A stretch of 64,000 nucleotides of DNA from Zygnema circumcarinatum SAG 698-1b. Taxonomy: Eukaryota; Plantae; Zygnematophyceae. The notes under the pieces are model-generated. The model saw only the letters and a list, made by a program, of their open reading frames with translations. It was not told the DNA's origin and ran no database searches. Positions 1-64,000 of the stretch are shown one piece after another (within the stretch, counting starts at the first letter, position 1; each line of letters starts with the position of its first letter). The position numbers and the translations under genes are program-made. The stretch lies in contig CM074804.1 of the NCBI GenBank assembly GCA_037447605.1, positions 4,813,909 to 4,877,908 on the forward strand, written 5' to 3'.

Positions 1-17
1 GTGACGTACATTCCGAT

Positions 18-379
18 TAGGGATGACCCGCGTTATAAAGTCCGACTATATTATATACTTTACAACGGGTTTAAAAGTAGTAATATAGTACAAAGTAAAA
101 CACTTTATTACATATATTATACCCACTCGTTTTGAACAATTAACGACCGTACGACCGTACTCGTACGGTACCATACCAAAATTAGGTCGTTTTGGCGTTG
201 GCGTTGCGAAATGCGTCCGTCTGGTTCACTGTCTTCACCGCATAATACCGTACAGTCGTACGACCGTACGACCGTACATGTTGTAAAGGCGTTGTAAAGT
301 ATTATATAACAGCCGTTATTTAGTCGTCACAGTTATATAATATAATATAGATTACATAGTCGTAATTAAGCCATCCCTA
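18..379. mobile_element. Non-autonomous hAT (Ac/Ds-like) MITE, copy 1
   Basis: Termini TAGGGATG (18-25) and CATCCCTA (372-379) match the Ac/Ds-type TIR. Perfect 8-bp TSD ATTCCGAT at 10-17 and 380-387. The interior is a close reverse-complement match to 24728-25101 and has GTACG/CGTAC subterminal repeats. No ORF. Confidence 0.92.
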
Positions 380-1219
380 ATTCCGATACGTGGGTGGATA
401 ATATCGAAATTTTGAATATATAGTAACAATTAGGGCTTTTCAAATGTCATTATATCCGTAATGGAGTCACTACTGGCACAGGATCTGCAGTGGTGCAATT
501 CCATTCCCGGAAAAAAACGTTATCATTATAAACAATGTCACTATAACGCGAGTACACTGTATTTCAAAAAGGGTCTATTTACACACCTTTTTTGGCCAGA
601 TGCACGGCCTTTCCCGTCAGTCAGACCTTATTTTAGAGGTTTTAGGGTTTTAGTTTTTTTTTCTAAAGGTGTGCATCTAGCCAATAAAGGTGTGGAAATT
701 ACAAATTCAGCCATCCCTAACAGTGAGAGGCCCACTGCCGCGCTTGGTACTGCTGATGGAAGGAGGAAGTCCCGTGTTTGAGAGCCACCGTCAAATAACC
801 AAAAAAAAAAAAAAAAAACCACAAAAAATACGGCATGGCATGGTGTTCGATGGTCTGTATTTTTAGCCCTGGAAAGACCTTTGAAACGTGGCGAACGACG
901 ACACTTAAGAGCAGCTGGCGCTGACAAAAAAGGGTGACAGACTGAGTTCAGAATGTGCCCCGAGTATATGACATTTCGAGCATTAGGGTGGTCAAAACTA
1001 TTGTTCGTATTATGATCGTCGCTTATTTCCAGTTCTACAGTAGCCGCAACTTCTTCAACAAATCTAGCCTACAAGCATATGAAGAATCAGATGAACAATT
1101 CTTCAACTAATAAAAAAAAAAATGATTAACAATCTGCAACACAGTTGTCAAAGCGAAGGTCGATACACAAAAAGTCCAAACAGGCATTTCTCGGCTCCTG
1201 TACAGTTTTGAGTAAAGAT

Positions 1220-4200
1220 TTACACGGGCACAGACACACTGTCCAGGGCTTCTTTCCCCGTAATTTTTGTGTTCAGCTTTGCAAAGAAAGGCTCGTAGTC
1301 TGTTGGCGGCGGCGGATTTTCCAGATCAACAGTGAATGGCTGGCTGAAGGGCACCGTGCTTTTCACCTGCAATAGAAGGAGAGCCGCCCAGTTCGCTGTG
1401 AAAAACCTCAACACGAAAGCAAAAAGCACCTAAAAACCCATAAATCATCGCGATTACCAACAAGCGTCCTGGTCCCCGCAAAACCACACTCTCGCCTACA
1501 CCGGGGCATACACTCAGGCTTTTGAGCTGTTAGAAGGCGGAGGGCCAACCTCAAACGTCTTGTCTGCAGCCGCAGGCGAACGCAGAGCTGCTACACAGAT
1601 GCGTGCGATCTCTTCTCGTCCAATTTTTCCCTGTTCACATCAGAGACAGCAGCAATGCGAGGTGTTCACATGACGACCCCGTATTCAACACACATTTTCT
1701 GGCACCTTCCCTGCGACAGAGAAAGAAGTTGCCTGCCTAGAAACGTAGGAAACAAACTGTAGGGACGACAGCTTTAACTATAGCGTGCCTTCGTCCTGGC
1801 CCACTGTCATCTTGATGTGAGCTGTAGAACTGGCCGCGTCCATATTGCAGCCCAAATACGCCCAGTACTGATATGCAGCAGCACGGGGTTCTAGCAGGTG
1901 CACCATATCCAGCGACCAGAAAGAGGAATATATCAATTTCAAGTAAATCACATCTCTACTTATCGGAGCTGGATTCATTCTGGATCGCATCATTTACAAG
2001 CCAAAATCTCTTCAAATCCTCATCTGGTTCGCTGATTTCGAAAGGGCAGCAAAGACCTTCGGAAAAATTTCAAAGAGTTCGCTCACCTATGAACAGGCCT
2101 ATCCTATTGCAAGAGTTGTACCCCATTCCTTCAAAAAAAAGACTTCCCCTACAAGTGCCCTTGAGTGTGTATTCATATTGGACTGACGGAATCAGACATC
2201 ATAGATATCCCCAGAGTGTGTAAGCCTCCAAGGCCGTACAAGCGCAGTTCGGAATCGTGATAGAATCAGCGGGAAACAGCCCTCCCTCTGAAAATCTTAG
2301 CTTAACAGAAAAAGACTGAAAAGACTATTCAGACTTTGTTCGTGAACCTTTCGAGTCACGCAATACTTCAGCAATGCCTCATTCAGCAAGCAACTGCCGC
2401 GATTTCCCTCCCTAAAGCTGCGAGCTGCAGGGGTTGAAATCGCTTACAGTGATGTTGTCTCCTTGGTCAAACAGAAGTTCTGCACCTGCTGGCTCCTCTG
2501 TGAGAGCGCACGGCCGGATGATTGTGAACGGCACTCCACTCTCCCTTATCACGTCTTCACCCTGCACAGGGAGCACATGCATCTCCATTCAGCAGCTTGA
2601 TTTTTGAGAATCGTCAGATCGAGTTGACATCCAGACACGGTCATGGTATCTAGCCGGCCTCCACAGCATATTGCTGACTGCAGTAGGACGAGCACCATTG
2701 TCTGAAACTAATGGCTATCTTGAACACTCAGCAAATCCTCTACACGTGTGCTCAGTTTCTTGGTAGTATTCCAACTTGACATTGGAGACAGTTCAAGAGC
2801 GCCCATTGTGCGCAAACAAATCCTGCACGGAAGCGCCTCTGCTTCCCATCCTATCCATCTGGTGATTTTTCCAACTGTCGTTGCAACAGCAAACAGCACG
2901 CTGACGACCCACCTTCAGTTTGAAAGTCAAGATGCCTCCCAGCTCTTTATTCATGCGTACAGCGGGAGGCTGCTTGCTCAAATCGAGCCCAGGTCGGTCT
3001 GGCCGAGTGACTCCTGCAGAGCCGACATGGACGAGCCTGGTGACACCATGGATATCAGCAAGAGGTACAGTGAGTATAACAGACAATACCAAGACACAGC
3101 AATCCTCTCAAAAAACGCAGTTTGTTCATTGGAGCGTGTGAACACAGAATCGATCAAGAGTACCACCTGGGTGTAATCGGCTCCGCCAGATATGCCTTGA
3201 TGGATGCCAATGGCAGCTCAAATGAGCCAGGCTCGAATGAAGGATTCAGCTTCCCGTCATATTCGAACTTGCTGTACATTAGCTGTCGTTCACCCCACCG
3301 GGACAATGCTTCAGAATTATAGTTCCCGACAAAGAATCCAAGCATTAAAGCTCACAGTTTTATTTGCTCATGTTGCAAATTTGCAGCGCTAAAATTCTCA
3401 CAATTATATACGAAGGAAACGTGCAAACAATCGCTGAGCTCACTACGTTTTAGAAACGTATGAAAAGCTGCTTAACTGTCCGGTTTAAATTGAAACAAAC
3501 CCACACCTGCAGTGATATAATACTCGACTTGTCTAGAGGAGGAGCATCTGGAACGGTACGAGCGCGGAAAACTGGAACAAAGCTGGAGAAGGGCAGACGG
3601 ACCTGCAAAATCAAGCATTGAGTCACTCTCCGTTAACCACCTGTTCTTTTTGTAGCACACCACAGTACCGCAGGATTCCTGCAGGGCATCCTACACTGTG
3701 CACAATTGTACCGGGAAGAAACTCAGGCAATCACAAGGTGAATAGGCCTCAAAGGAAACTTGATCAATCAAATTCAGATGTAGTGCTCCTTCCTTCTAGT
3801 CTCCACTCAGTAGCCGACCACTCCTGATGACTGACTGCGAATACATGAAGGACAGCTTACTGTTTCCCACTCTCCTGGCCGAGTGTCAAAGCTGGCGGTG
3901 TAGCCGAGGGCGTCCCAATCTGTGGTTGTGCGGACAATGAACTTATAGCGACGTCCGTTTCCCTTGAGTCGCAGCTCGAAGCCCTCGTAGGCAGTCAAGT
4001 CTTCCACGGGCATGAAATTCTGCATGGTATCCACTTTCATTCTTGTGAAAACTAGGCGCTTAATTCTTGATTCTTCGACTTCGAAGTACTTAAGCAGGAT
4101 AAGCCTATTTGACGTAAACAGCTAAAATAAGAGAAAATGGGATGTCAAAAACACGCGCATTGAACTGCTTATGCGTTCATTAAACTGTCTACAAATCTTT

Positions 4201-7200
4201 AAGACCGGAGGCCAAGCCTGTCCTTGACAAGAAAGTGAATTGCCTCGCTCCTCAAATAACCATCCCCATCTTCAAAGCATCCACACGGACAGATTAACTC
4301 TCTGAAGCAATCCTCACCTTGCTGCGGACACTGGCAAAGCCACCGTTATTGCTGGTTGACACCACACCTGCAACCAAAATCAAAACCCTTTGAAGCCCTC
4401 GTCAGAGAAACCCCAAATTGCTTTAATAAGCACCCTACCGAGGAATGGTGCCAACATGCTTCGAAAGTGGAAGTCAAACTAGCCAAAAGCGCACGACAAG
4501 AATCCCGCTTCAGACAAACAAAATTTGCCAGAGACGTTCAATACGATGCACAGACGTACCTTTGAAAAGGCCTACAGGTCTGCCGTCCTCTCCGCCTGAG
4601 GGGTCAATCTGCAGCCCACTCTGACTGACGCCTCCCATGACTACATCGTCCAAGGCGCCCCAAGCAGGGCCCACAGGCAGGCCACTGTCTGCACCAGTCC
4701 CCACAAAATTATCATTACAGTAACTGATCCAAGCGTTCCAATAGGTGTACTTTCTGTCCCATCAGTCGCTTCACTGGTCATCCGCTAGAAGCCTAGACTG
4801 TGGTCAGAGCTAAGAAAGGTCAGCGATAACAGTCAACACAGAGGTCCAAAATCTTGGCACTTTACGTGGCGTTCGCTAACAAACAATATAAGTACCATTA
4901 CTAAGAAACAGATACCTTATTTAAACAGGATGATCTGAACAAGAAAGTCATACCTCTATTCCTTTCAAACAGAGGTAAAGGCTGTCCTTCTCTAAAGGTT
5001 TAGTTATTGAGACTGAGAAGTTCCCTAAGCAAAGTTTTCCAGTCGTTACGCATCAATTTTTTGACAATAGCGCTTCTAAGAATGGAAGTTTCTATACATC
5101 TTCGTAAACCATTGCTATGGCCCTGCGAAATGCTCCCAGCATATTACAATTTTTTTCTCGCTTTGTATTGTCTCCTTTTCCTGCCCCAGTATAAAAGGTG
5201 TTATCCAGAAGCCACTCATGGCCATTTAGGATAGTCTTGCTTCAGGGAGAAGCTTTCCACTGCCATTATGCTTTTCATGTATTCATTTCAGTGCTTAACG
5301 CTCAGTCTAGTGCATTGCATAAATTGATTACCTGCGACAGAAAAGAGTGCTCGGCCCTCCCGTACACCCAGATGAGGCTTCAAGGCGCTGAGCAGGTTCT
5401 GCATTCCTTTGAACTCCACTGCTTCAGGACTATCTCCTTTCACCTGAACCAACAAACTCAACCATTCCGGACCAATTGAGGCATGGCTAGCAAAGGCTGT
5501 TACCCCACAATGCCCTTTTCCCTTCCACACCTCGTCGCATGTCAGGACAAGATACGTGTAGACAAATGTAGCCCACACTAGTTACTCTGGGACTTCTGAT
5601 GATCGAGAAAAAAAGGACACTATTCCTCGCCTCATACAGTGACACTCCCAGAGGTTTATCATTGACATGCAGGTGTTTTCGCCGCCGCCTGCCAAGCAGG
5701 GACTCAGCAACATCTACAACATCATCCTGTCAACATCTTTGCATCATTGCCCGAAGGCATACGGCTGCTCATGAACTTATGGTTGCTATAGCTCATTCTC
5801 TTCTTTGGACAGAAATTAACGACCAAACGGGAGCGCTTGGGCGCCGTTGAAAACTGGCGACGCCTGCTACCAACGTTTGTCGCTTGCCTTCAGCCGTCCC
5901 CTGGCGGGAGACGAAGAGGTTCCTTCCCTTCTCTCATTATACTTCCTAATTCAATTTGTGGTTAAAATGTCTGAGGATAGTCGGAGTCAAAATGCTGAAT
6001 ATGTACCTCTGGATCAAAAAACTTGATGCCCTGAAGAGTCACCCAGCACCATGCTCGAATCAGAAATTAGGAAAAAGACAATAAGACATAGAAGTTGTAG
6101 CAATGATTCCTCAGAAAAGCATTCATGCAAAAGTCACACATTGGCAAGGCTAAACCCTATCCCCTGAAAGCCCAACATCTCCCTTCAAGCCCCTCGAAGC
6201 ACCTGCTAAGGGAGTCTTGATTCCAAAAGCTAAGCTTGATATTGCCTTGCTGTCCTCTAATGAAAAAAAGTGCTGCTTTAGAAATAAGAGGAAAATTAAA
6301 AATCTCCATAATTTCCAAGCATTGCTTGTGGAAAGAAATGGCACCTGATAGTATTTCTGGCGGTCATCTGTATCCCCTTCCTTTGGACCCACAAGCACCG
6401 AAGCACAGTTTATTACCCTCGTCACACCCGTGAAGTACTCAGACAGAAGAGTTTGCTTCTGAGACAGGTCCGCAGTCACCTGCCAAATTCACGACATAAG
6501 ACGTTAATCCAGCTATTCATCAAGCCAAGTATGGTTGGCTCATAGACACTGCTGCCACAAGGTTGAACAAAAAACGTTTTTGCACAGAAAAACGAGATTT
6601 CAATCATTGGGATCCTCAAAAGCACATGCATTGTGGTACATCCGTGAATGATACTAGCCTTGCCTCTCAAAAAGTATGAAAGGACGAAGCAGACAAGGCC
6701 GGCTAGCGCTGCTTCATGCTCAATGATGAATAACACACCAAGTCCTTAAACAAATGCGGCTTCCCGAAAGGGGAATCGAACAGCTTTTCATGACCAACAC
6801 ACTTGTGAACCAGATTGCAAATCCTGGGGTGCACTATTATTTGATAACAACAATCAACAGTAACGCATTTTTAACAGGATGCGCTTAAGGAGAAAAACCC
6901 ATGCTAATTCAAGTTGTTTGAGAAAAGGTCAACAGCGGACTTACGAGCTCTACATCAGGTCCAAGTAAACGACGAGCTTTCTCCACATTCCGCACCTGCA
7001 CATACACCAGAGAGGCAAAAATCAGAGAAGCGGATATAACTTTATAATAATAGTACAGTGCCTGCCTCCACTGAGCGGTTTGCTTCAGTCCTAGTATTCC
7101 TACCCATTCTCTAGTTATAGGTTGTCAGATTGGCTAATAAACTTGCTTTCGTATGATGTTGCTCACTTATTGCTGAGTTCTATTGCAAGTTTCTGCTGTC

Positions 7201-8913
7201 TGTTCTGTTCTGTGAAGGTGGCACAATACACTCCAGCATGCACGGGCACTTCAGCAGTCACTCAGCTTTATCCACACACGTGAAGCCCCCAGTGCAAGTA
7301 CTAACCATCCTTCCTTTTCCATTCGCCTCTCACTATCACTCCGCGCCAAAACCCAACTAGCGGGTGGACTCACCATGGCTCTAACAGCAATACCATTTTG
7401 TCGGAGAACATCCACCACCCGCTTGCCAACCCCGCCAGTAGCCCCGACCACCAGCACAAGCTCTTTGGACCCTTTCTCTATTTGTTTTATCTCTTGCGAG
7501 TCCCCTGTAAGTCGGTCCATGAATGTGAGAAAAACCTGCACAGTAATGCCCTATTAAAACTTTAAGGGATTGAAAAGTCAGATCCATGTCTCTTGTCTTG
7601 GAAGGGCAAACAGCACAGAGCGCAAACAGCGAGCAGTAATGACACCAGATGAATTTGAAGATTGATCAATTACCTACAAAACAGAATCTGCTTAGACATC
7701 GCGTGTGAAAGACTTGAGGGAGTCGCTGTGCATTAAGCATTTCCTTTTGTGAATTAAGCATTTCTTTTGTGTAACTTTCATGGCATAATATCAATATAAA
7801 ACCAAAGAAACTAAGGAAAAATAGAACGCTTGTCCTTCCCATTGAAGTCACCAGTCTTGACGACTGCCACAAACCTTTTCTACAGAAGGAGGCTCATTGA
7901 AATAAAAGAATGTTTGCAAAAACCGGCCGAAGTCCCAAGGTTGCCTTCCTTCTCCACCCGCAGCACGTACAATCGGGAGCGACGACAAACCAAATTGCTT
8001 CCGACGAGGCGAACCCTTTGATCCTCCCTTCGTACTGTTCACTGAAGAACTTGACGGGGCAAAAACACGTAAAGCGCCCCTTTCAGATTTTGGCGCGCCA
8101 GTAAAAAATGTTCCAGAGGCCGCACCTGCCTGCCACCACGGCGAGCTGATGGAGTTGGTCGTTTACCATATACATCACCCCACTAGTCCATTATAGGATG
8201 TTTGAAAAATCAAACTGATTCCGTATTCACTGATTTTTCATTTATTTCTACTGATTCACTGAAAATAAAACCAGCTACTCTAAATAACATGCACTCCTCT
8301 TCGCAACAGAAAAAGTGGCCTAAAGTCTGTTTGTAAATAAGTGTAGCATCCTGTTTCTGGAAACAAAAGTTTCGGCAAAGGCGTTCTGCTCCAGTGTGAA
8401 GAAAAAAAGCTGGCATTTTCCAAAATTCAGATCAATCATCTTTAAGGCTTGCAAGAAAGATATGTTTATGGAGCCATTCCACAACCCGCGCATCACTACC
8501 TTTATTTAAAGAACAACTCTGCAAAGTAAAGCTTCTCAAGTTTGAAGATCCCGTAGTTATATTTGACATTCGACAATTTCAACATGCATGTGAGCTGCAA
8601 CTGTGCTGCGTGTAAGCATAAAAATATTGACAGATTTCGCCAAAAGCATCCGGTTTCTCTCACCCGCGTGTACGACGGCTTTAAACTGGCTCAACAAAGT
8701 GAATCATGAATCTTCAAATGCCAAAGAAAACGCTCCTATACACAACAACACTGCAAGAGGTATGTCGATCACTTCGCATGCCCTGCACACGCCCGCCCCC
8801 TACCTATGCCAACAAAGATAAAAAGAAGCATGATCCATCGGAAGCACCTTCACAGGAATAGCAGCGGCGGCGGTGACAGGCGTTTTGCAGAAGCATCCTC
8901 CGACGGCAGCCAT
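1220..8913 (-). CDS. Plastid-type NAD(P)-binding Rossmann + CIA30-domain protein (At4g18810/UOS1-like, HCF173 family), about 17 exons
   Basis: Spliced exons read in order: PWDFGRFLQTFFYFNEPPS, LVLVVGATGGVGKRVV, VRNVEKARRLLGPDVEL, GPKEGDTDDRQKYYQ, GIKFFDPE (6007-6030), VKGDSPEAVEFKG, WGALDDVVMGGVS, STSNNGGFASVRSK, FELRLKGNGRRYKFIVRT, LMYSKFEYDGKLNP, HVGSAGVTRPDRPGLDLSKQPPAVRMNKEL, RESGVPFTIIRPCALTEEPAG, VKSTVPFSQPF, then stop at 1220. All junctions are GT-AG. The start at 8913 (MAAVGGCFCK, transit-peptide-like) is inferred and less certain. Confidence 0.9.
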
Positions 8914-9192
8914 GGCTCCTCTCTTGTTCAAGATGGCAAGCAGCCGAATGTCGGGCGGGGGAGAGGCCTTCCAGAAGCCCCCCTCCGGCCTCCCTCCCAA
9001 TTGGTCCACGTCGGATGGGGCTGCCACGTGGCACTTCCCGGACTCCACTCAGAAAGCGGTCCGACTCAACTGAAAGGTATATCATCGTACACTTTCCGTC
9101 ATTTACTAGACGGAAAGTGTACGGTCAAAGCCGACTGCGGTCGTACGAAATGAGAGAAAAAGAGGAGCCAAGGGTTTTCATACTTGCAGTGG

Positions 9193-9538
9193 AACCCTAA
9201 AGTGAGGGCCGAGGGAGGGATAGAGGGGGAGAGGTAGAGGGAGAAGGAGGGGGAGGGCAGCCATGGCGAAGAGGGGTCGTGATGAAGATGGAGAGGAGGA
9301 GGAGAGAGAGGAGAAGAAGCCTGCGAGGATTATGCCATCCATGATAAAGAACAAGGAGAAGAGGTCAGCTGTTACGGCTAAGCTGCGAGTGGAGAAGAAG
9401 AAGGAGAAGAAAAAGAGGATAAAGGAGAGGCGGCGGAAGGAAGAGCAGGCAGTTGAGTTAGGAGAAGCGGTGAGTGGATTTTATTACTGTTCGGACGTCA
9501 TGCGGGATAGTGAGGGAGGCAAAGGACTGTTAGGGTTT
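9193..9538. promoter_or_regulatory. Telo-box motifs upstream of and in intron 1 of RPF1
   Basis: AACCCTAA at 9193-9200 and TTAGGGTTT at 9530-9538. Telo-boxes are typical of plant ribosome-biogenesis gene promoters and 5' regions. Confidence 0.55.
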
Positions 9539-12500
9539 CGCGGGTTTGGGCTGGTTGGAGCTTAAGCGGGGCATTGCATCTCCTATGCGGAAATTTCGCA
9601 TTTTGGTTTCGCCCTACATGCGCCATGTTTCTTTTGCATATAGAGGTGAAACGAGCCCGTTCCAACTGTTTCTCTCCCAAGTTGTTTGATTGCAGCCACC
9701 ACCTCGCAAGACACCTCGAACAATTGAAAATACGAGGGAAGCGGATGAGACAGTTGTACAGGCGGATGATGAAGAGGTTTGTCCGCCATAACGTCCCTGA
9801 ATGAAAGCGAATTCTGACTCTGGATAACCTTTCATGGACCAGGCCAAATGTCCTATGATGTAGATATATTTTATTTCATGTAGACTTGGGTAACTGTCGG
9901 CCCATCATTTTCTAAGACATGTCCATGCTGTGGAGGCCTTTTTAAATTCAGCTGCAAGCAGATGATGCACAAGACGAGTTCAGCTCACATTTTGCCGGGG
10001 AAATTCCTCCGCAAGTTCTCATCACTACTTGTCACAACCCATCTAAGGTGAGTTCCGCTATCGTATTGGTTGACAATACGACATGAACACTCCTTAGGAA
10101 GGAGTTCGGTGTGTGAAGGCGACGATAAGCTCTGGTTGATCTTAAATTGTACAATAAGGCGTGAACTCCCTCCAAAAGCTGCAAATTGAGCACGAAAGGT
10201 AGTAGGCTTCGTCGTAGAACTGCAGTGTGATGCTGAGGCATGCAGGTGTTGGCGTTTTTCGGCAGTTGATGCACCGCTTCATCGGCGAATTGCTAACTGT
10301 CATTCCAGGTGCGACTTTCTACGAGCGTGGAGATTACCATGTGAAGCAGGTACATGCTTTCGACTTCCTTAACACATCTGCGTCACCTTGAATGCAATTG
10401 ATTTTGCTTTACCGTGACGAATCGCCTTAATATGAAGATCTATGAAGGTACTTATATGAAGGTCATAACACTATGACGGTGGTCGTATGTTGTCTGTCGC
10501 TCTCAATCTTGACTTAGACGTCTACAGTTACTGTGAGGCGTTTCAGCTACAGGTAATGAAGGGAGCTGTTCAGAAGTGGCCTTTGCAAGAACTGAAATCT
10601 GCTTACAAATTTGCTGGGGTAGACCAGAACCTGTTAATGTCTCAGTTGACAATTGATTATACTAGTCGTAGCAGATAACAGTCGTGCACTTTTCCATTTA
10701 TGACACATCGACGCCATATACCTGAAGTTTTGAGAAGGTTTATCAGAAAGTTTGAGCTACAGGGGGCAATGTTTTAACCACTTTTTGTAGGATGAGTCGT
10801 AGCCTGAGATTCCGAATTTTTTGGTCCATGAAAGAATGAAACCTTTTTTCCTTATTTCGATTTCCCTAGAGGGACTTTGCAAAAAATATTGACAAATTCG
10901 CAAGACATGAACAAGTCATACTGTACGAGCTTGTGCTCTTGCAGTACCAAACACCTGGCTGGTTGGGCAATTTCAACAGGATGGCCTTAGACAGTACTAA
11001 AAAAGTGAATACAATGCATAAATGTTTGGCCGTTAAATTTGACTGTTGAATGCAAGAAGTCCCCGTTGGTTCTCCTTGCACTGGATATCCTCTTGCATCT
11101 TATGACTTTCAGACACTAGAGTGTAATGTTGAGGATTTGGCCATTTTTTGCAGATTGTGAAGTATGCGACCAATCGCGATTTCACTGGGATGATTGTTAT
11201 CAATGAAAATCGCAAACGGCCAAGTAAATCCTTAAGCCCCTTGTCTTACGCGAATTCGCTCTAATTTGCGCGATCATGGCTTTTGAAAATTTGACAATGA
11301 TGCGGGTTGTTTATATGTTTTTGCACTCTCTAATCTCTCTTATGTGCATGGTGAAATCGCCTCTGCCATCAATTGGTGGCGCCAAGGGGGGTAGACAAAA
11401 AATTGGCTTTTACGCTTATATTGATGCGTAACGTGTTGCTTTACCGCAGATGGGCTGCTTCTTATTAACCTGCCTGATGGACCAACCGCACACTTTAAAC
11501 TCAGCAATCTGGTCCTCAATAAAAAAATTAAGGTGGCTAGCAATCAGCTTTTCCTTGCATGGCTATTTGGGTTAGTTAGTTGAAATCACCGTGAGGAGTG
11601 GGAGGGAGTTCTTTGATATTTACTTGAACTGGTGGAGAAATGCGACGGGTCTCTATTTTGACTTAGTTTTGCATGTCATGCCTCTGTCATTTCAGAATCT
11701 TTACATGTTTTCAGCCCTTCTGTCTTCTTTATCCGTCCTTTTCACTTTCCCTCTTTCTCTTCTGTCTCGCACTTTACTGTTTTACACTCTTTTCCCTCAT
11801 TATCTTTTCGCCTGTGCATATCAGATGTTTTTTCTCATTCGCTCCTTGTCTTGGAAGAGGGTAGATTTTCTCATCGTCCAATTTCCTGAATTTTTTCATA
11901 TACTTCTGACATTGCTGTTCGGGCTGGCTGTGCAGGGCCATGGAAAGCCTAGCAGACACCAGCCTGAGCTTATACTCAATAACTTTTCCACAAGGCTTGG
12001 CCATCGAGTGGGCAGGTAGGCGTTTTCATGCCTCTCTTTAACAGAGGGAGCCTGGCCCTATAATCGGCATGGGGGAAAGGCTGGGTGCAATGTGTATTCT
12101 GCGTCGTATGCAATACGTAAAATCGAGCTAGTAGTCAAACTCTAAAGATGTGAGGCAATGGGGCAAGCTTCTGTTTTAGGATGTCTCTTAAGAATGCAGA
12201 AGAGGGATGTGGCATGCGGAGCAGGTTTCTAGCTGCACTTTTTCCACAAAATCCGCAGTTCCGAGGCCGCAGAGTGGTCACCTTTCACAATCAAAGAGAC
12301 TTCATTTTTTTCCGGCACCATCGGTAAGCCGTCTTCTCGTTTGGCCACTCCAAAGCATGGGCTCGAAGAACTTTGAGGCTGCATTTAGAAGTCCAGGCTT
12401 CTTCATGCTTTCTCATAAAGTCTCACTAATAGTTGAAGGTGGCCTTCACCTGTTATGCATAAGTTTGGCTAGGCCATCCACTGTGACCCCTTTCTTGTCT

Positions 12501-13327
12501 TGGTCGTCATGGAGGACCCTTTTTCACAAGAGGCAAACCGAATTCAGTTCACTCCTGCTTTTTGGTGCAGGTACATTTTTGAGGCGAGAGATGCAAAGGA
12601 TGCAAAGCCAAAAGCAAAGAGCAACGAGAGTAAGGAAAGGAAACAGCCTAAGGAGCCGCCTAAGGAAGTTATTGCTCGGCTACAGGTGAGTCAATGTGAC
12701 ACAACTGATGCCTTTCCTGGCAAGCTTTCACCATGCACAAATTTCACCCTTTTCATTTAGCAGGTCACACCCGGGAGGATTTTGAGGGAAGGGGAAAGTG
12801 GGAAGATAGCCAAAAACCTGTGCGCTTGCTCTTCCTTGAATTCAATCGATAAGCAACTCCTTCAGCTTACCTCTAGGCAAAAAGTACTGGGGGTTTGCTT
12901 GCCTAGTTTTTGCCCTGCACGAGGATTTGCCAAACCAAAATGCGATCTTTGGACACTGGTTCGCGCAGGAATGCGGACCACGCTTCACGTTGAAATTGTT
13001 GAGCTTGCAACACGGTACATTCGATTCAAAAGGAGGAGAGTATGAGTGGGTACACAAGGTGAGGTCACTTTGGGGAAATGCGATCTGTCTGCCGAAGGAT
13101 GCAGATTTGGAAAATGGTTCTCATGAGAAAAAACACAAGAATCCCCCATTCTCTCCCTCGCACACACACGCACAGGCCATGCAGTGTACCACTAAGCATG
13201 TGTACATTTGCTCGAAGGTGTGGATGTACGGAAGTGTGCCGTTTCTCATCGTGACTGCTTGTTGGCGGGCCTGCTTGTGGTTCTGCAGCGTGATATGGAC
13301 ACAAGCCGGAGGCGGTTCTTCTTGTGA
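9263..13327 (+). CDS. RPF1: Ribosome production factor 1 (Brix domain), 11 exons
   Basis: Exons give [117 protein letters not shown] and a last exon [12 protein letters not shown]-stop (13289-13327). GT-AG junctions are in frame. Confidence 0.95.
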
Positions 13328-13853
13328 TCAGGGACAGCCTCCGCATGTTACAGTGACTGAACTTGGGAGAGGCAGTGAGGCCATCCGTGTTGTCATCGTC
13401 AGCACATCATCACTGGCCTCCTTCATTTTTGAAGTAAACGTGGGACCTTGTTCGTTTTGCTAGATACGAACATCACTTGTTTTCTAGACAAGTGCGCCGA
13501 ACGAATGGGCAATTGCGTCCGGTTGTAATCGGGGTTCGTTTTGAATCACACGACACACGGACTTGTTTTTAGGCTGTATGCATTTTTAAGGAAATTTGAC
13601 GAGAGCAGTCTTGATTTTTTCTCGAGTTGTTTCCACCCTACATCTTTCAAACGCCTTAACGGGTTAGTGAGATGGTTGTCGACTGTTTGGCTTGAGCTCC
13701 AAGAGGATGTGTCATCTGGGCAGTTTGTAGTCCACGCCGCTGACTCGGAATTTGTATCCTGCAGCCGAAAAGGAAACGGTTGCCTCCACTAATAAAGTTC
13801 AAACAATGTACATAAGACTACAAGGCTTTCACAGCAGCTTCACACTTTTTCTG

Positions 13854-14063
13854 AACCCTAACCGCCCGTTTGCTCTCCGCCCCACAATCCTCGTTCATCT
13901 TGTGAAAACACAACCCCGGAAAAAAACCCTAAATCCTAAAAGACCTGAGAACAGGCCTGGTCGTACATAACGGTAACGACTTCCATAGAGCCGGCGAAGA
14001 CCCAGCTTCAAGAAATCCGCAGATTGTTTCGTCGGTAGGGAGTGTCGCTCGATAAAACCCTAA
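13854..14063. promoter_or_regulatory. Cluster of telo-box-like motifs downstream of the CWC21 stop
   Basis: AACCCTAA at 13854-13861, AAACCCTAA at 13924-13932 followed by AAATCCTAAA, and AAACCCTAA at 14055-14063. Confidence 0.4.
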
Positions 14064-14086
14064 GCCCTGGAACGTCCTCTCACTTA

Positions 14087-15747
14087 TTATCGGCTGCTCC
14101 TTTTATTCCGCCTCTCAGACTCCTCTCTCTTAGAGGCTCTCTGTTCCTCCTCACTCAATTCCCCATCTTCCACCTCCCTCCGTGCCTTCTCTCTTCCACT
14201 CTTATCCTCTCCTCTCCTGCTTTGCTTCGAGGACCTTCTCTCTTTCTCCTCCTTCTCGTCCTGTCGCTTCTTCTTATCCGACTTCCTGTCATCATCCTCA
14301 TCATCTCTGCGCCGCTTCTCTCCTTCATCCCCTCGCTTTCTCCTCCTCCCCTCATCGTCGCGCTCCCTCTCTCTGTCCCTCTCCCTCTCCCGATCCTTCT
14401 CCCGCTCTCGATCCTCCCTTTCCCTCTCCTTCTCCCGCTCCCTCTCCTTCTCCCTCTCTCTCTCCCTTCTCCTTGCTTCCTTCTCTGCCTCCAACTCCCT
14501 CCTCCTCTTCTCCTTCTCCGCTTCCTCCCGAACTGCGATGCGCTCCTTCCTCTGCTGCATCTGAAGCTCATGATCAAACGCTTCTCCCTCCTTCACTTCC
14601 TCGAGATCAAGCGCAGCTTTCATCTTCTCCAATTTCCTCTCTTTGCGAGCAGCAATTTGATGCGTTTGCATTTCCATTGCCCTGAAATCAAACAGTTTTC
14701 ATGCAAGTGGAGGAAAAAAATTAGCATTTTGAAGTCTCCAACATAAAAGACCTAAGTGAACGCATGCCTGCTGTCTGCCAAAGGGCCATGACAGTAAGCT
14801 CGCCATAAAATACCTAATTAGTGCCGCTTTCCGAATTAAGAAGACAAGCGAGATAGACTGCAAACCGTAGTACGAGTGACAGGCAGAAATAAAATAAGCC
14901 ACAAAAAAAACAAAGGCGCCGGCCTGTAAGAATCTCTCTCCGTTAACTCCCTTGTCTCTCTTTCGCTCTCTCTCGCCCCTCTTGTCAACCCCTCACTTTG
15001 TCTGAATGCCAGAGCATATTCTACAGGCCACCCTCTTCCACGCCTAATTCCCCAGTCATCCTCCCGAGGAAAACCTAACGACCGGCAATCTCTTTCTCTC
15101 CTCGTCCCCCTCCCCCTTCCCTCTCCTCCCCTGCCCTCCTCCAACTTTCCCCACTCCTCCGCTCCCCTTCTCTCTCAGCCTGCAACCCGTCCTCCTCCCT
15201 CCCCTCTCACTCCCCTCCTCACCCCTTCCCCACTCCTCTTCTCCCATCCTCCCTCTCCCTGCAACCCATCCCCTCCTTCCCTCGTCCACTCCCCTCCTCC
15301 CGCCTTCCCCACGCCTCCCCTCCTCTCCTCCCTCTCCTTGCAACCCACCCCCTCCCACTCTCCCCCACTCCCCACCTCCCCACTTCGCCTCTCTCATCTC
15401 CCTCCTCCCTCCACTCACCTTCCCACCTCCCCATCCCCCGCGCGCTCCCCCGCCTCCTCCAGCTGCCTCCGCACTTTGGCGAGCTCGTCCTGTATCTCCG
15501 CCTGCTCGTAGCCCCTCTCCAAGAGCTCATCTTCGAGCTCCGCGAGCTTCACCTCGATCTGCCGCTTCCGGTCGTGCTCCAAAATGTCGCGGTTGGCCTT
15601 CCGGGTCACCCCCCCCGCGCCCTGCCCCTCGCCAAACTCCTTCAGCTCCACGCGTGCAGGGCGCGCTCTCACATTGAACTTGTTCGCCTGCACATAGCCG
15701 TTGGTGCCGGAGCCGCGCGCAGTTTGGAGACCGATTCCGTTGTACAT
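14087..15747 (-). CDS. CWC21: Pre-mRNA splicing factor CWC21/cwf21 (SRRM2 N-terminus-like) with an Arg/Glu/Asp mixed-charge C-terminus
   Basis: MYNGIGLQTARGSGTNGYVQ and ILEHDRKRQIEVK cwf21 motifs. Exon 1 15747-15419 (AG|GTGAGT, phase 2) joins exon 2 14681-14087 (TTTCAG|G, phase 2), giving ...QTHQIAARKERKLEKMKAAL and RE/RD repeats. Confidence 0.93.
15080..15440 (-). repeat. Low-complexity G/A-rich tract (C/T-rich on +) in the CWC21 intron
   Basis: About 350 bp of CCCCTC/CCTCC-type degenerate repeats. Confidence 0.8.
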
Positions 15748-15939
15748 GACGCCAGCGAGAGTGAGAGGGCGAGAAGAGAGGGGGAGGGGAGCTTTGGGGG
15801 AAGAGAGGGAGGGAGTGGGGGAGGGAGAGGGGGAGGGAGAGGAGGGAGGAGGTGGAGATGGAGGTGTGGAGGGTTCAACGGAGGGTTCAGACGCGCTCTC
15901 CAGGCGCGATCTACGCTCTTCCCTCCCCTTCCCCTCCGA

Positions 15940-15948
15940 TTAGGGTTT
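15940..15948 (-). promoter_or_regulatory. Telo-box upstream of CWC21
   Basis: TTAGGGTTT, i.e. AAACCCTAA on the minus strand, about 190 bp upstream of the ATG. Confidence 0.55.
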
Positions 15949-16098
15949 GGGGGGCCCTCGCCAGAAAACAGCGCGGCACGCAGCTCTTAAGTGGCGCCAC
16001 GTGTCCGTACGGTCCGCGCGCATGGCCGTACGCCCACGTGCCTGCTTCGTACGAATGGTCAAGTACGGAATTCGTAATAGTGTACAGTATTTTAGTTC

Positions 16099-16961
16099 AG
16101 AGAATGATACAGTCTCCCCCTTTTTCGATATCCTCGCCCCCTTTCCGGGAAAATTCGTTCTTTCATTTTGGCTAACTTCTCCCCCTGCTTCAGATATTTC
16201 GGGAGGAGATATCCTCGCCCCACTCCGCCCCGCCCTCTCCTCCCTCTCGGGCCATTTTGAGTATGTTGACGGTAACAAATGTTCCAATTGCAAGCAAGCA
16301 AGCCACAACTTAAGAACTTGCACTAATTAAAGAAAAGAAATGCTTTTCCCTAGTCATAGAGTGCTCTATGGCTTAATATCAAGTCCGAAGGATGGGCTGC
16401 CGGGTTCAAAGTGATTTGGGCAATTTCTCCTATGTTTAAAATATGCGCTCTCTTGCAAGCTTCTCCCTCTTCGCTCCCTCCTCCCTCCCTCCCTCCCTCC
16501 TTCCTCTCCCCTCCTTCCCCCCTCTCCCCTCCCCCTCCCATCCCTCCTTTTGAGGAATGTTCTGGCAAGCTAGCTCAGCGTTGTAGTTTTGTACTCTGTA
16601 CTGTAGGCTCCAAATGCGCAAACGCTTAGTCGAGTTTTTCTTTATTTAAGAACTTTTTATTCTGTGTTTACCCTTTGTTTCCATTGAAATGCATTATGTT
16701 CGATTGTGGATGTGAAGCTCTATGATGATGTAATGGCTGGCTTGCTTTGCTTTGCTTTGCTTCTCTCTTTCTTTCTCTCTCTTTCTCTGCTATGCTTTGT
16801 CCTCTCTCTGCGAATGTGTTTGCGGACATTGCGTTGATGTACGAGAGGAGAAACAAAAAAAGGGGGGGGCGAGGGAGAAATTAGTCAAAATGAAAGTACG
16901 AATTTTCCGAAAAAGGGGGCGAGGAGGATATCCAAAAAGGGGGGAGACTACATCATTCTCC
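16099..16961. mobile_element. Non-autonomous long-TIR (Mutator-like/foldback) element A
   Basis: About 85-bp imperfect TIRs beginning (A/G)GAGAATGAT.. at 16099 and ending ..ATCATTCTCC at 16961. Flanks TTTAGTTC (16091-16098) and TTTAGTAC (16962-16969) match at 7 of 8 bases, consistent with a TSD. The interior holds microsatellites and no recognisable ORF. Confidence 0.75.
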
Positions 16962-17881
16962 TTTAGTACTCGGCATTTTTAAGAACAATAAAATCGGGGT
17001 AACTCTACTGCACCCCCGCGTTTTGTCTTTCGCACCCCCGTTTTGAAAATTTTGCCTGCCCGTTTTGGGTACCCCCCAGTTTTGAATATTTCGGGAAAAA
17101 ATCTTTTTCCCGCCCCTTTCGTCCCCTCCGCTGCCCCCTGTTGCGAAACGCGATAAAACTAAATGTATGATCGTTCGTTTATGTCCCCGGTTGCCTTTTA
17201 ACGGTAAAGTTTATGGGTGGGTACCGGGAGGTGTCGAGTTCGGTTGTTTGTATTCCCCCTCCCTTCATTATTTTTGGGACATTCCATCCCCTCGTTTTCT
17301 CCTTTTCACTATTGACTTCCAACAATGTGCGACAAAAGAAAAGAGGATTTGCATTGGTCTCAAGATGGTGAGGCCATCAAATAAACATGGACAAAGTCAA
17401 CATGGGAACCACAAGAAATTGGTCGCAAATGAAACAAGCACAAAATAAAAAAACTAGGAACAAAAAACTAAACTAAACTAAGCTTGAGTACAAAAACGCA
17501 ACCTTAAACACAACTGCAAAGGTCACCAATGTTGGGCAACTGTTGCTCTCTGTTTTCAGGTTACCCCTAATTAAGGCAAGATCTTAAATTGTGGCCTGCT
17601 TGTTTGCAATTGGAACATTTTTTCCCTTCAACGTACTCGAAATAGCTCTTGTCCCGGCTGATTGCCAAACTGCGCGCGCCAGAAGGTCGGCCTCGTTCCT
17701 TCATAACCGGGGGAGGGTTTTGCAACCGCAATGGTTCGAGGGGGGGCAGCGGAGGGGACGAAAGGGGCGGGAAAAAGATTTTTTCCCGAAATATTCAAAA
17801 CTGGGGGGTAACCAAAACGGGCAGGCAAAATTTTCAAAACGGGGGTGCGAAAGACAAAACGCGGGGGTGCAGTAGAGTTAC

Positions 17882-17891
17882 NNNNNNNNNN
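17882..17891. other. Assembly gap (10 N) with duplicated flanks
   Basis: 17812-17881 and 17892-17961 are the same 70 bp on either side of the Ns. Confidence 0.95.
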
Positions 17892-17960
17892 CCAAAACGG
17901 GCAGGCAAAATTTTCAAAACGGGGGTGCGAAAGACAAAACGCGGGGGTGCAGTAGAGTTA

Positions 17961-18491
17961 CAGTGGGGGGTCCTCGTATTTACCACCCCAAGGAGTGCGT
18001 CCTCAATATTTTCGCCCCAATTTTGCCGAAACCACTTTTTTGTACGGTAACTTGTGTTAGCCGCACTGTCCGTACTGTTCGTGTTGTCCGTACTGTCCGT
18101 ACTATCTGTACTAGCCGTTACGGGCTTTCGCAAAACTCACCCAATCTCCCCGCTCGTGCCGCCGTAAGAGGCGCTCGCTCTTCTCCCCGTCTTCTTGACT
18201 TCGATACGATATGACACGATACGATATGACACGATACGATACGGTCAATACGATACGAAACTCCCCGATGGTTGGATGACGACAGTATGTACGACAATAT
18301 ATGCGTCATGATATGTCACGATACGATACGATGCTAAATGATACAGTACGATATGGTACGGTGCGATACGTACATGAACTCTAACATAATACCGCCCGTC
18401 TATTCGTAACACGAACCTTATATATGCGAATTTAATATTTTCGCCTCATTTTGCCCGGAACCAGGGTGGAAAATATGAGGACCCCCTACTG
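17961..18491. mobile_element. Tc1/pogo-like MITE (CAGT TIR, TA TSD)
   Basis: TA|CAGTGGGGGGTCCTCGTATTTACCACCCC at the left end and CAGGGTGGAAAATATGAGGACCCCCTACTG|TA at the right end (about 28-bp TIR). TA duplicated at 17959-60 and 18492-93. A roughly 20-bp CCTC(A)ATATTTTCGCC-like motif recurs near both ends. The interior has GATAC repeats. Confidence 0.88.
18200..18375. repeat. Degenerate (CGATA)n pentamer repeat
   Basis: GATACGATATGACACGATACGAT.. runs inside the MITE. Confidence 0.8.
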
Positions 18492-18769
18492 TACCCTAAA
18501 ATCGAGCCAAAAGGTACAAAATGATGTACGGTGTGTACGGACGACAAGACACGTGGCGTGGGGTCGCCTGCCATTGGCCAAAGTCGAACCGCACTGCGAT
18601 TGGACGTCACGAGACGTGACGTGATGTGACGTCATGCGGTGACGCCATCGGGATCTGCTCCGTCTTCTGACAAGGAATCTTGACCTTTCCTTCCTTCCCT
18701 TATGTCTTCTTTTTTTTGGTTTGTTGAGAAGAATTTCCAATCCCCGAGTAGTGCATAACACGGACGGGA

Positions 18770-18840
18770 AAATGGCATGGAACTCACGATGGCCAGGCCA
18801 TCAAATGTACATAGACAAAAGCAGCATGGGCATAACTTGC
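18770..18840 (+). repeat. Dispersed repeat module copy
   Basis: AAATGGCATGGAACTCACGATGGCCAGGCCATCAAATGTACATAGACAAAAGCAGCATGGG matches copies at 17351, 34333 and 55820. Confidence 0.8.
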
Positions 18841-19948
18841 TCCATGCGTAGAAAGATTGAGCCCCATCCGAATCAAAGGCGGAACCAAAAGAATTGGAGG
18901 ATTTTGTCCAGGGTTCTTAGGGTGGCAACCAATTTCTTTCAGGCAGAGACAGACACCACCGGCTGCATTGTTGCGTTGGACTGACACTGTGGCCGTGTGC
19001 AATCTTTGTATTCGGTGAATGGCTTTGAAACCAGCGACCTCCCCGGCACTTAATTTCTGGGCTTATTCTCGTTCTTGCGTCTACTGTTCACATCGACTAT
19101 CGTCTGGGCCTATCTATTTGGCTGAATCTTCGAAGACTATCTTTCTTTCTTATTTTTCCCCAGAAACTTTACTTTCCCGCTGACGCTCTCTCTTCTTTTA
19201 TATCCTTCAGCTCTTTCTCTTCTCCGAAAGGGATACCTTTTTCTAAATTTTGTCAGGTTTCTCGGACAAGAAAAAGGTAAGGATTTGGCATTTGGCATTT
19301 GGCATGAAGTGGCCCTTACATTTACTTTTTTGACATCTGCCGAATTCTGACATGGCCCTTACCAGGCGTGCCGCGTGCTGGCCGGGTCAGGTACACCAAG
19401 ATGAGCCCGAACCAGCCGGATTTCTGAGCTTGATATAAGGGTTAAACGGTAGACGGAACGAAGCCCCGTTTCAAAGGAGCTACATTTGTTCATATCCGAC
19501 AACAATACAGATCCGGGGGTTTTTCAAGTACTATAGGATTCATCTGAAAATGATTCAAATCTATTTAATAGTAGAGAGCAAGCTGTTTTATCTCCAATTA
19601 GGCTTCCAATAAAACGGATTCTCTCTATCGATAAACTTAATTGTTAAAATGATTCAAATCTGCAAAGCTATATCTTACAACTATCTTCACTCAAAGTCTC
19701 CTTGCCGCACTGCTAAGTTATGGTAGTTGCAACCGTACTTCGTTTCCAATTATGGCTGGTGAAGACCTCTTAATACGATCAGTCTTCAAGGTGACTCCAT
19801 AGTTGGACCATCATCCTGACATAAAATGCAAGAGCATTGACAAACAGGGAAGCGATTCAAAGGCAGCCGTGGCGGTTCCATGCCGGCAATTTCTCCTTGG
19901 GGGATATGGCCACCCTTTCATGTTTCAATGAGTTGGAGCAACTCCAAC

Positions 19949-23985
<4,037 letters not shown>

Positions 23986-24727
23986 GCTGCAGACGCCTCT
24001 TTATCCTTCGCCTGTTAAAATGGTAGCCCTTCTGTACTGCTTCTCCTGTCCTCCCGCCTCCCAGTCCTCACCCTTTCTTCTCCGCTTCCTGCAGCCTGAA
24101 GACCGCTTCCTGCTGACACAGCCTTGCACCTGCAGCCTGAAGAAAGCAGAACGCAGTAACCGAGTCGCAAGGAGTTGACTGACTTCCGCTGACTCTCTTT
24201 CGAGGCGGCGGGCGGCGACTGCAGCGCATTGAGGCGCTCGGGGTTGTCAGACTTAAGAAACGTCAGTATGTCTGCGCGTAAAATTTACGCAGAACGAGTA
24301 CTCCGGTCATATTGCGATCCGGGTGCAGCGGAGTACTTCCGTAACTTTATTTTTCGGAATGCTTTTCGTAAGATTTCGCTTTGTCGGACATGCTCTACTG
24401 GAGGGGGGCCGCCCCGGCGCGCTGTTGCGTGGTTACAAGTGTACCGTACGCGGGTCATTTCGAGGGGGGTTTGCCCAGGCCGACCTGGCGGCGACCAACA
24501 AACCACAAACCACAAACCGCAAACCGCAAACTGCAGAGCGTGCCGCGTCAACTGGTTTGCACACGCAGTGGTGACTTTCAAATCCATTGGCCAACGTGGC
24601 ATCGTGTCATTGGCTGCACCGATAGTGTACGGTATCGCCTGGCTTCGGCGCGGGCCGCAGACGAACGTGCGGGCGGGCGGGCGGACGGACGGACGGACGG
24701 ACAGTTGGTTGGCTGGTTGGTTCCGAG

Positions 24728-25101
24728 TAGGGATGGATTAGTTACGATTATATATTATATATTATATTATACAACTGTGACGAATAGATAACGGCTGATA
24801 TATATTAATTTACAACGCCTTTACAACATGTACGGTCGTACGGTCGTACGACTGTACGGTATTATGCGGCCCGAGCACGAGCAGACAGAAAAAACCAGAC
24901 GAACGCATTTCGCAACGCCAACGCCAAAACGACCTAATTTTGGTATGGTACGACCGTAGTACGGTCGTACGGTCGTTAATTGTTCAAAACGAGTGGGTAT
25001 AATATATGTAATAAACTGTTTTAATTTGTAATATATTACTAATTTTAAACCCGTTGTAAATTATATAATATATTCGGAATTTATAACGCGGGCCATCCCT
25101 A
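24728..25101. mobile_element. Non-autonomous hAT (Ac/Ds-like) MITE, copy 2 (inverted relative to copy 1)
   Basis: TAGGGATGG at 24728 and CCATCCCTA ending at 25101. Perfect 8-bp TSD GTTCCGAG at 24720-24727 and 25102-25109. Reverse complement of 18-379. Confidence 0.93.
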
Positions 25102-25539
25102 GTTCCGAGCCGAAAACTGGCCGCCGCGCCGGACGGTTGTCGGTCGGCGCTGACGCGGGCGTGCGTCACACGCCTGACAAACAGGACAGGACAGGACTTT
25201 TTTTGTTGCCCTGTCCGAGACGTGACGGATGGTACGGCCGGCTCCAGTTCCGCTGCAGCAGGCTGGCTACGCTTGGAACGGGCGTTAGCAACATTATAGT
25301 GTACTAAAAATTGCACTTTTCCAATAACGATTTTTTGTTTGAAAAAGAGGAAAAAATGGGAGTGGGGCAATCTGCTACACTTGAGCAGCATATGAAGCTA
25401 TTCATTAGATATTCACAAGCTTTGATAATCAAGAACCGAAGAGACTGCAAGAGGCGCAAGGGAAGCTTTGCAAAACCCATTACAGTGCTTCGCAATTTAG
25501 AGAGTGCAGCCTTGAACGCGGAGTGCATGACTAAAGCCT

Positions 25540-25830
25540 AACAGCACGACTCCAGAAGTAGCCACGAAGGTCGCCAATGCGAGCAGGTCTTGCGAAGTGA
25601 GGGGCGGAAGTCCAGCAATATGGTCACCGACAACTCTGGCGCGTGAAAGGAGCGCGGAGGTGAGGCACCGTTAAGGCGACAAGTGCATTAATTATCGATT
25701 AAAGGTTGCGAGCGTAACTGGGGAAGGGCTTTCGAGGCCGCGAGCGACAGATGTGCGCACTGGCGAAGGAAGGCATCCACACGGTTTTTCAAAGCAAACC
25801 AAAATCGTGGTGTGCGTAAGCGCACTTGCA
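25540..25830 (+). repeat. Dispersed repeat module copy (downstream part)
   Basis: Aligns by eye with 34490-34790, including the shared GCGCACTGGCGAAGGAAGGCATCCA. Confidence 0.7.
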
Positions 25831-26159
25831 CGGATAGCGGCGTCACTAGAAGCAACGCCTTCAGAGAGGGGTCCGGCAAGAAAACTCTCTCGCTCCGGCC
25901 CAGGGGGTTGCCCGCTGCCCGCTGCAGCTGCGTCGCGCGCAACATGAGCCGAGCCCACAGCGCGCCCACGCGAGGTCAGGTCGGTCCCCTCCGGCCTCTC
26001 GCTCATTCAGTGTTCCAATGGAGTACCGTGCAGGTGCTGCAGTGCAACACACATGCGCTAGTTTCGCGGGCATGCCGCCGTGAATTCAACTGTGGCCCCA
26101 ACTGCCGCGGCCGTGGCCCCATGCATGCAGCTGGAACCTCTCTGGATCCACAATTGGGC

Positions 26160-26400
26160 CGCGATGCGATACTGCGGGCAGACGATACGATACTCTAAGA
26201 AATACGATACTGTAGTAGATACGCTACTCCAGACAATACGATACTCCAGGAAATACGATACTGCAAGCGATGTGATAATTAGACGATACGATACTACATG
26301 AAATACTTTTACTACAGGCGAGACGATACTCCAGTCAATACGATACTACAGGCGATGTGATAATTTGGACGATACGATATTATAGGCGATGCGATATACG
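26160..26400. repeat. Degenerate (CGATA)n repeat with higher-order units
   Basis: Many ACGATAC units. GCGATGTGATAATT..GACGATACGATA occurs twice (about 26268 and 26353). Same motif class as 18200-18375. Confidence 0.75.
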
Positions 26401-28518
26401 GTATGCGGCCGGAGCGCCACCCGGCCGTCCAAGCGCGCGGGCCGGGGCGGGGCGGGGCGCTGCGGCTCCACGTCGCCTCTCTCCGTCCCTGGGCTTCGGC
26501 TCCGCTCCGGCCAGGCCATGCGCCGGAGCTTGCACCGCCGCTCGTGAGGCGGAGGGAGACCAGGGCATAGGCCGGAGAGGGAGTCGGCCAGGGCTCGCGG
26601 GAGGGAGGCGATGGAGAGCCTGAGGGAGTGATGGAAGAGAGTGACGCGCTCAGCAGAAAGCTTGCAAGGGAGGAATTCATGGGCATGCGAGAAGGAGAGG
26701 AAGGGCTATCAATCAGCGGGGGATGGAAAAGGAGGAATAAGGATGGCTTCAAGATTTTGCGATCGCGTAATCGACCGACTTAGGCAGCGGGAAGGGGCTG
26801 AGAGAGTGTCTGCAGGGGGCAGGAATGTCTGCATCAGCCGGCCTGCTGGTCGGCACCATAATTTCCTCTCCCGCCCCCCTCCAAAACGAGACCAGAAGCT
26901 TCTTTAGATACTGTCGACAGAGTTCATCTGTTGTTCCTAGGCGTAAGCATAGCAGCGTTGTTTCTTTAGCTCGCGAACGCAGATCTTTTTCCATAGATTG
27001 TCCTTTCCCTCGCTCGTTTCCAGTATCACGCCGAGTGCAAGTGCTGTATTTGAAGAGATTTGTATTCAGACGCTTCAAGGTGACCCGCTCTTTCAGGTAT
27101 TAAAGTGCCTCTTTATTGCTGCCCTCAGCTTTTTTCTTGTTGCCGTATCTCATGAGAATTAGCCATTCGCTGATAGCGCTCTTGAAGTAGGAGCTAACGA
27201 GCTGTTATTGAAGATTAGACCACGTTAATTATAGCTGACTGTTTGAAGAAAAGCACGAAGGGAAATGCATTGTCCATTATGAAATATTTCCAAGGAGGAT
27301 GCGAGTCTGGCATAATCGGATGGGAAATTGGAATCGCCTACGTTCGTTCTTACAACTGCTAGCTTCTTCTGCTTCTTTTGAGATAGATATAGTCTATCAA
27401 CGCTGCCGTATGCGAATTCAACCGGGTAATCAGCGAAGTAACTTTGACCTTATACTTCTCACCGCTTGGAGATGCTCCAGTGTGGTTCAAAAGGTCTTGC
27501 CTGAGATACTTCATGTACTTGTAAAGTCGCTCAAAAAAGTGAAGCATGCACTTCTACAGCACTGCATCAATAGTAGCAAGCTTCTAGCCTCTAGCATCTA
27601 GCATCTGTAGCACTGCCTGCTCAGATGTGTCTTGAGAAATTTAACTCAATAAGTATTGAGTTTCTGACTTTGCTATTTTCCATTTGGCAACCTACGGCCA
27701 AAGTGTATGGTTATGTCCCGCCGCACATGCGCCTTTTTAGATGTACAACCGTTCTAGTTGTGGCTGTGCTGTTCACTATGCTCCTCAAATAATGCCTTCC
27801 AAAGGCTAATGCCTTGTGTGTGAATTGTGTGTGAATCGTTTTCCTTCAAGACTGCTGTATACAATGTAGGTCGCAATTACACTTAGTACTTTTTCGTGTT
27901 GCTCAACGACGAAGTTTAATTGGCTCCACTTTCACCTTTGTGTTTTGTGATTTGAAACAAGTCTTTAAAGATTGAAGCATGATCATCTCTAGATTTTACG
28001 GGATCTTTGAACTTGGCTTTTGTTTGTGTGAGGTAAGATGTCTTCTTGCGTCAGGTGTGAAGGGATTTCCTCCTGAGTTCATTCAGTGTTCTCCATGTCC
28101 TTGATACTGGCAGCCATTTGCAAGACAGACTTGAGCGGATTGGTCGGCCACTAGCAGAAGCAGGAGTACCAGCAGGTGAGGAAAGCTCATCAGAGGAAGA
28201 AAGCTCTGCCATCATTGGTGCAGGCCAGCTTACGTCATCTGAGGCTTCTTTCGTATTTTCTCGAGGTCCACTATTTGCGCCTGATAACTGGCACTTTGGT
28301 CGCCCCTTCAGTGGGTAAGAGTTCCTGAATCCCCTCTTCAAAACACTATAGCTAAATGTTAAGGATGCGGTAGCGCTGAGGTGATTCCAGATGCTGCTCG
28401 TTGTGCCAAGATTTTCAAATTGAAAAAATGGCATTGTCATTGGATAGGTACATGCCTTTGTATCTGCAGACGGAAGTTTGACGGACAAGGAGGCATTGAT
28501 CGGAAATTGACGAATCGA

Positions 28519-32748
<4,230 letters not shown>

Positions 32749-33544
32749 CAGCTCAGACGCTGTTTGAACGCTGCTGTATCATAGCTCCAATCTTTGTGCA
32801 TATTTCCACTTTGTGCAGAGTTGAGTTTTCACTGCTGCAAGCATTGAAAACTCTTGGAGGTTTGCTGCTTGCATTGTCACGTGACTAGATGCAGTGGCAA
32901 GTTGAAGCAGGGGCTGCCAGGAAAGGCTTCGAAGTTTGCTGAAGCCGGACACCATGTGGGAAAACTCCAACGTTCTTTGAATTGCGGTGAACTTTTGGTC
33001 CTTCCATGCCCACCATCTCCATGGTCGTCTCTGTTTGTGGAGTGAAAGAATGATGCCGCTGGTCGCATGTGATGATGCATCATTACTTTCTGAATATTGT
33101 CTTTCGTTTCTTTCTCTTCTGACTGGTGACGTGAGATACTCTCCGAATGAAGAGTGTGCTAAGTTGTACTGGAGGCCTGGAGCCCATCATCTTGTGAGAA
33201 GACAATGAAAAACGAATGTTCGGCATTGACCACTTCATGTTCAAGTCAAGGTGCTGTCTTTCGTCCGTACACTCGTGTAACCGTTTATAGCTCGTTGGCA
33301 CTGCAGAGTTCGTTTCTTCCTCTTATTACTCGTAAATACCAGCCAGTTAGCTGTCTAACGAGAAACTGCGGGAACGGAGTGGAGTATGCATTGGATTACC
33401 GTCTCCACGGAACATGGGACACGCCAAGAACACGCAACGCGCGCGCGTCCCAGCCTGCCTGCCTGCCTCTGCCCCTCCGCCCCCCCGCCTGCCCGCCCGC
33501 CCGCCCGCCCGCCCGCCCGCCCGGGAAGGAAGGTCGGCCGTCCC

Positions 33545-33670
33545 CTGCGAAGAGAAATGGCACTGATCTCACGCGTGGCGATGGCGGGGCCATCCCATGT
33601 ACTGTACCGCACATGGCCAAAACCACCGACAACACCACCAACACCAACATGGGGAACCAAAAGGAAATCC
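33545..33670 (+). repeat. Diverged dispersed repeat module copy within a GC-rich repeat patch
   Basis: AAATGGCACTGATCTCACG..GATGGCGGGGCCATCCCATGTAC..CACATGGCCAAAACC..CATGGGGAACCA, next to a (GCCC)n run. Confidence 0.6.
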
Positions 33671-34177
33671 CCGTCCCCTGCCCATCTCATTCCGTACGAC
33701 GCCGGTCCCGCTTCTCCTTCCCGCCCCGTTACGGTCCAGCCTGCACATACATGCCCATCCATGCGCATGCCGTGACACATGCTTCCCAGTTGTCGCGTGA
33801 CCGACGGAACTCGTCAGGCGGCCCGCGATCCGCGGAGCCGGGCAGAAGGAATGATGGATGACGAGGTCATTGACGTCATCATGTACGGTCAGAAGGCCGA
33901 CGTCCGTCCGTCCGCGCCGTCGCTGTCCGTCGTCACCCGTTGCTCAGCCGCATACGCCAAAACTACCCGCTCGGGGCACCAGCTGGCAAAGCGTACGGAA
34001 TGCCTTCTGTCGGCCTGCACATATTGGTGCAAAGTCTTCTAGTCGTCACGTGTCACCTCGCCACGTCAGCGCGATCTGTGGGCGGCCGCTGATTGGCCCC
34101 CGGGTTCCAGCCCGGGCCCGCAGACTGCGGAAGCGCCCTAAAATGAAATTTGAGATCTTCAAAATAATAATAATTAT

Positions 34178-35308
34178 GGAGACTGCTATTTTCACACCTT
34201 TTTGTCTAGATACACACCTTTTCTCGCCGGGCAGATTTTATTTTAGAAATAAAAGGGTTAAAAACCCACTTTATTTTGAGTGCGTCGGCCCCACCCCCTT
34301 ACAAGGAGTTCGCGGAGGTCAGGGAGGGAAAAAATGGTATTGAACTCACGATGTCGATGCCATCAAATGTACATGGACAAAAGCAGCATGGGGAACCACG
34401 AGAGATTGGTCGCAAAGGACCTAAGCACGAAAGAAAGAAGCTAGGAGCGGAAAACTACGCCTAGGCGCAACAACGCTTCAAGCCCTCCCTAAAAGCAGCC
34501 GCGAAGGTCACTGATGTGCGGCACACCGCGCGGAGGGAGGGAAGGAGGGAGGGAGGGAGCGGCGGAAGGCCACCAACACGGTCGCCAACAACCGCGGCTT
34601 TCACGCCGAAGGAGCGGAGAAGCGAGGAGGGCAACGCTGAAGGGCGACGAAAGTACGCTGTCAATAAAAAGTAGCCAAGACTGCCGGAGGAGGGCTTCCT
34701 TCCTTCCGGGGCCGTGCATCTCGAAGGAGCGATGGGCGCACTGGCGAAGGAAGGCATCCAAACGGGTGTGGAAGCAACCAAAAATCTCAATAGCCATAGG
34801 AACAAACTCGTCGGCCGCGTCACGATGGGCACATGGGCCGCATCACGAGCAGCCACGCCTTCATGGGAGTCAGGGAGGGTTTTGCTCCAGCACATTTCTT
34901 CGCCTAATCTTATGCAGAAAATGTTTTTGTTTTCCTTCAAACAAAAACTTGAACAACATGAATGGTGAGCTCATGCAACGCCTGCTGGACAACTCTAGCG
35001 GAAGTTCTAACGATTACCACTCAGCCGGTGTTGCGCATGTTGCTCGCAATGGCTTTCATGGTCCGCAGCAATGTTGGCTTCTCCCAGAGATCGGAATGTC
35101 TCTGGCAATGCTTGCGAAAATAAAATGGGTTTTTAGAGGTTTTAGCCCTCTTTTTTCCAAGATAAAATCTGAATCCGCGAAAAAAGGTGTGTATTTAGAC
35201 AAGAAAGGTGTGAAGAGAGCATTTTTCGATTTTATCCCTTTATTTCTAAAATAAAATCTGCCCGGCGGGAAAAAGTGTGTATCTAGACAAAAAAGGTGTG
35301 AAACTAGC
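34178..35308. mobile_element. Non-autonomous long-TIR (Mutator-like) element C
   Basis: About 75-bp TIRs (GCTA[T/G]TTTCACACCTTTTTTGTCTAGATACACAC..GCCGGGCAGATTTTATTTTAGAAATAAA). The left end starts GGAGACT and the right end lacks these last ~7 nt. Flanked by ATAATTAT at 34170-34177 and 35309-35316. Carries the shared repeat module at 34330-34900. Confidence 0.82.
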
Positions 35309-35766
35309 ATAATTATTGTTTTGATAATGTTCGAGGGTCGCCTCGGCGCCGTCCCGTTCTGGCTCCAGATGCCACGTCAGCCATTCCGCGCCTGCCGGCC
35401 GCAGCCCGCCCGCCCGCCCTCACGGGAAGTATCTGTCAAGGGCAGAAGGACGGGCCCTGCAGGCAGGCAGGCAGGGAGAGCGGCCGGGAGGGAGGGAGGG
35501 TTGGAAGGAGGAAGAGAGGGAGGGAGGGCGCGGGAGGCGGCCTGGGTGGTACATGCGGGGAATGTGACCGCCACTCTCGCAGGCAGTCTCTCGACTCTCT
35601 CTTTCCCTCCCGCGCAGCTTTCCAGGGCATGCGCTGCGGGCACTACGCCTGTCCATCGGAATCAGCAGGGACCAGTTGGCGACTGCGGGGACGGTCCCTC
35701 TGGCTGGCAGACGGGTGGGCGTTTACAGCGGTCAACCTGTGGTGTTTCAGGATCTCGTTTTGGAGA

Positions 35767-39755
<3,989 letters not shown>

Positions 39756-40452
39756 GTTATGATGGGCCCTATTGACCAATGAAACTGCAAGCAGTTGAAG
39801 GCTACTCACGCGAAGCCAGGGGGAAACACAGGCTGTTCTTTGGATCAGCTCGGTTTTGAAGGGGACGGAATCACTCGCCCTCTCTGTACTCTCACACACA
39901 GTTCGGTTGCCGCGGCCCAATGGAGCCTTTCTGAGCTAAAGGAGAATGGCTTGATGACGCGAAGGAAAGGAAGTGTACAGCAGGAAAGCAGGGCAGGGCC
40001 CCCTCTTGAATTGGAACAGACGGTGTCTGCCACCTCTTCCCTCTGCAAGGGGTGGGAGGGAGTTGTGAGAGAGGTGTCCTTGGACATCTGCTGAGATCAA
40101 GGTGAAAGCGTGGCAACTGACCTCCTTGGGGAAGCCCAAGCTGGAACACACAGCTCGACCTCCTTTGCTGATTTATATTTTAGCATTTTGTTATGATTAG
40201 TTGTTGGCATGTCTGGATTTTATGGTCCCGACATCGTTCCACTTGAGAGTGAATGGATCTTTACTCCATCATTCCTTCGACCGCCCTTTTTAGAGGTGTG
40301 CTTCTCATTGTAGTCCCTGAATTGACTGTCCAAATGAACCAGATGGCCCCAACCGGCTACTTTAGCAGGATGGCAGATCTATGATGACCCCTGATTTTCA
40401 TCGTTTTGGATTTTCATCGTTTTGTGCTGACTGACTGATGACTTCCGCTCAA

Positions 40453-40518
40453 GCTTTAATATAGTGTTTCTCACGCTTTAATATAGTGTTTCTCACGCTT
40501 TAATATAGTGTTTCTCAC
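40453..40518. repeat. Perfect 22-bp tandem repeat x3
   Basis: GCTTTAATATAGTGTTTCTCAC three times, with no spacers. Confidence 0.95.
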
Positions 40519-41070
40519 AGAATCAACCGCTCTCCATGATCTCATGGTTCAATGGAATGGTTCATGTGACTTCAACTGCGAGATGTCTCGGTCTGCCGGT
40601 GAAACCACAAAAAAAAAAATGTTTTGCATGAAAAGTCATCATCCCGGCTCTTGTTGCTGATGTTGTTCCTAACCCAACGAAAAGAGCTTTTTTAAAATCC
40701 AGTTTTAAGAGCAAAGCAAGCAGATTAAGAGCGTAATACAAAAACACCTTTTTTACACACATGCCGTGTTTGATTGTCCAGTGAAAAGAACTTCCAGGCT
40801 AAGAAAGGCTTCAACTAACAAGAAAATACGAGTCATGCACAAAAGAACTCGACGGGCCTTTGTTCCAAGACCGTACAAAGAAGCGGCACACGCAACAGTT
40901 GGGATGAAAGTGCAACCTAACGGCTTTGTGTTGAGAAAAAATTTAGGCTTTCCTTGCAGGGTAGAAGGGCTGCATCTTTTACGTGGACGGTGTGTTCCAA
41001 CGGCATGTAAGCAACAGAAAACTTTTTCAATCTAAGGTATGAACATCTCCCAAGCAAATGAGAAAAGAGT

Positions 41071-43387
41071 TTACAGAGTGTACTTCTCCTCCCTTAGCTT
41101 TTTGAACAGATTAAAAAAGCTCTCAAAGCTGTCGTAGGTTTCAGTAAATCCGCGCTCACGACTCTTTGACATGTCGTTATAGGCCTCGAATGGACGACTG
41201 AGATCTGCATCAGTGTGCCACCAGATCGCAATATCCTCCATCTTGTACGGCTTTAAGCCGTGCTCCTTCACTATCTGATCCCAGACCGGGCCTTTGTCCT
41301 TCATCCTTTCCTGAGAAGAAATATTAAAATGTTAGAATGTCAGTCCCTTCCCTTGGTTTTTTTTTTTCACACCAAACGCCAAACATCTCTTGAGATTCCA
41401 TTTTCTGCCATTTGATTTCAGGGATTCGGCATTCAATCTGCTTGATATGCGAAATTCAGTTTCAAATCCAAACTGAGAAGTGACAATAAACAGCACAAGT
41501 ACTCCATCTTTTTGCTGCCGTCCATCTGTTCTAAACATTGGCTTTCACGATAACCGGGTGCCTTCCTCTTTTTAATGTGTCATCACTAAGAGACCCAGAA
41601 TGATCAAAACTCTACTTTCGTTACCTGGAGAGGAGACGGCTCTCCAGGGTACGGTGCTTCTTTCAAGCCATAAAATGCCGCTATTTTCCCCCATAAGTCC
41701 TTCCAGCGAAAGACGTCACAGTTTGTCACATTCTGGAGCCTCCAGTGAACACATTAGTTTCCCAGCAGAAAATGACGAAACTTAAATTAAAAACTGCAAC
41801 AGCAAGTAGATAAGATGGAGACTACTACTTAAGGACAGGTCCTCCTCGGGATAAGTCGAAGCTTAAAAAGTGCGTGAGGCTCACATAGGCTTCATTTGCA
41901 GCTTTTGGTTCTGTAGCAGCCCAAATCTCATGTTTAGCGACAATATCTGCATCTGACACATCGTTCCGACCTTCCCATTGTTCCTTCGATCCCGGGAATA
42001 AGAGCGCCTCGCCTGTGTATTTGCAGATGCTCGCATAAACTGCCAAACTTGTGCCGAGGTTCATCAAATTACCTGGCGCAAAACTGCATTTACACGATCA
42101 AATCTTAGCTGTTGTCAGCAAGGCTCTGGCTTAGTAATGGAGGCATACAGGTTTCTCTCTCGACTATCACACACACATCCACGTCCTTCACCTTTCTTAG
42201 GTGTAAATGGCAAATTAACGAGGTCCAGCTTGCAGACTGTTGAAAAAAAACCAACATACCTGTACAATGTCATAATATACCACTATTAGGATACTCACCC
42301 TATTATGGTAAAGGGGCGATGCACTGTCCAGGTAAAGTTGTGGAGGCCGGAAAAAGAAACGAGGATATCCTCAAGGGTGTAATAGAAGTTGGGGTGTGGC
42401 AATCTCGGCATATCCTCTTTGAATGGAATCTGCACTGGAATTTTTCCATACAGCTCAAAAGGTCCAAGGTAGTGCTTGGTGCCTGTGGTGAGAGCGACAT
42501 GGCGAAGACCTGCAGCACGACTTCCAAGGATACCTGGAAAAGAAGAGACACAAGAGCATTGAGAAGTGCATGAAATGAATCGAAAAATTATGAGCTAAGG
42601 TCTAAAGTTGATAGACAGGGCTAAGTAGTAAGGAAAACAAATCCACCGTAGAACACGAGGCACGAAATGAGGCTGTTAATGGAAACCAAAACCTGGCAAC
42701 TCTGAATAAAATTGGATTGCACAAGAAAACTTACTCAGCACATTTTTGAACATGGCACCGTTGGCTTCACAATTCTCTTCCTCAGTTCCCTTCATTGTCC
42801 ACGTCGCCCAAAAGAGATGTGTGACGCCAATTATTGGGCCCAAATTCACCAAAACATCATCCTCATTCGCTACGTCACATTGAATGTGTGTATAGCGCGG
42901 GTCTACGGGTTGCATCCATTCTGGGAGTGGCTTTCTCGAAACACCGTAAACCTATAAAAGAATCCAAATTCTCAGCAAAAATACTCAGGAAATGTCATAC
43001 ATTTGAGAAATCTCCAAAAGCGAGCTCTGCTTGAAGGGCAAGACAACGAATTAATCTTGAATAATTCAGGATTAAGCATAACCACACACTCAATGACCGA
43101 ATGCCAACAAACAGCCATAAACAACGAACAATATGCACTAAGACAGTATTATGCACTCAGAAAGCATTGGAAGAACTTGAAAAATGCAACAAGCTGAATA
43201 GAAGAATGATGCAAAAAATGATAAAAATCTTTACCTTCTGCCAATGATTTTTCTCTCCTGCAAGGAGCCGTTTGACCAAATGATTTCCAACTATTCCTGT
43301 ATCCCCAACAACGAGGGCGACCGGTCGCTCCTCCGCCGTTCCCTCCAAAGCCTCAGCTTTGGAGACCTTCTTTTCACCGCCGGACAT
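41071..43387 (-). CDS. VEP1: PRISE / progesterone 5-beta-reductase / VEP1-like atypical SDR, 6 exons
   Basis: ALVVGDTGIVG, VYGVSRKP, VTHLFWATW, CEANGAMFKNVL, LRHVALTTGTKHYLGPF, PNFYYTLED (catalytic Lys and Tyr motifs), WTVHRPFTIIG, MNLGTSLAVYASICK, DVFRWKDLW, MKDKGPVWDQIV, DMSKSRERGF. Five GT-AG introns keep the frame. Confidence 0.93.
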
Positions 43388-44204
43388 GCCTTTCTTTCAA
43401 ATCCTGTAAAATAATTTGTAAACACGCAATCGGTTCGGTTTCCAGGAGTAAGACTCTCCAACTCAAACCTTTACCACGCAAGACGCTGTCGTTTCTGAAG
43501 CCACCAGAACGCTCCCGGTTTTCCAAGGTAGCCTTCCCATCCTTGCCCTCCCTACCCGGTCTCTCCCTCCCCCTCTCGTGCATGCCCACCTTGCGGCGCT
43601 CGCTCCGACCCCAAAGCTCCACAAGCAGAGGCTGCACAAGGAAGCAGGAGCTGCAGGGAACCTGCCACGTGGCGAGCGGCGGACATACATGCCTACGGTG
43701 GCAGCAATGCAGAGAAGGTGCCACGTGGCGGTTCGAGCTGCGAGTCTGTACTGTACATGTAAAGCGGACCCTTTGAGCGTGCCACGTCACGACTGGACGA
43801 TCACAGCCTGCCACGTCAGAAGTCGCCAGCGTGGCAGACGAGATAGGCATTCTCCCGCCTCTCTTTAATTTGTATCTCTCTTTGTGAAAACTTATTCCGG
43901 AAGCATAAAAACAGACCAGCATTGAACTTTACGAAGGTCATCGTGCAATTAAGCAAGGAAAAGAAACAAACGGAATTGCAACGCCACAAAGTTGTTCTGA
44001 AAACGTAAGGAGTATATATAAAAAAACAAAGAAAACAAATGAGAAGCTAGGGTAAAGAAACAGCAAGAATAGTCTCATTAAAAAAAAAAAAAAATAGAAT
44101 AAAAGACAGAACCAAGGGTTCTCGTACTGTTTGAGAAACCAACCATCGAAGTCCTAAATTGATATTTTTTTTCTTAAACAAAAAACTGACATAAAAAAAG
44201 GAAG

Positions 44205-44295
44205 AGATGCCACGAAATGGACATGGCCAAAACCAACGTGGGAACCACGAGGACCCGGTCACAAAGGACCTAAGGACGAAAGAAAAAGCTTGCAA
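44205..44295 (+). repeat. Dispersed repeat module copy
   Basis: ACATGGCCAAAACCAACGTGGGAACCACGAGGACCCGGTCACAAAGGACCTAAGGACGAAAGAAAAAGCT matches 34370-34445. Confidence 0.72.
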
Positions 44296-44505
44296 ACTGA
44301 CATGCTTTACTTCAGGATTAAAACGTCCTTTTCCCAACAGCAGTATATTGGAAAAATGGAAGTGAACTGTTGTGGAGGCGAACAGGGATAATCGAGGGGG
44401 ATAACATAATGACCGAGGAGGTCTTCTTGTAGCTAGCCGCTCCCCGCAGTCCACCGGCCACAAGCAGAGCGTTAAGAACGGAGTTCCATTCCTCCGTGAT
44501 CTGTT

Positions 44506-47500
44506 CTACAAATTCGGCAAACTGCTGTGGTGCGCAACAGAGAACTTGGCGATAAAAAAGCCGATGGTGTCACGCGGTCCGCATGGATCAAACCGCTGCA
44601 CGAGATGCTCTTCTCCAGGACGAAGCCACTCACTGAGCATCACCCAACCCCATTCAAGCGGATACAGAGAAAGCTTCAGCATTGGGCACTTCTCAAGAAG
44701 GACAAACAGAGGATAAAGAGATTTCTGTTCAACAAAAGTATTATTTACAGCTGTTGAGTTTTGCACAACAAGAATGCTAGAAACACAATGACATGCAATC
44801 AAATCAGAAATCTACTACCTGCATAAATGGCAGAATTTCGAGAGAGAAACAACAAAGAGCGCCCCCCTGCCCTTTCCATTCATCTTGTTGCTAGCAGGCA
44901 CAGCAGGTGATGCCGAATCTCACCGATATCCCGCGCCATCAAATACATCCAAACCTCCAACAAGCCCCGGACCACCTAATCTCGGCGCCTGTACAAGGAG
45001 AAAATTCATAAGGCAAGGTTGAAGGGCATAGTATGGAAAAACTAAAGTTCGGGCTTCATGAAATTTCTTGACCAACCAAGTTTTTCATAGAAAGGAAAAA
45101 AGACTATGTTATTCTTATCAGCTTCCAAAATTTCCGGTCAAATTTTGCATTAACAGATGCATCTACCTCTGAGCTTCACCTTCAGCTCATCCAAGACCAC
45201 TGTGAGAGACATTGAGCTCATCAGGGAGGTTACAACAACATAGGTCACAGGCTTTCCAACACACATGCCGTTATTTAGCCAACTTATCTGCAGGCATCCA
45301 GTATTGATGTTCAAAACTGTATGGAGGGTTGTACTGCGACTGTACGTTGGAAGAAAATTGAAGATTACCTGTGGAGCAAGAGACAAAAAGGAGTACTTGT
45401 CCAGAGCATATCGAACCACAGCTTCATTCTCGCCAGGGTTAATGGTGCACCTGCAATAAGCTCCAACAAGTACACGAGTTTGAAACAACACAACATCACA
45501 AGCCGCAAAGATGGTCGCCAAGATATCGCTAATCATGGAGCTACGTTGCATACACTCTCTCTCTCTCTCAGACACACGCATACATCCAGAGATGAGGCAA
45601 AATGAGAATATAGGACAAAACAAATTCGAATGATTCGCTGCAACAATGAAGAATGGACAGAAACTTATGCTAAGCTTAATGTCCTGAGTTCTACAAACAT
45701 AATCAAGCAGCCAAAGAATGCTGGTTGCCCAAGCACAAACTGAATCACACTTACGTGGAGTAAACAAGAGTGCCACCCGGCTTAACCAGAAGCACTGCCT
45801 GGTCTAACAGCCTCCTCTGATACACACCATGCTTCCGCAAATCCTCCATAGTGGCCTGCATCCAACAACTTCAATCACGGCATCCTTATACTTTCCACTG
45901 ACGAGGCCAAATTATCAATCCTCACAACCACATTGCTACTAGTAAAGGACAAATGTCTGTCGATAGAACCTCCTTGTCGTTCTGCTATTACAAGTACAGA
46001 AACTCTTCATTCATTATTAATCTTAAATCACTACTAAATGGGTTAAAACAAACAAATTATTCCTGAACTAAAATAGGACGTGACTGTAATCGGGCATAGC
46101 TCAGATACAAGCGGATGGGAGTTAAGGCTCCGAGAAGCACCTCTGCTGCGAATAGTCTAGGCCGTAGGCCCAGTGAAGAACATGGCGCATCCAAGAGCAC
46201 CCTGTCAAAGCTGCGAGGAGGGAATTCTCGAACTCCGTTTTGAACCTCCTCACTTGACTTTGGGCCATTTTGTGACCGCCGTTTCTTCTTCCTTTCAACT
46301 GCTTTGCTTTTGTATATGCAATTCAAAACCGCAGAGTCACCTGCTATGCTAGAGGCTGCATGCTGTGTGGTGGAAGGAGAAGTGGAAGAGTCGCAGTCGC
46401 AAGCAGACGATCGGGAGTGGATGTCACAATCAGTTCTCCAAGGCGAATTGGACGATGGCTGCTGCGATGTCGAACTTTGCGGTATTGAAGTTGATGGTGA
46501 AGGTGCTTCTAATAGATTCAATGGACACATGGAGACAGATGGTGATGCTGGCATGAGCGTGGTAAACATCATACATCAAACAACAGGTTTTACGTATGAC
46601 TTCATTCTTCCAAGGATATTTGGAGAGCTGCTGCACGGCAGCTTCCCTAAGCAGGAAACGTCTTGCTCACCTTCCTCAAGTCCTGATGACTCATCGCAAG
46701 GTATCGACGCAACTTCTCCACGATCCAACTTGTCAGCCCCACTTGCCGAGGGTGTTGATGCCCATCTGGAATTTAGCACAGCCTTGAGACTATTCATCTT
46801 CATGGCCTTAATACAGGTGAGCCCCATTTCTTGTGCAAGCTGCACAATTTCCCTGACCTGCAAACCATACAACAAAAGATACATTGACCATGATCGCTTG
46901 AATAGCAGCCCAAGCATTGGTACCCAAATCTGTAAAACTCCCCAAGTGCGTCTGGAAAGCCATGTCTTTAGATCTCCCCCCCATGCAATGGCGAGGAGGA
47001 AAAGGAACAACAGGCCCTTATAAACGACGTCTGAGAGATTTTTGTAAGTTTCCCACATGTGCTTAGTTTTCAAGTATAAGCGTATTTCTACAGCCAGAAC
47101 TACACCTTGCTGTGTGACCTATCGAGGGCCACAACCTCCCCTTGAGCTTTCATGAGTATGGCTATGGCGGTGGCCTTGCCACCTGGCGCGGCGCACATGT
47201 CCAGGATACGCTCTCCGGGCTTCGGATCTGCATCTCCTCAGCACCCTGTTTTAGTGGCATGCACCCTCAACCCATAGCCCGATCGATGATGCAGACTGCA
47301 CAAGGTCACACTCTATATGCACTCCTGAGAGCCAAATTTCAGAAATCCTGCTTTAACGTAGACAAATGTCACTAATTTGGCATTCCTGTAACAGACTGAA
47401 CAATCATTAATGGACTTCACGTAAGTTTAGCTGCGTCTCTTGTCACATCAGCAAGCAACATGTAAAGAGTCGGACCTCCAAACATACAATCTGTATGCAT

Positions 47501-50332
47501 GAGTCAGACCACGATAGCTTCTAAAAATGAACAACGTACCAAGCACATGGGCCGTCACTACACTTGGTAGATTCTGCAAGAAAATGCTCTGAGTCGGCAA
47601 ATCTGGAGAATGGATAAACCACAACAGAGCATGATTCTGGTGAGAGTGGCAAATTTTAACTCTGCTGCGTTGCCCGCAAAAAAACATGCCAATGTGCAGG
47701 GCTTGAAGCCTAGATTTAGGGCTTCTGCTGCATATGGTTCTCATTTACAAACTCAAAACGATGTTCTCAAATTAGTAAAAAAATCAATCTAATAACCAAT
47801 CTAGGTGATCAATCTGGCACTACTTCTCTCCACACTAACATCAAATGATACATGCATGGTCGCCTTCAGCAATCGGCACACATGACATTCTATATTCGCG
47901 AAGCTTTAAGCGTCCAGGCCTTACTATGGCAGGGTGGCAGGTCATAAACTCGCCAAGTCATGTCAACAGCTATCCCATGAGTTGCGCGGAACATTGCTGT
48001 TCGGGAGAGTCTCGCTCGGCCCCTCCCAATAAACCACTTGCTGCGATCTTGACCTCCCAGTTCTGCAGGCAGGCAGTGAAACACCATTAAGCATCTCTGT
48101 GGACTTCCTGTGACAAGACTGGCGTACTTGCCTAAATTCACAGGTCCCTCATCACAATGAGGGAGTTGATGAAATCATTAACTCAGCACACTTGAACAAC
48201 CAACATCTGAAGCTGCAATCACCACTTCGCTAGCAAGTCTTTGACAAAATCAGACCACCCACCATATCCTATGCACGATATTTACAATCCTATCTACCAA
48301 CCACCTTTTCTGGAACTGCAGGAAGTCACAATTAGCTGCCTTGTCCGGTACCCGTAGCTTGCAGCACATTCATCTTCACACCATGGTCAGACTCGCTACA
48401 ACTCGCTGCCATCACGCCACGTGACCTCGGAACTCGGCTCACGTGATTCAGCATGGTCCGAGCCGAGGACTGCGCCTCTCGTGCAGCCAACCGTCCACCC
48501 TCCATCCCCATTCAGTCGCTCTATGGCGGCAGACACTGCCACGACATCTCCCTCCTCTACATGCGCGCTGCAGGCATACACTCCAGGCACAAAAACCTGC
48601 AGCAAGCGGGAAACCAAAACAAACAAATACCCAGTGGAATACGAGGATCTGGTGAAAAACAAGCAAACAAACAAGAAAGCATGAAAAATAACCAAGCAAT
48701 TTCTGCATACGCTCATGGTGTTTTGTGCCAGTCAAAAGCAAGCATCCACTTTTCTCCGCCAAGATTAGAATACAAGAGATTGATTATTGATAGAAAGGTT
48801 TCGAATGAGCAAGCAACTGAATCTAGCTATGCTCAGACAATGCAATGCTAATGCAGACGCTAGAGTCAGTGACCTGCAAAGTTCAGTCGAGCTACGCCAG
48901 ACATCGAATCAGAGGCTGGAAGAGGTTTGCAGCCATTTGTTTAAGTGGCACATTTATCAAATTTCCACGCTTAGCAGGAGGCCCTTCATGACAAAAAGTG
49001 GAGAAAAATTGTGTGAATGTTTCATTCCGCGAATACATGAAAATAGGATCTAATCACAGGCATATTTGCAGATGTAAGGGCACACCGACCACACGGTGTA
49101 GAGCAGTTTGATCGAAAGCAGACCGTGGCACGGCACCCGGAAAGAACAAAAAATGCCCAAAACAAACAAACTATTTTTCATGCTTACTTGTGCGCCTCGA
49201 AGGACAGCTTCTGCACATTTTCGGCTCACAACCACCTCCTTCATGTTGCCACCATTCTCAACTATATATTCCACCTCATGGGGACCAGAACCCTGTAGCA
49301 TTATCACACCTGGCAGGTCGGCATGCTCCCAGCAATTTGGCTCGACTACGTTCCTAGATTCTGCCAAACTGCCGTGTGTGTCTTGCAGTGCACTCTTTGA
49401 CCGTTCCCGAAACAGAATTTTGATAGCGGCCATGGCATCTCGGGTGGTTGTATGCAAGGTGTTGACTCGGAGGCAGGAATGAATAGGCGGTCGGCTGCAA
49501 AACAAGTAAAGCAGCTCAGCTTTGAAGTCCCAGATCGTGCGAAGCTGGTAAAAGATGGGCAGGTGAAGACCAAAGATATCCCGGACCACTGTGTTGAATG
49601 CTCATTCAGTTGATTTCAATAGTGCTTGTGGTTTTTGGGACTTTGAAGACAGGCAAGGTTCGGTAATTTCTTATACCACAAAGTCACTAGTTAAATAATC
49701 CTGCACAATACAATGATGCAAGCATGCATATTAATTGACACGATGAAAATGTAGCGTCTAGTCAGCCTCTATTAACCTTTCGTGAACACAAATTTCCTCT
49801 TCACTTAAACAAACCTCCCATAATACATTGTTGTGACAAGCTTTCAAGTCTTCAGATTGCCACTAATATCGAGATAGTTCTAAACCTCTCTGCTCGCGAT
49901 GTCACTACCCCATCGGCACAAAAGTAAACATATTCTCAAAACGAAAAGGTTAAAGGGTGGTTTTGTCTGCGCATACAATTCGATTACCTTAAGCTTTGGG
50001 CTCTTCACTACAATTGGATTGCTCAGACATTTCCTAAAGCTACGGAAAGCGCTTAAGGAATGCAGTGCAAGTTTCTCCATGTTCCCTTTGCCTCCCAAGA
50101 GTCGTCATTGTAACATCACCAACAGCCGTTCTTGTCTCAATAGCCATGACCGCACTCACCATAAAGCTTCGCTTACTCTGTTGAAATGGTCGTCTCCGTA
50201 AGCACGTCTCATATACATTTCCACATCTGTATTCCAATCCAGCCATGGCTGAAAGCTCCAATTACTTCCACAATCTCTCAAGGTCCTGGATGCTGTCGAA
50301 CTCTGCGTGCCTTCGACTGCAGACGATGCCAT
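44506..50332 (-). CDS. NSUN6: NSUN6-like RNA m5C methyltransferase with PUA domain (At1g06560-like)
   Basis: Exons give AYGDDHF, RPPIHSCLRVNTL, VVVSRKCAEAVLRGAQVFVPGV (PUA), IFLQNLPSVVTAHVL, PGERILDMCAAPGGK, FDRVLLDAPCSSLGLRPRL (motif IV Cys), KPGGTLVYSTCTINPGENE (motif VI Cys) and QRFDP..DTIGFFIAKF-stop at 44506. Start MASSAVEG is inferred. Confidence 0.93.
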
Positions 50333-50992
50333 GGTTCTGCCTCCGAGTGATGGCAGCAGAACCACGCCAGTGAGCTTCTCCAAAAGATCGGATCGGCATC
50401 GGATGTTGCAAGGGGTCATCAGATGTCAAGTTATGGGCAATCTGAAGTTACGTAAAAAAACATGTTTTCTAGGATTCAGGACAAACAAAAGTTTCTCATT
50501 GGACAAGAACTTTTTCTTAGCGGAAAGCAGTACGAGAAATGTTTTCGTCTCGGACATCGTCTGCCCGGAAATTGAACGTATCGGGTATCGGGCAGGTGGA
50601 TGAAAATTTCTTACGTAAAACAAATTACAAATAGTCCTAACAACAAGGATGTGGCATTGATTGTGAAAAATAGTCTTTCTCCCCTGAATGACTGCTTTGC
50701 AGGGTAAAGTTTTCTGAGTTTTCGTCACTCAGATTGCCACCCCCCTCTCCCTAGTGGACCCATGGAGTACTCCTATAGGCAATCTTTGGGTTGCTGAAAA
50801 TGCTTGAGGCGGGACATTTGGAATTACTTTTTCTGCTTGGCAAGCAGAACGTATTTCTTTTATCTGAACTTAGTGCATCCATCAACAAAGGACAATATAA
50901 GGAGAGGTTAACGGGCTTCTCCACATTGCTGTGCATTTTGTGCTTATACATTGAGTTGGATCAATCGACAGGACTCTTGCAAGCTCGAAACT

Positions 50993-53900
50993 ATGACACA
51001 TTCCAACAGAATGCCGAGAACCGGCCATGGAATGACTGCCTGTGGCATGCAGGAACTTTTTGACTCTCCTGAAACTCTGAAAAAGAAGGTGAAACAGTTG
51101 GCGGACATTCTGAGGACAAGCAAGTATACGGTGGTATGCTTGTCCATGCACTTTCTTCTCCCCCTGTTTACCCGTGTGCAAACATCTCTGTGGTTTTTGG
51201 TCTCTCGTGTTCCTCTCCTTCGTTGACGGTGGACCTTGTCGCTGAATTTTTTTCTCTTAAAGAGCGTTTGTTCGGTTATTTGCTATGCTAAAGGAAGTAT
51301 GGCGTTGCCGTTGGCTCGTATTGCTGAGCCACTATTCGCAAGCTGCTTCTACGTCCCGCTGGATGGATTAATGTTTCTTGTGCACTTACGAAGAGACTCT
51401 TTCGTGCTAATACTACGCCACTTTGCCGAGAATCAGTCCTGGCGCTTTGTTTCATTTGCATCTAGCAGTCAGAATCAAAGCTGCATCGTTTAATTCTCTG
51501 CATCTTTGAGTTCTCTTTCGTTATCCGTTGGGGTTGCTATTTCTAGCACTGCAATCAAACTGATTTTTTAGGCGGCGGCGCACCTTCCTGCTGTTCTTGA
51601 AACACTGTTCACTGGGCTGCTTTCTGTCAATTTCCAGGTGTACACCGGAGCCGGGATCTCGACCTCTGCCGGAATTCCTGACTATCGAGGACCTTCGGGT
51701 GTGTGGACACTGAAAGCGCATGGCAAGGAAGTGGTTGAGCCTGATTTTGGGCAGGTTCGACACGTTTCCTTGAATTCCCCATTGAGTTTGTGCACATTCT
51801 GATTGTTCAAATTTACTTTTCTGCTCCTAAGGAACGTCGATTTCTTACGGATAACCTCCATACTCTCGTTTGGCGAATTTCACTGTGTTCCCCCTTTGAG
51901 GATTGGAAGGGCCAGACGTTTACTCGGGCTGTCAATCAGGAGTTTCATCCAATGCCTTGATTGTATGTCATTTGGTTCAAAAATGTTGTTTTCTTGATGG
52001 ATGCTGATTTACGTGCTTTTATCTTGGGTGATTACAGCTGCAACCTACAAGTAGCCATTATGCTATAAAACTTCTGATGAGCAAGAAGCTTGCTCGCCAT
52101 ATAGTGTCACAAAACATTGATGGTTTACATCGGCGCAGCGGTATTAGCTCCAATCAAATAAGCGAACTTCATGGGAATTACTGCTTGGAATCATGTCCTT
52201 CTTGTGGAGCAGAGTACTTTCGCCCTTTTGCAGTTTGGGGCGGTCTTACATCGGCTCCAGGATCAACTGCTCTCAGCGCAGCAACAGCATCTAAAGCAGT
52301 CATGAAGCTTCGCAGAGAAAGCCTTGGGACTGACACTCGCAGCAAAAACGGCAACGAGTCTCTCGTGGGCAGTGGAAGACAGAGGGGTCGAAAAAGACGT
52401 TCATCCACCGAATCAGGGACCCTTGAAGTCGCCCCGCTGCCAGCGAAGTTAGACAAAAAGTCAAGGGGAGAAAATGAGGGTGACATTGCTCCTAACGTTG
52501 CCGACACGACTAAAACAGATTACCCCCAACCTCCCGCAGAAGTCATGAGGTTAGATTCAGAACCGAGGGATGAGTTTTCAAAACAAAGTATGATGGGAAT
52601 ATGCATGGCTGACTCTGGTTACTACGGTGCGATCAATCTACCGACCAAAGCAGATTTGTCTTCAAAACAAGGTGTAAGAGCAGATGCACAAGGAAGCAGC
52701 GGATTCAGAGACGACATGCAAGGGAATGAGCAACCAGTGAGGTGTTTTGTGCGGAGGAGGGAACAGCACAATGTATCTACAGAAAGCGCTAAAAGTGGGA
52801 ACAAAATGGTCAATTGGCGCGGAAGGACAAGGTCTGGTCTTGCTCAGCTCTCAAAGAATCCAGAAAACGATGAGGACTTACTTTTGGATATGGGAACGAA
52901 TTCTGAGCAAGTTTGCCAGGAGAATACTGATTGTATCAGTATGAAAAACCAGGTGAACAAGGTTGAACAGGAGAATACTAACTTAAATGATCGATTCACT
53001 CAGCGTAGCGAGAGGTCAAAGGGAAAACCTTCCCAGTTACAGGGGTCAGGGAGCATTACTGGTGCTATATATGCACAAGAGTGTGGTGAGAGATCTAAGT
53101 ACATAGAGCAGCAAACAATGGAAGAGGAGAGGTGTAACGAGCTTGTTGGAGAAGTTTTGCTCGGTACGACATTGGATGCTACTGGCAAGGACTTGGATAA
53201 AGGTGCAGAAGGAAAATTACTGACAGGCCAAGCTTGTAAACATGATGAAATGGTGAAGGAGGAAGATTGCGGGCAGATTGTTACTGAGCAAAGCAGCGTG
53301 GCTTTAGGGAGGGCAAGACGTACACGCGCATGGTCGAGTCAACCTAGCGGTCCAGTGGGCAAGGTAGAGGATGAGGCGTTAGAGATACTGAAAAGCAGGG
53401 CTGGAAATACTGCCAATGCAATGAACATTGAACATGAAGGGATTCGTGACGGTGCTTCTGTCGCCGGCCATGATCATCGAACTGGGCGCAAATGCGTACG
53501 AAAAGGTTGCAATGGAGATCTTGTGGACTCCGTTGTGCTATTTGGGGAGAGTATGCCTCTTAAGGTAAAACCATCTCACGTCAGATGTTGTTTCCTGTGC
53601 TGAATGATGATGGAATGTTGCAAAGACTACACAAACGCGAGTCAGAATCCTCTTGGCTTTCTGTCCTTGTTATGTTAAGTTGTCATTTTTAGTGTGATTT
53701 TTGCAGTGCTTGTAATCTTCTTGATCGGTCCCTCTTCAGTCTGAGTTTGAGTTTGCGCTTGACTACTAGTGCTCCTTGTCATGACCATCTTAGGCTTTGC
53801 AAGGAGCCGAGGAGCATTCAGCGAAAGCCGAGGTAGCGCTCGTCTTGGGCTCCAGTTTGCGAGTAGGACCGGCTTGCGACTTTCCTGGAAATGTCCCTGA

Positions 53901-55327
53901 TCATGGTGGAAAGCTTGTGATTGTCAATTTACAACGTACTCCAATGGATAGGAAGGCTTCATTGGTGAGTCTACATACTCCCCAGGTGTGTCACCTGGAG
54001 TTCGGACAGCTATAGGGTCCAAGTTATTTAGAGTGTCGAACCTGCAGTAGTCAACTTTCTCCATGAGAAAGCTGCAGTGTCCTCTGATCAAGCGTTGAGA
54101 CTGAACTGATGGCATGATGAGGCTATTGAGATAATTCAATAAGGGAAGACCCATAGTTCCTTGTGTATACCAAGCTCTGTCAGACGTTGGAGCTTGCGTT
54201 GCAGAAAGTACAGGAGGTTCGGACAATATATGAAGGAGCTTAGTCGGGACATGAATTTGAGCTTGATCATCCGTCTTTCGACTGCTTTCTTGCAGGTTAT
54301 TCACGGCCGCTGCGATGAAGTTATGGAGCTTCTCCTGGCTGAACTCAATTTGAGTTCCAAAAAACCTCAGAAGTCTACAGGTCCAGACGCCAAGGCGATC
54401 CCTGATGAAGAACTGAATGCTTCAGCTACTGCTGTGCCGAGAGGCAACTCCACTGTTTTCATGGCTCGAGCTGACCCGAAGAGAGACAAAAAGCGCAGTG
54501 GAAGTGAAAGCCGAAACAGTTTGAGGACAGGAAGTTCGGCCAAAGGGCCACTGAAGGTGAAACTGAAGATTGGGTCCAGTTTAAGGAAGGAATTGGAGGG
54601 GCGCTCTTTGGGGACACTGCCTGCCGTAGAGTCTGAACATTTTTTGAATATTTCGTCAGAAGGTGGGAGGCGTCACTCGAGTAGAAGGCGGAGCATGACA
54701 TTTGATGAAGCAGTGGCCTTCTTGGAGCGCAGCCATAAGGATGGATTCTCGCTTGGCAAAGACATCCTCCATGATAGCATGGGACATGTAAGTGACGACT
54801 TGGGAGAGAGGGGAGTGGCTATTGCTAAGACTAAGCAAGCCAATGGCCTTCATGCTTGTGAAATAGAGGAAACCCCCGAAGGAGCTGCTCAATCCTCCAT
54901 CGGACATGGGGATTTTGATTTTGGCCAAGGGGAGACGCCTGCTGACATTACCGTTAGTTGCCCTCAGCGGGAGCAACAGTCTATGGCTAGCAGTTCATTT
55001 TCCAAGTCACCTTCTCAAGGGGGGCAGGAGGAGGGCGAACCGGTAGGGGAGCAGCCCAATCAATGGCGGAGCTACAAGAGGCGGAGGCAGTTACTATGCT
55101 CCGAGAGCCCGGGGCGTCCATTGAGCAGTGTGACTGACAGGACCAACCAGACGCAACTGGATGATGCTGTCCAACAGGAAGGCAGACATGGAGGAGATGA
55201 TGGGTTTCTGGGTTCAGGGGTGTTGACTATCATTCCTGGGTTTTACGAGCCCGCTGATTCGAGATCAAGCGAGCCGAGGATGGGCTCAGCATTGTCGACT
55301 AGGAGAATTGTTTGCTCTGGCGCATAG
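50993..55327 (+). CDS. Class IV NAD+-dependent deacylase, SIRT7-like, with a very long insertion in the Zn-binding module and a long low-complexity C-terminus
   Basis: [44 protein letters not shown] (catalytic His), CPSC (52194-52205) ... [12 protein letters not shown] (53493) [47 protein letters not shown]. Four GT-AG introns. The start codon is uncertain (50993 is the first in-frame ATG). Confidence 0.88.
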
Positions 55328-55819
55328 GGACATTATTTCAATTACACATTTTTTTTCCAGTCTGTAGGAAGTCTGGAGGGCTACATTGCCTTAGTTTTGT
55401 GTGCACTTCGCTCTGATTTCAGGGACATTAACGAAAATTTGAATGGATCGCACAAATCATTCTCAATGCGTCTGTCTTCCCGGCCGCTTTTCTCGCACCT
55501 TTACCGCGGTGAGAATTAGCAGTTCCAACCAGAGGTTCCAAGTATGCCCACGGTGACCCAGCAAGTACGAAATATGCTAGGAAAGCATATTTCCTATTTG
55601 CTGCTTGGGGGCAAACGGCCACTTTTTCAAAAGGGCCGAGACTCGGTCACGGGTCATTATACCTGATTAGAGACACACCTTTTTGCGCCTGCTTCTAGTG
55701 CCGAATTGGCAGGTAGCGTTCTGCTCGTACTTTCTCTCTCTTTAATAGGCCAATTGGGACCGTTGTCACATTGGTTCTACAGATTGCATTTTTCATGCAT
55801 GCACATTTGATAAGAAAGG

Positions 55820-55915
55820 AAAATGGCATTGCACTCACGATGGCGAGGCCATTAAATGCACATGGACAAAAGCAGCATGGGGAACCACAAGGGATGCCAT
55901 CAAATGTCATCGAGA
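55820..55915 (+). repeat. Dispersed repeat module copy
   Basis: AAAATGGCATTGCACTCACGATGGCGAGGCCATTAAATGCACATGGACAAAAGCAGCATGGGGAACCACAAG. Confidence 0.82.
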
Positions 55916-57694
55916 ACACGCGCTCACGAAGCGGACAAAATTCGCGATGGCCCGCCCATCCAAAAGTCCCAAGGCGCGCAGGAAGCACATAACGACAAAT
56001 TCACTCAGCCAGAAAGGGCCGACATGTACGGACACGCTGAAATTGTACACCGACGGAGCCTCAACTGGACTACAGTAGCTACACGGAAGGGCGGTCGCAG
56101 GGAACCCGTCCAACCGCGACAACCGCAACGGACAAGCGGACAATGGCAGCAAGTCCCCGTCCAGCCACGCGTCCGTACGGTCGTACCAACGTCCTCCACC
56201 GTACGGCTACACCGCATCCATCCATCAGAAAGTCAACGCAGGCAGCGCGCGGTTCGTACCGTACGGCCGCCGTTTCCAGATTCCAGAACAAATCCGATAT
56301 CCAAATGAAAAGGCCGTACGGTGTTGCGGCCGTACTGTACTACGATCCGCCGTACAGTAGGTGGTTAGCGCCGCCGCCCGCGGCTCTCGGGGAGGGCGGC
56401 AGGGAAGGCCCCGCGGCCAGGCACCGCCAAATTAGGGAATTCCCTAAAATTCCGATTTTTACTTATTATTATAGGGACAATTTTGAGTTTCATTTTAGGG
56501 ATTTGAGGGACCTTTTTTTGTTTTCATACCTTTTTTGTACTTTTTTGGTGCTATTTTTGTAGTTTTTTTGGGTACTTTGGACGGAGTTTTTGTCCCATAG
56601 TAGCATGCGAATGTCATCACCCACCTCCGAAGTCGAAAAAGCCATCCGTACTTGAACAATCATGCAACCCCTTCAAGGCAAATTTACGACCACAGTTTTT
56701 ACTTACATTTGGATTGTTGCTGATATGTCTAACGACGCATGAAGCATCAGCGTTCGACTCCATTTTCACCCCATGTTGTCATTTATAACAAAATGAATAA
56801 ATTCGATTCCTAGAGGCTGCAGAAAAACAAGTATGCGTAGGAGGATGCTCTGAATTTATAATTCAGGATTAAAATTGTATAGTTGAATCGATTCAGATGG
56901 GACCTTCAACCCAAAGAGCAGCTTTCCCTAGGGGTTCCCACAGCCGCAAGCCAAGCGAAGGCTGACTGTCCAAGAACTGAACAATTGAAAATGCAACTCT
57001 CTTTTCTCCAAAGCCCTCACCCAAACCCCTGTGCTGCCCTCCCCACATTTTCGCCAACAAGACGCCACACATATACAAGCAGCCACAAGGCCTGTTTGTG
57101 AGTCCGAGCAGTCACCTTGAGACGCCTCATTTCGTTTTTTTTTTAATTTTTTTTTTCCATATTGAAGAGGCGGCCTTATAATAGGGAATTTCTGAGTTTT
57201 ATTTTGACTATTCCAGGGAAATCCTCCAAAAAATCCCTTATTTGACGATGCCTGCCCCCGGCATCCATGCGCCCCAGAGCCCTGGAGGGGAGTACCGGCG
57301 CGACCGGTCACCGGGGGAGTTGCGCGCGCGGGCGGGCACGGATTGGAGCTGCGCCGCGGTGCGAGGGAGGGAGGGAGGGAGGGAGGGAGGGAAGGAAGGA
57401 AGGGAGGAAGGGGAGTCGCGCTCGCAGTGTTGAGTGCTTGAGAAAGGGCGGCCTTTTGAAGGTTTCGGGAGTCACATGCGCCGTTCCTCTCTGAGGGAGC
57501 CGCAGCTGACTATAACGGAGGGCAGCTCGCAGTGGATGGCGACACGGGAGGAGCTACATTGCGCATTGTCCACTTACTGCAGTTCCAATTCGAGATTTTA
57601 GTGTTTAGCTCCACTGAAGCCTTTTCACTTCAGTTCATCCACTCTCCTTGCTGTAACCGGATCCCTTCTTATTCAACTAATGGCAGAGTAGGAG

Positions 57695-60600
57695 ATGATG
57701 GCAGGCGACCAGGGCGACGCAGTCGCTATGGGAGATGATTGGCGAAAGGAAAGTACTGGTGACATAGTCGATCTGAACAGCCAGGGTAAAGGAGGAGCAT
57801 TTGAGCTATCGTCGGGACATAGTGAGTCGGTCTCTGCTAAAGTTGATGGCTGCGATGAGGCACAAGTAGGGAGGGAGGCAGAGAGTAAGGGGGATGAGGT
57901 TGAAGGAGAGAAGGAGGAGACAGGCTTTGAAGCAGAAAGCGTCAAGAGGCGGCTGGCAGAGTGGGGTTCAGTAAGAGCCAATCACGTAGAAATTGAAAGT
58001 AACGCAGGCGCAAAGGAGGAACTTTCTTCACTTGTGAACAGTTCAGTTGAAAGGAACAATTTTGACATGTCAATTCAGGTGAGTGAGGAAGGAGTAAATG
58101 CCAGAGGTGCGGAGGAGGAGCTTAGGTGTACAGGTCAGTCTGAAGGGGCGAAAAGAGCAATGGAGCTACAGATGGAGGAGGCTGGAGGCATTAATGTGAA
58201 GGAGATGAATAGATCCGAGGAGGAACCCGATATTCAGGATGCGATCGTGGTGGACGAGAGCGAGAAGCTCGAGGCGGGAGAGAGAGCGAAGGAGAGACAT
58301 TCTCGTAGTGAGGATTTTCAGAAGACGAGCGCTGAGGCAGAAGTGTGTCAGGAGGTGGTCGACCTCCAAGAGAAAAATCAAGAAGGCAAGCGTGAAGGGG
58401 AGGATATGCAAGCCGAGGACGGGGAGAAAAAAGCGGGAGGTGGGGAGATAAAAAGGGCTGAACTTGATATGGCGAAGTGGGAAGCAGAGCAGGTAAAGGA
58501 GGACTTTCAGCAAAGGCTGAGAGAGAATAGGGACAGTGCTCAAGTGCATGAATCTGAGGAACAGAATGAATCGTATAAAATAAGTTTTGTTGCTAATGAA
58601 ACTCCTCAGCTAAAAGAAGGGCAGGAAAAAGTTGAGAGTGTGTATGAGGAGATAGGCGACAAGGAGATCAAGATCGAGGGAAAGCCTCCTAAGGCAGCTG
58701 TGGAAGAAAAGGAGCAAAACTTGGGTGGGGAAGGAATTGAGCAAAAAATGATTGAGGAGGAGAGATTGGAGACCTCAGAAGAGGAAAGCAATTGTCAGGA
58801 TGAAGGGATAGCCTACAAAGCGAGGAATGGACATGAAAAAGATGAGATGGAGCAGGAGGGAGAGCGTGAACTGGAGCAGAACGGAACCGAGACAGAATTC
58901 GGAAGCAAAGAGACTGAGCTACAATTGAAGGACACGGAAAGTGAGGCGAAAGTGCTTCTCGATCTGCCTGAACTAGAAAAAATAGAAGTTAAGGAAGCCA
59001 CATGGAAATCTGAAGGAGGAGCGGGGGAGAGAGAGGATGGGAAGAGCCTATTGGATGGAAATGCTGAAGCGAAGGAGACAGAGGTAGAGCAGGCGCTGGA
59101 GGGGAGGGAGGCTGAGCAGAAATTGAGAGAAGAAAAGTCAACGTTGATTGCAGGGATGCTGCAGCCTGAAGAGGCAGAGGGTGAAGTTGAGCAAGGAATG
59201 GAGGAACTTAGGAGCGAACGTAAACAAGTATTGGCAGAGGAAGATGAGCAGATGCAGGAGGAAGTTGCCCGATTAGAATATAACGAAGTGGAGCTGAAAG
59301 CGACGAACATGGAAAATGGGGCTAACCTGGTTGACAAGCATGCTCCGCTTGACGTGGAAGCAAGGCTGGAGGATAAAGAGAAAATGCAGAGCGAGATAGA
59401 TATGGCTGTGGGGAGGAGAGACAAAGAGGGAGAGGACGAGAGACAGAAAAAAGCGGAAGACAAAGGAAGGATAGGAATTGAGAAGAGAATACAAGGGGTG
59501 GGGAATCCAGAGGGCAATTTGGAAGAGCAGACTGCTCAGCTACATGTTGAAGACAGGGAGGAAATGCGGGTGATGGCTGAGAAGGAAGATATGTATGAAG
59601 TGCAAGAAGTGCAGGAAAAAGTTGAGAGTGTGTATGAGGATATAGGCGACAAGGAGATTAAGATCGAGGGAAAGCCTCCTAAGGCAGTTGTGGAAGAAAA
59701 GGAGCAAAACATGGGTGCGGAAGGAATTGAGCAAAAAATGATTGAGGAGGAGAGATTGGAGACCTCAGAAGAGGAAAGCAATGGTCAGGAAGAAGGGATA
59801 GCCTATAAAGCTAGAAATGAACATGAAAAAGCTGAGATGGAGCAGGAGGGAGAGCGTGAACTGGAGCAGAACGGAACCGGGACAGAATTCGGAAGCAAAG
59901 AGACTGAGCTACAATTGAAGGACAGAGAAATTGAGGCGAAAGTGCTTCTCGATCAGCCTGAACTGGAAGAAATAGAAGTTAAGGAAGCCACATGGGAATC
60001 TGAAGGAGCGGGAGAGAGAGAGGATGGGAAGAGCCTATTGGATGGAAATGCTGAAGCGAAGGAGGCAGAGGTAGAGCAGGCGCTGGAGGAGAGGGAGGCT
60101 GAGCAGAAATTGAGAGTAGAGAAGCCAACGGTGATTGCAGGGATGCTGCAGCCTGAAGAAGCAGAAGGTGAAGTTGAGCAAGGAATGGAGGAACTTAGGA
60201 GCGAACGTAAACAAGTATTGGCAGAGGAAGATGAGCAGATGAAGAGGCAGGAGGAAGTTGCCCAATTAGGATATAACGAAGTGGAGCTGGAAGCGGCGAA
60301 CATGAAAAATGGAGCTAGCCTGGTTGACAGGCATGCTCCGCTTGACGTGGAAGCAAGGCTGGTAGAGATTTTGGAGGCTAAAGAGAAAATGCAGAGCGAG
60401 GTAGATATGGCTGTGGAGAGGATAGACAGAGAGGGAGAAGACGAGCGACAGAAAAAAGCGGAAGACAAAGGGAGGATAGGAATTGAGAAGAGAATGCAAG
60501 GGGTGGGGAATCCAGAGGGCAATTTGGAAGAGCAGACTGCTCAGCTACATGTTGAAGACAGGGAGGAAATGCGGGTGATGGCTGAGAAGGAAGATATGTA

Positions 60601-63600
60601 TGAAGTGCAGGAAATTGGTGACAATGTAAACGTCACCATAAAGCGAGACGAATCTCAGAACAGCTTCAGGGACACTAACCAAGAATTGGAGGAATCGTTC
60701 ACTGAGCAGGACGTGAAGAAGGAAGAACATGAGAAAGAAGTGGTTAAACGAATTGTTGAGCTTGAGCCGGGAGAGAGAGAGGTAGAGGAGAAGGGGGAGG
60801 AGGAGGTGCAGGAAAAGGGAGTCGACAAGAGATTGCGAGAGCAAATAAGTGAGATGGTAGTATCTGACATGAAGGCTTCACTTGGCCTTAACGAGGAGGT
60901 CGACAAGCAACTAGAAGAGGAACATAATCCTCTCGAAGGAGATGTGGTGCTTGAAGCGATTGTTGAAACACCTGCTCCTGGAGTCGAAGAACTAGGCGAA
61001 AAGGGGAAAATGCTGAAGTCTGAGCTGGAGTTGTGGAAGATCGAATTCACTGACAGTGAAACTCAGATTGAAACAGAGAAAGAAGGTAGGGTAGATGTGA
61101 AGGAGGCTGGAGATATGGAAAAGCTAGCAGATTTGGACCTTGTAATGGAGGAGGACGAATCTGAACAACTAAAAGTGAAAGGTGAGAGAGACTTGGAAAG
61201 GACAGGCTTAATTCCATTCAACCAGAAAGAAGCTGTAAGTGAAGTAGAAATGACAGAAGATGAATTGGCAGAGGGAAAAGCCGAATTTGTTGTATCGCAT
61301 GCGGAGAACGATAAATACAAACAAAGCAAGGAGGTAAGGGAGATGGCCAATTTTCATGGAAGGCAGGAGTTTCAGCCGGAGGTAGATGATGGAGAAGTTA
61401 AAGGGAGAAGCAAAAGTGAAGACCTAGAGTCGGAAGGGCAGGAGATGAGTGAGACATTAGATTTAGAACAGAGAAAGAAACCCGAAGGAGAATTAAGTAT
61501 TGATAACGGTACTGTGACGGCGCAAATAGAGGTTCTTGAAGTGGCAGACAGACTGTGTGAGGATAATTGTGCAGACGCACAGGTTGCGAAGTGTGCTGTT
61601 GATTTTGATGATCAACCGCCACAGCTGGAAGTAAAGGAGAACCATGGTGAGGACAACATGGCCGAGCTTGCTCAGGCTGAAGTCAAGGAGACAGAAGCAG
61701 ATGGTGGGGTTGCGGGAAAAGACACTGAGCAGCCATCACGAACTGATGTACGTGTAGATGAATCGTCTACGGAGTGCCTTTCTTATCAACAGGAAGAAGA
61801 GAAGGATTTCGTAAACGTGATAGGGATTTCAGAGAAAGAACTCGAAGGTGAACCTTCAGAAAGCGAAGAGAAAGGAGGAGCGAGGAATGAAGTGATTGTC
61901 CAAAACGGTCAAGTTGAAGAGCGTGAGAGGGAAGTGAAGCTGACTGGCGCTGAGCTGGTAAATGAGGAGGTAAGTGCTCAGCAACAGTATGCAGGGAAAA
62001 TTCATGTGGTGGAGGTCGTAAGGGAAAACATCTTGATTGAACTGGAGACGGATCGACGCAAGCTTGAGGTGGCGCAAGAGTGGAACGAGATGAGTGTGGC
62101 AGACCAAAATCTTCAGAATGACATCGAGACAACAGAATCGAAGTGGACTCAGGAGGAGAAGCAGGTTCAGCCGGACTTGAGAGATGTCGGACAAGAGGCA
62201 TCCGGACAGCAAGATCAGGTTAAAGTGGTAGAGAAGTTAGGTGATAAAATTCTTGAGCAAGGGAATATAGGTAGAACACAAGATGAGGAGTTTACCAGGA
62301 TAAGGCTTGTAGAGACAGCTGGCAAGGAGTCAGTGGATGAACCAACAAGTCGAGAAGCTATCAAGTTATTGACGGAGGTCGGAAGAGAGGAAGAAGCTGT
62401 TGAGGAAAAGCATCAGCTGGAGTTAAGGACTTCGGAAGCTAACCATTCAATTGAAGAAGCACAGTTTGTAAAAAAATTGACGGATATTGCAGTTGGGAAA
62501 AGAGAGAGCGAGCTTGCAGTGGAGGGGACTGAACCTCAGCAACAACAATCTCCGTTAGTTGAAAACACAGAAGCCACCAATGGTCTAAGTCACCCTGAGT
62601 TGAAGGAAGAGGAACAAGAACTCAAGATAGACGAGAGAACACCTGAGGCTGGTATACAAGAAAATCAGGTGCAGCAGCAGAAAGGTCTTGAGTGGGACGT
62701 CAGTCGTAATGCTGAAGTCATTGGGCTGCAAGCCGGCGAGGTTGAAAGCAGGGAGGTACAAGCAATATATACCGTTCAAAAAGGCAATGTTGACGTTGAG
62801 GGAAAAGCGCAGGACTCTGATTTGCAGGAGACAAAAGTAGAAAGTGTGAAAGACAGTGATGACAACCTCGCAGTTGGAGACAAGATAGCTGATGAAAATA
62901 TCACCCTGGTAGCACTTGGCGACATGACGACGTTTCATGAAGTGCAAGAAAGAAGACCAAAGAATCAGGACCAGGAATTGGTAACGGACCGCACTGATTT
63001 GCCGGGAGGAAGTCGGCAGATGAATGAGGACGCTACATCGTTAGAAGGTTTTCAAAGAATTGCAAAGGTGGGTGAGACTGCGAGTGAGAGGGAGATCATC
63101 GTGTTTGTGGAGACTGAGGAAGGGGAGACTGAGAGGGCAATCAACATAGCGAACGAGCCGCAGAACCATCCAGCAATCAAAGGGTCTGCACTGGGATATG
63201 ACGATGGGGTGGAGAATGCTGCCCTCGCATATGATAGGACGGTGGCAGAGTTTGAGGAGGGCGCAATGGTAAGCGAAAGAGGAGAGGCAGGTGACATCAT
63301 GTCAATGGAAACCGGAGTTGGAATGGCGGGTCGGACAAGAGAGCAAAGTAGTGGTTTGCTAGACGGTGTGGATGGCCATGGAAAGGTCAAACTGGCTAAT
63401 TGTGACAGGAAGGAAGATGCTACTGTCGATATAGAGGCAGTGCAGGCGACAGTTCACATGGAGGGTAGCAGTGAGAAAGGAGTCGCAACTAGGGTTCCGG
63501 AGAGGGAGGCTGAAAAGAGTAATGATGTGGCAGAAGATGACGTGCAGGCTGTAGTCGAGGAGGTCATCAAGATTTTGCAATCGGATGCTGCTGCTGAAGG

Positions 63601-63880
63601 CTACAACGGGCTTCCTAACTGTGTATTGGATGGCAACCAAGACATGCAAACAGATGTCAAGGAATCAAATACGACTCTCGAAAAAAATGCCGACTCCAAA
63701 TCGGCCGTACAACATGGGATTCCGGAACAGATTGGACCGACTTCTGAATCGTCCAAAGCCATTGTTGGAGTAGACAGCCTGAACGACTGGCAAGGAGGAA
63801 GCATTTCAGAACTTAACATGCATTCCATATCAGGTGAAAATCCCAGTGTTTGTAAGCACATGTATGATGCACTTAGTTAA
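57695..63880 (+). CDS. Very large Glu-rich, probably disordered protein (2061 codons in one exon); likely continues by splicing beyond the window
   Basis: Uninterrupted 6.2-kb ORF with strong GAR codon bias. Candidate acceptor GGCAG| at 57686 just upstream of the ATG. Candidate donor T|GTAAGC at 63852, 29 nt before the end of the ORF. No folded domain recognised. Confidence 0.8.
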   Translation: MMAGDQGDAVAMGDDWRKESTGDIVDLNSQGKGGAFELSSGHSESVSAKVDGCDEAQVGREAESKGDEVEGEKEETGFEAESVKRRLAEWGSVRANHVEIESNAGAKEELSSLVNSSVERNNFDMSIQVSEEGVNARGAEEELRCTGQSEGAKRAMELQMEEAGGINVKEMNRSEEEPDIQDAIVVDESEKLEAGERAKERHSRSEDFQKTSAEAEVCQEVVDLQEKNQEGKREGEDMQAEDGEKKAGGGEIKRAELDMAKWEAEQVKEDFQQRLRENRDSAQVHESEEQNESYKISFVANETPQLKEGQEKVESVYEEIGDKEIKIEGKPPKAAVEEKEQNLGGEGIEQKMIEEERLETSEEESNCQDEGIAYKARNGHEKDEMEQEGERELEQNGTETEFGSKETELQLKDTESEAKVLLDLPELEKIEVKEATWKSEGGAGEREDGKSLLDGNAEAKETEVEQALEGREAEQKLREEKSTLIAGMLQPEEAEGEVEQGMEELRSERKQVLAEEDEQMQEEVARLEYNEVELKATNMENGANLVDKHAPLDVEARLEDKEKMQSEIDMAVGRRDKEGEDERQKKAEDKGRIGIEKRIQGVGNPEGNLEEQTAQLHVEDREEMRVMAEKEDMYEVQEVQEKVESVYEDIGDKEIKIEGKPPKAVVEEKEQNMGAEGIEQKMIEEERLETSEEESNGQEEGIAYKARNEHEKAEMEQEGERELEQNGTGTEFGSKETELQLKDREIEAKVLLDQPELEEIEVKEATWESEGAGEREDGKSLLDGNAEAKEAEVEQALEEREAEQKLRVEKPTVIAGMLQPEEAEGEVEQGMEELRSERKQVLAEEDEQMKRQEEVAQLGYNEVELEAANMKNGASLVDRHAPLDVEARLVEILEAKEKMQSEVDMAVERIDREGEDERQKKAEDKGRIGIEKRMQGVGNPEGNLEEQTAQLHVEDREEMRVMAEKEDMYEVQEIGDNVNVTIKRDESQNSFRDTNQELEESFTEQDVKKEEHEKEVVKRIVELEPGEREVEEKGEEEVQEKGVDKRLREQISEMVVSDMKASLGLNEEVDKQLEEEHNPLEGDVVLEAIVETPAPGVEELGEKGKMLKSELELWKIEFTDSETQIETEKEGRVDVKEAGDMEKLADLDLVMEEDESEQLKVKGERDLERTGLIPFNQKEAVSEVEMTEDELAEGKAEFVVSHAENDKYKQSKEVREMANFHGRQEFQPEVDDGEVKGRSKSEDLESEGQEMSETLDLEQRKKPEGELSIDNGTVTAQIEVLEVADRLCEDNCADAQVAKCAVDFDDQPPQLEVKENHGEDNMAELAQAEVKETEADGGVAGKDTEQPSRTDVRVDESSTECLSYQQEEEKDFVNVIGISEKELEGEPSESEEKGGARNEVIVQNGQVEEREREVKLTGAELVNEEVSAQQQYAGKIHVVEVVRENILIELETDRRKLEVAQEWNEMSVADQNLQNDIETTESKWTQEEKQVQPDLRDVGQEASGQQDQVKVVEKLGDKILEQGNIGRTQDEEFTRIRLVETAGKESVDEPTSREAIKLLTEVGREEEAVEEKHQLELRTSEANHSIEEAQFVKKLTDIAVGKRESELAVEGTEPQQQQSPLVENTEATNGLSHPELKEEEQELKIDERTPEAGIQENQVQQQKGLEWDVSRNAEVIGLQAGEVESREVQAIYTVQKGNVDVEGKAQDSDLQETKVESVKDSDDNLAVGDKIADENITLVALGDMTTFHEVQERRPKNQDQELVTDRTDLPGGSRQMNEDATSLEGFQRIAKVGETASEREIIVFVETEEGETERAINIANEPQNHPAIKGSALGYDDGVENAALAYDRTVAEFEEGAMVSERGEAGDIMSMETGVGMAGRTREQSSGLLDGVDGHGKVKLANCDRKEDATVDIEAVQATVHMEGSSEKGVATRVPEREAEKSNDVAEDDVQAVVEEVIKILQSDAAAEGYNGLPNCVLDGNQDMQTDVKESNTTLEKNADSKSAVQHGIPEQIGPTSESSKAIVGVDSLNDWQGGSISELNMHSISGENPSVCKHMYDALS
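58621..60612 (+). repeat. In-frame tandem duplication of about 990 bp (about 330 aa) inside the acidic ORF
   Basis: GCAGGAAAAAGTTGAGAGTGTGTATGAGGA starts at both 58621 and 59611. Both copies end ..GAAGATATGTATGAAGTGCA. All indels between copies are multiples of 3. Confidence 0.95.
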
Positions 63881-64000
63881 AACGACAAGATTCATGCAAC
63901 TCTGGTTCAGCCATGATGTGCTTTTGTTGCCAACTTCATGCCCTTGTCAATGCCAACCTACGCAAAGTACGCGTGTTTAATTCTTCCACTGACATCATGC

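Follow-up and report, generated by a model that had tools for sequence, protein, structure and literature searches.

The 64,000-nucleotide stretch of Zygnema circumcarinatum SAG 698-1b DNA analysed here (the window) contains a five-exon gene for a class IV sirtuin, a chromatin-type NAD-dependent deacetylase, on the forward strand (50993–55327; Table 1), open throughout and with canonical splice sites at all exons. We consider it likely, with good confidence, that this is an intact class IV sirtuin gene whose zinc module carries a translated, disordered loop, that the loop is the expanded form of an insert ancestral to its clade, and that it serves, as we infer, in tethering. The gene encodes a known enzyme in a variant specific to its lineage, and its insert is the extreme form of a shorter one present elsewhere in the clade. 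Plant sirtuin biology rests on two genes, SRT1 and SRT2. The window gene belongs to a third plant sirtuin lineage that streptophyte algae and bryophytes have retained; at least one of its members (from Physcomitrium) bears the NCBI label SRT1.

Table 1. Features of the class IV sirtuin gene (positions are those of the window).
Feature	Position	Strand	Description
Exon A	50993..51133	+	start codon and first conserved helix; donor GT 51134
Exon B	51638..51754	+	NAD-binding motif; 81% to L001 752-869, junction at the predicted acceptor
Exon C	52038..53564	+	1527 nt, 509 codons; N-terminal part of core, entire insert, second Cys pair, FGE
Catalytic His codon (H of SELHGN)	52170..52172	+	invariant column H45 of the alignment
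First zinc Cys pair, CPSC	52194..52205	+	C53 and C56 invariant in the alignment
Insert	52236..53462	+	409 codons, open, purine-rich, predicted disordered; starts after FAV
Conserved island 1	52236..52307	+	near-identical in related P0087; discernible as AVW-G-L in Chara, liverworts and mosses
Arg-rich cluster	52368..52412	+	includes GRQRGRKRR at 52374-52400
Conserved island 2 (ending NWRGRTRS)	52731..52835	+	BLASTP to P0087
Conserved islands 3 and 4	53271..53423	+	aligned with P0087
Second zinc Cys pair, CVRKGC (C-x4-C)	53493..53510	+	seen in sequence and alignment
Exon D	53794..53964	+	part of the Rossmann fold; 77% to L001 2653-2827
Exon E	54296..55327	+	last core helix, low-complexity tail of ~324 residues, stop TAG 55325-55327

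Exon C is flanked by an acceptor AG at 52036-37 and a donor GTAAAA at 53565, and an ORF at 52077-53603 (+, 508 aa) contains both CPSC and CVRKGC. The catalytic His, GAGxS (here GAGIS), GIPDxRG and all four zinc Cys are present, in columns that are invariant in both alignments, and HRTGRKC and VLFGE can be read in the sequence as well. Exon C scores 35 bits against the Pfam SIR2 profile (PF02146; cutoff 24), and it matches human SIRT7 with E 1.9e-14 (56.7 bits) and SIRT6 with E 1e-11. Judged by these motifs and frames, the gene is intact and is predicted to encode a catalytically complete class IV sirtuin. An exact look-up of a neighbouring 2061-aa ORF matched no record.

A search with the insert alone, covering 1.84 billion (1.84e9) protein representatives, yielded a sole relative, P0087 (1037 aa; E 1.9e-11). 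It is encoded by an uninterrupted 1037-codon ORF on a 4227-nt Logan contig (L001) from run SRR8128907, so that the transcript support consists of one contig from one run of a related species. P0087 stood in for the full-length protein in the family, fold and tree analyses, and the window exons were searched singly; the SIR2 score of P0087 itself is 89.5 bits. At 77–81% identity, L001 aligns with exons A, B and D of the window gene and with both ends of exon C (in exon A, 51008-51135 to L001 627-754 at 77%), and because these blocks abut at the predicted splice junctions, L001 represents spliced RNA. All four introns are gone from it, yet an insert of ~490 residues is retained, giving a Cys-pair spacing of 514. 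The P0087 ORF starts at a Met homologous to that of the window gene, and in-frame stops lie upstream of the start in both (at 50909 in the window, and 9 nt 5′ of the start in the P0087 transcript). Exon C is colinear end to end with P0087 residues 87–681, conserved islands included. Between the two inserts identity is 36% with many gaps, and their lengths are 409 and ~490 residues. Synonymous sites are saturated (pS 0.75–0.87), so no usable dN/dS ratio can be given for the whole insert; with pS at 0.75–0.83, both frames are open nonetheless.

The sequence-only reading had placed CPSC (52194) and CVRKGC (53493) about 429 codons apart in one open frame, which direct reading of the sequence verified: the second Cys is followed by 429 residues before the third (428 when measured by regex), within a single exon. 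The other motifs that it named, including HRTGRKC, VLFGE and GRQRGRKRR, were all located too. The insert frame has no stop in 409 codons, while the other two forward frames have 18 and 31; the probability of such an open frame from base composition is 3e-11, and none of 20000 shuffles was stop-free. In composition the insert (T 20%, purines 61%) resembles the exon E tail (T 21%, purines 58%) rather than the introns of the gene, which have 28–38% T, three of the four exceeding 37%. As the spliced transcript of the relative retains a homologous insert, the 409 codons very probably belong to one large translated exon.

An alternative would be that most of this stretch is an unannotated in-frame intron or exitron, whose removal from the functional mRNA restores a normal short zinc module. 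Six GT dinucleotides in the region do have a fair donor context, and a few AG follow pyrimidine-rich sequence, but even under lenient settings only two GT..AG pairs are in frame, running from 52674 or 52737 to 52856 (183 and 120 nt). They would take out at most 61 codons, and both overlap island 2, conserved in P0087, which argues against introns there. The exon-like composition, the improbability of the open frame, its persistence in both species despite saturated synonymous sites and the even longer insert kept by the spliced transcript of the relative all speak against this alternative, as does the homology of the first ~60 insert residues to annotated inserts of Chara, liverworts and mosses. 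We therefore regard removal of most of the insert by splicing as very improbable, in agreement with the earlier statement that no convincing splice pair is present; part of it may be alternatively spliced as an exitron. An exon of this kind could easily be mis-annotated with a false intron.

Another possibility is that the insertion broke the zinc module and left a decaying or inactive sirtuin, since a 400-residue break in a 30-residue metal-binding module could impair folding. We find this scarcely credible, and a pseudogene in particular is ruled out by the intact motifs and frames. The catalytic and NAD-binding motifs and the four Cys are preserved across five open exons with canonical splice sites, and a relative whose synonymous sites are saturated transcribes an intact orthologue, with pN 0.095 against pS 0.75 in the sirtuin core. 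In the AlphaFold model of P0087 the core, including both halves of the zinc module, has pLDDT >90, whereas the insert falls below 50. The core model superposes on SIRT6 with Z 33.8 and an rmsd of 1.8 Å over 250 residues. Island 1 is modelled as a medium-confidence helix (residues 164–185), EALEILK as a short helix (residues 616–622), and the C-terminal tail as disordered. Extrapolating from this model, the window insert is predicted to be disordered, which, together with the basic patches seen in it, bears out the earlier description of a disordered filler with basic patches. In the intact enzyme that we favor, the insert would be a long loop, disordered for the most part, that exits and re-enters the zinc-binding module, and the four Cys could still close the zinc site because the flanking β-strands are intact.

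Among solved structures, P0087 is closest in sequence to SIRT7 (202.9 bits), followed by SIRT6 (177 bits), with every other sirtuin at or below 96 bits; the order of fold matches to its model agrees, with SIRT6 and SIRT7 ahead of the other classes. Human SIRT7 (PDB 9gmk), the best-scoring solved sequence, shows 45% identity to P0087 in the structural alignment, and human SIRT6, which has the same fold, shows 42% to the P0087 model. Like human SIRT7, the window gene has the FGE motif, and its C-terminal helix is of the HGKCDDVMRLLMAEL type. However, it lacks the long N-terminal three-helix nucleosome-binding domain of SIRT7, its start Met preceding ELFDSPE by only ~19 residues. This domain is reported to be limited to insects and most vertebrates (10.1101/2024.10.10.617549). 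The SIRT7 His-Arg motif is replaced by His-Asp in the window gene (H-D-H-R-T-G-R-K-C-x4-C), and the second Cys pair is C-x4-C, as in plant SRT1, rather than the C-x2-C of SIRT7. The Cys pairs are spaced by 428 residues, against ~25 in human SIRT7.

With SIRT6 and SRT1 the window protein has in common a small zinc module without the helical module of classes I–III and, with plant SRT1, a long disordered C-terminal tail. It has neither the MS(L)GYA N-terminus nor the WED motif of SRT1/SIRT6: MS.(G/N/S)YA opens each of the 16 SRT1/SIRT6 proteins sampled, and WED was found by motif scan in 12 of the 16, while the clade of the window gene has basic N-termini and FGE. The arginine-anchor loop of animal SIRT6 (role described in PMC10104460), a 10-residue element inside the second Cys pair, is absent as well, the spacer being 4 residues against 10–11 in SIRT6-type proteins of Hydra and a rotifer.

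In the tree the window gene lies outside the SRT1/SIRT6 clade (support 100/99) and groups with P0087 (100/98) inside a streptophyte clade (100/93; 96 in another tree) that also includes proteins from Chara, Closterium, liverworts and mosses. Sequence and tree taken together, the gene is separate from the SRT1/SIRT6 orthogroup, and the claim that it is not SRT1 held, on the missing MSLGYA start and FGE in place of WED as much as on the tree. That it might be an SRT1 orthologue of a kind commonly carrying such an insert was ruled out by the tree and motifs. Forcing union with green-plant SRT1 sequences cost 35 lnL units, with a borderline AU p of 0.058.

Placement beyond this point is looser. 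The window gene, with its clade, is sister to the sole animal SIRT7 in the tree, from an insect, at only 64/27 support, and a tree that joins the streptophyte clade to SIRT6/SRT1 instead is just as good (AU p 0.57). The proposed class IV phylogeny thus put the gene outside the SRT1/SIRT6 clade, and a SIRT7 grouping is one of two equally good placements. The label "SIRT7-like" retains the advantage in score and identity (203 versus 177 bits, 45% versus 42%), but it finds no backing in the N-terminal domain, the His-Arg motif or C-x2-C, all of which are absent. We therefore read it as a weak preference in sequence similarity.

Members of the same clade (100/93) include Chara braunii CBR_g70742, Marchantia paleacea Mapa_007061, Physcomitrium patens "SRT1 isoform X1" and Ceratodon KC19_4G144400. 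These charophyte and bryophyte proteins resemble the window gene in their basic N-terminus, in an insert that opens with AVW-G-L, in C-x4-C and FGE, and in an Arg-rich cluster ahead of (D/N)H.TGR.C; the Chara protein also has a long disordered tail like that of the window gene. Class IV sequences outside the clade (insect SIRT7, fungi, protists and one green-algal SRT1-type) have Cys-pair spacings of 20–28, in line with the 20–30 given in the sequence-only reading. Within it, Chara, Closterium, liverworts and mosses show 54–85 residues, against 428 in the window gene and 514 in P0087. The search of other streptophyte algae and bryophytes thus recovered a shorter homologous insert in Chara, liverworts and mosses, and the idea of a loop simply grafted into the zinc module gives way to another: from the alignments, ~30–60 extra residues at this point are ancestral to the clade, and the window lineage expanded them 5- to 8-fold.

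The clade itself is not new, and neither is the presence in a streptophyte of a further class IV sirtuin besides SRT1. Physcomitrella is already tabulated with both SIRT6 and SIRT7 (PMC3599600), the only literature entry on the clade or its insert that we found, and members are annotated in Chara, Marchantia, Riccia, Calypogeia, Ceratodon and Physcomitrium. Our searches found no member among vascular plants.

The insert is slightly negative in charge (57 K+R against 61 D+E; pI 5.8). A cluster of Arg/Lys lies at the equivalent place in the shorter inserts of the other clade members listed, except that of Closterium, which is purely acidic. Islands 2–4 have no counterpart in the inserts of the charophyte and bryophyte relatives. 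No Pfam domain was found in the insert, either in the window exon or in P0087, and an ESM Atlas feature search returned no usable match. The insert has no tandem or internal repeat, no second DNA or protein copy within the 64-kb window and no similarity to the protein's own C-terminal tail. A repeat or transposon origin was ruled out by the absence of tandem, internal and dispersed copies in the window.

Expansion of surface loops, including large disordered insertions, is common in algal proteins. The loop may accordingly be translated but consist of functionally neutral bulk, with only the ancestral segment (VW-G-L and the Arg cluster) active, and much of the insert could indeed be neutral spacer. 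Most of it is poorly conserved, differs in length from that of P0087 and is predicted disordered, with no recognisable domain, repeat or language-model relative, and the tail of the same protein is similar in composition. On the other hand, the expansion in this lineage would have kept a few short islands. Four of these are conserved well beyond the insert background (pN 0.25 against pS 0.69 between the window gene and P0087, a figure biased by the choice of islands on identity), three of the four lie far from the ancestral segment, and the insertion point corresponds to a site with which the human class IV enzymes touch the nucleosome. We hold the neutral reading possible, though on the unlikely side.

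A tethering loop, the reading that we prefer, draws on this position. The alignment puts the insert directly before the equivalents of human SIRT7 H217/R218, in the zinc-region loop that carries these residues, a DNA-gyre contact. In SIRT7 these residues touch DNA and bear on K18/K36 selectivity (bioRxiv 10.1101/2024.10.10.617549), and SIRT6 docks on the acidic patch through its zinc domain (PMC10104460). The loop would thus emerge where that of SIRT7 touches the second DNA gyre, beside the module with which SIRT6 docks. With its Arg-rich linear motifs it would anchor the enzyme on histones, on nucleosomal DNA or on RNA, or tune which lysines the enzyme can reach, and it may also hold regulatory sites. 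Since the protein has neither the N-terminal helices of SIRT7 nor the arginine-anchor loop of SIRT6, a loop with Arg motifs is the most likely candidate for such a tether or tuner. Nevertheless, the net negative charge of the insert and the acidic Closterium insert weaken a simple DNA-binding reading. By analogy with the human enzymes, we infer a chromatin- or DNA-tethering role.

We further speculate, while regarding the whole as doubtful, that class IV sirtuins solved nucleosome anchoring three times, by the arginine-anchor loop in SIRT6, by N-terminal basic helices in insect and vertebrate SIRT7 and by an Arg-bearing disordered loop between the Cys pairs, at the DNA-contact loop of SIRT7, in the streptophyte clade. 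The 400–500-residue loop of the window lineage would then carry extra conserved motifs recruiting partners or nucleic acids, and the clade would be a chromatin deacetylase that vascular plants appear to have lost. The zinc module is the nucleosome-reading part of class IV enzymes, SIRT6 engaging the acidic patch and SIRT7 the DNA gyre, and a clade with a variable loop bearing Arg motifs at this site, from ~55 to >500 residues, is a natural experiment bearing on how nucleosome engagement and lysine choice are rewired.

The exon E tail aligns weakly with the tail of the related protein. The matching islands include SYKRRR, a conserved motif that could supply a nuclear localisation signal.

The window carries a five-exon sirtuin gene at about 50990-55330 (see table). 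Its four introns all have GT..AG borders, with 37-38% T in three of them and 28% in the fourth. Judged by sequence, the enzyme retains a complete catalytic apparatus and all its zinc ligands: residues 1-66 of exon C include QNIDGLH, the catalytic His (SELHGN) and the first zinc pair, while its final 34 residues hold the second pair and VLFGE. On re-reading, the coordinates, motifs and residue count of the sequence-only reading all proved correct. For an ORF that starts 2.4 kb downstream of the gene, neither Pfam nor the solved structures gave a relative, and an exact look-up in the gene collection gave no match.

Features of the sirtuin gene and the neighbouring ORF (window coordinates)
Feature	Position	Strand	Remarks
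Exon A	50993-51133	+	read from window, checked against related transcript
Exon B	51638-51754	+	read from window, checked against related transcript
Exon C	52038-53564	+	509 codons, one open stretch
First zinc pair	52194	+	CPSC, exon C
Insert	52236-53462	+	409 codons, separates the two Cys pairs
Second zinc pair	53493	+	CVRKGC, exon C
Exon D	53794-53964	+	read from window, checked against related transcript
Exon E	54296-55327	+	ends with stop TAG
Neighbouring ORF	57695-63880	+	2061 codons, uninterrupted

The insert is almost certainly translated. Its frame contains no stop codon, against 18 and 31 in the other two forward frames; the chance of this is 3e-11 from base composition, and 20000 shuffles gave no frame free of stops. 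Its composition (20% T, 61% purines) matches that of the C-terminal coding tail (21%, 58%) and is unlike that of the gene's introns. The earlier statement that no convincing splice pair could remove it was borne out by a lenient scan, which found only two in-frame GT..AG pairs, of 120 and 183 nt, both overlapping a segment conserved in the relative's protein described below. The insert contains no tandem or internal repeat and has no second copy within the window.

Exons were searched singly, and the insert alone was queried against 1.84 billion representative proteins. The latter search returned a single match, P0087 (1037 aa, E 1.9e-11), used here as a proxy for the full-length protein. Its ORF spans 612-3725 of a 4227-nt Logan contig from run SRR8128907 without interruption, and a stop lies in frame 9 nt upstream of the ATG. 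BLASTN of the contig against the window gave five blocks of 77-81% identity, corresponding to exons A, B, both ends of C, and D. These adjoin in the contig exactly at the splice sites predicted for the window, indicating that the contig is spliced RNA from a related species, and it retains ~490 residues between the Cys pairs. Exon C and residues 87-681 of P0087 align colinearly, with an overall identity of 36% and conserved islands at exon C residues 67-90, about 232-266, 412-436 and 440-462. Synonymous sites between the two are saturated, yet both frames are open, and a non-coding region would not have remained so.

Exon C scores above the Pfam SIR2 threshold and, among solved structures, matches human SIRT7 best and SIRT6 next; P0087 gives 203 and 177 bits to these two, respectively, and less than 100 to every other sirtuin. 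An AlphaFold2 model of P0087, made with a 60-sequence alignment, has a confident core (residues about 20-155 and 650-760, pLDDT >90) that matches human SIRT6 (Z 33.8, rmsd 1.8 A across 250 residues, 42% identity) and nucleosome-bound SIRT7 (Z 24.2, 45% identity). The insert and tail fall below pLDDT 50, in line with the disorder anticipated for the insert, with a medium-confidence helix on island 1 and a short helix at EALEILK.

In word searches, the nearest named proteins came from Chara braunii, Closterium, Marchantia, Riccia, Calypogeia, Ceratodon and Physcomitrium, after which the next matches were angiosperm SRT1 proteins (about 40% identity); in the length ranges covered, 213-679 and 570-1815 aa, the near group included no vascular-plant protein. 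Trees of 53 class IV proteins, with exon C as a separate row in each, were built by three methods, all of which grouped the window protein with P0087 (100/98) inside a streptophyte clade of 11 (100/93), separate from a SIRT6/SRT1 clade (100/99). Motifs agree: SRT1/SIRT6 proteins have the MS.GYA start and WED, the streptophyte clade basic N-termini and FGE. The gene is thus a class IV sirtuin of a charophyte/bryophyte clade, not SRT1, as had been proposed, and only loosely SIRT7-like. The proposed SIRT7 likeness holds for the best solved match; in the tree the relation to the one animal SIRT7 included is unsupported (64/27), and the N-terminal helical domain and His-Arg motif of SIRT7 are absent. 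A tree constrained to join the clade with SIRT6/SRT1 is equally good (AU p 0.57); joining it to green-plant SRT1 alone falls just short of rejection (p 0.058).

Physcomitrium patens P0113, "SRT1 isoform X1" in NCBI, is probably misnamed: it groups within the streptophyte clade rather than with SRT1, and it does not have the SRT1 N-terminus. Two further proteins, Chara braunii P0224 and Klebsormidium nitens P0135, make up a third class IV group; they cluster with early-diverging fungal sequences (100/95), away from both SRT1 and the streptophyte clade above, so that Chara possesses two or more class IV sirtuins other than SRT1.

The window insert takes to an extreme a feature found across the clade. 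Counted from the second to the third Cys, the spacing is 20-28 residues in insect SIRT7, fungal, protist and green-algal SRT1-type proteins, 54 in Closterium, 55-56 in mosses, 70 in liverworts, 85 in Chara, 428 in the window protein and 514 in P0087. The shorter versions in the other clade members share the AVW-G-L motif at their start, and all but the acidic one of Closterium carry an Arg/Lys cluster ahead of (D/N)H.TGR.C; GRQRGRKRR in the window corresponds to RRRGRAKGGRKQRQR in Chara. In P0003 (Closterium sp.) the insert is almost pure Glu/Asp, and between FGE and GSSL the gene model has Pro/Ser-rich sequence resembling a read-through intron.

A Physcomitrella "SIRT7" has been tabulated beside SIRT6 (PMC3599600) and clade members are annotated in several genomes, so a streptophyte non-SRT1 class IV sirtuin is already on record. 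A literature search of partial coverage found no description of the zinc-module insert or its expansion. Within this known but little-studied sirtuin clade, the gene represents a new and extreme variant.

The insert had been pictured as a disordered loop with basic patches. It is hydrophilic (GRAVY -0.89), with 59% disorder-promoting residues, and GRQRGRKRR is present, but its overall charge is nearly balanced (57 K+R, 61 D+E). In the SIRT7 alignment it directly precedes the equivalents of H217/R218. The SIRT7 zinc-region loop touches the second DNA gyre of the nucleosome, and its mutation shifts activity between H3K36ac and H3K18ac (10.1101/2024.10.10.617549); for SIRT6, the acidic patch is the docking site of the zinc domain (PMC10104460). 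Unlike SIRT7, with its helical domain and His-Arg motif, and SIRT6, with its arginine-anchor loop, the window protein has neither human anchoring device, so that the loop with its Arg-rich motifs stands out as a candidate to tether the enzyme to chromatin or nucleic acids, or to tune which substrate is chosen. Such a mechanism is plausible, and we tentatively suggest that the insert may serve one of these roles; that the loop is largely neutral bulk is nearly as likely.

The clade N-termini (window 50993-51050; P0087, P0001, P0002, P0112) all start with a short Arg-rich segment, e.g., ..GARRRS, possibly a reduced equivalent of the basic N-terminal region of SIRT7. The tail encoded by exon E (324 residues) is a C-terminal region predicted to be disordered, with two islands common to the kin transcript, one of which, SYKRRR, may be a nuclear localisation signal.
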